64,000 bases of DNA from positions 249,632-313,631 of the forward strand of contig JACKQF010000005.1 of NCBI GenBank assembly GCA_024232965.1. Direction: 5' to 3'. The position numbers were made by a program, and so were the translations under genes. Source of the DNA: Verrucomicrobiaceae bacterium (GTDB taxonomy: Bacteria > Verrucomicrobiota > Verrucomicrobiia > Verrucomicrobiales > Verrucomicrobiaceae). The notes beneath the pieces were generated by a model that searched no databases, was not told the origin of the DNA, and worked only from the letters and a program-made list of their open reading frames with translations. Within the stretch, counting starts at the first letter, position 1. Each line of letters opens with the position of its first letter. Positions 1 through 64,000 of this stretch are shown here, in pieces.

Positions 1-49
1 CTGGAAAGCCCTACCCACCGAGAAACGCACCCAAGCTTTCGCCACCTTC

Positions 50-685
50 GTGCGCCCGAGTCTCGATGCGCCAGCGGTAGAAAAGATGGGGCTCGACCTT
101 GAGCGCCGCACCCGCTGGTTGCGCTTCAATGGAGACCTCATCCTCATGTGGCTGTTCATGGGCGTTACCGTCATGTACTGGCGTTTTGGCGATCATTGGC
201 AGACCCTTGCCGCGCTCGGGCTCCTGCTGTTTTTCATGCTCCAGCAGGCCGTCCTATTCCTCCTCGCCTCCCGCGCAAAAAACGGGGCACCCGTTCCGTG
301 GCGTTACGCCAAGGCGCTCGGCATCCTGTTCTTCCCGCCGCTTTCCATCCGCGCGGCAGACACGTTTGGCCGACTGCAAGAAACCATCCCCCATCCTCTC
401 GGTTGCCTGAAGCTCCTCAAGGAAAAAGTCTGGCAGCAGACCGCCGCAGAAATCTGGAGACACTCCCGCTTTTTACCCGGCTGGCCCACCACAACGGACG
501 GAGCAGACGCCGCCGCAATGCGCAAGTTTTTCCAGAAACACAAAATCGATATCGCAGCACTGGAGACCCCGTCGGATCGCATCCCTGCTGGCGGCATCTA
601 CTGCCCCAGATGCCACGCCACCTACCTCAAAGCGGATACACCCTGCGTCGATTGTGCCGGTGTCGAGCTAAAAACCCGCGACTAA
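50..685 (+). CDS. Hypothetical membrane protein with a C-terminal CxxC...CxxC zinc-ribbon. The frame is open back to the window start, so it is probably 5'-truncated.
   Basis: 211-aa ORF. Hydrophobic helices (LILMWLFMGVTVMYW, LGLLLFFMLQQAVLFLL). C-terminal CPRCH...CVDC motif. No stop upstream in frame back to nt 2. Confidence 0.4.
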   Translation: MRPSLDAPAVEKMGLDLERRTRWLRFNGDLILMWLFMGVTVMYWRFGDHWQTLAALGLLLFFMLQQAVLFLLASRAKNGAPVPWRYAKALGILFFPPLSIRAADTFGRLQETIPHPLGCLKLLKEKVWQQTAAEIWRHSRFLPGWPTTTDGADAAAMRKFFQKHKIDIAALETPSDRIPAGGIYCPRCHATYLKADTPCVDCAGVELKTRD

Positions 686-1086
686 GCCGCCTGCGTCGCC
701 ACCCGCTCCAGCAGTAATCCGTGCGGCACGAAGCGCTCGAAATCCGCGATGTTCCGTGTCGCCACCCGCACGCCATGCGCCATGGCACAGGCCGCGATCA
801 TGCAGTCCGGATGCGAACCACGCCTCCGGCCCGTGTAATGAAAAAGACGCGACGCCTGCTCCGCCTGCTTCTCATTGAAGTCTAGCACCCGCCCGCCGAT
901 CACGGAGGTCACCGCCGCCTTTTGCTCCTTTGAGTGCGGACCATTCAAGAATTCCGACCAAGCAACGGCACTGACCGCCAATTCCTCCCCTGCCAACAGC
1001 CAATCGCGGACCACGGCAATGTGGGGGGAACCGACCGTCACCAGGTCGATGAGAAGGTTGGTATCGAGGTGGATCATGCCTCCCAC
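682..1086 (-). CDS. vapC: PIN-domain ribonuclease toxin, VapC-like
   Basis: 134 aa. N-terminal 'IHLDTNLLIDL' acidic PIN motif. Length and conserved D residues are typical of VapC. Overlaps the upstream small antitoxin-like ORF by 13 nt. Confidence 0.7.
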   Translation of the reverse strand: MGGMIHLDTNLLIDLVTVGSPHIAVVRDWLLAGEELAVSAVAWSEFLNGPHSKEQKAAVTSVIGGRVLDFNEKQAEQASRLFHYTGRRRGSHPDCMIAACAMAHGVRVATRNIADFERFVPHGLLLERVATQAA

Positions 1087-1355
1087 CAGTTGCGCTTGGC
1101 CTCACGCTCAGCGCGCACTTCTTCACGGAAAGCATCCGCATCCTGCACGGTCATCCCGCCGCCGTTTTGCAGCCAATCGAGAGCCTCAAGAGGTTTGGGG
1201 CAATGGTCTTTCATATCTTCTGCCTCCTTCAACTGCCGCACCGCCCGTCGCATGACCTCAGCCTTCGGAACGCCCCATTTCTGGGAAAGCGTATCGAGCA
1301 CCCCAAGGGTGAACTGATCCAAAGCCATACTGGTTCGAGTAAGCGCATAAGTCAT
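1074..1355 (-). CDS. vapB: Antitoxin, ribbon-helix-helix/CopG-like VapB partner
   Basis: 93-aa ORF immediately upstream of and overlapping the PIN gene. Small, charged, with a 'RRAVRQLKEAED' RHH-like segment. Classic toxin-antitoxin arrangement. Confidence 0.55.
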   Translation of the reverse strand: MTYALTRTSMALDQFTLGVLDTLSQKWGVPKAEVMRRAVRQLKEAEDMKDHCPKPLEALDWLQNGGGMTVQDADAFREEVRAEREAKRNWWEA

Positions 1356-1398
1356 GTGGTAACTTGTTACCTCAATTCATCCCTCCTTCAACTGTTTT

Positions 1399-2985
1399 TT
1401 ACTCCCTCCCCAAGTGTCCCGAGACCCGCGATTCCACAAACACCGCCTGCAAAACATCGCCCTGCCCACCCGGAGGAGCCCAGATCGTCAGCAACTGCGG
1501 AGAGCCCTTCCGAGTCGTCACCGAGGACTTCAACTCATTGCCCGGGTTTCCCCCGACACGGAGAACGCTGTCCAGATCCACACTGACTCCATCCGCGCCC
1601 ACCACTGGCCGCACCGTCCAAGACAATCCTGATTCCGGATCTTGGTTGCCGGTAGCCACGGTCGCCGCCAGACCACTCAGGCCTTCCAGCCAGGCACACG
1701 ACACCCATCGGGCATCACCCCTCATGACCCGCTGCAAAAGGGCACCCCACAACTTCTGCTGCCCTGTCACAGGCGATGCATCCCGTTCCAACCGCCGGAA
1801 CTCGGCCGCACTGGTCTCGATGGTGGAAAGATGCAGGCTGATCACCAGCGGCGGTTCCCAGCCGCCGCTGCCCACCCAAGCCTCCACAAGGTCCAAGTTT
1901 TTCGGCCAATTCCTGACCACCAGATAATGGGAGTCGGGAAGCAGGCAGGCATCGCTGCCGACCGGGAACTGGATGCCCTGTTCCATCAGTATTTTCATCA
2001 CTGTGGGAAGGGCGCTATTTCCCGACCTTCCTTCGCTCGGCGACCGCTCGCCCAAGACAAGGAAATCTGGGGGCACCAGGAAACGGCGGAGCTCCATCCC
2101 TGCGGATTCCCTCGGCGCAACGGTGGCGGGCGGCGGCGAAAGTGATTCCCCCGCCACCGCCAACCACTTTTCGAGCAATGGATCTGGCGCTGCAAATGGC
2201 GACACCACTCCGACGGTCAGAAAGATAGCGACACACCTTCCCTTCGAGGCAGGCCAAAGTCCCGCCAAACGTGGTCGCCCAAGCCAAACCAAGGCATCCG
2301 TGGTGAACTCCCCGCCGCCCGGGTCCAGGCCAACCCATAGGCGAGAGCTAACTGTCTCCCGATCACTCGAAAGGATGGGCTCAAGCTCACACTGCAACCG
2401 CTGCTGACCATCCATGATCACTGAGGCCGAATCCGCAGCCACACGTTTTCCGCTCGGCGTCTGGACATCCACAGACGCGACGACACGCGCTCTACCCACT
2501 TTCGACTCATCCTGCAGGGCATCCCTAATCCGGGAATGATCGGCCTCTTCGACGCGGTCTTGGAAAAACTTGGCGGAGGCCTCCACTGCTTCCACCTTGC
2601 AATTCAAGACGGTCGGCTTTGCCCGCAAAAAATCGTCCGCAAACTGCTGCATCACGCACTGGGCAGCGATGGTCGTCCTGACGGTCAACTGATCCCGCTG
2701 CGGACTGGCCAGCATCAACGTCCCAGCAGGCAGTTGGATTGACCTTGCCTCAAAAAACCGCAGCCCAGCTTGGCTCGATTTTGCGATGGTAGCCTGCATC
2801 GCGTCCTGCGACGCACCCAGCGCTGGCGCGACCGGGAACACCTTCTTCAAGACTCCGCCAGGCACCCTGAAAGTCGCGATGGACCACTCAGAAAAGGGAT
2901 CCACCACCGCACTGCTGTTGATTCCGCCAGCGAGGCAGATTCCCCACGGGATCAGGAGCAGGCAGGCCGGAAGGGTGCGCTTCAT
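1399..2985 (-). CDS. Secreted protein of unknown function, paralog A of a tandem pair (secretin-N/STN-like motif?)
   Basis: 528 aa. Signal peptide MKRTLPACLLLIPWGICLAGG. Shares blocks with the upstream ORF (LRRFLVPPDF / LRRFRVSPDF, LVVRNWPKNLDLVEAWV / LVVQNTPENLDLVDAYLEW, LQAVFVESRV / LQAVFLEARI). ATGA start/stop overlap with the upstream gene. Confidence 0.6.
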   Translation of the reverse strand: MKRTLPACLLLIPWGICLAGGINSSAVVDPFSEWSIATFRVPGGVLKKVFPVAPALGASQDAMQATIAKSSQAGLRFFEARSIQLPAGTLMLASPQRDQLTVRTTIAAQCVMQQFADDFLRAKPTVLNCKVEAVEASAKFFQDRVEEADHSRIRDALQDESKVGRARVVASVDVQTPSGKRVAADSASVIMDGQQRLQCELEPILSSDRETVSSRLWVGLDPGGGEFTTDALVWLGRPRLAGLWPASKGRCVAIFLTVGVVSPFAAPDPLLEKWLAVAGESLSPPPATVAPRESAGMELRRFLVPPDFLVLGERSPSEGRSGNSALPTVMKILMEQGIQFPVGSDACLLPDSHYLVVRNWPKNLDLVEAWVGSGGWEPPLVISLHLSTIETSAAEFRRLERDASPVTGQQKLWGALLQRVMRGDARWVSCAWLEGLSGLAATVATGNQDPESGLSWTVRPVVGADGVSVDLDSVLRVGGNPGNELKSSVTTRKGSPQLLTIWAPPGGQGDVLQAVFVESRVSGHLGRE

Positions 2986-4745
2986 TTTTGATCCTCAGCA
3001 AAACGCACGATCCGGGCCTCCAGAAACACCGCCTGGAGCCGATCCTGGCCAACTCCCTCTGGCTTCCAGAGCCCCAGAAAGCGTTTCATTCCACTCAGAA
3101 CCGTCAGCGATGTTTTGAGCGTTGACTGACTGACCCGCATCGCCTGACCAAAGGTGTTCACCGCCAAATTCAGGTCCAGGTTTCGACCATCAGCACCCAA
3201 GATCGGGTCAATCTCCCAGCTCAATCCAGAAGCAAAATTCCCGAGGTTCCAAGACTCATCCAGCCGATGGGGCTTCTTCACCTCTCCACTACCGAAAGCG
3301 ACCCGAGCTCCACTCTGGGTCATCGCCCAAGAAGATTGAACCACGCCCCCGCTGCCATTAGCCGCAGCATTCAGCAGTGATTCCAGCAGTTTCCCCTGGT
3401 CGGCCCCAGCCGGGGACTGGCGCTCCATGTCACGCAGCGTCTTGGCATCTCCCTCAATCACATGCAGAATCAGAGCAATGTCTCTTGGCGAATTGGTGTC
3501 ACCCCACTCCAAGTAAGCGTCCACCAAATCCAAATTCTCGGGTGTATTCTGCACCACCAGCAATCGCGACATGGGTGCCAGCAGCGCAAAGGCACCCTCA
3601 GGAAAAGTGATTCCCTGCGCAGCTAGGATTTCCTGAGGGACCCCGAACTTCTTTTCTGATGCCGCTAAAGTTGGCCCGAATGGATCAGACGACCGGTCAC
3701 CCGCAGGCATGGCGACTTGGCAAAAGTCTGGCGACACTCGAAAGCGACGCAAGGCCATGCCTTCGGGGATTTGCGCTGCGCCTACTGCCGCAGTGCCAGG
3801 TTTCGGCAGGGGGATCACGCTCGCCCCAAATTGATTCACCAGTGCCTCCGCACGACCATCCGATTGAGGGAGCACAGGCAAGATCCTCCCATTCAAAAAG
3901 GCTGCACGAACCCTGCCAAGCGGCCCCTCAGGGACAGGCCAAACATTGATCAAACGCGTCTGACCATTCCGCAATTGACAGCAGACCGTGCTGAAAGTTT
4001 GCCATCCCTCCCGCCCCTCGGCCTGCCCTGTGAAGCCGTACAAATCTAGTGCCGTTTTCACGTCAATGGACTCGTCATCGCGACCCAAGGCGGCATCAAT
4101 CTGCAACTTGAGATGCGGCGGATCTCCCGCAGCCTCACCGGCCACCGTCAGACGGATCTCCTGCCCAGACTTGCCTTCTAGCCGGGTGGAGGTGACGAAC
4201 TGGCACAAACCGGCACCACCCGGCTCGTCAAAGCGCGCCAGCAAAGGACCATGCTCTGCAAGGTCGCCCGCATCCCGCATCACCTGCTGCATAAAAGCCG
4301 CATCGACCTCAACCACATCCAAACGAAAGGCCAGGTTCCTCGGCGTGTGTGGCCACAGCGTCCGCTCCCAGGCCCGCAACAGCCCGTGGCAATGCCCCAT
4401 CGTTCGGACCACCAAGGTCGCCTGGTCGCCATCCATCACCGCCAAAGATCCCTCTGGGAGATGGATACCCTCCTCCGCCAAGGCCTGCGCCACCCGCCCA
4501 TGGTTTTGCCGCAAGATCTCCACGGTTGCTGAGGCACTCGCCTCTTTCCGGGGCATTTCCGGATTCAGCCCCTCACCCGCCGCTGCCCAAAACATCGATT
4601 CCGGTGCCCGATAGCTGCGCACCGACCAGGCGTAGAGATCATCCTCCGCCTTCAATGGCCCACCGGGTATCAGGGAAATGACCCATGCAATCTGAGCAAG
4701 GATGAACGATTTCATTCCCTCCATCCTGCCACGGAACGCGTTCAA
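2982..4745 (-). CDS. Secreted protein of unknown function, paralog B of the tandem pair
   Basis: 587 aa. Hydrophobic N-terminus (MKSFILAQIAWVISLIPG). True start may be the internal Met at 4715. Collinear homology to the downstream ORF. Confidence 0.6.
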   Translation of the reverse strand: MNAFRGRMEGMKSFILAQIAWVISLIPGGPLKAEDDLYAWSVRSYRAPESMFWAAAGEGLNPEMPRKEASASATVEILRQNHGRVAQALAEEGIHLPEGSLAVMDGDQATLVVRTMGHCHGLLRAWERTLWPHTPRNLAFRLDVVEVDAAFMQQVMRDAGDLAEHGPLLARFDEPGGAGLCQFVTSTRLEGKSGQEIRLTVAGEAAGDPPHLKLQIDAALGRDDESIDVKTALDLYGFTGQAEGREGWQTFSTVCCQLRNGQTRLINVWPVPEGPLGRVRAAFLNGRILPVLPQSDGRAEALVNQFGASVIPLPKPGTAAVGAAQIPEGMALRRFRVSPDFCQVAMPAGDRSSDPFGPTLAASEKKFGVPQEILAAQGITFPEGAFALLAPMSRLLVVQNTPENLDLVDAYLEWGDTNSPRDIALILHVIEGDAKTLRDMERQSPAGADQGKLLESLLNAAANGSGGVVQSSWAMTQSGARVAFGSGEVKKPHRLDESWNLGNFASGLSWEIDPILGADGRNLDLNLAVNTFGQAMRVSQSTLKTSLTVLSGMKRFLGLWKPEGVGQDRLQAVFLEARIVRFAEDQK

Positions 4746-4775
4746 CCGACAAGACAGATCTTAGATCCTGATCCG

Positions 4776-6290
4776 TTGGTTTCTGTTATGAAGCCGCTCC
4801 TCTTTTTCGTGCTCCTTGGCAGTCTGGCCCACGCGCAGACCTCCGTGCCTGCGCCCTCCATCAAGGCCGGGTTTGCTTACCGGGACATCACCCCTGACAT
4901 CGGTGCGGAGCAACCGGGCGGCTATGGGAAGTCCTATCACAAGACGTTTCACGATGCCTGCAAGGTCCGTGCAGCGGTGTTTGACGACGGCACCAAGAAG
5001 GTCGCGATCATTGGACTGGATGCCCTTGTGGTGCCGCAAAAAGTGGTCACCGATGCCCGGGCGATCATCGCCAAAGAAACCGGCATCCCGCCGGAGGCAG
5101 TCATGGTGGGCGCCTCCCATTCCCATTCATCGGGACCGGTCGGCATGGTGCAGCCTGGCGAATTTGATGATGCCTCCGATTTGGTGAAACGACTGGCCTA
5201 CGAAGAATCTTCCTGCGCAGATCTGGGCTACCTTCTGCGGGTGACGCGAGAGATCGCCAACGCGGTCAAAGCAGCCAACAACTCGCTCGCCCCCACTTTG
5301 GTGGGCTACGGTTTTGGGACCGAAGATAAAGTGGCCTTCAATCGTCGGCTCCGCATGAAGAACGGCCAAAGCTGGAGCCATCCCGGCGCGGGAAACCCTG
5401 ACATCGTCGAATACGCCGGCCCGATTGATCCTCAGGTCGGCGTCATTGGTTCCTGGAGTCTTGAGGGCGAATTGATGGGAGTGATTGTGAACTTCTCCTG
5501 TCATGCGACGACGAATCCAGGCGGGATTTCAGCCAACTGGATCCACTATCTGGAGCAGACGATCCAAGGGGCACTCGATTCAAAGGCACCGGTGGTCTTC
5601 ATGCAGGGAGCCTGCGGGGATGTGACACAGGTGGATAACCTCAGCCCTTACCGCCGCCCTGCGCCGACAGAGTGGGCACAACTTGTCGGCGGTCGAGTGG
5701 GAGCCGAGGCGGTGCGCGTCCTCCTATCCATGCCACGCGGTGGAGAGGCTGCCGTGGACTTCCGCCAAAAGGTGCTCCCGATCCCAAGACGCGCGCCATC
5801 GGCAGCAAAGATCGCAAAAGCGAATGAGATCGTTGCCGCCGGGAGGCCCACTGGCGACACGACGGACTACCTTTTCGCCAAAGAAACGCTGATGTTAGAA
5901 TATCTGGTGAAAACCCGCCCAGTCGTGGACGTGGAGGTGCAGGCCATTCAGGTGGGAGCGGCAGTATTTGCCTCCAATCCAGCGGAATACTTCGTGCAGT
6001 ATGGCCTGGACATCAAAAAGGGCAGCCATTTCCCCTTCACCTTCCCCGTCGAACTGGCCAACGGCTTTGTGGGTTATGTGCCGACCGAAGAGGCTTTTGG
6101 TCCGAATGGCGGCGGCTACGAGACGCGGCTGACGGCCTACAGCAATCTGGAGATCACAGGCGGCACCAAGATAGCCACGGGCTGCATCGAGCTGGCCAAT
6201 GAGTTGAAGCCATCCCCCGTTCCAGAGCGCACCAAAGTTCCGTTTGGAGCCCCTTGGCGTTACGGCAATGTGCCGCCAGAGCTGGATTGA
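4776..6290 (+). CDS. Secreted neutral/alkaline ceramidase-like hydrolase
   Basis: 504 aa. Signal peptide (MKPLLFFVLLGSLAHAQ). Motifs AYRDITPDIG, GASHSHSSGP (compare the ceramidase THTHSGPGG) and GDVTQVDNLSP, collinear with Pseudomonas-type neutral ceramidase. Confidence 0.6.
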   Translation: MVSVMKPLLFFVLLGSLAHAQTSVPAPSIKAGFAYRDITPDIGAEQPGGYGKSYHKTFHDACKVRAAVFDDGTKKVAIIGLDALVVPQKVVTDARAIIAKETGIPPEAVMVGASHSHSSGPVGMVQPGEFDDASDLVKRLAYEESSCADLGYLLRVTREIANAVKAANNSLAPTLVGYGFGTEDKVAFNRRLRMKNGQSWSHPGAGNPDIVEYAGPIDPQVGVIGSWSLEGELMGVIVNFSCHATTNPGGISANWIHYLEQTIQGALDSKAPVVFMQGACGDVTQVDNLSPYRRPAPTEWAQLVGGRVGAEAVRVLLSMPRGGEAAVDFRQKVLPIPRRAPSAAKIAKANEIVAAGRPTGDTTDYLFAKETLMLEYLVKTRPVVDVEVQAIQVGAAVFASNPAEYFVQYGLDIKKGSHFPFTFPVELANGFVGYVPTEEAFGPNGGGYETRLTAYSNLEITGGTKIATGCIELANELKPSPVPERTKVPFGAPWRYGNVPPELD

Positions 6291-6362
6291 CCCCGCCCAA
6301 GTAAATCGGTTGCATGCACCCCAGTGGGTGGCATCCTGTCCGGACGTTCCCACCAATCATAC

Positions 6363-6851
6363 ATGCGCTGCCCTAAATGCGGAAGTTCCCAAGACCGGGT
6401 CATTGATTCCCGCGAGGCTCGCGACGGATACGCCATCCGCCGCCGACGGGAGTGCATGCGCTGCAACTTCCGCTTCACCACTTACGAAATCGTCGAGCGA
6501 GAAGAACTGCGCGTCGTGAAGCGCAATGGCGCACGCGAACCCTTCAACCGCGAAAAACTGATGAGCGGCCTGACCAAAGCCTGCGAAAAACGCCCCGTCC
6601 GCATGGAACAACTCGAACAGGTCGTGGACGAAATCTCCAACGAACTCGAAGAAGAAGGCTACCGCGAAATCCCCGCCAGCGTCATCGGCGCAAAAATGAT
6701 GCGCCAACTGGAGGCCATCGATCATGTCGCCTACGTCCGCTACGCCTCGGTTTACCGCCAGTTTGAGGACGTGGGGGAATTCATCAGCGAGATCAACTCC
6801 CTCGACCAGCGGCGCCCGCGCGATCCTGGCGAGCAGGAGTTATTCGGTTAA
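6363..6851 (+). CDS. nrdR: Transcriptional repressor NrdR (zinc ribbon plus ATP-cone)
   Basis: MRCPKCGSSQDRVIDSR...CMRCNFRFTTYE zinc ribbon followed by an ATP-cone (VVKRNGAREPFNREKL). Start chosen at the Met matching the canonical NrdR N-terminus. Confidence 0.85.
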   Translation: MRCPKCGSSQDRVIDSREARDGYAIRRRRECMRCNFRFTTYEIVEREELRVVKRNGAREPFNREKLMSGLTKACEKRPVRMEQLEQVVDEISNELEEEGYREIPASVIGAKMMRQLEAIDHVAYVRYASVYRQFEDVGEFISEINSLDQRRPRDPGEQELFG

Positions 6852-6867
6852 TCCCGAACCTTTTTGT

Positions 6868-7221
6868 ATGAGCGAAAAGACCATTTTCCAAAAGATCATC
6901 GACCGCGAGATCCCCGCCCCCCTCGTCTATGAGGATGAGTTTTGCGTCGCCTTCAACGACATCTCCCCACAGGCACCGATTCATGTTTTGATCGTCCCAC
7001 GCAAGGTCATCCCTCGGGTCGGAGCAGCAGAACAGGACGATCAGGCAACGCTCGGAGCCCTGCTTTTGGCAGCGGGCGCGGTAGCTCGCAAACTCGGGGT
7101 GGACTCCCGAGAAAAGGGCTTTCGTCTAGCCATCAATAACGGCGTGGACGCAGGTGAGACAGTGCCCCACCTCCATGTGCACCTTTTGGCTGGTCGGCCA
7201 TTGGATTGGCCGCCAGGCTGA
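6868..7221 (+). CDS. HIT-family (histidine triad) nucleotide hydrolase, HinT-like
   Basis: MSEKTIFQKIIDREIPA...HLHVHLL histidine triad. ATG at 6868 follows nrdR by 17 nt. Confidence 0.85.
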   Translation: MSEKTIFQKIIDREIPAPLVYEDEFCVAFNDISPQAPIHVLIVPRKVIPRVGAAEQDDQATLGALLLAAGAVARKLGVDSREKGFRLAINNGVDAGETVPHLHVHLLAGRPLDWPPG

Positions 7222-7223
7222 TA

Positions 7224-8519
7224 TCAGCCCGCGTGCGTCGGCTGCGCTGGTGCCATCATCAGTGAGCCAAACTCTGGCGGCGAAAGCGGGGATACGGCCT
7301 TGTGCAATCTGCTATCAAAGGCCACTCGGAATTTCTCGTCCCGCTCATGCACCAAGGCACGCTGTTCATCAATCAAGTCGGCAGCGCGGCGCATGTGCAT
7401 CTTGAAAGTGGCCTCATCCTTCCGTCCGAAACAAACCAAGCCCAGGTTGTAGTGGACCTCTGCCATACCAATGGCGTCCATCATGTAAGAGTCGGAGTAA
7501 ACACGCAGCACCGCCCGATAGGCGCACTGGGCATCGTCATACCGATTGGTGCGGATGCGGATCGCCGCGATCATTTTCCAAACAACGACCTGAAAGCCTG
7601 CCAGAGGCCGTTGGCTGCGCTCTGACTCGCTCAGGCAGGTCAGCAGTTGCGCCTCGGCATCATGGAATTCCTTCAGCGACATCAGGGCGGAAGCAAGGCA
7701 AATGCGGGCATCTAGGACGAGTCGGGGATTGGCTCCATTGCTGAGAATCTCGATGGTACGGCTAAACGCAGCAGCCGCCTCCCGGTGCCGCAGCGTTTGG
7801 GCGGAAAGCAATCCGTAGGCGAAGTTAAAACGAGCAAGATCCTCTGACTCTTCTTCCGACTTCGCCCGGTGAGCCAGTGCCTCAGCTTGTGCCTGCCAGG
7901 CTGATTCCCACTGCCCTTCGGCAGAAAACACCCGACTCAAATTCGCCAGCAACTCGGAGGTAATCCTCACCTCATCAGGGCACTGGCTTTTCAGTCGGGA
8001 GATCGCCTTTTCCAGCCATTCCCTGGCTTCCGAGTAGCGGTCCAAGGCCTTTAGCAAGAGAGCGTGATTATTCGAATGGCAGGCGCGACTAAGGCGGGTG
8101 TCATCGCCAGCTCGCTCAGCACGCCCTAGGGCCTCAGCGGCCAGCTTTGACAATCGGATCGCCTCCTCATAGGCGCCTTGGCTGATTGCCCTATACGCAG
8201 AGGCTTGCAGTTGGCTCAATTCCAGTTTCCAGGCGGGCTCAACCCGGGCATCACAAAAACGCGCCAATTCGTCGGCCAATGCCATCGCCGTCGATGCGGC
8301 CACACGATCCACCGCCATCTCGTTCTGAGCAGCACCGGAAGAGCGCACTCGGCCCTTGGATGGCGCGATGAAGCGAGTCTTCATCGCACCCGAGGTGAGC
8401 TGGGGCATAACGTCGGTGAGATAAGAGGATGGATCGTTCGGCGGAGGCATGCGGAAATTATAGTCGATATTAAAATATGTATTTTTGAGGTCAGATTCAA
8501 CTAACCTCAATGTATCCAA
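7224..8519 (-). CDS. Tetratricopeptide-repeat (TPR) protein
   Basis: 431 aa. Repeated A/L/Y-rich 34-residue helical repeats (EALAHRAKSEE..., AYGLLSAQTL...). Convergent with the HIT gene. Confidence 0.65.
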   Translation of the reverse strand: MDTLRLVESDLKNTYFNIDYNFRMPPPNDPSSYLTDVMPQLTSGAMKTRFIAPSKGRVRSSGAAQNEMAVDRVAASTAMALADELARFCDARVEPAWKLELSQLQASAYRAISQGAYEEAIRLSKLAAEALGRAERAGDDTRLSRACHSNNHALLLKALDRYSEAREWLEKAISRLKSQCPDEVRITSELLANLSRVFSAEGQWESAWQAQAEALAHRAKSEEESEDLARFNFAYGLLSAQTLRHREAAAAFSRTIEILSNGANPRLVLDARICLASALMSLKEFHDAEAQLLTCLSESERSQRPLAGFQVVVWKMIAAIRIRTNRYDDAQCAYRAVLRVYSDSYMMDAIGMAEVHYNLGLVCFGRKDEATFKMHMRRAADLIDEQRALVHERDEKFRVAFDSRLHKAVSPLSPPEFGSLMMAPAQPTHAG

Positions 8520-8747
8520 TCAATTATGTAAATTGATTGTCACGCAAATGATATTTCGGATTTCCTAACGTTTTTTGCGTATTCACTAATAAGAAATCAA
8601 CCCGAGCAATTGACGCGCTTTTCAAAGGCGACGCAAACGAACTGCTGCGATCCCCACCTGGACCTCCCTCTTCCGCAATTTGCGATTTTCTGTGCGAATA
8701 TTGCGTTGAATTGACATCAAATCCACGATTGCCCATGCTCTGAGGGC

Positions 8748-9248
8748 ATGAGCAGTTTCGGTCTCAGACCCAAGTTTACCCATCTCCTCGAACTTGGTGT
8801 CCAAGAAGCCCGCGACAAGATCGTGGAGAAAGTTAAGAGCGACGGTTCACGCTGCGAGGTGAAAAGTTTTCCAGGATTCGTCTGCTTACGGATCCCTGAA
8901 TCTGACCGGCACTATTGGTCTCCTCGTCTGAACCTGAGCCTGGACGCAACTGACGAAGGCCACACGGTGATTCACGGCACCTACGGCCCGAATGCGAATA
9001 TGTGGTCCTCGTTTCTCTACGGTTACCTCCTGGTAGGATCAGTGGGACTATTCTCCGGATTGCTGGGGGCCTGCCAGAATTGTCTGGGTATGACCCCATG
9101 GGGTTTGTGGGTCTTCGGCGCAATGCTGGCGATCGCCATTGGAATGTACCTCATGGCTCAGTTTGGGCAGAAGCTAGCGGCGCAGCAGACCTTTCTGCTG
9201 CACCAGATTTATGAGGCTGCCGTGGGGCAGCACGTGGAGATCCACTAA
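8748..9248 (+). CDS. Hypothetical small membrane protein
   Basis: 166 aa. Two predicted TM helices (FLYGYLLVGSVGLFSGLLGA, WGLWVFGAMLAIAIGMYLMA). Divergent from the TPR gene across an AT-rich intergenic region. Confidence 0.4.
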   Translation: MSSFGLRPKFTHLLELGVQEARDKIVEKVKSDGSRCEVKSFPGFVCLRIPESDRHYWSPRLNLSLDATDEGHTVIHGTYGPNANMWSSFLYGYLLVGSVGLFSGLLGACQNCLGMTPWGLWVFGAMLAIAIGMYLMAQFGQKLAAQQTFLLHQIYEAAVGQHVEIH

Positions 9249-9253
9249 ACAGA

Positions 9254-10429
9254 TCACTTTTTCTTATCCCACTCCCGCACTTTGATGACAGTCGCGAGCT
9301 GGTTGACCAGGGATAGATCGCCTGGCAGGAGCTTGAATTTTGTCATGTATTGCAACGCTCCGTGGACGCGCATGATCTCGCCCTTCTTAGATTCGATCTT
9401 CTCTGCAGGAGTGTCCGCGATCATTTTCCCAAAGGCCTCAGCCTCTTGGCGCACTTGGTTCCAAGCGCCCTCGTTTGGCGCGTAACAGAGCGATTCCATG
9501 AGGCGGAGCATTTGGTCAACCCCCTGCTTCGTTGCAGCGTCCTCACGAATGGTTTTGGCAATCTCCGCACGCTTGGCCAGGGTGGCTTCTGGGCTCATAA
9601 CACTAGTGTCGCCGCCATCAAGTGCCCGTTTTGGCAGAGGGCGATACCAAATATTGCGATACCGGACCGGATTCCCGTGGTCCTGCAATTTCAGCGGGCC
9701 TTGATCTGGGAAAGGGCGAGGCTTCGAACGGGCTCTATGGCCGCCCCCGCCATCGATTGGAGTGTGGTCCTGGACCAAAACGCCATTCACAAAGACCGTG
9801 AGGTAGCCCGGATCAATCTGTTGTCCGTCTTTGAAGAGAGGCCGACGAAAAACGATATCGTAGACCTGCCAAGCACCTGGAGCCTGGAGGGGGTTGGCCA
9901 TCGGCGGATTGATCCCATAAACCGAACCAGCGAAACCGTCCGCGTAAGTCGGGTTGTTGTAATTGTCTAGAACCTGGACCTCCACCTGGCCCATGAGGAA
10001 GATACCGCTATTGCCGCGACCTTGGCTATCGCCCTTGACCTCGGAAGGCGCGGACCATTCGATGTGCAGTTGGCAATCACTGAACTCCTCCTTGCTACGC
10101 ACGTAGCCAGAACCTGGCACACACTGGAGGGTGCCGTCTTTGACGACCCACTTTGTTTCAACCGTAGGCGTCTTGTCAGCTTCCCAATTCGCGATGGCAC
10201 CCTCGCTGCCATCAAAAAGGACCACGGCGTCAGACGGTGGCTTCCCTGGCTGCTCCTGCGAGCTAAAGGTGCCCGGCTCCACTCGAGCTGGCTGCGCGCG
10301 GTTCATATCGTGAATGGCCCATGGGTGAATCGCATCCGGTGGATCACCGTAGAATGCTCCGTCGGCGAAGACGGACACTGGGATTGCCGAGGCAAGGAGT
10401 GCGAGATGGGACAACGGACGAAGCTTCAT
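9254..10429 (-). CDS. Secreted DUF1080 (3-keto-disaccharide hydrolase / LamG-like) domain protein with an extra C-terminal helical domain
   Basis: Signal peptide MKLRPLSHLALLASAIPVSVFA (start set at the internal Met). DUF1080 hallmarks: WVVKDGTLQC, DCQLHIEWS, NSGIFLMGQVEVQVLD, PGAWQVYDIVFRRP. Confidence 0.65.
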   Translation of the reverse strand: MKLRPLSHLALLASAIPVSVFADGAFYGDPPDAIHPWAIHDMNRAQPARVEPGTFSSQEQPGKPPSDAVVLFDGSEGAIANWEADKTPTVETKWVVKDGTLQCVPGSGYVRSKEEFSDCQLHIEWSAPSEVKGDSQGRGNSGIFLMGQVEVQVLDNYNNPTYADGFAGSVYGINPPMANPLQAPGAWQVYDIVFRRPLFKDGQQIDPGYLTVFVNGVLVQDHTPIDGGGGHRARSKPRPFPDQGPLKLQDHGNPVRYRNIWYRPLPKRALDGGDTSVMSPEATLAKRAEIAKTIREDAATKQGVDQMLRLMESLCYAPNEGAWNQVRQEAEAFGKMIADTPAEKIESKKGEIMRVHGALQYMTKFKLLPGDLSLVNQLATVIKVREWDKKK

Positions 10430-10535
10430 GGGTATGGTATGTTTTGCGAGTGGGTTGGGACGGAAAAGGAAGACGCCCTGCTTGAAGATCAAACAGGGCG
10501 TCTTTGAAACGAACTTAAAGCGGAAAAACTTCCGA

Positions 10536-13442
10536 TCAGTGCGTGAAGTAAAACTCCTTGGAGTTGAGCAGAGCCCAGAAAAGATCCTCTAGAACCGTCT
10601 GCCGCTGGTCGGGGGACTCGGCAAGAGATGCCTGCACCGCCTTCCACTCTTGATCGTTTGGCTGGCGGCCAAAGGCACGCAGGAAAAGATCCTCGGCGAT
10701 CTCGCGATCTGATTTCTTCTCACTGATGAGACGGGCGACAACGCGTCCTTGCTTGATGCGGTCATTAACAGCGTCACCGTTCATGAGGTGGAGGGCCTGG
10801 GAAAGGGTGGGCTCCATCTTCACTTCGCAAGAGCAGACGGACTCGCGCTTAGCGCGGCCGAAGGTAGTTAGGAAGTAGTTGGAAACGGCACCATCGGCGA
10901 TCTGCACGGCACGCGCGCCGAGCGGCAGCCCCTGGAACTTGTTCGGAGTCTCGGTGATTTGGGAGACAGCGTCCAACAGCACCTCGGCACGCACGCGGCG
11001 GACTTGGGCATGAGAGAAGTTGCGCTTGTCCCCAGCGTTGGTCTCATTGACTTGGGATGAGCGCTGATACGTCATGGAGGTGCAGATATCCCGCACCATC
11101 TTGCGCATGTCGTATTTGTACTCAGTCAGGCGTTTCGCCAACTCTTCGATGAGTTCTGGGTTTGACGGCGGATTGGAGATGCGGACATCATCCACTGGTT
11201 CAACGATCCCCGTGCCGAAGAAGTGTGCCCACATGATGTTGGCGATATTCCGGGCGAAGTAAGGGTTCTTGGGGGAGGCAATCCACTCAGCGAGCACCTT
11301 GCGACGGTCTTCACCGGGCTTAATTTCTGGCGATTCACCACCGAGGAACTTGGGTTTCATAACGGCCTTCGTCAGAAAGTGACGAGCATCCCCGCCCTTG
11401 CTGTTGTAGACGATGACTTCTTGTGGATCATCCGTCGCCTTGCGGCCGATTTGGGTAAAGAAAGCCTGGAAGCTGTAGTAGTCATCCATGGTCCAGCGGT
11501 CAAACGGATGGTTGTGACACTGGGCACACTGGATGCGCATTCCCATGAAGACCTGGGCGATGTTTTCGGTGACCTTGAGAGGATCAAGCTCCATCTGGTA
11601 GTAGTTCACCGCTGGATTTGACACGGTGCCACCTGTCGCAGACAGAAGCTCGATGACGATCTCGTTCAGTGGGACGTTCTTTGCCACACGCTCTGACAAC
11701 CAGTTGTAATACAGCAGCGCATTTTTGTAGAATGGCGGCCGGTTGTTGTTCAGACCGGAGCGAATCTGTAGCAACTCTGCCCATTTCATCACCCATAAAT
11801 CGGTGAACTCTTTGCGATCCAGCAGGCTATCGACCAAAGCCTCACGCTTCTTGGGATTGGCATCCGCCAAGAATGCACGGGTGTCTTCCGCCTTTGGATA
11901 AACGCCGAGCACGTCGATGAACGTGCGGCGAATGAACTCCTGATCGCTACAAACACCTGAGGGAAGGATGCGAAGTTTGTGCAGCTTTTCATCGACAAGC
12001 GTGTCAATGTAATTGGTCTCGGCCAAGTTGGGCCGCTCGTACTGAAGGTTGGCAGGAATGACCAGTGTCTGTGCGGTGGTGCTATAAACGTCGAAACGAG
12101 CCAGCATGAACGCTGCCCCACGATCCCCGGATGTCACAAGCCCATTCTTATCCACAGAAGCGACGGGGTCGTTATTGGACATGAACAATGCCAGCGATGT
12201 CACATCACGATCGGTGCCATCGGAGTAAGTCGCGCGGACGGTGATCTGCTGATTCGCCCCCGCGCCTTCGAGCACCATCTGTTTGGGGAAGATCTCAATG
12301 CCGGTGACCTTGGCGGTATCAGGCTTGTCGTCAGGAGTTCCAGCAGTGATCCACTCCAACAGGGTCTTGTTATACTCGCTGTCTTCTTCAAAGCACTGAT
12401 TGCCGGAGTGGGGCACGGCACCAATGGCCTTTTCGACCAAGCAACTCTCTTCAGGGATCGCCAAGTTGATGCGGCGGCCAGGCATCTCACGTGTGATGCG
12501 GATGAAGTCGCCAGCGGGGTCCATCCCAAAAAGGGAGAGGCGGAATCCGTCCTTACCACGGGCCGCGCCGTGGCAGCCACCTTGGTTACAACCACCACGC
12601 ATGAACACAGGCATCACGTCCAGCCGGAAGGAGATCTGACGCTCCTTCGTGCCATCGGCGATCAAAACCGGAGCCTTTGCAGACATCCCACCCAGGGATG
12701 CAGAAATTTCTGTCGCGCCCTTTTCGATCACGGGACGGAGGGTCACTCCGTCCAGCTTCGCGATTTTGGGATCAGCCACACTGAGGTTAGAGAAGCGAGT
12801 CACGTCGCGTGTGGTAGCATCTTTGAAAGTTGCCATGACTACGACTTGGTGAAAATCTCGCTTGGTCTCCAAAGCGAAGCGATCGGGGAAGATCTCGATG
12901 CGCTGGAGCTGTGGCAGTTTTTTCTGGAGCTCGGCCATCGCCTTGACCTCTTCAGGACTACGATAACGCATCGTCAAGCCTTCAGGAATCTTCGCGCCTT
13001 CCGCGACCCAGCGCTTAAGGTTAGCAATTTCCGCCGGCGTCAGGGGATCACCCTTGGGCGGCATGATGTCGTCGTGACCTTTTGGCAAAAGCACGCGCTT
13101 CACAATTTCGGACTCGTCTGGCTTTCCAGGAACAAGGGCAGCACCGGCTTCACCGCCTTTGATCATGGCCGCAAGATCTGTCATCAGGAGATCTCCCTTT
13201 GTCTTGGATGGGTTGTGACACTCCAAGCACTTGGTTTCCAAGACATGCTGAACCTGACTGCCAAAATCGAGCGCTGCTACGACTGGAACTGGAGCCGGTG
13301 CTGGCTTTACAGCAGGCGCCGATGCTGGTTTTGCGGCAGGTGCAGCAGGAGCCGGTGACGGAGTCGGCACTGGCGCGGTTGCAGCCACTGCAAGGGAACA
13401 GAGGCTAAGAGACCATGCAATGATCGTCGCGGAGGTTTTCAT
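10536..13442 (-). CDS. PSD1-type protein: planctomycete cytochrome c (PSCyt1/PSCyt2), Big_2, DUF1549 and DUF1553 domains
   Basis: Signal peptide MKTSATIIAWSLSLCSLAVA. CLECHNPSKTKGDL (PSCyt1), CNQGGCHGAARGKDGFRLSLFG (PSCyt2), DQEFIRRTFIDVLGVYP (DUF1549), RIQCAQCHNHPFDRW (DUF1553). Confidence 0.85.
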   Translation of the reverse strand: MKTSATIIAWSLSLCSLAVAATAPVPTPSPAPAAPAAKPASAPAVKPAPAPVPVVAALDFGSQVQHVLETKCLECHNPSKTKGDLLMTDLAAMIKGGEAGAALVPGKPDESEIVKRVLLPKGHDDIMPPKGDPLTPAEIANLKRWVAEGAKIPEGLTMRYRSPEEVKAMAELQKKLPQLQRIEIFPDRFALETKRDFHQVVVMATFKDATTRDVTRFSNLSVADPKIAKLDGVTLRPVIEKGATEISASLGGMSAKAPVLIADGTKERQISFRLDVMPVFMRGGCNQGGCHGAARGKDGFRLSLFGMDPAGDFIRITREMPGRRINLAIPEESCLVEKAIGAVPHSGNQCFEEDSEYNKTLLEWITAGTPDDKPDTAKVTGIEIFPKQMVLEGAGANQQITVRATYSDGTDRDVTSLALFMSNNDPVASVDKNGLVTSGDRGAAFMLARFDVYSTTAQTLVIPANLQYERPNLAETNYIDTLVDEKLHKLRILPSGVCSDQEFIRRTFIDVLGVYPKAEDTRAFLADANPKKREALVDSLLDRKEFTDLWVMKWAELLQIRSGLNNNRPPFYKNALLYYNWLSERVAKNVPLNEIVIELLSATGGTVSNPAVNYYQMELDPLKVTENIAQVFMGMRIQCAQCHNHPFDRWTMDDYYSFQAFFTQIGRKATDDPQEVIVYNSKGGDARHFLTKAVMKPKFLGGESPEIKPGEDRRKVLAEWIASPKNPYFARNIANIMWAHFFGTGIVEPVDDVRISNPPSNPELIEELAKRLTEYKYDMRKMVRDICTSMTYQRSSQVNETNAGDKRNFSHAQVRRVRAEVLLDAVSQITETPNKFQGLPLGARAVQIADGAVSNYFLTTFGRAKRESVCSCEVKMEPTLSQALHLMNGDAVNDRIKQGRVVARLISEKKSDREIAEDLFLRAFGRQPNDQEWKAVQASLAESPDQRQTVLEDLFWALLNSKEFYFTH

Positions 13443-13515
13443 GAGGGGCGTTTTTGGGGGAATTTGGGGCGATGAACTTACGCTGCTAGCGAAGGGCTCT
13501 ATCAAGACGGAGTCA

Positions 13516-15969
13516 TTACTTTTTCGCAGCCAAAGCTTCTTGGCGGAGTTGCTCTAAGCGGGACAATGGCTTTGGCGCGGCGGGTTTTGGAGCTTCTTTC
13601 GGTGCGTTGGCAGCCACCGCAGGTGCGGCGGCAGGCTTTGCTGGCGCTGGACGGGGTTTGTCGATGCGCAGAATCGACCCCAGCGCGATGCGATGGGTGG
13701 ACACGCCACCCGGCACTGGAACATCGACACGGACAAAGAGGTTCCCCTGTTTACCAATGGGGGATTTTTCTCCGGTATGAACCGTAAAGCTGACCTCTTT
13801 GGTGTCCTTGTTGATCTTGGCAGAATCGATCGGGATGGTGTCAGGCACGCCGAGCACTTGTGCAACAGCCTCACCTGTAAAGGGTTGCAGAGTCTCCAGC
13901 TTACACACCATCACGGCGTCCTGTCCCTGCTCCACCGCAGTCAGCGCCATCGTTGGCGCACTGAGGTAGGCAGGACCAGTGGTCACTTCGCAGAATGGGG
14001 AGGCATTGTAAATGCGGCCGTTGCCAGCATCAGCCTCACCCATAACGGTGAAATTCCACTTCCCGGCAGGCACGGCTGCATTCGCATCGAGGTTAAACAC
14101 ACACTCCGTGCCACCTTCAGGGATGGTTTGCTCCCCGAGGCAACTGACACCCGGCGGTTTCCAAATCATGAACACGCGGATGGGCGCCTTGAAACCCTCT
14201 TTGCGCTTGGCCACCACTTTCAGATCTGCCACGCCACTCGTCACCAGAGGCGTCGTAGGCTTGATGATCTCAAGTGAGTACGGTGCCTCTTCAACGACGG
14301 CTACTGGTAGCTGATCCTGAACTTCGGTGTAGTAGATGACATTGCCGGAACGGACGATGTCAAATTCCTGACGTAGAGTCCCGACCACATTGACGGCAGG
14401 ATCGACTGACTTCAGAGTGATCGGCACGAGCCCGTGTCCGAGTGGCGCATCAGGCGCAGCTTCAAACAACAACGGGATGTTCGGCAGATCTTTTGGTAGA
14501 ACATCCGTCAGCAACTTTGCTCCTTTCGGCATGTTGGGCGTTTCAAACTTATAGTCCCCCGAGACATTACTGCGACTGACGTTCACCAGCGTCGCATAAC
14601 GCCCTCCCTTTGGCACCGCGATGAACTGGCGAATGTGGGTGTCATTCACCACATATTGGGGGGAAGCGAAAGTAAGGCTCGGCTGCGATGCCACCATCTC
14701 GATCCGATAGACGTAGTTCGGGCCGCCGCGATCAAGGTGGTCTGTGATGCGAACAAAGTAGTCACCGTCTGCGGGGATCGTCACCGTCGCTTTGCTATCA
14801 AGGCGGCGACGGCCACCACCATCGTCGTTGCTGGAGATGCCCTTGCCCTTTGAATCGTAAATTCCAACCACACTGTCGAGAGGAGATCCCAGCAATTGTG
14901 CGAAGGCCTGCAGTTCCACTTTCAGGCCCTTTTTGAGAGTCACTTTAAAGTAGTCCACGTCTCCCGGAGCTTCGATGATGCCATTCAGAGCAAAGGGTTC
15001 TCCGAGGGTCACGGGCGTCGCCTTGGCTTGCTCGTTGTTAGGCTCCACCTCCATCGCGTTGTCAAAAGGCATGATGCGGAAAGGGTTGCCTGACGGTGCC
15101 GCCGCCTCCGTTTTGGAGTAGATCATGTAATTCTCATCCACGGTAGCGGGGATGGCGACGTCTTCTTCAAAGGTAGAGCCATCATGCTCAATGAAACGTA
15201 CCTTAGCCGTCGTGCCAGCCTTGCCGCCTGCGGGATACACAACCTCTGGGCGGCGGAAGCTTCCAACGTGCAGGCGATAAAAAGAGGTACCGCCGCCGCG
15301 ATAGGAAGACTCGCGCATCAGGATGAAGTATTCCCCATCTTCCTCGGCAACGTAGGAGCAAAAGCCATCCTGGCGATGCAAAATCGTGTCATCCGAGTTC
15401 ACCTTCTCAAAGCGATCCTTGTCGAGAATCGCGATGTATGGATCAAATGTCGTGTAACCGAGACGAAGGCCATCCGCCTCCAGACTGATGCGTTGACCTT
15501 TCTTGGCAGTGATCTTGAAATAGTCCACATCCTCGTTCTGCACGACGCCCTCAATCGTCTGGTCAAATCCCACTTGCTGTGCAGTATCAAAATCATTGTT
15601 CGCTTCTTTTTCCTCGACGTTCGGGAAAGGGCCGACAAAGAACTGCCGGGCGTGCGAGACACCGCTTTTGGTTCGGATGCGCATAGAGTGATTCCCCGGC
15701 AACACGTCTTTATCGATCGAGATCACGCACTCCACCGATTTGGCCTCAACCTTACCCACGCTCTTCATCGCAAAGCCGGGCGAATTGAAAATGATCCCCT
15801 CAAAATCCGCGAGCTTATCACCAGTCAAAGTCAGGGTGAGTTCTGTGCCACGCTGACCGCCATTGGGCTTAGTGCCAGTGAATGTTGGGTAGGCAGCATG
15901 GACAGTTCCGCAGCAAAACAACAATGCTACGGTAAGTCGGACGCAAAGACTAAAGAGGGATGATTTCAT
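13516..15969 (-). CDS. Secreted protein with two PPC (pre-peptidase C-terminal)-like domains and an Ala/Pro/Lys-rich C-terminal tail
   Basis: Signal peptide MKSSLFSLCVRLTVALLFCCGTVHA. Two copies of an E-(A/P)-NN...D-x-DYFK-(I/V)-T-(A/L)-KKG motif. Tail KPRPAPAKPAAAPAVAANAPKEAPKPAAPKP. Confidence 0.55.
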   Translation of the reverse strand: MKSSLFSLCVRLTVALLFCCGTVHAAYPTFTGTKPNGGQRGTELTLTLTGDKLADFEGIIFNSPGFAMKSVGKVEAKSVECVISIDKDVLPGNHSMRIRTKSGVSHARQFFVGPFPNVEEKEANNDFDTAQQVGFDQTIEGVVQNEDVDYFKITAKKGQRISLEADGLRLGYTTFDPYIAILDKDRFEKVNSDDTILHRQDGFCSYVAEEDGEYFILMRESSYRGGGTSFYRLHVGSFRRPEVVYPAGGKAGTTAKVRFIEHDGSTFEEDVAIPATVDENYMIYSKTEAAAPSGNPFRIMPFDNAMEVEPNNEQAKATPVTLGEPFALNGIIEAPGDVDYFKVTLKKGLKVELQAFAQLLGSPLDSVVGIYDSKGKGISSNDDGGGRRRLDSKATVTIPADGDYFVRITDHLDRGGPNYVYRIEMVASQPSLTFASPQYVVNDTHIRQFIAVPKGGRYATLVNVSRSNVSGDYKFETPNMPKGAKLLTDVLPKDLPNIPLLFEAAPDAPLGHGLVPITLKSVDPAVNVVGTLRQEFDIVRSGNVIYYTEVQDQLPVAVVEEAPYSLEIIKPTTPLVTSGVADLKVVAKRKEGFKAPIRVFMIWKPPGVSCLGEQTIPEGGTECVFNLDANAAVPAGKWNFTVMGEADAGNGRIYNASPFCEVTTGPAYLSAPTMALTAVEQGQDAVMVCKLETLQPFTGEAVAQVLGVPDTIPIDSAKINKDTKEVSFTVHTGEKSPIGKQGNLFVRVDVPVPGGVSTHRIALGSILRIDKPRPAPAKPAAAPAVAANAPKEAPKPAAPKPLSRLEQLRQEALAAKK

Positions 15970-16263
15970 TGGGGGGGAAAGGGAATTCAGCACGTACATA
16001 CGCACCAACTTTGGCGTCTTCTTGCGGAAAGCAAAAAGCCGCCTTGAAAGTTCGCAGCCGGGCAACTTCTTTGGAGACGGAAAAAGAGGGGCGCAAAGTA
16101 CGCCAACTCGGGCGCTCGTCTTTCGCCACCAAAGCAGATCCCCCGATCACCTGCAAAACCAAAAAAACTCCATACAACCAAGGAATCCCCATTTCTCACT
16201 GGAATTAAGGCGCTCCGCAAGGGTAGTATCCGCCCTATCGTCGTCCGTCACTCCGCATCCGTC

Positions 16264-18456
16264 ATGCCTTCCCCCGCTCATCAGAAGAACCTTACCGTCA
16301 TAGGACAAGCCAATCTGCCGTCCAGCGGAGGCTATATGCTCATCCCCAGCCGATTGAATTATGAGGACCTTCAACGCCTTGAGTTCCTGCTGGCCGCGCG
16401 CGAGATCGTTTATTTGGTTGAGCATGGCGCGGCCCACCCTGCGGCTGTGCAAGCCCACCTGGAAAATGATACCACTCAGGCACTCGTCATCGTCCCAGAG
16501 TCCACTGACATCGGCACATTCCGCCGATCCATTGGTGAGGTGACCAAGAGCGGCGCCGTCGTCGTCTACGTCCCCGCTGAGGCCGCGACGGTGCTCGCCC
16601 CGCTGACGACAGTCCCCGGTGCCAAGCTAGAATTCCTCGTCAAGGCAGAGGTGCCCGTCCTCCCTCTTCACATCCATTCCCCACGCGAGGTCGCCATGGC
16701 GGTGGAGCCCAAACATCCCGAGTCCGAGGCAGTCATGGCCTTTGGCCCCCTGCTAGATGGGGAGCACCTCAGCCTCGCCTCCTACCAGGAGTGCCTCCTT
16801 TCCCTCTCTGAACAGTGCTTCTCCCTGCACAAGGCGCTAAACTGGCACCTCGGCCTAGCCCTCTTACGCGGTTTCAAAAAGCACGGCAATCGCAACTATG
16901 TCGTCGATGGCAAGGACGAGCGCAAGATGCCCTACAGCCACGTTTTGGCCGCCGCCTGCGCCCTTTCCCGCCACATCAAGGCCCAGACGACCAAAAAGCG
17001 CGTTGGCGTCATTTTACCTCCCGGCATCGGCGGACTCATCGCCAACATGGCCGTCGTCTTGGCGGGTAAGATCCCCGTCAATTTTAACTTCACCGCGGGT
17101 CGCACCGCCGTTCAGTCCGCGCTACGACAGTCCGATGTCGACCACTTTGTCACCGCTGACACCTTTGTGCGGAAGATGCAGTCCTTTCCGTGGCCACCGC
17201 TGAAGCAGATGACCTTTTTGGAGAGGCTCATGCCCTCACTAAAAAAGAAGATCGCCTACTGGCTGGTCATCAGCAAAATCCTACCAGCATCCGTCCTGGC
17301 AAAGATTCTGGGCGTGCCAAGCACTGGCGGCGATACGGAAGCTCTGCTTCTTTTCACCAGCGGCAGCTCCGGCGAACCCAAAGGCGTCGCACTCACTCAC
17401 CGCAATATTCTAGCGAATGTCGCCCAATTTGGCAGCAGACTGAACCTGAACGGCAACGATAGCGTGCTCGGCTGCCTCCCCCTGTTTCATAGCTTTGGCT
17501 GCACCGTCACCCTTTGGTATCCCATCATCCAGGGCCTGAACCTCATCACCTACCCCTCCCCTATCGAGACGAAAAAACTGGCGGAACTCATCGCCAAAAA
17601 CAACGTCACGCTCATGCTCGCCACGCCAACCTTCCTCCGAGGTTACCTGCGCGGGGTGAATCGGGAACAGCTTGCGTCGATCAAACTTTGCGTCACCGGA
17701 GCCGAAAAACTCCCCCTCACCGTCGCGCAATCCTTCGAAACCCGCTTTGGTAAACGCGTCTTCGAAGGCTACGGTCTGACGGAAACCTCGCCCGTCTCCA
17801 ACGTCAATCTGCCCGACCCTACACCAATCGGCAACGACGGCGATGGCCACGCCTGGCTGCCGGCCTACCGCCTCGGCTCCGTGGGCCAGATGATCCCCGG
17901 CCTCGCCGTGCGCATCACGCATCCAGAGACCAACGAGCCCCAGTCCCTCCACCAGAGCGGTATGATCTGGTTCAAAGGTGCCAACATCTTTCTCGGCTAC
18001 CTCAACGACCCCAAACGCAGCGCCACCGTTCTCGATAAAGACGGCTGGTTCCGCACCGGCGATATCGGCCGCGTGGACCTAGACGGCTTCTTGTACATTG
18101 AGGGCCGCCTCTCCCGCTTCTCAAAAATCGCTGGCGAAATGGTGCCCCACGAAACGGTCGAGGAAGCGCTCATCAAAGCGATGGGACTGGAAGGTGAGGC
18201 CAATCGCCGCATCGCCGTCGTCGGCGTGCCAGACCTCGACCGAGGCGAGGCACTCGTCCTCCTCACGACCCTCTCTGGCGGCCCCGAACAGCAGGAAATC
18301 CTCGATCTCCGCTATCGACTACTCGACCGCGGAGTGCCTCCTCTTTGGATCCCAAAGAAAATGATACGCATCAGTGAGATCCCCGTCCTCGCCTCCGGAA
18401 AACTCGACGTCCAAGGCTGCGAAAAAATCGCCACCGCCGGATCGTATCCGCGATAA
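16264..18456 (+). CDS. AMP-dependent synthetase/ligase (acyl-CoA / acyl-ACP synthetase family) with a roughly 230-aa N-terminal extension
   Basis: 730 aa. AMP-binding motif LLFTSGSSGEPKGVALTHRNI. Core motifs YGLTETSP and GWFRTGD...GRLSRFSKIAGEMV. N-terminal 230 aa unassigned. Confidence 0.75.
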   Translation: MPSPAHQKNLTVIGQANLPSSGGYMLIPSRLNYEDLQRLEFLLAAREIVYLVEHGAAHPAAVQAHLENDTTQALVIVPESTDIGTFRRSIGEVTKSGAVVVYVPAEAATVLAPLTTVPGAKLEFLVKAEVPVLPLHIHSPREVAMAVEPKHPESEAVMAFGPLLDGEHLSLASYQECLLSLSEQCFSLHKALNWHLGLALLRGFKKHGNRNYVVDGKDERKMPYSHVLAAACALSRHIKAQTTKKRVGVILPPGIGGLIANMAVVLAGKIPVNFNFTAGRTAVQSALRQSDVDHFVTADTFVRKMQSFPWPPLKQMTFLERLMPSLKKKIAYWLVISKILPASVLAKILGVPSTGGDTEALLLFTSGSSGEPKGVALTHRNILANVAQFGSRLNLNGNDSVLGCLPLFHSFGCTVTLWYPIIQGLNLITYPSPIETKKLAELIAKNNVTLMLATPTFLRGYLRGVNREQLASIKLCVTGAEKLPLTVAQSFETRFGKRVFEGYGLTETSPVSNVNLPDPTPIGNDGDGHAWLPAYRLGSVGQMIPGLAVRITHPETNEPQSLHQSGMIWFKGANIFLGYLNDPKRSATVLDKDGWFRTGDIGRVDLDGFLYIEGRLSRFSKIAGEMVPHETVEEALIKAMGLEGEANRRIAVVGVPDLDRGEALVLLTTLSGGPEQQEILDLRYRLLDRGVPPLWIPKKMIRISEIPVLASGKLDVQGCEKIATAGSYPR

Positions 18457-18547
18457 CCAAGATCCGAAGACAGCCGTGCCTGAATTGGCTGCACAGTTCA
18501 TTAGGGGCTCTGACCACGGCTGAGAGGCGTATCCATGGTATCTCACT

Positions 18548-19441
18548 ATGAACGCCTCCGATCTCAACACGCAGCTTTCCGGCCCACGGCCACCACTCTT
18601 GGTTCACGTCAATACCGAGGAACACTTTGCCGCACGCCGAATCAGCGGGGCCAAGAACGTCTGCGTGTATGAGACAGCCTTTCTCGACAACCTGCAAAAG
18701 CTAGAACCGGAGAAGACCGTAGCCATCATCGTCTATGGCGAAGGTGCCCCGTCGCTGGATTCAGAAGAAGCTGCACACCGATTGATCACCGCTGGCTACA
18801 CCAACGTCACCGATTTCCGAGGTGGCCTCCGCGAGTGGGAACAGGCCGGACTGCCAATCCTCAGCGACACCGAACTACCCCAAACTCCCGTCATTACCGG
18901 ACAGTTCAAAGCAGACACCCAGGGTAGTCTGATCCGCTGGACCGGTCGCAATTTGTTCAACCACCACAGCGGCAGCCTCAAGCTCGCCGCCGGGCACCTC
19001 ACAATTGAAAAGGGGGCCCTCAAAACGGCCTCTTTCATTTTGGATATGAACAGCATCACCTGTGAGGACCTCACCGACTCAGGGTACAACGCCATGCTCA
19101 TCCACCACCTGCGGACCACCGATTTCTTCGATGTGGACCAGTACCCCACGGCAACCTTTGAGGCCACCCGAGCCGACGCAATTGAGGGCAGCACCGACGG
19201 CACCCCTAACTACCAAATTACTGGCGGCTTCAGCCTGCGCGGCATCACTCACGAGATCACTTTCCCAGCCGTCGTGGCGATCGGCGATGCCAAGCACATC
19301 ACTGCCCAGGCTCAAATTGAAATTGACCGCACCCGATGGGGGAGCCGTTATGGTTCAGGTAAATTCTTCGCCTTCCTTGGCAAACACGTCGTCAACGACC
19401 ACATCCAACTGCACCTCAAAATCCACGCGGAACGCGGTTGA
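18548..19441 (+). CDS. Rhodanese-like domain (no catalytic Cys) fused to a YceI-like domain
   Basis: The N-terminal ~100 aa have the rhodanese fold pattern (LLVHVNTEEHFAARRISGAKNV...IIVYGEGAPS...GGLREWEQAGLP) but no active-site cysteine. The C-terminal ~180 aa are YceI-like (FDVDQYPTATFEATRA...ITGGFSLRGITHEITFPA). Confidence 0.55.
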   Translation: MNASDLNTQLSGPRPPLLVHVNTEEHFAARRISGAKNVCVYETAFLDNLQKLEPEKTVAIIVYGEGAPSLDSEEAAHRLITAGYTNVTDFRGGLREWEQAGLPILSDTELPQTPVITGQFKADTQGSLIRWTGRNLFNHHSGSLKLAAGHLTIEKGALKTASFILDMNSITCEDLTDSGYNAMLIHHLRTTDFFDVDQYPTATFEATRADAIEGSTDGTPNYQITGGFSLRGITHEITFPAVVAIGDAKHITAQAQIEIDRTRWGSRYGSGKFFAFLGKHVVNDHIQLHLKIHAERG

Positions 19442-19628
19442 ACGATCACCCGGCGCCTCTTTCTTCTGCCATCCAGCGACGTAATTCCGCGAAAAGATCG
19501 GATTTCCTGTGCGCGAAACATTGACACTCTGCGCCCAATCGCTGTAGTCTCGGGCTTCCCGACTCGAAAAATCCCCGTTCATCCTCCCGAAACCCGCCTC
19601 GGCACGGCCTGGCAGCCTTTCCCTCTCC

Positions 19629-21296
19629 ATGTTTTCCCCAAAAACCGAAGAACTCCTCCTCGAACAACTCCAGGAATCCGGACTCATCACAGAACGCGAC
19701 GTCGCGCATGCCCGAGGAGCCCAAAAAGGGGACGAATCCCTTCTCGAAACCCTGACCAAGACCGGCGTCATTAACGACGAACAAATTGCCCAGACCGTAG
19801 CGGTGAATTCTGGGATGGAATACGTCGATCTCCACGGCTACACAGCCCACCAGGGTCTGAAAGACCTCGTCCCGCTGGAAGTTGCCATGCGCTACAAAGT
19901 CGCCCCACTGGGCGCGGATGGTCCCACTCTGCAACTGGTGGTTTCGGATCCCTACGACTTTGAGACACTGGATGCGCTTCCCCATATTTTACAGCCAGAC
20001 ATCGAGTTCTTCTGCTCCACGCCGAGCTTGATCAAGACCCTCATGGCCAATATTTACGGCAATGAAGCGGTCATGGGCTCTGGCAGCTTCAAAACCGCTG
20101 GCGACAGCGACTCCGGCGATGGCGATGCCCCGGTGATCCGATTGGTCACAAACCTGTTGATGGAGGCCTTCAAAAATCGCGCCTCTGATATTCATATCGA
20201 GCCACTGGAAAAAGACGTCCGCATCCGCTACCGCATCGACGGCGTTCTGCACGACGTTGAGCACCATCCAAAACGCCTTCTGGCCGCCATTATCAGCCGT
20301 ATCAAGATCATGACCGGCACGATGAGCATTGATGAAAAGCGCGTGCCACAGGACGGTCGTATCACCATGTCCTTCAACGACAAGGAACTGGACATGCGCG
20401 TCTCCATCGTCCCCACCAACAATGGTGAGTCGGTCGTCATGCGCGTGCTCGATAAGAGCAGCCTCCGGTTGGGGCTCTCCGACCTGGGCTTCCTCAGCGA
20501 TGACCAATCCCGCTTCGAGCGCCTGCTGACACTGCCAGACGGCATCATTTTGGTCACCGGACCGACAGGTTCCGGCAAAACGACAACCCTTTACGCCTGC
20601 CTCAATTTCATCAACCGTCCCGACCGCAAAATCATCACGGTCGAAGATCCGGTGGAATACGAGCTCGCCGGAATCAACCAGGTGATGGTGAAGGAAGACA
20701 TCGGCATGACCTTTGCCGCCGCGCTCCGCGCCATGCTGCGCCAAGCACCGAACATCATCATGATCGGGGAAATTCGTGATATGGAGACGGCGGGCATCGC
20801 CATCCAGGCATCACTGACAGGTCACTTGGTCTTCAGTACGCTGCACACCAACGATGCCCCCAGCGCCGTCGCCCGTCTCACCGACATTGGGATCAAGCCC
20901 TTCCTCATCGCCTCCGCCGTCCGCGCCATCATGGCCCAGCGATTGGTCCGTAAGCTCTGCGGTGACTGCAAAGCTCCCAGCACCCTGACAGACCGCGAGC
21001 TGCGATCTCTAGGACTAGAGGCATCCCAGATGCTCGGTGCCCACATCATGGGACCACAGGGCTGTAACAAGTGCCGCCAATTCGGGTTCCGAGGTCGTAT
21101 GTGCATCCTTGAAATCTTCGAAATCGACGACGAAGTCCGCAGCATGGTGAACGAAAACCTGACCACACCGCAGCTCCGCCGGCGCGCACGCCAGCTAGGG
21201 ATGCGCACTCTACGCGAAGACGGCATCCGCAAAGTTCTCGCCGGTCTGACCACCGCTGACGAAGTTATCGAGGCCACCATGTCAGACGCAGACTGA
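19629..21296 (+). CDS. gspE: Type II secretion / type IV pilus assembly ATPase, GspE/PilB family (copy 1)
   Basis: 555 aa. N-terminal T2SSE_N-like domains. Walker A GPTGSGKTTTLYA. Asp box, His box (LTGHLVFSTLHTNDA). Tetracysteine CGDC...CNKC. Confidence 0.85.
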   Translation: MFSPKTEELLLEQLQESGLITERDVAHARGAQKGDESLLETLTKTGVINDEQIAQTVAVNSGMEYVDLHGYTAHQGLKDLVPLEVAMRYKVAPLGADGPTLQLVVSDPYDFETLDALPHILQPDIEFFCSTPSLIKTLMANIYGNEAVMGSGSFKTAGDSDSGDGDAPVIRLVTNLLMEAFKNRASDIHIEPLEKDVRIRYRIDGVLHDVEHHPKRLLAAIISRIKIMTGTMSIDEKRVPQDGRITMSFNDKELDMRVSIVPTNNGESVVMRVLDKSSLRLGLSDLGFLSDDQSRFERLLTLPDGIILVTGPTGSGKTTTLYACLNFINRPDRKIITVEDPVEYELAGINQVMVKEDIGMTFAAALRAMLRQAPNIIMIGEIRDMETAGIAIQASLTGHLVFSTLHTNDAPSAVARLTDIGIKPFLIASAVRAIMAQRLVRKLCGDCKAPSTLTDRELRSLGLEASQMLGAHIMGPQGCNKCRQFGFRGRMCILEIFEIDDEVRSMVNENLTTPQLRRRARQLGMRTLREDGIRKVLAGLTTADEVIEATMSDAD

Positions 21297-21359
21297 TCCA
21301 GCGCCCACACTCCCCTTTTCTAACCTTTTCTCAACAGCGCACCCCCTCTCCCTATTGCC

Positions 21360-23018
21360 ATGACAGCTCAAAACGTGGTGGACATGCTCGAAGCTCGCGG
21401 AGTCATCGACAGCGGCCAAGCCTACGACATCGTGCAAGACAACCTCCGCTCCGGCAGAGACGTCCTCCAAATCATTCTGGATTTTGAAATCTTCCAAAAC
21501 GAGGACGAATTCTGGGCCGCCGTAGCAGACGAACTGGGTTGCCAGCACTTCGACCTCTCTACCTTTGAGCCACCCGCTTCCGTCGTCAATCTGATCCCCG
21601 CTGGCATGGGCAGACTCTACGGTGCCTTCCCAATCACCCTGGACGGACAGGGGCTGCACGTCGCCTTCACCGATCCGCTAAACCCGCAGATTGCAGAAGA
21701 TTTGCGTTTCGGTCTGGACAAAGCCATCGTACCAGTCGTCGCACGCAGCAGCCAAGTACAGGCGCTAATCGACAAACACTACGGCACAGGGATGCCGAGT
21801 GTGGAGGAGATCTTTGGTCAGCTAGCCCTTCAGAAACCTGACAATCCAGAGGCAGAGGCAAATTCTGCTCCCATCGTGAAGTTTGTCGATCTGGTTCTCG
21901 CCCAGGCCATCAAAGAAAAGGCTTCCGACATTCACTTCGAACCCTTCGAAAAAGAGTTCAAGATCCGCTATCGTGTCGATGGTGCTCTCTACGAGATGGC
22001 CCCACCACCCATCCACTTGGCCACCTCCGTCATCTCTCGCGTGAAGGTCATGGCCAACATGAACATCGCAGAACGCCGCATCCCACAGGACGGCCGAATC
22101 ATGACCGTGGTGAATGGCAAACCGGTGGACATGCGCGTCAATTCCCTGCCAACCCAGCATGGCGAATCCGTGGTGCTACGTGTGCTTGACCGATCCTCAG
22201 TCAATTTGGACCTCGAGAATCTGGGAATGCCAGGCTTCCTCTTCGATTATATCGTCGAGACGATTCATAAACCCAATGGCATCTTCATCGTCACTGGCCC
22301 CACTGGTGCCGGCAAGACCACCACCCTCTACGCTGCACTCCGACGCATCAATACCATCGATGCCAAGCTCCTCACAGCCGAAGACCCCGTCGAATACGAA
22401 TTGGACGGGGTCATGCAGGTGCCAGTGAATGAGGCAGTCGGCCTGACCTTTGCTAGAGCGCTGCGCGCCTTCCTTCGCCAAGATCCAGACCGCATCATGG
22501 TGGGAGAAATGCGTGACCTTGAGACCGCGCAAATCGCGATCCAGGCCTCACTTACAGGACACTTGGTGCTCAGCACCCTCCACACCAATGATTCCTCTGG
22601 GGCAGTCACGCGTCTTGTAGACATGGGCGTTGAACCATTCCTTGTAGCCGCAACCCTTGAAGGGGTTCTGGCACAACGTTTGCTCCGCACCATTTGCAAA
22701 ACCTGCAAAGCCCCGTATGACCCCAGCCTATCCGTCCTGAACCAGCTTGGCCTCTCCCAGTCGGACCTTGGAGGCAAGCAGTTCTACACGGGCTCCGGCT
22801 GTTCCTCTTGTGCAAACTCAGGCTATAAAGGACGCAAGGGGCTGTACGAACTCCTCAACGTCACCGATCCCATTCGCGATCTGATCACTGAAAAAGCACC
22901 AACTCTCGTTCTCAAACAAAAGGCCATTGAACTGGGAATGGTCACCCTCCGTGACGACGGCCTCCGCAACATCTATGATGGCGAAACCACCGTCGAAGAA
23001 GTTCTCAAATACACCTGA
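21360..23018 (+). CDS. gspE: Type II secretion / type IV pilus assembly ATPase, GspE/PilB family (copy 2, tandem paralog)
   Basis: 552 aa. GPTGAGKTTTLYA. LTGHLVLSTLHTNDS. CKTC...CSSC. N-terminal GspE_N-like domains. Confidence 0.85.
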   Translation: MTAQNVVDMLEARGVIDSGQAYDIVQDNLRSGRDVLQIILDFEIFQNEDEFWAAVADELGCQHFDLSTFEPPASVVNLIPAGMGRLYGAFPITLDGQGLHVAFTDPLNPQIAEDLRFGLDKAIVPVVARSSQVQALIDKHYGTGMPSVEEIFGQLALQKPDNPEAEANSAPIVKFVDLVLAQAIKEKASDIHFEPFEKEFKIRYRVDGALYEMAPPPIHLATSVISRVKVMANMNIAERRIPQDGRIMTVVNGKPVDMRVNSLPTQHGESVVLRVLDRSSVNLDLENLGMPGFLFDYIVETIHKPNGIFIVTGPTGAGKTTTLYAALRRINTIDAKLLTAEDPVEYELDGVMQVPVNEAVGLTFARALRAFLRQDPDRIMVGEMRDLETAQIAIQASLTGHLVLSTLHTNDSSGAVTRLVDMGVEPFLVAATLEGVLAQRLLRTICKTCKAPYDPSLSVLNQLGLSQSDLGGKQFYTGSGCSSCANSGYKGRKGLYELLNVTDPIRDLITEKAPTLVLKQKAIELGMVTLRDDGLRNIYDGETTVEEVLKYT

Positions 23019-23140
23019 ATTTGTGAACTATGTGTTAGAAAACAAATAAGTGATGGACATTCCCGCCCATCTCCCAGTATTCTCGACCCACTAAGTGCTG
23101 ATATTTTCCTCTTTTCACTCATAATCGACAGCAGTCTCTT

Positions 23141-24424
23141 ATGCCCAATTTCCACTACATCGCCCTGGACCAGAACGGACAAGAAATCGCAGGCGTCATT
23201 GACGCAGTCAGCGATGCCGAGGCCATCAACGCCCTGCGCTCCCAGCAACTCTACCCCACCCAGGTCGTCCAAGAAGGCAAGGGCGACACTGCCAGCATCA
23301 AGAAGCGCGCCCGCACGACTACGGCAAAGGCCAAAGGTAAGGCAGCAGTCAAAGCCACTGCTACTGCGAAGGTCAAGGGCAAGACGCTGATGATCTTCAC
23401 ACGCCAGTTGGCAACCTTGATCGATTCCGGACTCCCTCTGCTGCGTGGACTCACCGTTCTCGGTCGTCAGGAGCCACTTCCGGTGATGAAAAGCACCATC
23501 AACACCCTGGCAGACGCCGTCCAGACCGGATCCACTTTCTCCGAGAGTCTCCAGCAATACCCTCGTATCTTCAACAAGCTCTACGTGAACATGGTCAAGG
23601 CTGGTGAGTTGGGCGGTGTGCTCGAAATTGTCCTCAACCGTCTCGCAGAGTACCAGGAAAAGGCGCAAAAGCTGAAGAACAAGGTCGTCGCCGCGATGGT
23701 TTACCCAATCATCGTCATGTTCATCGCCGTCGCGATCATGATCTTTCTCATGCTCGTCATCGTGCCGAAATTTGAAGGCATTTTCAAAGACATGCTTCAG
23801 GGTAAGCCGCTCCCTTGGCTGACTCAGGTCGTCATCGGCATGTCACGTTGGATCGGCGCCAACTTCGTTTACCTCGCCATTGGTGCCTTCGGCATCGTCG
23901 TTGCATGGAAGATTTTTTCCTCCACCAAGGGCGGGCGTGTCGTCATTGATAAAGCTAAGCTACGGATGCCCATCTTTGGCGATGTCCAGCGCAAAACCGC
24001 CATCTCACGATTCACCCGAACGCTTGGCACCCTCGTGACCTCCGGTGTTCCGATTCTTCAAGCACTGAACATCACCCGCGAAACTGCTGGCAACGTTGTC
24101 GTCTCCGACGCCATCAATAAGGTGCACGATGCAGTGAAAGAGGGTGAGTCAATGGTCGCTCCACTCGATGGCAGCGGCGTCTTCCCTCCGATGGTTATCT
24201 CCATGGTGGACGTCGGCGAGGAAACGGGCCAACTACCTGAAATGCTTCTGAAAATCGCAGACGTTTACGAAGACGAAGTGGACAACTCCGTGTCCGCCCT
24301 CACCTCCCTCCTTGAACCATTGATGATCGTCTTCCTAGCCGTCGTCGTTGGTGTCATCGTTATGGCGCTCTTCCTGCCTCTGATCTCCATCATCCAGAAC
24401 CTCAGTTCCGGCTCCGGCGGCTAG
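23141..24424 (+). CDS. gspF: Platform protein GspF/PilC family, with an N-terminal lysine/alanine-rich insertion
   Basis: 427 aa. Two GspF repeats (GLPLLRGLTVL... and GVPILQALNIT...). Three TM segments. K/A-rich insert KKRARTTTAKAKGKAAVKATATAKVKGK at about residues 52-80. Confidence 0.85.
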   Translation: MPNFHYIALDQNGQEIAGVIDAVSDAEAINALRSQQLYPTQVVQEGKGDTASIKKRARTTTAKAKGKAAVKATATAKVKGKTLMIFTRQLATLIDSGLPLLRGLTVLGRQEPLPVMKSTINTLADAVQTGSTFSESLQQYPRIFNKLYVNMVKAGELGGVLEIVLNRLAEYQEKAQKLKNKVVAAMVYPIIVMFIAVAIMIFLMLVIVPKFEGIFKDMLQGKPLPWLTQVVIGMSRWIGANFVYLAIGAFGIVVAWKIFSSTKGGRVVIDKAKLRMPIFGDVQRKTAISRFTRTLGTLVTSGVPILQALNITRETAGNVVVSDAINKVHDAVKEGESMVAPLDGSGVFPPMVISMVDVGEETGQLPEMLLKIADVYEDEVDNSVSALTSLLEPLMIVFLAVVVGVIVMALFLPLISIIQNLSSGSGG

Positions 24425-24450
24425 AATTCTGGTGAACAACTGCCGCAACC

Positions 24451-25104
24451 TTGATGTCCATTCATCGTATGCAAAACACGACCTCCAAAGGCCTCAGACT
24501 CGCACGCAGAGGATTCACTCTGATTGAACTTCTCGTCGTCATTGCCATCATCGCCCTGCTGTCGTCGCTAACTATCGGTGCTTTCTCGTACGCTACCAAA
24601 GCGGCCGCGAGAAATCGCACCGAGGCGACCTTTGCAGCCATCAAACTTGGACTCACCTCTTACTTCTCCGAGTACAAGGAGTATCCAGAACCAGCCCAAC
24701 CGGATCAAACTATATCCATAGGATCAAAGCGTTACACAAGCGGTGGGGCCGCAATGCTCTATCAAGCCATGAGTGGTGATGGCAATAATGCCATCCTCAT
24801 CGGTGCCGGCGAAAGTGGCGAAAGTTCAAATGGCCAATTCACCAAAGAAGAGGCAGCCCGCACCATGATGCGAGACATGCCACCAACCACTTGGAAAAAG
24901 ATTGAGAACACCTACGTGATGGTAGATGGCTTCAACCACCCCTTCCAATATACCCACGGCGGCAATGGGACCAATGACGATGCGGTCAATCCTAGCTCCT
25001 ATGACCTATGGTCTTACGGCGAGGATGAGCAAAACATCAATCAATCCAGTCACGCTGCTAAAATTGATCCCAAAACGAGCGCCAAGTGGATCAAGAACTG
25101 GTGA
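24451..25104 (+). CDS. Pseudopilin / type IV pilin-like protein with a prepilin N-terminal cleavage/methylation domain
   Basis: RRGFTLIELLVVIAIIALLSS matches the G|FTLIE prepilin signature. Small secreted protein. Confidence 0.75.
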   Translation: MMSIHRMQNTTSKGLRLARRGFTLIELLVVIAIIALLSSLTIGAFSYATKAAARNRTEATFAAIKLGLTSYFSEYKEYPEPAQPDQTISIGSKRYTSGGAAMLYQAMSGDGNNAILIGAGESGESSNGQFTKEEAARTMMRDMPPTTWKKIENTYVMVDGFNHPFQYTHGGNGTNDDAVNPSSYDLWSYGEDEQNINQSSHAAKIDPKTSAKWIKNW

Positions 25105-25172
25105 AGATAAGACGTGCCCTCTGAAAATTCCGTTGAGTAGACGGGGAGATTGTTCCACACTTCTCTGTCTCG

Positions 25173-26306
25173 ATGCTTGATCGTGCCATCTCTCTCATCC
25201 GCCACCAACGCACCAAGGCGTTCTTGTGGGCAGGAGTTTGTGCGCTGGCACCTTTCCCAAGTTTAGCCGGAGACCCAGTTCTCAGTGATAACTTGGAGGT
25301 CGTCTATCAACTATCCCTCCCACCCTCTGCGATTGCCTGCGCGCCTGATGGCTCGTGGGTCATGGGAGTAAATCCGTCTGAAAAGCCGCGCAACCGCGCC
25401 GTCAAAGTTACCCGCAGCGGCACCGTCATCCCCTTTCCAACCCCCAGCATGAGCGAGGCTATGCCAGGGGAATCCCTGCCACTCGACTCAATCAGCGGCC
25501 TCCAAAGCGATGCAGAAGGGGTCGTCTGGATGGTGGACAACGGCAGGCGCACAGAGACTTCACCAAAAATCATTGCCTGGAACGAAGATAAGCAGCGGCT
25601 CCATTCCGTCTTCAATCTGGCCCCTCCCGCAGTCAGTCCGACATCATTCGTGTCGGACATTGCGGTCGATCCCAATTCCCCCCTCGCTTTCTTGGCGGAT
25701 CCCGCGAGCGGGACCGACGCCGCCATCATTGTTCTGGATCGTGCCACGGGTCTTGCCAGACGCCTTCTTCAGGGCGAAGCCAGCGTCCAGCCTGACACCA
25801 CTATTCCGATTCCCTCAGGCAGCGGCACCTCGGAAACCCGCCGCCTAGACGGTCAGACCGTCATGCCCCAGTGCGGTATCAATGCCCTCTGCCTCGATAA
25901 AAAGAGCGAGTGGCTTTACTTCTGCGCTCGTCAGGCCAATCACATTTACCGCATCCGCACCAGCGTCCTCGGGGATTTGAAGGCAAGCGCTGCGGATGTC
26001 GCCAAGGCGGTAGAGACCTGGGCCTCAAAGCCCTTTTCCTCAAGCATGGCCATCGACACCAAGGGCAACCTCTTCTTAACCGACATCGCGAACCGAGCCA
26101 TCGTCGTCGTCGAACCCGCCCGCCGCAACTTTGTCCCCCTACTCAGCGACCCAAGATTGCTGAACCCTGACGGTCTCTCCTTTGGGAAAGACGGAAAGCT
26201 CTATTTCTTTTCCCCCACTCAATCTCGCAGCCTCCCGCAACCCATGCCGGACGCCTTTTGCCTCTTCCGCGTGCCTGACCTCACCATCCATCGGTCGGGC
26301 GAATAA
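25173..26306 (+). CDS. Secreted hypothetical protein, probable beta-propeller (SMP-30/gluconolactonase/yellow-MRJP-like repeats)
   Basis: Signal peptide. Repeated 'xDIAVDPNS' / 'LFLTDIANRAIVVVEP' / 'LYFFSPT' beta-strand motifs. Family assignment uncertain. Confidence 0.35.
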   Translation: MLDRAISLIRHQRTKAFLWAGVCALAPFPSLAGDPVLSDNLEVVYQLSLPPSAIACAPDGSWVMGVNPSEKPRNRAVKVTRSGTVIPFPTPSMSEAMPGESLPLDSISGLQSDAEGVVWMVDNGRRTETSPKIIAWNEDKQRLHSVFNLAPPAVSPTSFVSDIAVDPNSPLAFLADPASGTDAAIIVLDRATGLARRLLQGEASVQPDTTIPIPSGSGTSETRRLDGQTVMPQCGINALCLDKKSEWLYFCARQANHIYRIRTSVLGDLKASAADVAKAVETWASKPFSSSMAIDTKGNLFLTDIANRAIVVVEPARRNFVPLLSDPRLLNPDGLSFGKDGKLYFFSPTQSRSLPQPMPDAFCLFRVPDLTIHRSGE

Positions 26307-26378
26307 AACTTTCCCATTTTTCCCCTTGAGAATTCCCCGCTGTGGAGGATTATCACGGCCCCTGGTTTTCCAAGATTT

Positions 26379-26463
26379 GCTCGCGTGGCGGAATTGGTAG
26401 ACGCGCTAGATTCAGGTTCTAGTGAGTAACATCGTGGAGGTTCGAGTCCTCTCGCGAGCACCA
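26379..26463 (+). tRNA. tRNA-Leu (anticodon CAG), type II with a long variable arm
   Basis: Cloverleaf read by hand. Acceptor GCTCGCG/CGCGAGC. D-arm GGAATTGGTAGAC. Anticodon stem CTAGA/TCTAG with loop TTCAGGT. Long variable arm. T-arm GGAGGTTCGAGTCCTCT. Encoded CCA. Confidence 0.85.
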
Positions 26464-26505
26464 TCAACTGATGGACGGAGAACAGGTCGTGATATCGATT
26501 ACTGC

Positions 26506-27180
26506 ATGCAGGACGCCCGATTTGTTCGCAACGCCTTTGCAGGCATCGCCAAACGTTACGTATTGGCCAATCACGTTCTCAGCCTCGGCATCGATGTCCT
26601 GTGGCGTAAAACCACTGCACGACTCGCCGCTGAGCGTCACCCACAACTGATTGTCGACCTCGCTACCGGCAGCGGCGATCTCGCCCAAAGCCTCCAGGCG
26701 GCGAATCCACAAGCTCGCATCCTCGGTGGCGACTTTTCCGTTCCCATGATGCGGGAAGCCCAAGTTCGCGGCTTCCCCCAACTCATCGCGGCAGATGCGA
26801 TGCAGCTGCCCATCATCGATGCCGCAGCGGACCTCGTCACCGTTGCCTTTGGACTACGCAACATGGCCTCCTGGCCCTCCGCCTTGCAGGAAATGAGCCG
26901 CATCCTCAAACCCGGTGGGCAACTGATGGTCCTAGATTTTTCCATCCCACGCTTCCCAGGCATTCGACAGGCCTATCTCTTCTACTTGAAGCAAATCATG
27001 CCGCGCATCGCAGGTGCCATCACTGGTCAACGCGAGGCCTATGAATATCTCTGCGGCTCCATCGAACGCTTTCCGTCAGGGTCCGCCATGCTTGACCTCA
27101 TTCAGGCCAACGGCTTCCGCTCTGCAACCTGCCGACCGCTGACCTTTGGCATCGCCTCCCTCTACATTGCGGAGAAGTGA
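26506..27180 (+). CDS. ubiE: Ubiquinone/menaquinone biosynthesis C-methyltransferase UbiE/MenG
   Basis: FAGIAKRYVLANHVLSLGIDVLWR...VDLATGSGDLA (SAM motif I)...LKPGGQLMVLDFS. The long ORF from 26422 overlaps the tRNA, so the internal Met at 26506 was chosen. Confidence 0.8.
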   Translation: MQDARFVRNAFAGIAKRYVLANHVLSLGIDVLWRKTTARLAAERHPQLIVDLATGSGDLAQSLQAANPQARILGGDFSVPMMREAQVRGFPQLIAADAMQLPIIDAAADLVTVAFGLRNMASWPSALQEMSRILKPGGQLMVLDFSIPRFPGIRQAYLFYLKQIMPRIAGAITGQREAYEYLCGSIERFPSGSAMLDLIQANGFRSATCRPLTFGIASLYIAEK

Positions 27181-27198
27181 TCATTGCCGCGATTTGTT

Positions 27199-27273
27199 TG
27201 GTGGCAGAGGGGAGAATCGAACTCCCGACCAAGGGCTTATGAGTCCCCTGCTCTACCGCTGAGCTACCCTGCC
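27199..27273 (-). tRNA. tRNA with CAT anticodon (Met, or Ile2-like lysidine tRNA)
   Basis: Reverse complement GGCAGGGTAGCTCAGCGGTAGAGCAGGGGACTCATAAGCCCTTGGTCGGGAGTTCGATTCTCCCCTCTGCCACCA. Anticodon loop CTCATAA. Strongly resembles the E. coli tRNA-Ile2 anticodon arm (GGCGACTCATAATCGCT). Confidence 0.75.
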
Positions 27274-27336
27274 GAACAAATCACCATCTCTCGAAGAAGA
27301 AATGGGGCCGCAATAGTAGGTCACACAAGTCGCCTG

Positions 27337-28014
27337 TCAAGCCGCAGCCGAATCAATGTTTGAAATCTCTGCCAGACTGACCTCAGCAAGCGAAGCAACC
27401 CGCCGCCATGCCCCAGCAAAGTCCAGGTGGTGAGTCAATGGCCCCGGGCAGACAATGCAACGCATTCCACCTGCCATCGCCGCCCGCAAACCGTTCAGCG
27501 AATCTTCAAACACCAGCACCTGTGCCGGATCAACGCCGAGCTTTGCAGCAGCGTGCAAAAAGAGGCTAGGGTCGGGCTTCACCTTCCCCGTGTCGTCCAC
27601 TGTGGTCAGGTGATGAAAATAGGGGCGTAGCTGCAAACGATCCATCCACATTCCCACCCAGGACAAAGGACTGCTCGAAGCTACCGCACAGGGAATCCCC
27701 AATGCACGCGCCTCCTCCAGTCGATCCATCACACCTGGCAGCAAGTGCATGCCCTCATGGATCTCCGCCTCACGGGCACGGCGCAGAATCTCCACCTCCT
27801 CCCAATCAAAGGAGATCCCAGTGCGCTCCTCCAGGTCCCTACGCGGATCGTAGGCCTGATTGAAGTCCGTCCCCACCACCTGCGCATAGACCTCGATCGG
27901 CAGCACGTGTCCATGCTCAGCAAACAGCTCCCGCCACGTCTCATACCCGACACTCTCCGTGTCCACAATCAGCCCATCAAAATCAAAAAGCACCGCTCGT
28001 ATCGGTTCGTCCAT
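27337..28014 (-). CDS. HAD-superfamily hydrolase, subfamily IA (beta-phosphoglucomutase / phosphatase-like)
   Basis: AVLFDFDGLIVDTE motif I. Motif III/IV K...(ED)DS: VFEDSLNGLRAAMAAGM. Confidence 0.8.
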   Translation of the reverse strand: MDEPIRAVLFDFDGLIVDTESVGYETWRELFAEHGHVLPIEVYAQVVGTDFNQAYDPRRDLEERTGISFDWEEVEILRRAREAEIHEGMHLLPGVMDRLEEARALGIPCAVASSSPLSWVGMWMDRLQLRPYFHHLTTVDDTGKVKPDPSLFLHAAAKLGVDPAQVLVFEDSLNGLRAAMAGGMRCIVCPGPLTHHLDFAGAWRRVASLAEVSLAEISNIDSAAA

Positions 28015-28064
28015 TCCGTCTCATCGCAGATTCGACCACGCGGATCAACCCAATTTAATGCAGA

Positions 28065-28139
28065 GGTGGCTCGGGACGGAATCGAACCGCCGACACGGGG
28101 ATTTTCAATCCCCTGCTCTACCGACTGAGCTACCGAGCC
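28065..28139 (-). tRNA. tRNA-Phe (anticodon GAA)
   Basis: Reverse complement GGCTCGGTAGCTCAGTCGGTAGAGCAGGGGATTGAAAATCCCCGTGTCGGCGGTTCGATTCCGTCCCGAGCCACC. Anticodon loop TTGAAAA. Only 'CC' of the CCA is encoded, followed by T. Confidence 0.85.
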
Positions 28140-28217
28140 TCTACTTTGGGTGGGCCGCGATCTAAGCAAAGGATCAGCCCCTGCGCAACGTGTTTTTCAG
28201 CTTAACCCGAACTATTG

Positions 28218-28595
28218 TCACTTTTCTTTTGCTGCCCCCATCGCCAGCATCGCCCAAGCAGTCAAAAGTAGCACACCGCCAATCGGAGTAATCGCCCCTA
28301 GCCACTTCAGACCAGTCACGCTCAGCACATAAAGAGTACCACTGAAAACAACTACTCCCGCCAGCATTAGCGGCCACGCAAGGCGCCGACAACGGCGGTC
28401 GCCTTCAGATCCAACCATCGCTAGCGCCAACAACACCACCGCGTGAATCAGATGGTAGTGGCTCGCCGTTGCCCACGTCGCGGAAGTATCGTGCAGCGCT
28501 AGGGTGGCCTTCAATCCGTGCGCACCAAAGGCCCCCAGCGCTACCGCCAGAAACCCGGTCCAGGCGGAAATGACTGTCTTGGTGCGATCACTCAT
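28218..28595 (-). CDS. DUF423 (YgdD/TMEM256-like) small membrane protein
   Basis: 4-TM protein with GAFGAHGL...HYHLIHAVVLLALA pattern. Start set at the internal Met. Confidence 0.55.
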   Translation of the reverse strand: MSDRTKTVISAWTGFLAVALGAFGAHGLKATLALHDTSATWATASHYHLIHAVVLLALAMVGSEGDRRCRRLAWPLMLAGVVVFSGTLYVLSVTGLKWLGAITPIGGVLLLTAWAMLAMGAAKEK

Positions 28596-28612
28596 AAAAC
28601 TCAATCGATGCT

Positions 28613-30013
28613 TCAATCAAAACCTAGACGCTTCATCGCCACGGCGGCAGCCTTGGCTCCCATTCGCATGGCGCTGTGCATGTTTGGATAAGTAAACCCG
28701 CCTTGGCGACCCACACTTTGCAGGTTCGGAACGGAATTGACCCAATTCTTCACCTGTTCGAGGTGCGGCTCAAACCCGAGCGCAAATATTGGGTAACCGG
28801 TCTCGCCATGCAGCAAATTCACCTCAACGACGTCCTCGCGGCGGCAGATGTTTTCGAGCTCCAGATCCGTGAAAATACGATCCTTGGCATCGTCCGTTCC
28901 TTGCCATTTTTCATCGCCAATCTCGCAGGTCGTTTCGACAATCAAGACACTGTGGTCAGGCGGATCCACCACTAGACCAGCATTCTTGGGCTCGCCCACC
29001 CGGTGAAAGGCGCGATCGCGGTAGTAAATGTATAGACCGTCGATGCACTTCTCCTTTTTGACCAGCAGACCGTAGATCGCGATTGGCTTGTAGCGGATCT
29101 GCCGGGCCGCAGTCATCACTTCGTCGGCTGGAGATGGCTCAGAACGCTGCACCAGATGCGGCACGGGAATCGTGGAGATGCACTCATCGCAATCCAATTC
29201 ATGGTCCTGCCCTCCGTGGTGGTAGCGAATCTTCGTGACCTTACCCGTAGCTTCGTCGCGCACGATAGCGGTGACTTCTGCGTCCTGGATCACGCGACCA
29301 CCCGCCGCCTGCACCGCCTTGGAAATGCAGCGCGGCATCGCCTCGGCCCCAGTGCGGGAATAGTGCAGCGTCTCTTCCAGCAGAGCGCTATCCACTGCCT
29401 TCACGCTTCGATCTTTGATGCCGATCTTGCCCATAGCCCGCTTGATCACATCGACCGCGCTGAGACGTGGCATTTTCGTCGTGATGAAGGTCGCCGATAA
29501 CTCGCGCGGATGGATCCCCCAGTAGCGGTGGGTGAAATCGCGAAAAAAGAACTCATACAGAGGCTGACCGTAGAGCATGATTAGCGCCTCCTCAGCATCC
29601 TTCGGCGTCCATGGCACAAGCGCGCTGCGAATCTGCGCGGCAAACAGTCCGAGACAATAATACACGAGGGTAAAGAAGGGAATCCCCTTGATCATGTCCT
29701 GAAATTGCAGCGGGTATCGATAAAAGGAGCCCGCCCAGCGGATCTTTGCGTCCAGTTGCACGGGGATGCTCTCTTCCCCCATGATGGACATCATGTCCTT
29801 GTAGATCTCCTCATCAAACTCATGCAGCATGTGGCAGCCCAGATCATACCAGTTCTTCCCGCGCTTGTGACTTGTCGCCAGACCACCGGGTCGATCCCCC
29901 TTGTCAATAACCGTCACTGCCAGACCGGCGCGGCTGAGGACACGGGCGGCATACAAACCACATGGACCACCGCCGAGGACGGCCACGTGGGATTTCGGAC
30001 TGGGAGAACTCAT
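28613..30013 (-). CDS. FAD-dependent oxidoreductase (amine-oxidase / protoporphyrinogen-oxidase-like)
   Basis: N-terminal Rossmann dinucleotide motif HVAVLGGGPCGLYAARVLSRAGLAVTVIDKGDRPGG. Typical length of ~465 aa. Confidence 0.6.
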   Translation of the reverse strand: MSSPSPKSHVAVLGGGPCGLYAARVLSRAGLAVTVIDKGDRPGGLATSHKRGKNWYDLGCHMLHEFDEEIYKDMMSIMGEESIPVQLDAKIRWAGSFYRYPLQFQDMIKGIPFFTLVYYCLGLFAAQIRSALVPWTPKDAEEALIMLYGQPLYEFFFRDFTHRYWGIHPRELSATFITTKMPRLSAVDVIKRAMGKIGIKDRSVKAVDSALLEETLHYSRTGAEAMPRCISKAVQAAGGRVIQDAEVTAIVRDEATGKVTKIRYHHGGQDHELDCDECISTIPVPHLVQRSEPSPADEVMTAARQIRYKPIAIYGLLVKKEKCIDGLYIYYRDRAFHRVGEPKNAGLVVDPPDHSVLIVETTCEIGDEKWQGTDDAKDRIFTDLELENICRREDVVEVNLLHGETGYPIFALGFEPHLEQVKNWVNSVPNLQSVGRQGGFTYPNMHSAMRMGAKAAAVAMKRLGFD

Positions 30014-30232
30014 AGTTAATTCGGGAGAGACAGAGACAGCCTGTTGATTCGCCTGCGACTGGCTTGGTGTCAAGTGTGCCGCCGTCCGCATAGGAGAGAA
30101 TCCTCAGGCCACCCAAATGGTCAACACCATGCAAATACTACCTGCAATCCTTTCATCCATTTGTAATGGCCTTATTCGCGACTCTTGCCTAAAATCACCG
30201 CCAACAACTGATATCACCTTCCCGAAAATTCG

Positions 30233-30937
30233 ATGAATGAAGTCCTTCATGAGGCCCTAGCCATGCACAACCTCCCGGTCACGGTGCTTCTGGGGATCAT
30301 CCTCCTCTATTGGCTCATGGTGCTAGTAGGCGCGCTGGATAGTGATATGGACACCGTCGATATCCACGCAGATACCGATGTCCATCTCGACGCAGATGCA
30401 CACGTCGACGGCCATGCTGACGTTCATTCGGACAACGTGCTGGGTGGGCTTTTCATGCGTGCTGGACGGTTCCTCCGCCTCGGTCAGGTACCCCTCATGC
30501 TCGTCATGAGTATCCTCGCTATCTTCATGTGGCCCATCTCCATGCTGGGAAACTACTACCTGAATGGCACCGCTGACCACCGCAGCACCGGTTTTGCCTT
30601 GCTAATGCTTTTGCCAAATTTCATCGTTAGCGCCCTCGCTACCCGCATGGTCACCGCACCGATCGCTGCGGCTCTGAAAAAACTGTCCATCGAGACAGAC
30701 GCCAATTTGCCCATCGTCGGCAGGCACGGCCGCGTCCAGTCGTTCCAGGTAGATCAGACCTATGGGCAAATCGAAATCCCCACGGATGGAGCCCCCCTTC
30801 TTGTCAATGCACGCACCCTCGATGGTGCAGCCCCTTTGCCCAAAGGCACCCGCGTCATCGTCCTGGAGGCCACTGAAGGCCACCATTACCTCATCCGGGC
30901 ATTGCGCCCCGAGGAGCAAACCACTCTCACTCTTTAA
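30233..30937 (+). CDS. NfeD/YqiJ-like membrane protein with a C-terminal OB-fold and a His/Asp-rich low-complexity segment
   Basis: TM helices (VTVLLGIILLYWLMVLVGA, LMLVMSILAIFMWPI, FALLMLLPNFIVSALA). C-terminal beta-barrel pattern GRHGRVQSF...GQIEIPTDGAPLLVNART...GTRVIVLEATEGHHYLIRAL. Sits immediately upstream of a flotillin gene. Confidence 0.55.
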   Translation: MNEVLHEALAMHNLPVTVLLGIILLYWLMVLVGALDSDMDTVDIHADTDVHLDADAHVDGHADVHSDNVLGGLFMRAGRFLRLGQVPLMLVMSILAIFMWPISMLGNYYLNGTADHRSTGFALLMLLPNFIVSALATRMVTAPIAAALKKLSIETDANLPIVGRHGRVQSFQVDQTYGQIEIPTDGAPLLVNARTLDGAAPLPKGTRVIVLEATEGHHYLIRALRPEEQTTLTL

Positions 30938-30955
30938 CCCAACACCCCCTACCCT

Positions 30956-33046
30956 ATGAATGAGTTATCTACCGTCACCGACTCCTTTTTGTCGAACACC
31001 GTTATGGTCACCGGCACCAGCGTTGTGGTCGTCGTCTTCGGCACCATCATCGCCTTTTCTCGCTTCTATCGAAAGGTCCAGCAGGGCCAGGCGATCGTCC
31101 GCAATGGCGTCGGCGATACGCGCGTCAATTTCAACGGCCTCATGGTCTTCCCAGTCATCCATCAGGCGGAGTACATGGACCTCTCCGTCAAACGCATCGA
31201 GGTAGAGCGCCAAGGCTCCGAAGGCCTGATCTGCAAAGACAACATCCGCGCAGACATCAAGGTCGCTTTCTTCGTTCGCGTCAATAAGAGCGAAGAAGAC
31301 GTCAAGCGCGTCGCACAAACCATCGGCTGCCAGCGCGCCTCCAGCGTTGACACCATCCGCACCCTCTTTGACGCCAAATTCTCTGAGGCACTCAAGACCG
31401 TCGGCAAGCGCTTTGACTTCGTTCAACTCTACAATGAGCGCGATCATTTCAAAGACGAGATCCTCAAAGTCATCGGCACAGATTTGAATGGCTTCACCCT
31501 CGACGACTGCGCCATCGACTTCCTTGAACAGACCGCCATCGAGCACCTCGATCCCGACAACATCCTCGATGCAGAAGGCATCAAAAAGATCACCGAACTC
31601 ACTGCGACGCAGGCAAAACTCGCCAACCAAATTCAGCGCGATAAAGAAAAGGTCATCAAGCAGCAAGACGTCCAGACTCGCGAGGCCGTCCTCGAACTCG
31701 AACGCCAACTCGCTGAAACCGAAGCCAAACAGCACCGCGATGTCCAGTCCGTCAAAGCACGCGAGATGGCGGAAATGATGAAGGTGCAAGAAGAAGAGCG
31801 TCTCAAAGCAGAGCGCGCCAAGATCGCAGCCGACGAAGAGATCGCCATCGCCACCGAAAACAAAGACCGCCAAATCCTCGTCGCTCAGCGCAACAAGGAA
31901 CGAACCGACGCTGTTGAAATCGAGCGCGTCACCCGTGATCGCGACCTCGAAATCATCGATCGCGAACGCATCACCACGCTCAAGTCCATCGAGAAAGAGA
32001 AGTCCGTGGAAGTGGAGCGCAAGAACATCCAGGAAGTCATCAAGGAGCGCGTCGCCCTTGAAAAGACCGTCGTTGTCGAACAACAAAAGATCAAAGACAC
32101 CGAAGCCTTCGCCACCGCAGATCGCGAAAAACAAGTCGCCCTGACCAACGCAGAGAAAGCGGCGCAGGAGCAACTCATCCAAAAAATCAAAGAAGCGGAA
32201 GCCGCCAAGGAAGCCGCACAACTCGCCGCAGAACAGGCCGCATTTACTCACATCCGGGCCGCAGAAGCCTCAAAACAGGCCGCAGAAATGCAAGCTCAAG
32301 AATTGCTCACGCTCGCGGAAGCCCGCCAAGAGGCCTCCACCAAAGACGCCACCGCGACGAAGGCCTTGGCCGAAGCCGAAGCCGCACGCTCCGCCGCCAT
32401 CGGGCTTGGCGAGGCCCAAGTCCTCATGGCCAAAGCCGAGGCTTCGCAGAAGCAAGGCCAGATCGATGCAGAAGTCGCGCAGCTCAAACTCGCGGCGGAA
32501 GCCGACGGCATTACCAAGAAGGCAGAGGCGATGAAACTCCTCGAAAACGCCGGACGCGAGCACGAAGAATTCAAGCTCCAACTCGACAAGCAGAAGGCTG
32601 TCGAACTCGCCCAGATCAGCATTCAGAAAGATATTGCCGCCGCTCAGGCCGGGGTGCTAGGCGAAGCGATGAAGTCCGCCAAGATCGAAATCGTTGGGGG
32701 CGAGAGCCAGTTCTTTGACAAGATCACCAACGCCATCGGCAACGGTCGCGCCCTTGACCGCATGGTCGAAGGCAGCCGCACACTCACCGATGTGAAGGAG
32801 ACCTTTTTCAATGGAGACCCCGACTACTTCAAAGCCCAAGTGCGCCAGCTCGTCGATCAGTTCGGCGTCACCAGCGATGATCTCAAGAACGTCACGGTCG
32901 CCGCGCTCCTGGGCAAACTTGTCGGACTGAATCCTGACTCCGGCACACTGAGCAAGCTCACCAGCATGATCGGTGCTGCCAGTCGCTTCGGCTTTGCCGA
33001 TCAATCCGCTGGCAACCTCCTGGCCGCAAAGAGCGCAAAGAAGTAA
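30956..33046 (+). CDS. Flotillin / SPFH (band 7) family protein, YqiK-like, with a long Ala/Glu/Lys-rich coiled-coil
   Basis: N-terminal TM (VMVTGTSVVVVVFGTIIAFS). SPFH core (QAIVRNGVGDTRVNFNGLMVFPVIHQAEYMDLSVKRIEVER...ICKDNIRADIKVAFFVRV). About 250 aa of EA/KA-rich heptads. 696 aa. Confidence 0.8.
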   Translation: MNELSTVTDSFLSNTVMVTGTSVVVVVFGTIIAFSRFYRKVQQGQAIVRNGVGDTRVNFNGLMVFPVIHQAEYMDLSVKRIEVERQGSEGLICKDNIRADIKVAFFVRVNKSEEDVKRVAQTIGCQRASSVDTIRTLFDAKFSEALKTVGKRFDFVQLYNERDHFKDEILKVIGTDLNGFTLDDCAIDFLEQTAIEHLDPDNILDAEGIKKITELTATQAKLANQIQRDKEKVIKQQDVQTREAVLELERQLAETEAKQHRDVQSVKAREMAEMMKVQEEERLKAERAKIAADEEIAIATENKDRQILVAQRNKERTDAVEIERVTRDRDLEIIDRERITTLKSIEKEKSVEVERKNIQEVIKERVALEKTVVVEQQKIKDTEAFATADREKQVALTNAEKAAQEQLIQKIKEAEAAKEAAQLAAEQAAFTHIRAAEASKQAAEMQAQELLTLAEARQEASTKDATATKALAEAEAARSAAIGLGEAQVLMAKAEASQKQGQIDAEVAQLKLAAEADGITKKAEAMKLLENAGREHEEFKLQLDKQKAVELAQISIQKDIAAAQAGVLGEAMKSAKIEIVGGESQFFDKITNAIGNGRALDRMVEGSRTLTDVKETFFNGDPDYFKAQVRQLVDQFGVTSDDLKNVTVAALLGKLVGLNPDSGTLSKLTSMIGAASRFGFADQSAGNLLAAKSAKK

Positions 33047-33079
33047 GCAGGGAACGCCGATACCCCATCGGCAATCGCT

Positions 33080-36000
33080 ATGCCCGATTCTCCCACTACC
33101 ACCGCTGACCCAAAGCTCGAAGCAGGAGCCTACGAGGTCATCCGCACTCGTCTGACCAAGCATGCAGACGAACTGCGGCGACGTGTCGATCTGCTGAACA
33201 ATGACCGCAAGGCCTTGTTCGGCGGCATCGAAACCACTCTTGCATCGACCGTCCGGCTCACCACGGAAAACAACTGTGTTCCCCGCGATCTAGCCGCCAT
33301 CGGCCCGCAGCGGTTTGTTTTGGGCTACAACGTCCACCTCGGACTGCGCTCGCAGATGCAGGTCGCGGATGTGTTCGCCATCTACGATTACCACCCGGAA
33401 GATCACACATTTCATCCCAACAAAGACGGCCTTCTCAACGACCCAAAGTTCTCGGAAGACTTTGATTACCTCTACCGCTACTACAAAAACGCATCCTTCC
33501 TGAAGTTCCACCGCAATGGTCCCCACCTCTACATGGGCATGCAGGTCGGGCGTGATATCAGCGAGGTCAAGGTCTTCAAGTGGCTCGTCGATGACGACAA
33601 AGGAACGATCCAATATCTCGGCAATCGCTTTGATCACGAATTCGTCTTCCCCTCACCGCAGGAGTTCGAATGGAAGCGGGCGCGGCGCGAGATGTATCGC
33701 CATGGCGAGCATCCACACGTCTCCATCGAAGACCGCGTTTTCGTCGAAACCGTCGGAGGCGATCTGACCGTCAAGGTTGAAAACAACACCGCCAACGGCA
33801 AGGGCATCTATTCAGAGCCCGTCGAAAACAAAGACCAGACGCTCGACGACGCAGAGTTTCACTACGCCATCATCGGCAATCTGATCCTCCTCAAGATCCT
33901 GCCGTACCAAGAGAAGGAATACCGGCACCTCGTCTTCAACGAGCGCACCCAAGAGGTGCATCGCATCGATAGCATCGCTGAATCCTGCGTGCTGCTGCCA
34001 GATGATCACGGCATCATCTTCCCCAAGGGTTACGCGCTCCAGACCGGGGAAATCAAGAGCTTTGATACCGGCCTTCCAGTGATGCAATTCGAGCGGAAAA
34101 TTGCCTCTTCAAATGGCGAAGACACACTCTTCGTCTTTCATCATGTCGAAAGCGGCACCTACCTGCTCTATGCTTACAACCTGATTGAACAGGGCGTGGG
34201 CACACCGCTCATCAGCAACGGTTACAGCCTCTTTCCCACCGGTGAGCTTGTCCTTATTCAGGGCGACCCAGAGCCACGAAAGCATCACGTCATCCAAGTC
34301 TGGACCACTCCGTTTTTGAGTGATGGCGTCGCTGCTGCTCGGACCAGCGCCAATGGCTCACTGCTTTCAAAGATCGGCAATTCCGACATCGTCCGCTGCA
34401 TGGCAGAATGCCGCGGCGTGTTGACCCTACTGGCAAAAGAAGACAGCTTCAGTGGTCTCTACATCGAGCTATCACGACGCTCTGGCGATATCATTGATAG
34501 CTATTTCTGGATCGACAAACCAGAGACGCACCGCATCAAGGAGACGCTGGTCGAAATCAAAGGTGCCGCCGAAGCCGCGTTGGGCGAATTTGAAAAGGTC
34601 CGCCGTATGCGCAAAAACGCGCGCGACCAGACAGACACGCTCCGCACCAAGGTCAGTAAGAGCCTCAACGAAGCCTCCGGCACCGACTCCAGCGACATTA
34701 TCAGTTTTGTCAAACACCTGACCACACTGCGCGAACTGCGAGGCCAGGTGATCGCGCTACGGGACGTGCGCTACACCGTGCCGGAGGAGTTGACAGAGAT
34801 GGAGGAATCCATCACCGCGGGCACAGATCGCCTCAGCCAGCAGTGCGTCACCTTCCTCCTACGCCCCGAAGCACTTGATCCCTATCGCCAGCAGATTGCA
34901 GAACAAAAGGCCCTCATCGCCAATGTCAAAAAAGTCGCCGAAGCAGAAGAGGTCGAACAGGCCCTTGCGCAGTCCGGCACAGAATTGGAAATGCTCATCA
35001 GCGTCGTCGGCGGTCTGAAAATCAAAGACGCCACCGAGACCACCCGCATCATTGAGAGCATCTCAGAGCTGTATGCACAGCTCAACCAAGTGCGATCCGT
35101 GTTACGCAATCGCCGCAGCGACCTGGCAAAGGCAGAAGGCAGCGCTGAATTTCAGGCACAACTCAGCTTACTCAATCAAAGCGTCGCGAACTACCTGGAG
35201 GTCTGCACCACTCCAGAGAAATGTGATGAGGCACTCACGCGAGTGATGGTGCAGCTAGAAGAAATCGAAGGCCGCTTCAGCGACTTCGAAGACTTCACCG
35301 CTGACCTCACCACCAAGCGTGAAGAGATCTATACCGCATTTCAGTCCCGTCGGCAGGCCCTTGTCGAGAACCGCAACAAACGCTGCCAGGCACTCGGCCA
35401 ATCCGCAGAACGCATCCTCACCAGTTTGCGCAATCGCGTCGTCACCTTTGCCAAGCCCGAGGAAGTCCACGCCCACCTCGCCTCCGACGTCATGGCGGTA
35501 AAGTTGCGCGACCTCATCGAAGAACTGCGGAAGCTGGGCGATAGCGTCCGCGCCGACGAACTCGGCACACGCTTCAAGACCCTGCGTGAAGACGCCCTCA
35601 AGCAGATCCGCGATAAAGCAGATCTCTTCTCTGAAGGTGGTGATCTCATCCAATTCGGCAGACACAAATTCACCGTCAACCGCCAACCGCTGGAGCTGAC
35701 CACTTTGCCGCGCGACGGAGAATTGTTCTTCCACCTCACCGGCACCCGCTTCTTTGAAAAGGTCCAACATCCCGATCTCGACTCTTGCCGATCCGTTTGG
35801 GAACAGGCCGTCATCTCAGAAGATGCCACCGTCTATCGCGGCGAATTCCTTGCGTGGAAGTTCATGCAAACTCAGTTGCACAGTGATGCCGAGCCTACAC
35901 TCGAAGCCATCCGCGACTTCATGCACCAGCGCTATCAGGAAGGCTATACCAAAGGTGTGCACGATCACGATGCCTTCCTCATCGTCAGTGAACTGATCAA

Positions 36001-38062
36001 AATGCACCGCGCGCTCGGCCTCCTGCGTCACTCCCCCAAGGCACGCGGCCAAGCTCTGCTCCATTGGCACGCATGGCCCGATGGGCCAGAGAAAAGCGCC
36101 TTTGATGCAATGATGCTCGCCCGTGGACGCATGGGCGCATCAGGTGCCTCACCAGCTCTATCGACCTCCACCAATATGCCGGAAGCAGCCACCACGGCTG
36201 CGCTGCTGGACGAACTCATGGCACGCGATTCAAAAGCGCCGCGCCTGCCCGTCACCCGCTCCGCACAGGCTGTCGAACTCGTCCGCAACTTCCGCAAGAC
36301 ACTGACCGCCAAGCGCATGTCAGCGGACTTTGACGCAGCGATGGAATCACTGAAGAACGAGCCAAAGCACCGCTTTCAGATTATCCTCGAGTGGCTGCAA
36401 GCCACCAGCAGTGAATGCGAAGAAGGCACCACCATTGAGGCCGCAGCACTGCTACTCATCAACGATCAACCACCCGCGACTCTTCCGCTATCTCCACCGT
36501 CCAAGGCCCAAATTAAGGGCCTCACCGGATCACACTCCCGAATTGATCAAGGCAACCTCACGCTCGACTACCACGAATTTACCGAGCGCCTCGCTCATTA
36601 CGAAGCTAACGTCGTGCCCATGTTTGAACGCTTCACCGCTCTGAAGCACGAACTCACCACCGCCAAGCGTGCGGCCCTCCGTCTTGATGAATTCAAAGCC
36701 GGCGTACTCAGTTCGTTCGTTCGCAATCGATTGCTCGACCAAGTCTATCTTCCACTCATCGGCGCGAACCTCGCCAAACAACTTGGCGCCGCCGGTGACA
36801 ATACCCGCACAGATCGCATGGGCCTACTCATGCTGATCTCCCCACCGGGCTACGGAAAAACGACCTTGATGGAATACGTCGCCAACCGTCTCGGCATCAC
36901 CTTTGTCAAAGTCAACGGACCCGCCATCGGCCATCGCGTTACCTCGCTCGATCCCGCAGAAGCACCGAATGCCAGCGCCCGCGAGGAGGTGGAAAAGATC
37001 AACCTCGCCTTTGAAATGGGTGATAACGTCATCATCTACCTCGATGACATCCAGCACACCAACCCAGAGTTTTTGCAAAAGTTCATCTCCCTCTGCGATG
37101 GCAGCCGCAAGATCGAAGGCGTCTATAGAGGCAAAGCCCGCACCTATGACCTGCGTGGACGCAAAGTCGGCGTCGTCATGGCCGGGAACCCCTACACCGA
37201 AATCGGCGGGAAGTTTCAAGTCCCAGACATGCTGGCCAACCGAGCAGATACCTACAACCTTGGAGATATTCTTGGCGGGCACGAGGCAGCCTTCAAAGAC
37301 AGCTACATCGAAAACGCCCTCACCAGCAATGCCGTGCTGGCCAAGATCGCCGCACGCAGCCACAAAGACGCGCTGACCATCCTCCAAATCGCGCAGACAG
37401 GCAGTCGCGAAGGCATTGAATTTGAGAGCAACTGCGGTGCCGATGAAGTCAACGAAGCCGTCGCCGTCATGGAAAAACTCCTGCACATCCGCGAGATCAT
37501 CCTGCGCGTGAACCAGGAGTACATCCGCAGCGCCGCGATGGAGGATGCCTACCGCACAGAGCCGCCGTTTAAGCTTCAGGGCAGCTATCGCAACATGAAC
37601 CGCATCGCAGAAAAAGTGCTGCCGCTCATGACCGACGCAGAGGTCCAGGCCATCATCGAAGACCACTACCGCGGCGAATCCCAAACGCTCAGCCAAGCCG
37701 CCGAAGCCAACCTCCTGAAGTGGCGCGAGATCAACGCCCTCATCACCGAGGCCGAGGCCAAACGCTGGGATGAAATCAAACGAACCTTCGGACGCAACCT
37801 CCTCACCGGCGGTGCCGGAGACAACGACCCCGTGTCCCGCATCACCGGACAGCTCAGCGCCTTCAACGTGGGCCTAGAAAAGATTGGCGATGCCGTCTCC
37901 CACCCCACCCTCTCCGCCACCACTATCAACCAGCTCACAAAAATCATTAGCGATCTCCGCGCCGTGCCCGTGAATGTAGAAATCAAAGTTCTGCCTGTGG
38001 AGCAAAAGAACGAATCCGACCTCCCCGTGCAGGTGGACGGCGAGGTGCGGCAAGGGGGATAA
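33080..38062 (+). CDS. Giant (1660 aa) protein of unknown function with a C-terminal MoxR/AAA_5-like AAA+ ATPase domain
   Basis: Single uninterrupted ORF. Walker A LISPPGYGKTT (nt ~36.85 kb). Walker B VIIYLDDIQHTNPEFLQKFISLCDG. Sensor-1 VGVVMAGNPYTE (MoxR-like ...ATQNPIE). N-terminal ~1200 aa have no recognisable domain (beta-rich ~450 aa, then helical/coiled-coil). Confidence 0.7.
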   Translation: MPDSPTTTADPKLEAGAYEVIRTRLTKHADELRRRVDLLNNDRKALFGGIETTLASTVRLTTENNCVPRDLAAIGPQRFVLGYNVHLGLRSQMQVADVFAIYDYHPEDHTFHPNKDGLLNDPKFSEDFDYLYRYYKNASFLKFHRNGPHLYMGMQVGRDISEVKVFKWLVDDDKGTIQYLGNRFDHEFVFPSPQEFEWKRARREMYRHGEHPHVSIEDRVFVETVGGDLTVKVENNTANGKGIYSEPVENKDQTLDDAEFHYAIIGNLILLKILPYQEKEYRHLVFNERTQEVHRIDSIAESCVLLPDDHGIIFPKGYALQTGEIKSFDTGLPVMQFERKIASSNGEDTLFVFHHVESGTYLLYAYNLIEQGVGTPLISNGYSLFPTGELVLIQGDPEPRKHHVIQVWTTPFLSDGVAAARTSANGSLLSKIGNSDIVRCMAECRGVLTLLAKEDSFSGLYIELSRRSGDIIDSYFWIDKPETHRIKETLVEIKGAAEAALGEFEKVRRMRKNARDQTDTLRTKVSKSLNEASGTDSSDIISFVKHLTTLRELRGQVIALRDVRYTVPEELTEMEESITAGTDRLSQQCVTFLLRPEALDPYRQQIAEQKALIANVKKVAEAEEVEQALAQSGTELEMLISVVGGLKIKDATETTRIIESISELYAQLNQVRSVLRNRRSDLAKAEGSAEFQAQLSLLNQSVANYLEVCTTPEKCDEALTRVMVQLEEIEGRFSDFEDFTADLTTKREEIYTAFQSRRQALVENRNKRCQALGQSAERILTSLRNRVVTFAKPEEVHAHLASDVMAVKLRDLIEELRKLGDSVRADELGTRFKTLREDALKQIRDKADLFSEGGDLIQFGRHKFTVNRQPLELTTLPRDGELFFHLTGTRFFEKVQHPDLDSCRSVWEQAVISEDATVYRGEFLAWKFMQTQLHSDAEPTLEAIRDFMHQRYQEGYTKGVHDHDAFLIVSELIKMHRALGLLRHSPKARGQALLHWHAWPDGPEKSAFDAMMLARGRMGASGASPALSTSTNMPEAATTAALLDELMARDSKAPRLPVTRSAQAVELVRNFRKTLTAKRMSADFDAAMESLKNEPKHRFQIILEWLQATSSECEEGTTIEAAALLLINDQPPATLPLSPPSKAQIKGLTGSHSRIDQGNLTLDYHEFTERLAHYEANVVPMFERFTALKHELTTAKRAALRLDEFKAGVLSSFVRNRLLDQVYLPLIGANLAKQLGAAGDNTRTDRMGLLMLISPPGYGKTTLMEYVANRLGITFVKVNGPAIGHRVTSLDPAEAPNASAREEVEKINLAFEMGDNVIIYLDDIQHTNPEFLQKFISLCDGSRKIEGVYRGKARTYDLRGRKVGVVMAGNPYTEIGGKFQVPDMLANRADTYNLGDILGGHEAAFKDSYIENALTSNAVLAKIAARSHKDALTILQIAQTGSREGIEFESNCGADEVNEAVAVMEKLLHIREIILRVNQEYIRSAAMEDAYRTEPPFKLQGSYRNMNRIAEKVLPLMTDAEVQAIIEDHYRGESQTLSQAAEANLLKWREINALITEAEAKRWDEIKRTFGRNLLTGGAGDNDPVSRITGQLSAFNVGLEKIGDAVSHPTLSATTINQLTKIISDLRAVPVNVEIKVLPVEQKNESDLPVQVDGEVRQGG

Positions 38063-38253
38063 AGACGATCTCGTCCTGCGGCTGACCGCCGCCCCCCAGC
38101 CCCAAGGAGCGGGTCATGGCGATTGCTCCTATTTTCATGGGCGGTCTCTTTTGCGCCTCACTCGCACCGGCCTCATAGAGGCCAGCTACAACCCTCCAAT
38201 ACTCCAACACTCCACCCCCGCGGGTTCAGTTGCTCATACCTCACATCGCCCAG

Positions 38254-39057
38254 CTACAACTGTCCCAAGGTCCACCGCACCGCGTTCGAGATCAACCGCC
38301 GCACAGATGCCTGCGCCACGTCCTCAGGTGCGCCCAGGCTTGTGTAAAAAACCCGCGCCTTCCCAGGGCCATAGAGTCGCGTCCAAGCGATGGGCTGAGC
38401 CGGCTCGATCCCTTGGGCGGTCCCCAGTAACAGCGGAGAGGCATCGGCAGCCAAGGGCAGCACTCGGTAGAGCGATTGATACCCACGGATGGTCCCCGGC
38501 TCCACCCCCTCAAGCAGCGGACTGGCTTTTGCAGCAGCAGGATGGACTTCCACCCGATAGGGCAGCCCCTTGGTTTCGTAGCCCGTGTTCTGGCAGCCCA
38601 AAACTTCAGGAGTAAACTCGGGCCAAGCAACACAACCCTCAGGCAGCGGTGGATCCTTTGGACTCACCGCGAACCCATGATTGGCAGTGCGAATTCCCAA
38701 CAAAGGCTTCCCCGCCGCAAGGTGCTCCCGGATAGCCTCCAGATCCGCCAGCGGTGGCGTGGCACGACGCACAAACACAATCAACAAATCCGCAGTCTTG
38801 AGCGCAGGTGCCAGCCCCTCAAGTCGAGTCGGCTTTGGCTGATTCCCCTGTACAATCGTGACATGATGCCCAGCGGGCCGCAGTTCTTTTTCAGCGAAGG
38901 CCGAGAGAAAATTGACCGCATCGTAGTTGTTTGGATCTTCCACCGTAACGCAAACGATTTCCGCCGACCTCAGATTCACGCAAAGCAAACCGAACAAAAC
39001 CAGTTGGACCCAATGCCTTGTGCGATGTCCGAATGGGATAGGAAAACTGAGGATCAT
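38254..39057 (-). CDS. Secreted ThuA-like / class-I glutamine-amidotransferase-like domain protein (tentative)
   Basis: Start set at MILSF... 18 nt inside the upstream gene's end. Hydrophobic N-terminus. IVCVTVEDPNNYDAVNF...TADLLIVFVRR...GKPLLGIRTANHGF pattern, reminiscent of ThuA/GATase1-like folds. Confidence 0.3.
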   Translation of the reverse strand: MILSFPIPFGHRTRHWVQLVLFGLLCVNLRSAEIVCVTVEDPNNYDAVNFLSAFAEKELRPAGHHVTIVQGNQPKPTRLEGLAPALKTADLLIVFVRRATPPLADLEAIREHLAAGKPLLGIRTANHGFAVSPKDPPLPEGCVAWPEFTPEVLGCQNTGYETKGLPYRVEVHPAAAKASPLLEGVEPGTIRGYQSLYRVLPLAADASPLLLGTAQGIEPAQPIAWTRLYGPGKARVFYTSLGAPEDVAQASVRRLISNAVRWTLGQL

Positions 39058-39071
39058 GATGATGACGAAGG

Positions 39072-41234
39072 CTAACGCACCGTGATGAAATCGTTGTGAT
39101 TTAGGAGAGTGTGAACAATTGCGGTCCTGGCGGTGGTGGGATCTCCGAGAGTTGGGAGAGCTTCCAGGCATGCATTCATTTCTTCTTCGCTTGGTGGCGT
39201 GGCGAGGATGAGTTGAAATGCAGCCTGAATAAAGGGGCGGTTCTCGGTAGGCAGCGCCTTCGCGATGGATTCGGCAGCAGACAAAGCGATGCCTCCATTC
39301 ATCAGCGCCAGCGCCTGTTGCGGAACGATGCTTTCGGCACGGCGGTAACATTCGAGGATGTTGGCGTTGTCAAAGGTATTGAGGAATGCAGCGGCGTTGT
39401 CGCGTGAATGAGTGAGATACAGGCTGCGACGTTGAACTTTGGCCTCTTCGTTATCGCCGAGAGGTGGACCACCCAAAGTTGAATCTAATCGTCCAGACAA
39501 TTGCAGGAGGCTATCACGCATGGTTTGCGCATCCAATCGGATGGCGTTCATGCGCCAATACATTTTGTTTTCAGGATCACGTTCTGCATCGATGCTGGGC
39601 GCGTTCGCGGTGCTGCTGGTCATACCGTAAGTATCGGAAAGCACCATGAGGCGATGCAGGTGCTTCAGGCTCCATCCGCTGTCCATAAACTCGACCGCTA
39701 GCCAATCCAGCAGCGCCTGATGTTGCGGGGCTGGGCTGCGGCGTCCAAAGTCCATGACATCCGCAACGAGAGGCTGCCCGAAATGGCGGAGCCACAAGTG
39801 ATTCACCAGGACGCGAGCCGTCAGCGGATTTTGCCGATCTGTGATCCATACTGCCAATGCTGTGCGACGACCTGTGCTAGTTTGCGGAAACGGCAAGTAG
39901 AGCGTAGCATCCTCCTCATCGGGGCCTTCACGCGCCTTCAACGATCCGACGATGCGGTAAGGTTGGCCTTGCCCCTTTTTCTGATTCGCGATGGCGGTGT
40001 GCATCGCCGTCTCTGCTGCGGATTTTTTATCTGGTTTGGCCTCCGCTACCGCGAGCTTTGCCTTCGCGACCTCGTAGGCGAGATTGGAAGCAACATCTTG
40101 CCGTCGGATAGCTCGCACTTTGCACTGTGCCGCCTTGATCTTTAGGACGGCAACTTCAGCGCCAACGCCCTTGTGCAAAGCAGCCTTCGCGGTTTGGAGT
40201 TCTCTGATGGCGGCGGCGATCTGATCTCCCTTCACAAATTTCTGCGTCTCGGGCTTCGCTGCGTGGATGGGCAAGGACACGGGTGTGATCTGAAGCGGCT
40301 TAAAGGCCAGCGCCGCAGGGATAGCAGGCGCAATGGCGGCCGAGGTGTCTTGGTTATTGTCGTCACCTTTAATGTGCAAGTAGGTGGCCTGTTGCAAATG
40401 TAAATCGTAGGCCCGAGGAAGTCCGTCCTTTTCAAGATCAGGCTGCCCAGGCAGCACATCCAAACGCACATGATAGGGTTCGAAGATGGCACGCATAGCG
40501 TAGTAGTCCTCGTGCGTGAAGGGATCGTACTTATGCGCGTGGCACTTTACGCAGTTCATGGTGAGGCCGAGAAAGGCCTTGCTAGTGTGTTCGATGACGT
40601 CGTCTAGCCAAGTTGTGCGATTGAAGAGGTAATAGTTGCGAGCCAAGAACCCTGTCGCACGGAGAACGTCAGGATCATCAGGAGCGATCTCATCACCGGC
40701 GAGCATCTCTGTGATCATGCGGTCGTAACCCTTGTCCGCATTCAGCGATTGAATAATCCAGTCGCGCCAATGCCAGAGATGCTTCTGACTATTGCGCAAC
40801 TGACTGCCAAGACCGTACCAATCGGCATACCGCCAGATATCCATGAAGTGACGGCCCCAACGCTCGCCGTATTGGGGTGAAGCAAGAAGGCGATCGACAA
40901 CCCGACGACGAGCCCCCTGAAGGTCTGTGCCAGCGTCTTTTTTAAAAACCTGCATCTGCTCAGCGCTGGGTGGGAGTCCGATGAGATCAAGGTAAACACG
41001 CCGCAACCAGAGGCTTGGTGAAGCAGCAGGCTGGGGGATGAGGCCAGCGGCTGTTCGTTTTGGTTGAATCAATTCATCGATGGACCGCGACCCGCCCTCG
41101 GCCACCTCCGGCGCAACGAAGGCCCAATGCGGAGGGCCAGATGCGGGCAATGGAGGACGATCTGTACCCGACAACTTTCCCGCTGTCACAGACATTAGCG
41201 ACAGGGCTAGAAATCGAGCGAAATGGGCAGTCAT
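39072..41234 (-). CDS. DUF1549/DUF1553 domain protein (PSD1 family without cytochrome-c modules)
   Basis: Signal-like MTAHFARFLALSLMSVTAG. The start at 41234 avoids overlap with the divergent M20 gene. DUF1549 (YLDLIGLPPSAEQMQVF). DUF1553 (NCVKCHAHKYDPFTHEDYYAMRAIF). Confidence 0.75.
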   Translation of the reverse strand: MTAHFARFLALSLMSVTAGKLSGTDRPPLPASGPPHWAFVAPEVAEGGSRSIDELIQPKRTAAGLIPQPAASPSLWLRRVYLDLIGLPPSAEQMQVFKKDAGTDLQGARRRVVDRLLASPQYGERWGRHFMDIWRYADWYGLGSQLRNSQKHLWHWRDWIIQSLNADKGYDRMITEMLAGDEIAPDDPDVLRATGFLARNYYLFNRTTWLDDVIEHTSKAFLGLTMNCVKCHAHKYDPFTHEDYYAMRAIFEPYHVRLDVLPGQPDLEKDGLPRAYDLHLQQATYLHIKGDDNNQDTSAAIAPAIPAALAFKPLQITPVSLPIHAAKPETQKFVKGDQIAAAIRELQTAKAALHKGVGAEVAVLKIKAAQCKVRAIRRQDVASNLAYEVAKAKLAVAEAKPDKKSAAETAMHTAIANQKKGQGQPYRIVGSLKAREGPDEEDATLYLPFPQTSTGRRTALAVWITDRQNPLTARVLVNHLWLRHFGQPLVADVMDFGRRSPAPQHQALLDWLAVEFMDSGWSLKHLHRLMVLSDTYGMTSSTANAPSIDAERDPENKMYWRMNAIRLDAQTMRDSLLQLSGRLDSTLGGPPLGDNEEAKVQRRSLYLTHSRDNAAAFLNTFDNANILECYRRAESIVPQQALALMNGGIALSAAESIAKALPTENRPFIQAAFQLILATPPSEEEMNACLEALPTLGDPTTARTAIVHTLLNHNDFITVR

Positions 41235-41301
41235 GCGGGGCAGCAATACGTTGCGAACGGGGCATCCTTTGCAGTGGACGATTTCATCAGACTGTGGCTG
41301 A

Positions 41302-42480
41302 GTGTTGGCGATGAACTTCCGAATGCCCGAAAGCGTGATCGAACTGGCCCAGGCACTGGTGCGCATTCCATCGGTCAACCCGGACGGCGATCCTGGCACG
41401 GACTGCATCGGCGAAGAAGCCTGCGCGCGCTATGTGGCTGACTTTTTGGAAGCCGCAGGAGCTGAGGCCTTTCTGGACGAGGTCGTGCCAGGCCGCCCAA
41501 ACGTCATCGGGCGATTCAGCAGCACGCCTTCAACGGATGGGCAGAAGAAGCCACGCATCGTCTTCGGTCCCCACACAGACACCGTCAGCGTGGGCGGAAT
41601 GACCATTGATCCCTTTGGCGGAGAGATCCGCGATGGCCGTCTGTGGGGCCGCGGCGCGTCCGACACCAAGGGCACAATGGCGTCGATGCTGTGGGCACTC
41701 TGGGTAATGCGGAAGGAGATACCGGATCTCGCCGTCGAGGTACACTTCGCCGGGTTCATGTCAGAAGAGTCAGCTCAACTGGGCTCCCAACACTTCGCCA
41801 AGCACCACGGTCCGTACGATCTGGCATTGGTGGGCGAGCCAACGGAATTGCAAATCGTCCACAAGCACAAGGGCTGCGTCTGGGCGGACGTGATCACCAC
41901 AGGAGTGGCCTGCCACGGCGCTACGCCCGAGCGAGGAGTGAATGCAATCGTCAAAATGGCCTGTCTGATTGATGCGCTCGACACAACTTTTCGCGAGGAA
42001 CTGGCCGCCGCAGATTCCGATGAGGTGCTCGGCCACAGCACCATCAACCTCGGCATGATTAACGGCGGCACCCGATCAAACATCGTCGCTGACCACTGCA
42101 TGCTACGAGTGGACATGCGAGTCACCCCAGGGCTTCTGGCGAAGGGTGGCGGGCTGAAACTCTTGGAGAACTTTGTGACCAAAATTGACCCCACTGCGTC
42201 CGTGAAATTGAGCAGCCAATCACACGCGCTCGACACCGCCCCAAACCAACCCGGCATCCGCAAGCTCCAAGGCTGCGGCGCAGGATTGGTCGGCGCCCCA
42301 TGGTTCTGCGATGCGGCATTTCTCGCGGCCGGGGGAACACCAGCCATCGCCATCGGCCCGGGCTCTATCGCTCAGGCACACACGAAGGATGAGTTCATCA
42401 CCCTCGCTGATCTGGAAGCTGGCGCTGCATTTTTCACAGACTTTTTGAAATCACTGACAACCTGGGATGTGAGCGTATGA
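41302..42480 (+). CDS. M20-family metallopeptidase (ArgE/DapE-like deacylase)
   Basis: LVRIPSVNPDGD...GPHTDTVSVG...GRGASDTKG...HFAGFMSEE. Metal ligands are typical of M20. Confidence 0.8.
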   Translation: MLAMNFRMPESVIELAQALVRIPSVNPDGDPGTDCIGEEACARYVADFLEAAGAEAFLDEVVPGRPNVIGRFSSTPSTDGQKKPRIVFGPHTDTVSVGGMTIDPFGGEIRDGRLWGRGASDTKGTMASMLWALWVMRKEIPDLAVEVHFAGFMSEESAQLGSQHFAKHHGPYDLALVGEPTELQIVHKHKGCVWADVITTGVACHGATPERGVNAIVKMACLIDALDTTFREELAAADSDEVLGHSTINLGMINGGTRSNIVADHCMLRVDMRVTPGLLAKGGGLKLLENFVTKIDPTASVKLSSQSHALDTAPNQPGIRKLQGCGAGLVGAPWFCDAAFLAAGGTPAIAIGPGSIAQAHTKDEFITLADLEAGAAFFTDFLKSLTTWDVSV

Positions 42481-43232
42481 AAAACTATTGGGTCATTGGT
42501 GGTGCAGGTTGGCTGGGCAGGCCCGTGGTGCGACGTCTCGCCTCAAAGGGGTCGTCCGTTTTGTGTGCAGATCTACCGGGGCGCGCAGTTGAATGGCTTA
42601 GCACGGAGAATGATGTCGCAGGAATCACGCCCGGTGATTTTGATGCCTTTCAGGCAGACGCCATTGCAGCCTGGGTCGCAGACCGCCTTGACGAAGGCGG
42701 GATTCCGGACGGTGTCGTGAATCTGACATACGCATCGACCGCTCGGCAGCTCAGCGATCTCACGGCGGAGGAATTTGATCGCGTCAACCATGGCAACTTG
42801 ACCTGCACCCTCTTGCTGACCCGAGCCATTGCCGACGCAATGGCAAGTCGGGGTTCCGGTAGCATCGTGCTTTTCTCCAGCATGTATGGTGGTCTATCGC
42901 CTGACCCATCGATCTACGGTCCGGGAATGAATCCCAACCCTATCGAGTATGGCGTCAACAAAGCCGGCATCCGCCAAATGGCGCGCTACTTGGCCGTGCA
43001 CTACGGACCCATGGGTGTGCGTTGCAATTCGATCTCACCAGGCCCCTTCCCCAACGCCACCATTCAGGAACGGGATCCAGCATTCGTCAGCAGGCTGTCG
43101 TCCAAAGTTCCGATGGGACGCGTCGGAAACCCGGAGGAAATTGCAGGTGCAGTTGCCTTTTTGCTTGGCCAGGATTCATCATTCATCACGGGCATCGATC
43201 TGCCTGTTGATGGCGGCTGGACAGCCTGGTAA
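42477..43232 (+). CDS. SDR-family short-chain dehydrogenase/reductase
   Basis: N-terminal GGAGWLG Rossmann motif. S...Y(x)3K catalytic pattern (SSMYGG...YGVNKAG). 4-nt overlap with the M20 gene. Confidence 0.8.
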   Translation: MKNYWVIGGAGWLGRPVVRRLASKGSSVLCADLPGRAVEWLSTENDVAGITPGDFDAFQADAIAAWVADRLDEGGIPDGVVNLTYASTARQLSDLTAEEFDRVNHGNLTCTLLLTRAIADAMASRGSGSIVLFSSMYGGLSPDPSIYGPGMNPNPIEYGVNKAGIRQMARYLAVHYGPMGVRCNSISPGPFPNATIQERDPAFVSRLSSKVPMGRVGNPEEIAGAVAFLLGQDSSFITGIDLPVDGGWTAW

Positions 43233-43241
43233 CTCCTGCGC

Positions 43242-44045
43242 TCACGCACAACAGGTTGGCCCAGGCGGGACGGCAGTCTGATCGCGGCGGTTGAACGCGA
43301 TGCAGTCACTGTATTTGACGCCCGTACCACCAAACATGTCAAGCGCACTGCCGATGGTGGCATCCACCCGACCATCACTGGCATCCTGAATCCTCCACAG
43401 GTCATCAATGCTACTTACACCACCGGCATAAGTCACAGGGATCGGAGAATACTCTCCCAGAAAGCGCACAAGCGGCTCGTCGATGCCTTCGCACTTTCCT
43501 TCCACATCGACCGCATGAATCAAAAACTCGGCGCACTGTGAAGCCAAAGTCGCCAGCGTCTCGGGCGATAACTCCAAATTCGTGATCGTTTGCCAGCGAT
43601 TCATGGCCACAACCCATCCGCCAGCAGTCGCTTTACAACTCAGATCGATAACCAGCCGTTCTTTGGGAATCACGGCCAGGAGTGCGTCCAACCGGGATTG
43701 CAGAAACTTGCCTTCCTTATCGAAAAGGTTACTGGTCACAATGACATGGCTGGCTCCGGCGTCCAGGTATTGGCGCGCATTCGCGGCTGAGATCCCACCA
43801 CCGACTTGAAGTCCGCCAGGAAATCCAGCCAAGGCCCAAAGTGCGGCCTTCTCGTTCCCAGGCCCAAGCATGATCACATGCCCACCGGGAGTATTGTCTT
43901 GCCAATACTGGCGAGCAAACCAAGAGGAATCCCTGTCGCTAACGAAGTTTGTCTTCAGGGCGCGACCGTCGTCAGTGAGACTGGAGCCGACGATCTGCTT
44001 CACCCGACCATCATGAAGATCGATACAGGGCCGAAAGCGTGTCAT
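43242..44045 (-). CDS. hisA: HisA-like ProFAR isomerase, eukaryotic HIS6-type
   Basis: FRPCIDLHDGRVKQIVGSSL (compare yeast HIS6 FRPCIDLHNGQVKQIVGG). (beta/alpha)8 pattern with a C-terminal GG...D phosphate-binding motif. ATGA overlap with map. Confidence 0.6.
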   Translation of the reverse strand: MTRFRPCIDLHDGRVKQIVGSSLTDDGRALKTNFVSDRDSSWFARQYWQDNTPGGHVIMLGPGNEKAALWALAGFPGGLQVGGGISAANARQYLDAGASHVIVTSNLFDKEGKFLQSRLDALLAVIPKERLVIDLSCKATAGGWVVAMNRWQTITNLELSPETLATLASQCAEFLIHAVDVEGKCEGIDEPLVRFLGEYSPIPVTYAGGVSSIDDLWRIQDASDGRVDATIGSALDMFGGTGVKYSDCIAFNRRDQTAVPPGPTCCA

Positions 44046-44875
44046 TCCACAGACAGTTCTGAGATCGGACGTGGCACCAAGTCTTTCGTGCCATGGGGGA
44101 ACATGCGACCGCGATTGGTTACGATGTCCGGCTCGCCATTAGTGATCAGCACCATGTGCTCATAGTGAGACGATGGCTTCCGATCGGTAGCGATCACCGT
44201 CCAGCCGTCTGCCAAAATGCGTGTTTTGTCCGAACCAAGGTTCACCATTGGCTCGATGGCCAGAGTCATCCCCGCCTTCAAACGCGGGCGATCACCACGC
44301 TTGCCGTAGTTGGGCACTTGCGGTTCTTCATGGAGTTTCCGGCCGACACCATGTCCCACGAACTCTTTGACCACAGTAAAGCCGAATTGGCTCACGTGAT
44401 TTTCGACACTCCAGCACAAGTCACCAAGCATGTGGCCGTCTCTTGCGTGATCAATCGCGACATGCAACGACTCCTCGGTCGCCGCGAGCAACCGCATTGT
44501 ATCCGGCTCAACATTTCCCACTGGAACGGTCAGGGCATTGTCGCCAATCCATCCGTCATACTGAATGCCAATGTCGATTTTAACGATATCCCCGTCTTGA
44601 ATCACTCGAGGGCCGCCAATACCATGCACCACCTCTTCGTTGATGGAGATGCAAATATTACCAGGGAACCCGCGATAGCCAAGAAATGCACTCTTGCATC
44701 CTCTGGCCCGCATTTCTGCGGCAGCTAGTCGATCAATCTGTGCTGTGGTGGCACCGATGTGAACCTCTGCCGCAGTTTTCAACAGAATGTCCCGGGCCAT
44801 CTGACCCGCCTTGCGAATGCACGCTTGCTGAGGCCCATGGCGAATGGGAATACGCCCTGCGGTTAAGAGGCCCAT
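44042..44875 (-). CDS. map: Methionine aminopeptidase type I
   Basis: Metal ligands D...D...H...E...E in canonical spacing (FLGYRGFPGNICISINEEVVHGIG...DIVKIDIG...VKEFVGHGVG...EPMV...). Confidence 0.9.
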   Translation of the reverse strand: MGLLTAGRIPIRHGPQQACIRKAGQMARDILLKTAAEVHIGATTAQIDRLAAAEMRARGCKSAFLGYRGFPGNICISINEEVVHGIGGPRVIQDGDIVKIDIGIQYDGWIGDNALTVPVGNVEPDTMRLLAATEESLHVAIDHARDGHMLGDLCWSVENHVSQFGFTVVKEFVGHGVGRKLHEEPQVPNYGKRGDRPRLKAGMTLAIEPMVNLGSDKTRILADGWTVIATDRKPSSHYEHMVLITNGEPDIVTNRGRMFPHGTKDLVPRPISELSVE

Positions 44876-44921
44876 GGAAAGATCAAAATGGAAGAGGGCT
44901 CTGCCGAAGCAGAGCCAAAGA

Positions 44922-46436
44922 CTATTTGTCGGCAGGTCCGTGCATCATTGCATAGCTGATGCCGATGATGGCCAAAGCAGCGATGATCACCCAAATCCAA
45001 ACGACTGTCGTCGCGCTAGCCACTTTGCCAGCACTCCCCTGCACACGGTCAAAGCGGCCCCGAAGGCGACCCTTGCGGAGGAAACCATCGTAATGGCTTT
45101 GCAGCAGGTGCGTTTCCACTTGGCGCATCACATCAAGAACGACGCCGACCAGAATCAAAAGGCTGGTGCCACCGAAGAACTGAGCGGTCTTTGGCGCAAT
45201 CTGCAACACACGGCTAACGATACCCGGAAGCACATAGATAATCGTCAAGAAAATCGCACCGGCGAAAGTCAGACGGCTCATCGTGAAATCGAGGAAATCG
45301 GCGGTCGGCTTCCCAGGGCGGATACCGGGAACATAGCCCCCACTCTTTTTGAGATCCTCAGCAATCTGAGTGGGTTGGAACATCGTTGCGACCCAGAAAT
45401 AGCTGAAAAAGAAAATCAATCCGGCAGAGATCGTGTAATACACCCAACCGGAGTTGATGGTCGCAGAAAAGCGCTGGACCCACTCCACGTGCGGCATCAT
45501 CGAACTCAGGATCTGCGCAGGGAAGAGCAGGATGGCCTGGGCGAAGATGATCGGCATAACGCCCGAATAGTTGATCTTGAGCGGCAGATATTGCGTCTGG
45601 CCTCCGTAAACTTTGCGTCCCACGACACGCTTGGCGTATTGAATTACGATCCTTCGCTGCGCTTCCGTCAGGGCAATCACCCCAGCAATTACGGCAATGA
45701 AAAGAGCCAAAAGCAGGACCAGCATGAAAGCTTTGCTAGGATCCGCCGTCGCACCACCGACGTAGCTTTGCCAAACCTGAACCAGGGCACCTGGCAAGGC
45801 AGAAACAATGTTGACACAAATAAGGAGAGAAACGCCGTTTCCGATCCCACGTTCAGTAATGATCTCACCCAACCACATCATGAGCATGGTGCCCGCCGTG
45901 ATCGTTACGACGGAGCTAAACACAAAGCCAAATCCGTATCCAGGCACCAGAGGTCGCCCCATCTGGTTAATGGTATCCTGAAGACCAGAAAGGAAGATGT
46001 TCTGTCCAGGATTATTCAGCGACTTCGCCAACAGATACCCCTGGAAGACGCAGAGCGCGATCGTCGCCAACCGGGTGTACTGATTGATCTTCTGGCGACC
46101 ACCATCTTCACGGGCGAGCTTGCTCAACGAAGGCACGACGGCCGTCAGTAGTTGCAGCATGATGCTGGCGCTGATGTAGGGCATGATCCCCAACGCAAAA
46201 ATTGCGCACTGCTCAAGCGCACCGCCACTGAAAACGTTCAGCAGGGCAGCAACGGCAGCGGCACCAGATTCGGAATTGGCAGTCCGGTTAGCAATCCAAG
46301 TGCGAAGCACCTCTGGATCGACACCTGGAAGAGTGATGGCAGACCCGATTCGGACGATAACAATCATCCCCAGGGTGAAGAGAATTCTCGACCGAAGTTC
46401 GGGAACTTTTAGGCTATTTGCAAAGGCGGAAATCAT
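44922..46436 (-). CDS. secY: Preprotein translocase subunit SecY
   Basis: 504 aa, 10 TM. Conserved N-terminus LRSRILFTLGMIVIVRIGSAITLPGVD. Confidence 0.9.
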   Translation of the reverse strand: MISAFANSLKVPELRSRILFTLGMIVIVRIGSAITLPGVDPEVLRTWIANRTANSESGAAAVAALLNVFSGGALEQCAIFALGIMPYISASIMLQLLTAVVPSLSKLAREDGGRQKINQYTRLATIALCVFQGYLLAKSLNNPGQNIFLSGLQDTINQMGRPLVPGYGFGFVFSSVVTITAGTMLMMWLGEIITERGIGNGVSLLICVNIVSALPGALVQVWQSYVGGATADPSKAFMLVLLLALFIAVIAGVIALTEAQRRIVIQYAKRVVGRKVYGGQTQYLPLKINYSGVMPIIFAQAILLFPAQILSSMMPHVEWVQRFSATINSGWVYYTISAGLIFFFSYFWVATMFQPTQIAEDLKKSGGYVPGIRPGKPTADFLDFTMSRLTFAGAIFLTIIYVLPGIVSRVLQIAPKTAQFFGGTSLLILVGVVLDVMRQVETHLLQSHYDGFLRKGRLRGRFDRVQGSAGKVASATTVVWIWVIIAALAIIGISYAMMHGPADK

Positions 46437-46535
46437 ATCGTAATGAACAAAAAAACGGCGGGCTTAGCCATCGTACAACCAATTAGGTTGTCAAGAGCGG
46501 CGCCCGCCGAAATTAAAGCTTAGTTTGAAACTGTC

Positions 46536-46982
46536 TCAGGAGTTCGCAATCGATCCACCTGCCTTTTCAATCTTCTCGCGGGCGGACGCACTCACGTTGC
46601 TCACAGAAACAGTGAGTTTACGGGAGAGATCGCCATTGCCAAGAATCTTGATAGCATCGCAGGTCCGATTAACGATACCTTTCTCGCGAAGGGATTCTTC
46701 GTTGACGACATCACCATCTGCGAAAGCCTTTTCAAGGGAGCTAACGTTGACGACTTCAAATTTAAGGCGGAACGCCTCGTTGCTGAAGCCCTTCTTGGGG
46801 AGGCGACGGTGAAGTGGCATCTGTCCACCCTCGAAGCCGGGGCGAATGCCCTTGCCTGCGCGGGCCTTTTGGCCCTTGTGGCCTTTACCAGAGGTCTTGC
46901 CGTGGCCGGAACTCTCTCCGCAGCCGAGGCGCTTACGGCGGTGTTTTGCTCCCGGGCGGGGTTTGACGTCGTGAAGTCTCAT
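46536..46982 (-). CDS. rplO: 50S ribosomal protein L15
   Basis: KRLGCGESSGHGKTSGKGHKGQKARAG...GFEGGQMPLHRRLPKKGF. Confidence 0.9.
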   Translation of the reverse strand: MRLHDVKPRPGAKHRRKRLGCGESSGHGKTSGKGHKGQKARAGKGIRPGFEGGQMPLHRRLPKKGFSNEAFRLKFEVVNVSSLEKAFADGDVVNEESLREKGIVNRTCDAIKILGNGDLSRKLTVSVSNVSASAREKIEKAGGSIANS

Positions 46983-47021
46983 GATCGATATAGGAAGTAT
47001 TGATTAACAGGCAAGCACCAA

Positions 47022-47549
47022 TTAGAGGGCCTTGCGTTCTTTGATTTGTTTGCCACGGGCACGAAAGATATCGTCAGGCTTACGAAGAGCTGCGAGCGCA
47101 TCCAAGGTTGCCTTCACCACGTTTGCGTGGTTGCTGGACCCAAGCGACTTGCCGATCACGTCCTTGACGCCAGCAACTTCAAGCACAGCGCGTGCACCAC
47201 CGCCAGCGATGATGCCCGTACCTGGGGAGGCTGGGCGGAGGAGGATACGGCCACCACCGTGCTCACCCACAACTTCGTGGGGGATTGTGGCGTTGATGAC
47301 GTTCACCGACCGAAGGTTTTTGCGGGAGCTTTCCGTTGCCTTCTTGATTGCATCGGAAACTTCGTTTGCCTTGCCAAACCCACACCCGACGCGACCCTGC
47401 TGGTCTCCTGCGACGACGAGGGCGCTAAAACTGAAACGACGACCACCTTTGACGACTTTGGCGCATCGGTTGATGTGCACCACTTTTTCAATCGTTTCTG
47501 GGCGTGAATCACCGAAACCTTCGGTGGAGTTATTGGAGTCTGCTGCCAT
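47022..47549 (-). CDS. rpsE: 30S ribosomal protein S5
   Basis: [42 protein letters not shown]. Confidence 0.9.
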
Positions 47550-47570
47550 AGAATAAGGGACGAGTACGAA

Positions 47571-47927
47571 TTAGAATTTCAGGCCCTTTTCACGGGCAGC
47601 ATCGGCGAGGGCTTTCACCTTGCCATGGTAGAAGAAACCGCCGCGGTCAAAAACGACGGCTGAAACGTTTGCGGCGACTGCTCGCTCTGCGACAGCCTGC
47701 CCGACCTTGGTCGCACTTGCGACGTTGGCACCCTTGCCATCAAAGCCTTTTTCCTTGGTGGAAGCAGAGCAAATGGTCAGGCCCTTATCGTCGTCGATAA
47801 GCTGGGCGTAAACGTTCTGGTTGGAAAAATTAACAGCAAGGCGAGGGCGCTCAGCCGTACCACGCACCTTCTTACGAATGCGGACACGAATGCTGCTGCG
47901 GATTTGTTTGCGGCTTTTATCGGCCAT
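47571..47927 (-). CDS. rplR: 50S ribosomal protein L18
   Basis: [31 protein letters not shown]. Confidence 0.9.
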
Positions 47928-47957
47928 GATGGGTCTCCTAAAGAAAGTTGAGTTGGA

Positions 47958-48497
47958 TTATTTGACGCTCTTACCAGCCTTGCGGCGGACGTGTTCACCG
48001 GCATAACGGACACCCTTGCCCTTATAAGGTTCTGGTGGGTAGTAAGCCCGGATATCAGCAGCCAGTTGGCCGACGATCTGCTTGTCGATGCCTTCGATGG
48101 CAATCTTGGTATTGTCCGTGACCGTCACCTTCACGCCATCCGGGATTGGATGAAGTCGTGGATGAGACTGGCCAAGGTTGAGGTCGATGTCCGTCCCCTT
48201 GACGGCAGCACGAAAGCCGACGCCCTGGATTTCAAGGTCCTTGCGGAAACCTTGGCTGACGCCTGTCACCATATTCACGAGGAGACGTTGCGTTGTGCCG
48301 TGCATAGCACGCACCGTGCGCTCTTCATTGAGGCGAGTGACGAGAAGCTCCGAACCTTCGGTCTTGACTTCAACGTTTTCCGGAAGGGTCCAGTTGAGTT
48401 TGCCCTTTGGGCCTTCGACTAGGACGCTACGGTCTGCGCCAATCTTGACGCTGACTTTGTCCGGGATACTGATGGGTTGTTTTCCGACGCGAGACAT
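47958..48497 (-). CDS. rplF: 50S ribosomal protein L6
   Basis: MSRVGKQPISIPDKVSVKI...two L6 repeats. Confidence 0.9.
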   Translation of the reverse strand: MSRVGKQPISIPDKVSVKIGADRSVLVEGPKGKLNWTLPENVEVKTEGSELLVTRLNEERTVRAMHGTTQRLLVNMVTGVSQGFRKDLEIQGVGFRAAVKGTDIDLNLGQSHPRLHPIPDGVKVTVTDNTKIAIEGIDKQIVGQLAADIRAYYPPEPYKGKGVRYAGEHVRRKAGKSVK

Positions 48498-48514
48498 GAT
48501 TTAGATTCTCCAGG

Positions 48515-48904
48515 TTACCAGACGGTTGCGAGAAGTTCACCACCGACCTTAGCCTTGCGAGCGCCAGTGCCCGTCATGAGACCACGTGAGGTGGAAAGGA
48601 TTGAAACACCGAGGCCGCCAAGAACGCGTGGAATTTCATCCACGGAGACGTACTTGCGAAGACCTGGCTTGCTGATTCGCTGAAGTTTCCGGATCACGGG
48701 AACGCGGTCTTGATACTTCAGTTTCAGCTTGAGGCGTGGGTGTGTCTCAGAAGTGTCCACTTCATAAGACCAGATGTATCCCTCTTCTTGAAGGATGCGG
48801 CTCAGTTCCGACTTCATTTTGGAGAACGGAGCATAGACGTCTTGCAAACCAGCCTGGCTGGCGTTGCGAATACGGGTGAGGAAATCAGCGATGGGATCGG
48901 TCAT
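48515..48904 (-). CDS. rpsH: 30S ribosomal protein S8
   Basis: MTDPIADFLTRIRNASQAG. Confidence 0.9.
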   Translation of the reverse strand: MTDPIADFLTRIRNASQAGLQDVYAPFSKMKSELSRILQEEGYIWSYEVDTSETHPRLKLKLKYQDRVPVIRKLQRISKPGLRKYVSVDEIPRVLGGLGVSILSTSRGLMTGTGARKAKVGGELLATVW

Positions 48905-48922
48905 GGCGCTGGGTGCGAGGGG

Positions 48923-49516
48923 TTAGGATTGCGCCGCGTTTTCGCCGTTTGAGGCGTCCGCTTTGGGCTGAGTGCGGGTCCGGAATGGCATGCCGAGCGC
49001 AGAGAGAAGCTCACGCGCATGGTCATCATTGTTTGTTGAGGTCACGAATGTGATGTCAAAACCCAGCGTGCGCTTGATTTTGTCCAATTCGATTTCTGGA
49101 AAGATCGACTGATCGGTAACCCCAAGTGTGTAGTTACCACGGCCGTCGAAAGCGCGAGGCGCGACACCACGGAAGTCACGAATACGTGGGACTGCGGTGC
49201 GAACCAAGCGCAGCATGAAGTCATACATGCGACGGCCACGGAGGGTCACCTTGGTTCCAACGGGTTCACCGGCACGCAACTTGAAGTTGGCGATGGCTTT
49301 TTTGCTCATCGTGATCACCGGTTTCTGGCCGGTAATCAGCGCCATCTCGGAGACAGCATCTTCCATTGCCTGTTTCCGCTCTCCCTGGGAGCCGACGGAG
49401 CAGTTGAGGACGATCTTTTCAAGCTTGGGCACTTGGTGTACGTTCTTCAGCGCAAGCTTTTCTTTGAGCTCCGAACGGACCTTGGTTTCGTAATGTGTCT
49501 TTAACAGGGGTTCCAT
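48923..49516 (-). CDS. rplE: 50S ribosomal protein L5 (slightly extended C-terminus)
   Basis: LKNVHQVPKLEKIVLNCSVG...FRGRRMYDF. Only 18 nt separate it from rpsH, so there is no S14 gene. Confidence 0.9.
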   Translation of the reverse strand: MEPLLKTHYETKVRSELKEKLALKNVHQVPKLEKIVLNCSVGSQGERKQAMEDAVSEMALITGQKPVITMSKKAIANFKLRAGEPVGTKVTLRGRRMYDFMLRLVRTAVPRIRDFRGVAPRAFDGRGNYTLGVTDQSIFPEIELDKIKRTLGFDITFVTSTNNDDHARELLSALGMPFRTRTQPKADASNGENAAQS

Positions 49517-49598
49517 GATATTCTTGTTTTGCGTCGCCTTTACCCTACGGCTTGTGAGTGTTCACAAACGGTGGCAGGGGGGGAGACAATTTGTCCAA

Positions 49599-49880
49599 CT
49601 ACTTCTTGCTGGCAACTTTCTTCTTTGTTTTCTTTGGCTCGGCCTTCACTTCCACACGTTTGACGTTGGAAATGTGGATCGGGCCCTCTTTTTCAATGAT
49701 GCCACCCTGCTGACGCTCCTGGCTTGGGCGGACGGCTTTCTTGATCATGCGGACGCCCTCAATAAGGACGCGACCTTTTCCGGGTTGCACTTCCAAGACT
49801 GTTCCTTGGGCTCCCTTGGCGGCTCCGCTCGTGACCTGCACGAGATCACCTTTTCTGACGTGGGTTTTGATTCGGCTCAT
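49599..49880 (-). CDS. rplX: 50S ribosomal protein L24
   Basis: [27 protein letters not shown]. Confidence 0.85.
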
Positions 49881-50245
49881 AGCACTTCTGGGGCGAGGGA
49901 AACGATCTTCATGAAGTTTTTGTCGCGCAGCTCACGAGCTACTGGCCCGAAAATGCGGCTGCCGCGCGGATTGTTGTCTTTGTCGATGATCACAATGGCG
50001 TTGCGATCAAAGCGAAGCACCGAGCCGTCGCTGCGGCGGATTGGATAGGCAGTGCGAACTACGACTGCGCGGACCACCTCACCCTTCTTGACGGCAGCGG
50101 TTGGTGTCGATTCGCGAACGTGGGCAGTGATGATATCACCGACCACGGCGATGCGGGTGTTTTTCTTGCCGAGCACGCCAATCATCTTGGCCATGCGGGC
50201 GCCGGTGTTGTCTGCCACCAGCAATGCGGATTCCATCTGTACCAT
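49877..50245 (-). CDS. rplN: 50S ribosomal protein L14
   Basis: [17 protein letters not shown]... Confidence 0.9.
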
Positions 50246-50301
50246 GAGATATTCTTCCTCTTGTTGTTCTTGAGTTTTTCTAATCGACCGGAAAACCGGT
50301 G

Positions 50302-50589
50302 TTAATGGGAAAGAATCTCCTCCAAGCGCCAGCGCTTCAGCTTGCTCAGCGGGCGTGTTTCGGTGATGCGGACCTTATCGCCGATCTTTGCCTCTTCCTT
50401 CTCGTCATGAGCATGGAATCGGCTGGAGCGACGAACGATCTTCTTGAACTTTGGATGCGGAACGCGGCGCTCGACTTCGACAACAATCGTCTTGTTCATC
50501 TTGTCAGAGACGACCACGCCGACGCGTGTCTTCCGGAGGGAAGCGCGTTGACTGTCAGTCTGGGGGGCGGTTGTGGACTCGTCGCTCAT
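50302..50589 (-). CDS. rpsQ: 30S ribosomal protein S17
   Basis: [32 protein letters not shown]. Confidence 0.85.
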
Positions 50590-50627
50590 GGGTCTAAAAG
50601 AGGGATGGTATGTCTAATGGGGTGCAC

Positions 50628-50825
50628 TCAGGCGGTTTTTTGGGCCCGCTCGTTGATTAGAGTGCGCATGCGGGCGATTTCACGACGCAGCACAGTGAGT
50701 CGGGCGGGGTTTTCGAGCTGACCGCTCTGCTGCTGCATGCGGAGATGGACGGTTTCCAACTTCAGTTCGCGACAACGGTTGTTGAGTTCCTCAACAGAGA
50801 GTTCGCGCAATTCTTTGATTTTCAT
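50628..50825 (-). CDS. rpmC: 50S ribosomal protein L29
   Basis: MKIKELRELSVEELNNRCRELKLETVHLRMQ. Confidence 0.85.
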   Translation of the reverse strand: MKIKELRELSVEELNNRCRELKLETVHLRMQQQSGQLENPARLTVLRREIARMRTLINERAQKTA

Positions 50826-50846
50826 GACAGGAGTTGCAGCAGGAGG

Positions 50847-51266
50847 TTAGTGAGTGGAAGCACGTGTAACGAAACGCGTGCGAAGCCCCATTTTGTTGGC
50901 GGCCAGACGGCACGCTTCACGAGCAGTAGCCTCGTTAACGCCGGAGATTTCAAACAGCATGTGGCCAGGGAGAACAACAGCGACCCAGAACTCTGGGGAG
51001 CCCTTACCCTTACCCATACGAGTTTCTGGCGGGCGCGCAGTCACTGGCTTGTGAGGGAAGATGCGAATAAACACCTTACCCTTACGCTTGAGGTAACGGG
51101 TGATCGCAACACGGCAGGCTTCGATCTGGTTGTTCTTGATCCAACCGCGATCAAGCGTTTGGAGTCCGAACTCGCCGAAGTCGAGCTTGTTGCCGCGGCT
51201 AGCGGTGCCCGCGCGACTGCCGCGCTGGGACTTGCGGTATTTGGTGCGACTAGGAAGAAGAGCCAT
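50847..51266 (-). CDS. rplP: 50S ribosomal protein L16
   Basis: [20 protein letters not shown]... Confidence 0.9.
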
Positions 51267-51305
51267 GATCTAAAAGAGCTAAAGTGAGTTGCTATAAAAA
51301 CGGTT

Positions 51306-52106
51306 TTATTGAGCCGCTGGAACTGCTGAGGGCGCAGGAGTTGGTGCGGCAGCTTCGCCACCCTGACTACCACCGCCACGACTGCCGCCGCGGAAATCAC
51401 CCCGACCGGCACCACGATTGTTATCACGTGGACCACGCTCACGGCGACGGTCCGACTGAGGACGTGTCGCACCGCCTTCGATGGCAGCGGAGGCATTGAG
51501 CCAGACCTTCACACCAATGATCCCGTAAACGGTGCGTGCTTCTGCGAAACCGTAGTCGATGGGGATGCGGAGAGTCTGAAGAGGCACTTTACCAAGTCGA
51601 TACCACTCAGCACGAGCAATGTCTGCTCCACCAAGACGGCCTGCACAACGGATACGGATGCCTTCAGCGCCGGCTTCCATGGCCGTCTGCACGGCACGCT
51701 TCATGGCGCGGCGGAAAGAAATACGGCGCTCAAGCTGAACAGCAACAGTCTCCGCAACCAACTGAGCATCCAAATCGGAGTGCTTAATTTCAAAGATGTC
51801 GATCTTGACCTGGCGGCCTCCGCACATCTCGGAGATCTTCTGGCTCATCACATCGATTTCCTGACCCTTGCGGCCAATCACAAGACCCGGACGTGCCGTG
51901 TGTAGGGTGACGCGAACGAGGTTCCATGCGCGCTCGATGACGATCTTGGCAACTGCGGCTGTGGAGAGCTTGTCCTTGAGGAACTTGCGGATAGCGAGGT
52001 CGCTGTGAAGCGAGTCTGCGTATTCTTTCTCAGGTGCGTACCACTTGGAGCGCCAGTCTTTGGAGACTGCGAGGCGGAAGCCGATTGGATTGACTTTTTG
52101 TCCCAT
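51306..52106 (-). CDS. rpsC: 30S ribosomal protein S3 with an RGG/Ala-Pro-rich C-terminal extension
   Basis: MGQKVNPIGFRLAVSKDWRSKWYA...KH domain. Tail RGAGRGDFRGGSRGGGSQGGEAAAPTPAPS. Confidence 0.9.
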   Translation of the reverse strand: MGQKVNPIGFRLAVSKDWRSKWYAPEKEYADSLHSDLAIRKFLKDKLSTAAVAKIVIERAWNLVRVTLHTARPGLVIGRKGQEIDVMSQKISEMCGGRQVKIDIFEIKHSDLDAQLVAETVAVQLERRISFRRAMKRAVQTAMEAGAEGIRIRCAGRLGGADIARAEWYRLGKVPLQTLRIPIDYGFAEARTVYGIIGVKVWLNASAAIEGGATRPQSDRRRERGPRDNNRGAGRGDFRGGSRGGGSQGGEAAAPTPAPSAVPAAQ

Positions 52107-52141
52107 TGGATGTGGAGGGGTGGGGTGAGTTAAGGAAAGGG

Positions 52142-52618
52142 TTATTCAGCGGCTTCGTCAGCCTTTTTCTTGCGCGGAGCGCGCTTTGGCTTTGCTTCAC
52201 CAGCATCCGCTTTCGCAGGAGTCTTGGCTTTAGCGGCCTTCTTGCCCGGAGCAGCCTTCTTCTCGCCCTCTTCTTCGCCTTCAGCATCTGGGGCACCGAT
52301 CACCACAGTGATGTGGCTGAGGCGCTTTTTGATGCTAGCGGCGGAACCACGAGCACGTGGCATGAAGCGGCTGAGTGATGGCCCAGGAGTCGCCACTGCT
52401 GAGCGAACAACGAACTCCTCTGCGTCCAGTTGATGGTTATTCTCTGCATTCGCAATTGCGGTGCGGAGGACCTTCCCCACGAGGGAGGCGGCCTTTTTCG
52501 GGGTGAAATCAAGGACGCTGAGAGCCTGAGAAACTGGCATGCCGGTAATGGCACGCGTCACTTGACGGGCTTTTTGCGATGAGATACGGGCGTATTTGTG
52601 AACGGAACGCACTTCCAT
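52142..52618 (-). CDS. rplV: 50S ribosomal protein L22 with a Lys/Ala-rich C-terminal extension
   Basis: MEVRSVHKYARISSQKARQVTRAITGMPVSQALSVL...tail GEKKAAPGKKAAKAKTPAKADAGEAKPKRAPRKKK. Confidence 0.9.
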   Translation of the reverse strand: MEVRSVHKYARISSQKARQVTRAITGMPVSQALSVLDFTPKKAASLVGKVLRTAIANAENNHQLDAEEFVVRSAVATPGPSLSRFMPRARGSAASIKKRLSHITVVIGAPDAEGEEEGEKKAAPGKKAAKAKTPAKADAGEAKPKRAPRKKKADEAAE

Positions 52619-52628
52619 AAGAGTCTGC

Positions 52629-53420
52629 TTAGAATGAACTGGTGGCTTCTACCTTTCCGCGGTCTCCGACGCGGACGGTGTCCGCAGCGTTGACTGGATC
52701 CTGAACGACGGCGCCACAAACTGAGTTGCGCACGTCGGATACGAGGACCCGCGCGATGGGCTGGTCCTCCCTATAAATTGTGAATGGCATGCCGGGCTTC
52801 ACGCCATCGCGAACTCCGACATTGAGAACTACAATGCCGTACTCTGGCTTTAGGCTAACGATGCGGGCCTGACCCATGTCCATCGGGGCAGCTTGCGCTG
52901 AACCAGTGCCCGCCTGAATTGTTGCCTCAGCTGCCGAGATAGCTTTTTGCAAGCGAGCTGCTGCGTCCGCATTGGCACCTTGTGCGCTACTACCAAACTG
53001 CAGTGCCGCCTCACTTAGCTCCAAGAGCTGCTCAGCTAGTCTATTCTTTTGGGATTCTACCAAACGCAAGTCAGATAAAGCGGATAACAAGCGATCCTGA
53101 GTCTGATCAACATTGTTTTCCAGAGCACCAATCCCTAGCGCCTCAAGCAGACCGCGGAGACGCTCATAGCGTTCCTTGTAGTCATTGGATTCGGCGTTAG
53201 CCGCAGCAGCACTTTGGGTGAGTGCGTTAACCTTTTCCTCTGCTGCCTTGGCCCTTGTCTCAAGGCCTTGGATGCGTGCATCAGCAACCTCAAGGGTCGT
53301 CTTGAGCTCAAGGACTTCAATCCGAGCGTCACCCCCTTGCGCAATGGCGCGACCAGCCACCATACCTGCCATGAGCAGGAATGCGGAGGTAATGCGGATT
53401 GCGTTAGGTTTGGGCGACAT
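52629..53420 (-). CDS. Secreted coiled-coil protein of unknown function, inserted inside the S10 ribosomal operon between rpsS and rplV
   Basis: 263 aa. Signal peptide (ITSAFLLMAGMVAGRAIAQG). ~150 aa of A/E/L-rich coiled coil. Compact C-terminal beta domain (YGIVVLNVGVRDGVKPGMPFTIYREDQPIARVLVSDV). 10-nt and 24-nt gaps to the flanking ribosomal genes. Confidence 0.6.
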   Translation of the reverse strand: MSPKPNAIRITSAFLLMAGMVAGRAIAQGGDARIEVLELKTTLEVADARIQGLETRAKAAEEKVNALTQSAAAANAESNDYKERYERLRGLLEALGIGALENNVDQTQDRLLSALSDLRLVESQKNRLAEQLLELSEAALQFGSSAQGANADAAARLQKAISAAEATIQAGTGSAQAAPMDMGQARIVSLKPEYGIVVLNVGVRDGVKPGMPFTIYREDQPIARVLVSDVRNSVCGAVVQDPVNAADTVRVGDRGKVEATSSF

Positions 53421-53444
53421 TCGGGTATCCTTGGCCTTTGAAGA

Positions 53445-53723
53445 TTACTTGGCAGCCTTGACGGTGTGGGAACCGTGGGACTTGAACAGACGGGTCAACG
53501 AAAACTCGCCCAGGCGGTGGCCGACCATGTTTTCCGTCACATAGACGCTGACGAAATCCTTGCCGTTGTGAACGAGGAAGGTGTGACCAACCAGATCAGG
53601 GGTGATCATTGAGCTGCGTGCCCAGGTCTTGATAGGGCGTTTGGAGCCTGTTTCGTTCATCTTGTCCACCTTATCGAGGAGGGCTTGTTGGACGAAGGGT
53701 CCTTTTTTGAGTGAGCGTCCCAT
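53445..53723 (-). CDS. rpsS: 30S ribosomal protein S19
   Basis: [19 protein letters not shown]... Confidence 0.9.
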
Positions 53724-53775
53724 GATGTGTAGCTTTGGGTAGGGTTCGGGTAAGGGATGTTAAAGTCAGCGAGGA

Positions 53776-54615
53776 CTATTTCTTGGCATTACGGCCCTGA
53801 ACAATTAACTTGTTAGTCGCCTTCTTCGGATTGCGGGTCTTCTGGCCTTTGACGTGACCCCATGGGCTCTTCAAATGCTGACGACCACCACCGGACTTGG
53901 AACGACCTTCACCTCCTCCGTTGGGGTGATCAATCGGGTTCATCGTCATACCGCGAACGGTCGGACGCACGCCCAGCCAGCGAGTGCGACCAGCTTTACC
54001 GCTCTGGATATTCATGTGGTCAGTGTTTCCGACCTTACCCACAGTGGCGTAGCAGTCTGCGTGAATCTTGCGAATCTCACCAGATGGCATACGAACAAGG
54101 GCGTATGTGCCTTCGCGGTTAGAAAGGATAGCCTCTTGACCAGCAGCACGTGCCACCTGACCACCGCGACCCTTGCGGATCTCAATGTTGTGGATAGCCG
54201 TCCCAAGCGGGATCTTGCGAAGCGGAAGGGCGTTGCCAAGGTCAGGCGCTGCTTTCTCACCAGACATGACGGAGGCGCCGACAGCAAGATTATTTGGGGC
54301 CAGAATGTAGCTACGCTGACCATCCTTGTATTCGATGAGCGCAATGCGCGCAGAACGGTTCGGATCGTATTCGATACCGATGACCTTTGCCGCCTCGTCG
54401 TGACGTTGGCGTTTGAAGTCAATTAACCGATAGCGGCGGTCATGACCACCTCCCATATGACGGCAGGTGATTCTTCCGGTGTTGTTGCGTCCACCGCTGC
54501 GACGAAGCGCAACAGTGAGGCTTTTTTCCGGAGAGTCCTTGGTCACCTCGTCAAAGGTTGACCATTGCTTGTAGCGGTTGGACGGAGTGTTTGGTTTGAA
54601 TGTTTTCAGCGCCAT
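53776..54615 (-). CDS. rplB: 50S ribosomal protein L2
   Basis: [15 protein letters not shown]...[21 protein letters not shown]. Confidence 0.9.
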
Positions 54616-54656
54616 GGCGGTCGCGGGGCTAGACTTTTAAAAGCCGGTTCCTAAGA

Positions 54657-54941
54657 TTAAACGAGATCGATCTTTTCACCGCTTTTCAGGCGGACAAAAG
54701 CTTTCTTCCAATGATTAGTGCGTCCGAAGTCGGCGCGACGTTCACGCTTCTTCTTACCAAAGAAGTTGGCGGTGCGCACTGCTTCGACCTTCTTGCCGAA
54801 GATCTTTTCCACGGCCTGCTGGATTTCCAGTTTGTTAGCCTTGGGATCCACAACGAACACGTATTCGTTGTTAGTCTCACTGAGGCGGGTAGCCTTCTCA
54901 CTGAGACGGATGGTTTTGATCACTGAGTAAAGATCTTTCAT
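54657..54941 (-). CDS. rplW: 50S ribosomal protein L23
   Basis: LYSVIKTIRLSEKATRLSETNNEYVFVVD. Confidence 0.85.
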   Translation of the reverse strand: MKDLYSVIKTIRLSEKATRLSETNNEYVFVVDPKANKLEIQQAVEKIFGKKVEAVRTANFFGKKKRERRADFGRTNHWKKAFVRLKSGEKIDLV

Positions 54942-54943
54942 GT

Positions 54944-55549
54944 TCAGGCAGTCCTCCGTGCGAGGGTTTCAATTGCTTCGGAAGTGAGCAACACCTTGTC
55001 GTAAGCGAGGAGGTGCTCGGAGTTCACTTCGCTAGCAGAAATAAGTTGAACGTTCTGGACGTTGCGAGCGGAGCGGAAGGTCGTTTCGTCGAAAGTTCCG
55101 ACGATCAAGATCTTCTTACCCTCGGTCAGTGCATTGACAGCGCTAACGAAGCTCTTCGTTTTGCCGTCAGCAACGCTGAAGGACTGAATATCAAAGACGC
55201 TACCATCACGGATGCGACCTGTGAGTGCGGTGCGAAGCGCCAACTTGCGGACGTTCTTCGGGATCTTCTTGGAGTAGTCACGCGGACGAGGTCCGAAAAC
55301 GACACCACCACCACTGAAGATGGGGGAGCGGACGGAGCCCATACGAGCGCGGCCAGTACCTTTTTGATTCCAGAGCTTCTTACCGCTGCCGGAGACCTCG
55401 GAGCGATTCTTGGTGCAAGCGGTGCCAGAACGACGGTTGGCGCGGTAGGCGACCAACGTGTCAGCGAGGGCTTGGGAACCCTGGTAGCCGTCAACCAGAT
55501 TGATGCTGGCGGAGCGGGCGGATTCGATGGAAAGAGCTGTTGCAGGCAT
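54944..55549 (-). CDS. rplD: 50S ribosomal protein L4
   Basis: KKLWNQKGTGRARMGSVRSPIFSGGGVVFGPRPR. Confidence 0.9.
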   Translation of the reverse strand: MPATALSIESARSASINLVDGYQGSQALADTLVAYRANRRSGTACTKNRSEVSGSGKKLWNQKGTGRARMGSVRSPIFSGGGVVFGPRPRDYSKKIPKNVRKLALRTALTGRIRDGSVFDIQSFSVADGKTKSFVSAVNALTEGKKILIVGTFDETTFRSARNVQNVQLISASEVNSEHLLAYDKVLLTSEAIETLARRTA

Positions 55550-55568
55550 GTTATGTTTCCTCCTTCAG

Positions 55569-56213
55569 TTATTTGGCCGATTTTTTCTTGGCAGGGCGAA
55601 CTACGACGTAGCTGCCTTTAGAACCAGGGATGGAACCGGAGATGAGCAGGACGCCGTCTTCTGCACGAGCCTGAACAACTTTGAGATTTTGAGTGGTGCG
55701 GCGGACGGTACCGTCGTGACCAGGCATTTTTTGGTTCTTCCAAACCAATCCCGGAGTGGAGCGGCAACCGATAGAACCAGGCCGACGGTGCATCATGTGG
55801 CCATGAGTAGCTGGCTGACCAGCGAAACCATGGCGCTTCATTACCCCTTGAAAGCCTTTGCCGCGGGTAACGCCGATCACATCGACCCACTGCCCCTCGG
55901 TGAACAACTCAGGGCCAAGAACGACATCCGCTGCAGGCATGTCCGCGTCGGACGCGAAGCGGAACTCCTTGAGGACGCGCTTACCGCCGACACCGGCCTT
56001 CTTGAAATGCCCCACCAACGGACGCGTCAGACGCGACTCCCTTTGTTCATCAAACCCGACCTGGACGGCGGAATAACCATCCTTACCAGCCTGTTGCTTC
56101 ACTTGGACCACAGCGTTACCGCTGACGTCAACGACAGTGACTGTGATGGCGTCTCCCTTGGAGTCGTACACCTTTGTCATGCCTAATTTTTTGCCAATCA
56201 ATCCGAGACTCAT
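55569..56213 (-). CDS. rplC: 50S ribosomal protein L3
   Basis: MSLGLIGKKLGMTKVYD...GVTRGKGFQG. Confidence 0.9.
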   Translation of the reverse strand: MSLGLIGKKLGMTKVYDSKGDAITVTVVDVSGNAVVQVKQQAGKDGYSAVQVGFDEQRESRLTRPLVGHFKKAGVGGKRVLKEFRFASDADMPAADVVLGPELFTEGQWVDVIGVTRGKGFQGVMKRHGFAGQPATHGHMMHRRPGSIGCRSTPGLVWKNQKMPGHDGTVRRTTQNLKVVQARAEDGVLLISGSIPGSKGSYVVVRPAKKKSAK

Positions 56214-56248
56214 TGCTTTTCTTGCTCCTGGATACGGTGTTAAAGGAA

Positions 56249-56557
56249 TTAGATGCGGATCGTGATGTCCACGCCGGAAGGAAGATTGAGCTTCTTGAGC
56301 TCATCTACCGTGCGAGAGGTAGGATCAACAATGTCCAACAACCGTTTGTGGGTGCGGATTTCGAACTGCTCTGCCGACTTCTTGTCAACGTGAGGTGAGC
56401 GGTTCACACTGAATTTTTCAATGCGGGTTGGCAGCGGGATCGGTCCGGCGACCCGGGCTCCCGTGCGCTTGGCGGTCTCCACGATATCCGCCGTGCTCTT
56501 GTCGAGCACGCGATAGTCGTAGGCCCGGAGGCGAATTCTGATGCGCTGATTAGTCAT
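56249..56557 (-). CDS. rpsJ: 30S ribosomal protein S10
   Basis: [42 protein letters not shown]. Confidence 0.9.
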
Positions 56558-56603
56558 GGCTTTTGTCCCGCGAGGGTGATTATGATGACGGTTAGGTTAA
56601 AAG

Positions 56604-58748
56604 TTACTTAACGCCACGCTGCTCGACGATCTGCTCGACGATGTTCTGCGGGACTGGTTCGAAGTGCGAGGGCTCCATGCTATATGAGGCACGGCCCGAG
56701 GAGAGAGTGCGGATTGCGGTCGAATAACCAAACATCTCAGCAAGAGGGACCTCCGCTTTGAGAATGGCAGATGCGCCCCGGGTTTCCATACCCTGGATCT
56801 TGCCACGACGCTTGTTAAGGTCGCCCATGATATCGCCTTGGTAGTCTTCTGGTGTGGAGCACTCGACAGCCATGATTGGCTCAAGAAGCTGACACTTGGC
56901 CTTCTTCAGTGCATCCTTGACTGCGAAGATGGCGGCCATTTTGAACGCGTTTTCATTTGAGTCCACTTCATGGCTGGACCCATCCAGGAGATCGATGTGC
57001 ACATCAATGACCGGATATCCAGCAATGATGCCGTTGATTACAGCCTCCATACAACCAGCCTTACAGGCGTTGATGTATTCCTTTGGAATCGTACCACCAA
57101 CAACCTTGTTTTCAACGGTGACACCCTTACCACGCTCGTTTGGAGCGATTTTAAGGATCACGTGGCCATACTGACCGCGACCACCGGACTGCTTGACCAA
57201 CTTCCCTTCGCCATCAGCTTCCTTGGTGAGAGTCTCACGATAAGCGATCTGCGGTTTGCCGGTGTTGGTTTCAACCTTGTGCTCGCGCTTGAGACGATCG
57301 CAAAGGATTTCGAGGTGCAGTTCACCCATGCCAGCAATGATAGTCTGGCCGGTCTCTTCGTCGGTGCGAACGAAGAAGGTCGGGTCTTCCTCGGAGAGGC
57401 GCTGAAGAGCGTTACCCATTTTCTCCTGGTCACCCTTGGTCTTCGGCTCAACAGCCATCGAGATAACAGGCTCAGGGAAGGTCGGCGGCTCTAGGAGGAT
57501 GTCGAAATCCTCGTCACAGAAGGTGTCGCCAGTACGGACATCCTTAACACCGACAAGGGCAGCGATGTCACCGGAGTAACAGGCGTCAATATCCTTGTGC
57601 ACAGCGGCCTGGATCTGAATCAATCGACCAACGCGCTCAGATTTACGTGTGCGCGGGTTGTAAATCGTATCACCCTTTTTGACGCAACCCGAGTAGACCC
57701 GGAAGAACACCAAGCGCCCAAACTTATCGGACCAAAGCTTGAATCCCAGCGCACAGAATTTGCCGGCATCATCAGGAGAAGCCAAGACCTTTACGTTAGG
57801 ATCATCTGCGGACACACCCTCTTGCGGTTCAATGTCGAGAGGGCCCGGAAGATAATCAATGACGGCATCAATGAGATATTGAACCCCCTTATTCTTAAAG
57901 GCAGAACCGCCAGCGATAGGAATGATCTTATTGGCGATAACAGCACGACGAAGAGCTTCCTTGACATCACGGATCGAGATGGGCTTTTCCTCAAGGAACA
58001 TCATGCCCATTTCGTCATCCACGTCACAAATGGCTGCGACAAGATTGTCGTAGGCTTCCTTGCCTTTCTCGATTTCGGCTCCCTCAAGCTCGCGAACGAC
58101 GTACTTTGAACCGAACTTGTCATCGTCGGAGTAAATAATGGCCTTCTGGTTAACCACGTCGATCTGCCCGATAAGGTTATCCTCAGCGCCGATGGGAATG
58201 AGAATAGGCCAGGCGTTTGCGCCCAACTTGTTGCGAACATCAGCAACGACGTTGTCGAAGTTCGCGCCCGTGCGGTCCATCTTATTGACGAACGCGATAC
58301 GTGGAACACGATATTTTTCAGCCTGACGGTAAACGGTCTCAGACTGCGGCTGAACACCAGCCACACCACAAAGCACGAAGATCGCACCATCAAGGACGCG
58401 CAGGGAACGCTCAACCTCAGCAGTGAAGTCAACGTGACCAGGGGTATCAATGATATTGACGCGAATGTCTTCGTTTTCACGAAGTTTGAAGATACCCTCT
58501 TCTTTCAGTTGCTTCCAGGATGCCGTAACAGCGGCGGAAGTGATGGTAATACCACGCTCCTGCTCTTGCTCCATCCAGTCGGTCGTGGCAGCACCTTCGT
58601 GCACCTCGCCGATTTTGTGAATCATGCCGGTGTAGAAAAGCACGCGCTCCGTGAGCGTCGTCTTGCCCGCGTCAATGTGGGCACAAATCCCGATATTACG
58701 GGTGCGCTCCAGAGGGTATTGGCGATTTGGGGAATTGGGGTTGGACAT
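56604..58748 (-). CDS. fusA: Elongation factor G
   Basis: NIGICAHIDAGKTTLTERVL...DTPGHVDF...NKMDR. 714 aa. Confidence 0.95.
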   Translation of the reverse strand: MSNPNSPNRQYPLERTRNIGICAHIDAGKTTLTERVLFYTGMIHKIGEVHEGAATTDWMEQEQERGITITSAAVTASWKQLKEEGIFKLRENEDIRVNIIDTPGHVDFTAEVERSLRVLDGAIFVLCGVAGVQPQSETVYRQAEKYRVPRIAFVNKMDRTGANFDNVVADVRNKLGANAWPILIPIGAEDNLIGQIDVVNQKAIIYSDDDKFGSKYVVRELEGAEIEKGKEAYDNLVAAICDVDDEMGMMFLEEKPISIRDVKEALRRAVIANKIIPIAGGSAFKNKGVQYLIDAVIDYLPGPLDIEPQEGVSADDPNVKVLASPDDAGKFCALGFKLWSDKFGRLVFFRVYSGCVKKGDTIYNPRTRKSERVGRLIQIQAAVHKDIDACYSGDIAALVGVKDVRTGDTFCDEDFDILLEPPTFPEPVISMAVEPKTKGDQEKMGNALQRLSEEDPTFFVRTDEETGQTIIAGMGELHLEILCDRLKREHKVETNTGKPQIAYRETLTKEADGEGKLVKQSGGRGQYGHVILKIAPNERGKGVTVENKVVGGTIPKEYINACKAGCMEAVINGIIAGYPVIDVHIDLLDGSSHEVDSNENAFKMAAIFAVKDALKKAKCQLLEPIMAVECSTPEDYQGDIMGDLNKRRGKIQGMETRGASAILKAEVPLAEMFGYSTAIRTLSSGRASYSMEPSHFEPVPQNIVEQIVEQRGVK

Positions 58749-58796
58749 GGGAACTTTGAAGAAACTTAAAAGGGAATCCGAAGAAGGAGGAAAAGA

Positions 58797-59270
58797 CTAC
58801 CAGCGGAAGTGAGCGAAGGCGCGGTTTGCCTGAGCCTGCTTGTGAACGTCATCACGCTTGCGGACCGCAGCACCTTGACCAGTCGCCGCATCCTTGAGCT
58901 CGTTAGCGAGAGCGCGATGCATCGGCACACCCTTGCGACCACGAGCGTAACCAACGATCCAGCGCATCGCCAGGGACTCCGAGCGAGCAGGAGCAACTTC
59001 AAGCGGCACTTGATAAGTTGCACCACCAACGCGGCGAGCCTTCACTTCAACGCGAGGCTTGGCGTTTTCGATGGCGCGAGTAACGAGCTCAAGCGGATCA
59101 ACGGCCTCAGATTTCTCATTGAGGGTCTCAATCGCCGAATAGACGATGCGCTCCGCGAGCGACTTCTTCCCGCTCTGCATGACGCGGTTGATGAGATGCC
59201 CAACGATATCACTATCATAGCGCTGATCTTTATTGACGGGCTTGTCGTAGACTCTTTTCCGGCGGGCCAT
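58797..59270 (-). CDS. rpsG: 30S ribosomal protein S7
   Basis: MARRKRVYDKPVNKDQRYDSDIVGHLINRVMQSGKKSLAERIVY. Confidence 0.9.
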   Translation of the reverse strand: MARRKRVYDKPVNKDQRYDSDIVGHLINRVMQSGKKSLAERIVYSAIETLNEKSEAVDPLELVTRAIENAKPRVEVKARRVGGATYQVPLEVAPARSESLAMRWIVGYARGRKGVPMHRALANELKDAATGQGAAVRKRDDVHKQAQANRAFAHFRW

Positions 59271-59336
59271 ATGCTTGGGATGAAAAGGGGTGTGTAATCG
59301 GGGAGAAAGCGGGCCGCGAAACCGCGACCCATTAAA

Positions 59337-59750
59337 TTATTTCTTGCCTTTGCCTTTGACTGGCGCTGCTGCTGCACCTGGCTTTGGACGTTTTGCGCCG
59401 TATTTGGAGCGACCACGACGGCGCTTGTCGATACCCTGGCAATCAAGCGTTCCGCGAACAATGTGATAGCGAACACCCGGAAGATCCTTCACACGACCGC
59501 CACGAACCAGAACGATGGAGTGCTCTTGAAGGTTGTGACCCTCACCGCCGATATAGGCGATCACTTCGAACCCGTTTGTGAGACGAACCTTTGCAACCTT
59601 ACGCAAAGCGGAGTTCGGCTTCTTCGGCGTGCGGGTCATCACCTGCAGGCAGACGCCGCGGCGCTGAGGGCACTTGTCCAAAGCGGGTGACTTGGACTTG
59701 ACCGCTTTCTCTTTGCGGCCGTGTCTGACGAGTTGATTGATGGTGGGCAT
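59337..59750 (-). CDS. rpsL: 30S ribosomal protein S12 with a Lys/Gly/Ala-rich C-terminal extension
   Basis: [15 protein letters not shown]...[22 protein letters not shown]. Tail [18 protein letters not shown]. 137 aa versus about 124 typical. Confidence 0.9.
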
Positions 59751-60044
59751 GGTATAAAAGCTATTTCCGTTTAGTAACCATCGGTGTTAGTGACCGGGGG
59801 AGACGGAGTGCCTTCCACTCTGTTATTGAGTGGCCATGCACAGTCTTTTCCGGTAACTGCACCGATAAAAAGGAGCCGCTATCGAGGCGGACCTTTCTCC
59901 GACACCTGATGAGGTGGCCGGGAGTTTGGGAGCGCGCACAATGCAGTGTCTGGCAAGCGGCGCAAGGTTTTTTTCATTTAATTTTGTTTTTTCTCTCCGA
60001 AAAAGGGATTTTTTTCTGAGTCACCAGAGTTTTCGTCAAGGCTA

Positions 60045-61565
60045 TTATTCCAACTCGATGCTGGCTGGCGGTTTTGTCGAGATATCGTAAAACACACGAT
60101 TGATTCCGCTGACACTATTGAGAATGCGATTCGAGGCGGCACGCAAAACGTCGTATGGAAGCTCTACCCAGTCTGCGGTCATTGCATCTTCACTAATGAC
60201 TGCCCGAAGGGCGATCGCCTGCTCGTAGGAGCGCTCATCGCCCTTCACTCCGACTGTTTTGACGGGAAGCAGAGCTGCGTATGCCTGCCAGACCCGGTCA
60301 TACCATCCGCTACGACGCAGTTCACCGATGAAGATAGCATCTGCCTGACGCACGATCTCCAGTTTCTCCGGCGTAATATCGCCGGGCACACGGACCGCGA
60401 GACCTGGACCCGGGAATGGATGACGCCAAAGAGCATGGTGCGGGATCCCGAGCGTTGCGCCCAGGGCGCGAACTTCATCTTTAAATAGTTCGGCGAGAGG
60501 CTCGAGGACTTTTCCCTCTTTTTGCAACTCCAGAATTCGATCCACGCGATTGTGGTGCGTTTTGATCTTGGAGGCAATAGATCCGCTGGAGGCACTTTCG
60601 ATGACGTCTGGATAGAGCGTGCCCTGCGCGAGCAGTTCCACCTTGTCTGCCACCCCCCAGAACAGATCGACGAACAGATCGCCAATGATCTTGCGCTTCT
60701 GCTCAGGATCGGTCACACCTGCCAACTGGCCGAGAAAACGCTCGGAAGCGTCAATCATCTCGATGGGGACCCCGACTGCTTCAAATTGAGTTTTGACCTC
60801 GGCGGACTCTTCCAGACGCATGAGCCCAGTATCGATAAAGATGCAGCGAACCTTCACTCCCGCGCTATGAAGAAGAACGGCAAGGACCGTTGAGTCGACT
60901 CCACCGGAGACGCCACAAACAACTTCACGTCCGCCGACCTTCTCGCGAATGGACTGCAGCATTTGATCCTTGAAGACGGCAATGTCGAAACGCGCGAGTT
61001 TGGCACCACTTCCGACCAGGAAATTTTTCAGGATGCGGCTACCCTCGTGAGAATGCGTCACTTCGGGGTGAAACTGAATGCCCCAGCAGCGCTCCGTCCA
61101 GCGGAGAGCAATGGGCACCGCATCCTCGTTGGTTGCAATCACTTCGGTGCCCTCCGGGAGATCGGAAACAGTGTCGGAGTGACTCATCCAAATCTGGGAC
61201 TCATGTGGAAGTCCATCAAAGAGCACCTTTGCCTCCTTCACGACCAATCGAGCGGGGCCGTACTCGCGCGTGACACCAGGCTTCACGGAACCGCCATGCT
61301 TGATGTTTAGCAACTGCATGCCGTAGCAGACACCCAGAATAGGGACGTCGAAGCTCTTGAGTTTTTCAAAATCTACGTCTGGAGCATCCACCTCTGAAGT
61401 GCTGCGGGGCCCACCAGAAAGGATAATGGCTCCGGGATTTGTTAGGTTGGCAAGGTGCTGAGGCGGATACAGATGAGCCAGAAAACCCAGCTCGCGGACG
61501 CGACGGACAATCAACTGACTGTATTGGGAACCGTAATCGAGTACGGCGACTTCGTTATCGTTCAT
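60045..61565 (-). CDS. guaA: GMP synthase (glutamine-hydrolysing)
   Basis: VAVLDYGSQYSQLIVRRVRELG (GATase)...SGGVDSTV (PP-loop)...C-terminal dimerisation domain. Start set at MNDNEV (internal Met of a longer ORF). Confidence 0.9.
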   Translation of the reverse strand: MNDNEVAVLDYGSQYSQLIVRRVRELGFLAHLYPPQHLANLTNPGAIILSGGPRSTSEVDAPDVDFEKLKSFDVPILGVCYGMQLLNIKHGGSVKPGVTREYGPARLVVKEAKVLFDGLPHESQIWMSHSDTVSDLPEGTEVIATNEDAVPIALRWTERCWGIQFHPEVTHSHEGSRILKNFLVGSGAKLARFDIAVFKDQMLQSIREKVGGREVVCGVSGGVDSTVLAVLLHSAGVKVRCIFIDTGLMRLEESAEVKTQFEAVGVPIEMIDASERFLGQLAGVTDPEQKRKIIGDLFVDLFWGVADKVELLAQGTLYPDVIESASSGSIASKIKTHHNRVDRILELQKEGKVLEPLAELFKDEVRALGATLGIPHHALWRHPFPGPGLAVRVPGDITPEKLEIVRQADAIFIGELRRSGWYDRVWQAYAALLPVKTVGVKGDERSYEQAIALRAVISEDAMTADWVELPYDVLRAASNRILNSVSGINRVFYDISTKPPASIELE

Positions 61566-61651
61566 GAGTGGACAGAGAGGGGGGATTTTTGGGGAGTCGC
61601 AGTGGAACGCATGTTTGCCTCCAGTCAAGAGCGACCCCGCACGGGGAGCGA

Positions 61652-63112
61652 CTAGCTAGGCTCGTAGTTCACCGGTTCTTCAGTGATGACGACATCGTGA
61701 GGGTGGCTCTCCTTGAGCCCGCCCGCCGTAATTCTGACAAACCGCGCCTTTTCACGCAGTTCCTTCAAATTTGCGGCCCCAACGTAGCCCATCCCCGAAC
61801 GAAGACCACCCATGAGCTGGAAAATCACATCCGCCAGAGGCCCCTTGAAGGGAACCCGGGCCTCAACGCCTTCAGGGACTAGTTTGCCTGAGGAGTTTTG
61901 ACCGTATCGGTCCCCTGCCCCGCGGCGCATCGCCTTCAGGCTGCCCATTCCACGGTATTCCTTGAACGTGCGACCCTGGGATTTCACCATATTGCCAGGG
62001 CTCTCGGATGTACCCGCCAAAAGTGAGCCGAGCATCACAAAATCTGCACCAGCCGCAAGTGCCTTCACGATATCTCCCGAGTACCGGATGCCGCCATCTG
62101 CGATCACCGTCACGCCTTTGTCCCTGCACACAGAGGCAACCTCTTGCACCGCGCTGAATTGCGCCATGCCGACACCAGAGATGATTCGAGTGGTACAAAT
62201 AGAACCTGGCCCGACACCGACCTTGATGGCGCTGGCACCGGCATTGACCAGATCCTCCGCACCGTCCCTGGTGACGACGTTACCAGCCACGATGGGCATC
62301 TTGTCCCCAAGCGCTGCACGCAGCCGCGAAATGACGTCAAAGACGCGGGTCGTGTGGCCCGTCGCGGCGTCAATGAAGACGGCATCCGCCCCGGCGGCCT
62401 GGATCGCCAAGGCCCGCTCCACGCAATCATCGCCCACGCCGACAGCGGCGCCCACACGGAGCTGACCATTCGCATCCTTAGCAGCGCAGGTAAACATCTG
62501 CCGCTTCACAATATCCTGCTTGGTAATCAGTCCGGCCAACCTTCCGTCCGCATCAACTAGGGGCAGTTTTTCAATTCTGTTGGTATAAAGAATCTTCAGA
62601 GCCTCCTCCATGCTCGTCTCCGGAGTGGCAGTGGTCAGACGTTCTTTGGGCGTCATGATCTCCGAAACGGGCGTGGTGTCGTCCTCGATGTACCACATAT
62701 CCCGGCTGGTCACCATTCCGACCAAGCGGCCTTGATCATCCACCACCGGGAAGCCACTGACGCCCTTTTCCCCCATCAGCCGAGTCAATTCGGCGAGGCG
62801 AGTCTCAGCGGTAACGGTGAGAGGACTCTGGATAACGGTATTCTCGGACCGCTTCACTTTTGCGACCTGCTCCACCTGGATGGCAATTGGGGAATTGCGG
62901 TGAATGACCCCCAGACCACCTTCGCGAGCCAGCGCGATGGCGAGTTCGGCCTCAGTGACGGTGTCCATCGCAGAGGACAGAACCGGAATGTTCAAGTGAA
63001 TCGAGCCGCCCAGGATCGTGTCCAGTGCAGCATCCGCCGGCAAAACCTGACTCCTGCCAGGCAGAACCAAAACGTCATCAAAGCTAAGAGCTAGAGAAGG
63101 TGTATCGCCCAT
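61652..63112 (-). CDS. guaB: IMP dehydrogenase
   Basis: Tandem CBS domains inside a TIM barrel. Catalytic loop GVGPGSICTTR. GGIRYSGDIVKALAAGADFVMLGS. Confidence 0.9.
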   Translation of the reverse strand: MGDTPSLALSFDDVLVLPGRSQVLPADAALDTILGGSIHLNIPVLSSAMDTVTEAELAIALAREGGLGVIHRNSPIAIQVEQVAKVKRSENTVIQSPLTVTAETRLAELTRLMGEKGVSGFPVVDDQGRLVGMVTSRDMWYIEDDTTPVSEIMTPKERLTTATPETSMEEALKILYTNRIEKLPLVDADGRLAGLITKQDIVKRQMFTCAAKDANGQLRVGAAVGVGDDCVERALAIQAAGADAVFIDAATGHTTRVFDVISRLRAALGDKMPIVAGNVVTRDGAEDLVNAGASAIKVGVGPGSICTTRIISGVGMAQFSAVQEVASVCRDKGVTVIADGGIRYSGDIVKALAAGADFVMLGSLLAGTSESPGNMVKSQGRTFKEYRGMGSLKAMRRGAGDRYGQNSSGKLVPEGVEARVPFKGPLADVIFQLMGGLRSGMGYVGAANLKELREKARFVRITAGGLKESHPHDVVITEEPVNYEPS

Positions 63113-63195
63113 GTTCCATTAAAGCGCGGACAAGACGCCTGTCATCTGAAAAGATAAAAGACATCACGTACCCTTCCCGGGCCAAGTCCATCGAA

Positions 63196-63927
63196 TCACT
63201 GGTCTGGACGATAGACCCGAGACTTGGCCGTGTACGGATCGATCTGAATGCAGTAAAAATTCTTCAAATCGCCACTTCCCCCGGCTTCCCTTGCATCGGC
63301 CACAGTGAAGTAGCTCTCTGGGAGATTCGGCGGCACCACACCAGCTTCCACAGAACCGCCATTTGCAGCAGTTTTGGGCGTTTTGACACTCCCGTCGGGG
63401 TAAAAGCGGATCGCGGAATAATCCGCATCTGCCCGTGTAAAGAGGTTCTGCCCCTCTTTGAACTGCGACTGCAAAAGAGGCGAGTACTGCTTATTCTTCA
63501 TCACGACGATTCCCGAGTCCATTACAACAGGGTCGGCGACCGCTTCAACCTGAGCATAATCTGTATTTGAACCCGTAGACAAGGTGCGCTGCCCTACCTT
63601 TCCCAGCCGAACCACTTGGTAAGCATGATAGTTCTGTTCAACATCAGCGTTTCTACTTCCGCCGTTTTCTTCCCATGTATAAAAACGCAGTTCGACGGGC
63701 AGGTTGCTGGCAATTGCCTCTTGTTGCGCCATGTTCACGGCATTGACAATCGCGTCACCGGTGGAGGTCATTTGCGTCGAGCGGATCACCCCAATAAACG
63801 CTGGCGTTACGATCGCTATCATCATCGCCATGATGGCCAGCACCACCAACATCTCAATCAGCGTGAATCCTCTGCGGAAAGCGCCAACTGCGCGCTCCTG
63901 AATTGGCGTCTCTGTGATTAGTCTCAT
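63196..63927 (-). CDS. Pseudopilin / type IV pilin-like protein (second copy in the window)
   Basis: FRRGFTLIEMLVVLAIMAMMIAIV prepilin signature. Same unusual 'RRG|FTLIE' leader as the 24451 gene. Confidence 0.7.
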   Translation of the reverse strand: MRLITETPIQERAVGAFRRGFTLIEMLVVLAIMAMMIAIVTPAFIGVIRSTQMTSTGDAIVNAVNMAQQEAIASNLPVELRFYTWEENGGSRNADVEQNYHAYQVVRLGKVGQRTLSTGSNTDYAQVEAVADPVVMDSGIVVMKNKQYSPLLQSQFKEGQNLFTRADADYSAIRFYPDGSVKTPKTAANGGSVEAGVVPPNLPESYFTVADAREAGGSGDLKNFYCIQIDPYTAKSRVYRPDQ

Positions 63928-64000
63928 AACAAAAAGGAAATAATTATACTAACTGAAAAGTGTTACATGCCCCACTTCGACCCCAACAATGGGATCGTCG

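Follow-up and report, generated by a model that had tools for sequence, protein, structure and literature searches.

The giant gene at 33080..38062 (+) of the window, by which we mean the whole stretch of 64,000 nucleotides analysed here, encodes an ATPase of the DUF3686 family. Its partner is the pair encoded directly upstream, a YqiJ/NfeD-like membrane protein and a YqiK-type flotillin, and not a VWA protein. We consider it probable that this ATPase is the third member of a conserved membrane module, in which it would use ATP to remodel the flotillin/YqiJ scaffold or the clients of that scaffold. On the whole, the first-pass annotation, made from the sequence, had found something real and had read it rightly in outline. 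The finding is nevertheless already known from computational work, and the novelty implied at that time does not stand, since both the architecture and the operon were published in 2024 (Ravi et al., mSystems, PMC11237479).

Architecture of the giant protein

The giant gene, the third of its cassette, is a single ATG open reading frame on the forward strand, with 1660 codons followed by a stop codon and zero internal stops in the translation. Its product aligns end to end with full-length homologs of 1640-1730 aa at 99-100% coverage, and because of this alignment neither a frameshift nor a gene fusion can account for its length. The single 1660-aa frame recognised at first reading is therefore real, and a split into smaller genes by frameshifts is excluded. 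More than 4,800 homologs share this architecture and length, the best match (P0001) having 93% identity over 100% of the length. The Pfam content is DUF3686 (PF12458), DUF7902 (PF25472) and AAA, which is the layout expected of the DUF3686 family: PF12458 at the N-terminus, then PF25472, and a C-terminal AAA module, in proteins of 1600-1900 aa. In a search of 1.84 billion cluster representatives, nearly all full-length proteins (~1600-1930 aa) among the 150 matches listed have DUF3686 at or near the N-terminus. No structural difference sets the verrucomicrobial protein apart from this family. It is one more ordinary member, and itself adds nothing new. No experiments on any DUF3686-family member were found in the literature. 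When the PDB was searched by sequence (phmmer) and by profile, using the alignment of the entire family, the matches were confined to the P-loop region (of RuvB, p97 and Rix7), so that no part of the giant ATPase has a sequence-detectable solved relative.

The protein has no transmembrane (TM) segment, its highest 19-residue Kyte-Doolittle mean being 1.1 against the usual threshold of 1.6, and this is in accordance with the cytoplasmic location suggested earlier. The DUF3686 domain (residues 31-476; 33170..34507, +) is preceded by a long N-terminal helix (residues 15-47). In the structure model (pLDDT 83.7, pTM 0.83) beta structure prevails over residues 1 to ~480, where about 29 strands are seen, and the domain is predicted to be a divergent beta-propeller. 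The beta-rich character assigned before to the N-terminal ~450 aa is thus recovered, whereas the label "unknown" has to be given up for a domain that matches Pfam DUF3686 with an E-value of 1.5e-177.

Next to the propeller lies a helical, coiled-coil-like stalk (residues ~480-850; 34517..35629, +), which contains the Pfam DUF7902 match (PF25472; residues 597-680; 34868-35119, +; E 2.4e-28). Here the fraction of helix formers is 0.42-0.70 with proline plus glycine at or below 0.07, and a 3.5-residue hydrophobic periodicity reaches z values of 4-5.4 at residues ~519-770, being significant only within ~480-850. The stalk also matches weakly the coiled coil of LmuB, an SMC-like protein (PADLOC, E 6.5e-5). 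A helical coiled coil had been proposed for residues 480-1200; our analysis supports it for ~480-850, but not for 855-1160, which is not uniformly helical. There, a conserved middle region (residues ~855-1000; 35642..36079, +) has a column identity of 45-58% with many near-invariant residues (consensus GxHxFSVNxQxLDLT...HLTGTxFFE); it is enriched in beta formers and glycine, the heptad signal is absent, and the region gives zero sequence matches in Pfam or the PDB. It is followed by a linker (residues ~1001-1160; 36080..36559, +) which is the least conserved stretch of the protein, with column identity of 20-34% and proline plus glycine up to 0.20. We also considered a second, degenerate AAA module in residues 855-1200, an idea that no HMM match backs. 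At the other end, the C-terminal tail (residues ~1560-1660; 37757..38062, +) is variable, with low conservation and a pLDDT of 31-38. It is short in the verrucomicrobial protein, whereas in other lineages, including members from Planctomycetota and Desulfobacterota, it is longer by 50-130 residues, with the insertions mapping to the C-terminus and with TPR or ankyrin Pfam matches in some of the longer-tailed homologs (P0125-P0134).

The AAA+ module and its affinities

The AAA+ module (residues ~1248-1530; 36821..37669, +), an alpha/beta core with a helical lid, is the best-conserved part of the giant ATPase. Pfam AAA (PF00004) matches it at 34-36 bits against a gathering cut-off of 21.2, and AAA_5 (PF07728) at 24-27 bits against a cut-off of 22 and over almost the whole model length, in agreement with the single AAA+ domain noticed near the C-terminus at first reading. 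The Walker A motif PPGYGKTT (residues 1255-1262; 36842..36865, +), with K1260, is invariant in 31 sequences and belongs to the segment LISPPGYGKTT (residues 1252-1262). Exactly 65 residues on comes VIIYLDDIQHTNPEFLQKFISLCDG (residues 1317-1341), which includes the Walker B motif IIYLDD (residues 1318-1323; 37031..37048, +). The sensor-1 segment VGVVMAGNPYTEIGGKFQVPDMLANRADTY (residues 1363-1392; 37166..37255, +) includes strand beta4. All three segments were rightly picked out by the first-pass annotation, and the motifs fall within one AAA+ module, not within an NTPase of the ABC/SMC or dynamin class.

Six residues (K1260, D1322, D1323, N1370, R1388 and R1504) are invariant across 31 aligned sequences that come from several phyla. 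N1370, R1388 and R1504 stand at the expected places in the modelled secondary structure, and judged by position they would be sensor 1, the arginine finger and sensor 2, respectively, the last in the motif GSYRN of the lid (residues 1501-1505; 37580..37594, +), within the invariant block YRTEPPFKLQGSYRNMN. The Walker B motif is a variant having DD where DE is usual, with both aspartates (D1322-D1323) invariant, which could mean slow hydrolysis, or an ATPase that is switch-like rather than motor-like.

To which clade the module belongs is answered differently by structure and by sequence. With Foldseek, the closest solved structures are CbbQ and NorQ (PDB 6l1q, 9qh4; 14-17% sequence identity), which are MoxR remodellers, followed by dynein and midasin, although the E-values for RuvB and CbbQ are not separable and the AF2 model used has a mean pLDDT of 74.8, that is, moderate confidence. 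By sequence, the Pfam family of MoxR proper, AAA_3, gives no match even at E-values up to 10. When hhalign is run against five single E. coli AAA+ proteins, RuvB, ClpX, FtsH and Lon all come ahead of RavA, the MoxR protein of E. coli (probability of 96% for RuvB and 88% for Lon, against 18% for RavA). In the model of the C-terminal slice, DSSP assigns strands at 1344-1349 and 1352-1357 between alpha3 and beta4, a predicted beta-hairpin before sensor 1 (KIEGVYRGKARTYD, residues 1344-1357; 37109..37150, +) that is common also to the HCLR clade (RuvB, Lon, ClpX). The 18 highly conserved residues 1280-1297 between beta2 and alpha2 are modelled as a loop and a short helix, not as a helix-2 hairpin. 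The MoxR/AAA_5 class proposed before is therefore favoured by the AAA_5 score and by the nearest structures, but not by the comparisons with AAA_3 and RavA, nor by the modelled form of the helix-2 region. We describe the module as MoxR-like in its predicted structure.

Compared with the known systems, MoxR proteins are stand-alone ATPases of ~270-500 aa that work with a VWA/MIDAS partner (CbbO, NorD, ViaA). Unlike CbbQ and NorQ, the giant ATPase carries its module at the end of a 1660-aa chain, has a DD Walker B and no modelled helix-2 hairpin, and lacks a VWA partner. No VWA domain occurs in the ORFs scanned within ~8 kb on either side of the gene, as had been stated at first reading, and no VWA gene lies between or beside the three cassette genes in 14 loci inspected from other lineages. 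Dynein and midasin likewise have AAA_5 rings joined to long helical elements. However, they contain six concatenated AAA modules per chain where the giant ATPase has one, and evidence of homology to them is confined to the AAA module.

A conserved cassette with YqiJ and flotillin

The 234-aa product of gene 1 of the cassette (30233..30937, +) is a YqiJ/NfeD-like membrane protein, in which there are three hydrophobic segments (19-residue Kyte-Doolittle peaks above 1.6 at residues ~13-35, 85-107 and 118-148) and a His/Asp-rich loop at residues 38-68. It has weak but specific pairwise similarity to E. coli YqiJ (E 9e-5), and 31% identity to a Hymenobacter "DUF1449 family protein" (E 4e-22). Gene 2 (30956..33046, +) encodes a YqiK-type flotillin (SPFH) of 696 aa with one N-terminal TM helix, seen as a single hydrophobicity peak at residues ~15-38, and the remainder predicted to be cytoplasmic. 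It is 31% identical to E. coli YqiK over 471 aa (E 3e-50), and 39-56% identical to the products of the genes that immediately precede the giant ATPase gene in other phyla, annotated there as "flotillin family protein" or "SPFH domain-containing protein". Neither protein has a match in Pfam and NCBIfam, scanned to E 10, or in PADLOC, and phmmer against the PDB gives zero matches for both; their identity is accordingly established by aligning each with its E. coli counterpart, YqiK or YqiJ.

All three genes have the same orientation, genes 1 and 2 being separated by 18 nt, and the flotillin stop and gene 3 by 33 nt. In nearly all related loci the YqiJ-like gene immediately precedes the flotillin gene, and the order of all three is kept wherever a sampled locus extends far enough upstream, with the single exception of a Desulfobacterales MAG (L046), where the flotillin gene is absent from 8 kb of upstream sequence; another Desulfobacterales locus (L045), with just ~500 nt upstream, was left out of this judgement. 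The sample covers nine phyla, namely Verrucomicrobiota, Planctomycetota, Fibrobacterota, Desulfobacterota, Sumerlaeota, Bacteroidota, Actinomycetota, Deinococcota and Pseudomonadota. Between phyla the flotillin and the ATPase are about equally conserved (51-56% and 47-49% identity, respectively). Adjacency of the orthologs to SPFH/NfeD genes, a check recommended at first reading, is thus strongly conserved.

The cassette agrees in gene order and domain architectures (three-TM YqiJ-like protein, TM-flotillin, and propeller, stalk and AAA+) with an operon described by Ravi et al. (2024; PMC11237479) as YqiJ/YuaF, Band-7/flotillin and "Betapropeller+Coiled-coil+AAA-ATPase", with or without a CesT/Tir-PspA dyad. 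Those authors name neither the Pfam family nor the AAA+ clade, and our identification of the window's cassette as their operon rests on matching architecture and neighbourhood. They report independently its association with PspA. In Hymenobacter and on pQBR103, genes for PspA/IM30 and for CesT/Tir or YjfI come immediately before the module, the Hymenobacter relative showing the full form Tir-PspA-DUF1449-flotillin-ATPase, as in Ravi et al. The window, by comparison, has an abbreviated form. PspA and CesT/YjfI, searched by tblastn with two queries each, gave nothing in the 64 kb, neither beside the cassette nor elsewhere, and so the link to PspA is not local here.

Upstream, the cassette is bordered by an amine oxidase gene in divergent orientation. 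The flanks contain SecY, methionine aminopeptidase, a His-biosynthesis gene and UbiE and have the same G+C content. We considered and rejected a mobile-element or phage origin, given the native G+C and housekeeping genes of the flanks and the lack of any phage match. A scan for promoter and terminator consensus gave nothing above shuffled expectation; such signals may not be used by these organisms.

Proposed role and alternatives

Since the giant ATPase is nearly always encoded after a flotillin and its YqiJ partner, it most likely acts on this membrane scaffold and not in DNA repair. With no TM segment in the ATPase, and with a single N-terminal one in the flotillin, whose remainder is predicted to be cytoplasmic, the two would share a compartment; gene adjacency, of course, is not proof of physical interaction. 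In the mechanism that we propose, the flotillin is anchored by its single N-terminal TM helix and, by analogy with solved SPFH complexes, would probably form with the YqiJ-like protein a large oligomeric scaffold, possibly a cage, on the side of the inner membrane that faces the cytoplasm. The giant ATPase is soluble and cytoplasmic, and its C-terminal MoxR-like AAA+ modules would oligomerise, most likely into a hexameric ring, and hydrolyse ATP. The long helical stalk would then pass the ATP-driven work on to the N-terminal beta-propeller, which would dock on the flotillin/YqiJ scaffold or on the clients held there. The next-nearest structures, dynein and midasin, couple AAA rings to long helical elements, and this was counted in favour of the mechanism. 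By such action the scaffold or its clients may be assembled, disassembled or remodelled under membrane stress, and in some organisms PspA polymers may be the target. E. coli YqiJK functions without such an ATPase, which means that flotillin in general can do without it.

A bolder form of the model has the giant ATPase as a dedicated ATP-driven machine for the assembly and disassembly of flotillin/YqiJ, with a MoxR-like ring, a dynein/midasin-like stalk and a propeller "hand" that would pull flotillin oligomers or recruited PspA polymers. This we regard as tentative, and somewhat doubtful.

SPFH scaffolds paired with an AAA+ machine or an NfeD partner are well established, as in HflK/C-FtsH and QmcA-YbbJ. 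These are solved cages (literature cited in PMC13086221), and they resemble the cassette in that the gene of an SPFH protein goes together with that of an NfeD-type partner, with a functional tie to an AAA+ machine on the cytoplasmic or membrane face. FtsH, however, is a membrane-anchored AAA protease of the classical clade, while the giant ATPase is soluble and MoxR-like, with a propeller and a stalk but no protease domain. One variant of our model builds on this likeness, taking the flotillin/YqiJ cage as a platform and the ATPase as an unfoldase or extractase for damaged membrane proteins collected on it, as FtsH within HflK/C though without a protease domain. It would suit the intact AAA+ module and the highly conserved beta2-alpha2 loop, which is the site of pore loops; MoxR-clade ATPases, however, are generally not known as processive unfoldases, the cassette has no protease partner, the Walker B motif is DD, and nothing points to a client. 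We therefore think this variant rather unlikely, even with the precedents of HflK/C-FtsH and of S. aureus FloA-NfeD, which is reported to stabilise unfolded proteins (PMC13086221).

The reading closest to the first-pass annotation is a conventional MoxR maturase for cofactor insertion or enzyme activation, whose VWA/MIDAS adaptor is encoded elsewhere and whose adjacency to flotillin is incidental. That CbbQ and NorQ, both maturases, are the best structural neighbours and that AAA_5 is matched over almost its whole length would be expected of such an enzyme. Yet VWA genes are missing from the neighbourhood both here and in the other lineages, the MoxR-proper comparisons fail (AAA_3, RavA), an own N-terminal apparatus of 1200 residues could replace the adaptor, and adjacency kept in nine phyla is very unlikely to be incidental. 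The chance that this reading is correct is small.

Defence systems commonly contain large multi-domain NTPases that carry repeat sensor domains, so that an anti-phage or anti-plasmid role may be considered, with the giant ATPase sensing infection and flotillin/YqiJ as the membrane effector. The module does occur on megaplasmids, such as pQBR103, Streptomyces linear plasmids, and plasmids of Deinococcus and Hymenobacter, and in L046 it is near a fragment of a Type ISP restriction enzyme. But PADLOC finds neither the flotillin nor the YqiJ-like protein and gives for the ATPase just the LmuB match at the level of the coiled coil, phage records have no match, and the window flanks are housekeeping genes of equal G+C. 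In addition, an identity of ~47-56% across distant phyla indicates that the genes evolve slowly and conservatively, which is not the habit of typical defence genes, and we judge a defence role highly improbable.

The role given by the annotation, that of a DNA repair ATPase of the SMC/SbcC/RecN kind with a coiled coil between ATPase halves and acting on DNA ends, is hardly credible: the Pfam description of PF12458 ("ATPase involved in DNA repair"), the NCBI product name of the family ("DNA repair ATPase"), the LmuB coiled-coil match and the P-loop-level matches to RuvB speak for it, but the nucleotide motifs all lie in one contiguous AAA+ module (1248-1530) and not in a split ABC head, SMC/ABC matches in Pfam and NCBIfam are nil, the RuvB matches span just ~44 residues around the P-loop, the protein has no nuclease or DNA-binding domain and no SbcD/Mre11-like partner nearby, its conserved neighbours are membrane proteins, and no paper tying the DUF3686 family to DNA repair was found in the literature. 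In all likelihood, "DNA repair ATPase" is a misnomer that goes back to the coiled coil.

This name, probably wrong, is spreading to thousands of genomes, while the flotillin of the cassette is overlooked by the Pfam and NCBIfam models. Much work on bacterial flotillins concerns their role as organisers of membrane microdomains. Encoded beside one flotillin subtype in nine phyla or more, a very large ATPase with ~50% identity between phyla is a candidate for the active component in the assembly, turnover or energy coupling of flotillin, and a candidate link to the PspA membrane-repair system. Should the dedicated assembly-disassembly machine prove true, a flotillin scaffold would for the first time have a known energy-dependent regulator, and the giant ATPase would correspond in bacteria to Vps4 with its action on ESCRT-III.

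Anatomy of the giant ATPase

The giant ATPase is encoded by one ORF at window 33080-38062 (+), with an ATG start, 1660 codons and no internal stop codon in its translation. In alignments with full-length homologs of 1640-1730 aa it is covered to 99-100%, which excludes a frameshift or fusion artefact; its nearest homolog, the protein P0001, has 93% identity. All three ATPase motifs reported in the first-pass annotation are present at the places it gave, namely LISPPGYGKTT at residues 1252-1262, VIIYLDDIQHTNPEFLQKFISLCDG at 1317-1341 (65 residues after the former), and VGVVMAGNPYTEIGGKFQVPDMLANRADTY at 1363-1392. Six residues are invariant across 31 aligned family sequences from several phyla: K1260 in Walker A, the pair D1322 and D1323 in Walker B, N1370 at the position of sensor 1, and R1388 and R1504 as candidates for the arginine finger and sensor 2, respectively. 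The invariant DD in Walker B is unusual. The highest conservation in the protein is found in this AAA+ region, with a column identity of 83-85%.

Residues 31-476 match DUF3686 (PF12458, 'ATPase involved in DNA repair' in the Pfam text) with an E-value of 1.5e-177. The beta-rich N-domain, at first called unknown, is therefore not unknown as far as databases go, being a named family and a propeller, yet an uncharacterised one. A search with this domain among 1.84 billion cluster representatives gives 699 clusters at E up to 1e-3, and among the 150 clusters listed, nearly all full-length matches (~1600-1930 aa) have it at or near the N-terminus; no phage records with it were found. Behind it, the region ~480-850, which includes the Pfam match to DUF7902 (PF25472, residues 597-680), is rich in helix-formers and scarce in Pro and Gly, with a significant 3.5-residue hydrophobic periodicity (z 4-5.4). 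Residues 855-1000 are conserved and have no heptad signal, their composition looking mixed or beta-rich, while 1001-1160 form a poorly conserved linker. The helical middle is thus borne out for ~480-850, and the region as a whole is heterogeneous, not coiled coil throughout. The last ~100 residues are variable and of low confidence in the model, and the C-terminal tail is 50-130 residues longer in other lineages. Some longer Desulfobacterota homologs (P0125-P0134, P0141 and P0156) have TPR or ankyrin Pfam matches, and in the five of them that were aligned the surplus length relative to the window protein is C-terminal, which suggests lineage-specific additional binding partners. No TM-like segment is present in the window protein (the top 19-residue hydrophobicity is 1.1), in agreement with the cytoplasmic location proposed. 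On the whole, the outline drawn by the first reading (beta-rich N-domain, helical middle, one C-terminal AAA+ of the MoxR/AAA_5 type, cytoplasmic, SPFH/NfeD neighbours) is largely right.

Class of the AAA+ module

The nucleotide-binding part is an AAA+ module, single and C-terminal as had been described, with intact motifs and Pfam matches to AAA (PF00004, 34 bits) and AAA_5 (PF07728, 24 bits). An ABC/SMC or dynamin identity is ruled out by the Pfam and NCBIfam domain scans. The predicted structure of residues 1190-1660 (mean pLDDT 74.8, core 80-94) has the order beta1, P-loop, alpha1, beta2, alpha2, beta3 (Walker B), alpha3, a beta-hairpin at 1344-1357 and beta4 (sensor 1); the hairpin is an insert before sensor 1, and a helix-2 hairpin is absent from the model. 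In Foldseek the top target-normalised TM-scores belong to CbbQ and NorQ (0.50-0.55, against ~0.35 for RuvB), although the E-values do not separate them (6.7e-7 for RuvB and 1.1e-6 for CbbQ). By sequence the MoxR/AAA_5 type is insecure: AAA_3, the MoxR-proper Pfam model, does not match, phmmer and profile searches of the PDB match only ~40-90 residues around the P-loop (p97/VAT, Rix7, RuvB), and hhalign with the family profile gives 96% for RuvB, 92% for ClpX, 92% for FtsH and 88% for Lon (130 columns) but only 18% for RavA, the E. coli MoxR protein. In our reading, which leans on the predicted structure, the module would fall in the part of the AAA+ tree having the pre-sensor-1 hairpin, with a predicted structure closest to MoxR/AAA_5, and stands outside the MoxR family proper.

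The flotillin cassette and its distribution

Two genes just upstream share the strand of the giant ATPase; the intergenic gaps measure 18 and 33 nt. The first (30233-30937, +) encodes a YqiJ-like protein of 234 aa with three hydrophobic segments, similar to E. coli YqiJ (pairwise E 9e-5) and to a Hymenobacter 'DUF1449 family protein' (E 4e-22). Between its hydrophobic segments 1 and 2 lies the His/Asp-rich segment DMDTVDIHADTDVHLDADAHVDGHADVHSDN (residues 38-68, window 30344-30436, +), aligned to a shorter DAHLDHYDS in E. coli YqiJ, which could be a metal-binding loop. The second (30956-33046, +) encodes a flotillin of 696 aa with one N-terminal TM helix, having 31% identity to E. coli YqiK over 471 residues (E 3e-50). 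Pfam, NCBIfam, PADLOC and PDB phmmer gave no match for either protein; for the flotillin, Pfam and NCBIfam stay silent with the E-value cut-off relaxed to 10. Flotillin counterparts in three other phyla also lack any entry in the precomputed Pfam fields, and the entire subtype appears to escape standard domain annotation.

In a set of 80 related loci drawn from species-representative genomes, the flotillin gene is directly upstream of the ATPase wherever there is enough upstream sequence, usually preceded by a YqiJ-like gene, so that the expected SPFH/NfeD adjacency holds with one clear exception. This is L046, a Desulfobacterales MAG locus (CAZHPS010000146.1, 1-8000), the sole relative in which a long upstream sequence contains neither flotillin nor YqiJ genes; L045, a locus of the same order, has ~500 nt upstream, too little to be counted. 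The L046 ATPase has 1842 aa with a C-terminal extension, and upstream of it lie, among others, genes for a Type ISP restriction-enzyme C-terminal domain, HD phosphohydrolase, DUF3786/FeS, V4R and M23 peptidase. The cassette order spans nine phyla, being kept in Desulfonema, Symmachiella, a Sumerlaeota MAG, Pseudomonas fluorescens pQBR103, Streptomyces, Nonomuraea, Deinococcus, Hymenobacter, Proteus mirabilis and Vibrio campbellii, with identities to the window proteins of 37-50% for the ATPase and 32-56% for the flotillin. On the Hymenobacter plasmid (L088, 3604-4720) 'molecular chaperone Tir' and 'PspA/IM30' stand directly before the cassette, and on pQBR103 (L085, 16-5140) it directly follows a yjfI-pspA(yjfJ)-type membrane-stress operon, in full yjfI-yjfJ(pspA)-rhomboid-DUF2491-DUF350-DUF1190-glutathionylspermidine-synthase-like. 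A full-length homolog of 1711 aa, P0222 (eukprot g33011.t1), occurs in a eukaryotic proteome set with 56% identity to a Desulfobacterales protein, and could be contamination or horizontal transfer.

In the window, the wider flanks are housekeeping genes of the same G+C content, including UbiE, HAD phosphatase, amine oxidase, ThuA-like, PSD1/PSCyt2, M20 peptidase, SDR, a His-biosynthesis gene, methionine aminopeptidase and SecY. The last two, at 44042-46436 (-), resemble the tail of a ribosomal-protein/spc-type operon and put the cassette on the core chromosome of a Verrucomicrobiaceae-like genome. The ThuA-like ORF (38254-39351, -) overlaps the PSD1/PSCyt2 (DUF1553/DUF1549) ORF (39072-41408, -) by ~280 nt as listed; since its ThuA match is restricted to residues 183-361, the true start is probably further downstream.

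Computational work has already described the family and operon: Ravi et al. 2024 (mSystems, PMC11237479) reported operons of four elements, among them CesT/Tir-PspA and a 3-TM YqiJ/YuaF protein, together with more widely distributed abbreviated operons without PspA. We equate the window cassette with these by architecture and neighbourhood, not by sequence; the Hymenobacter relative is the full form, and the window adds an ordinary member. No experimental work on any family member was found in the literature.

A putative remodelling machine

The giant ATPase is soluble and combines a propeller and a helical stalk with an intact AAA+ module under strong constraint. Its gene forms an apparent operon with those of a membrane-anchored flotillin and its YqiJ/NfeD-type partner, an arrangement kept across the nine phyla and sometimes joined to PspA. 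We consider it rather likely that it is an ATP-driven remodeller working with the flotillin module. The AAA+ modules would oligomerise, probably as a hexamer, and the stalk would pass ATP turnover on to the propeller, which may bind the flotillin/YqiJ scaffold or its clients, or else PspA; under envelope stress the machine would remodel, assemble or disassemble such complexes at the cytoplasmic face of the membrane. Precedents are HflK/C-FtsH, QmcA-YbbJ, Vps4 with ESCRT-III, and the MoxR remodellers CbbQ and NorQ. The specific version, with flotillin itself as the substrate, is put forward only tentatively.

An unfoldase for cage clients, which overlaps with the remodeller model, is unlikely. 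A MoxR maturase of the conventional kind, whose VWA partner would be encoded far away, is less likely still: the ORFs scanned within ~8 kb of the gene contain no VWA gene, and the partner of the MoxR-like module is flotillin/YqiJ instead of the VWA protein first looked for. We give very little weight to a defence system, as the cassette has no PADLOC support, sits among housekeeping genes and encodes slowly evolving proteins. Least credible of all is a true DNA repair ATPase, since the split ABC head and any DNA-related domain are absent and the neighbours are not DNA-related; the database name 'DNA repair ATPase' is probably wrong.
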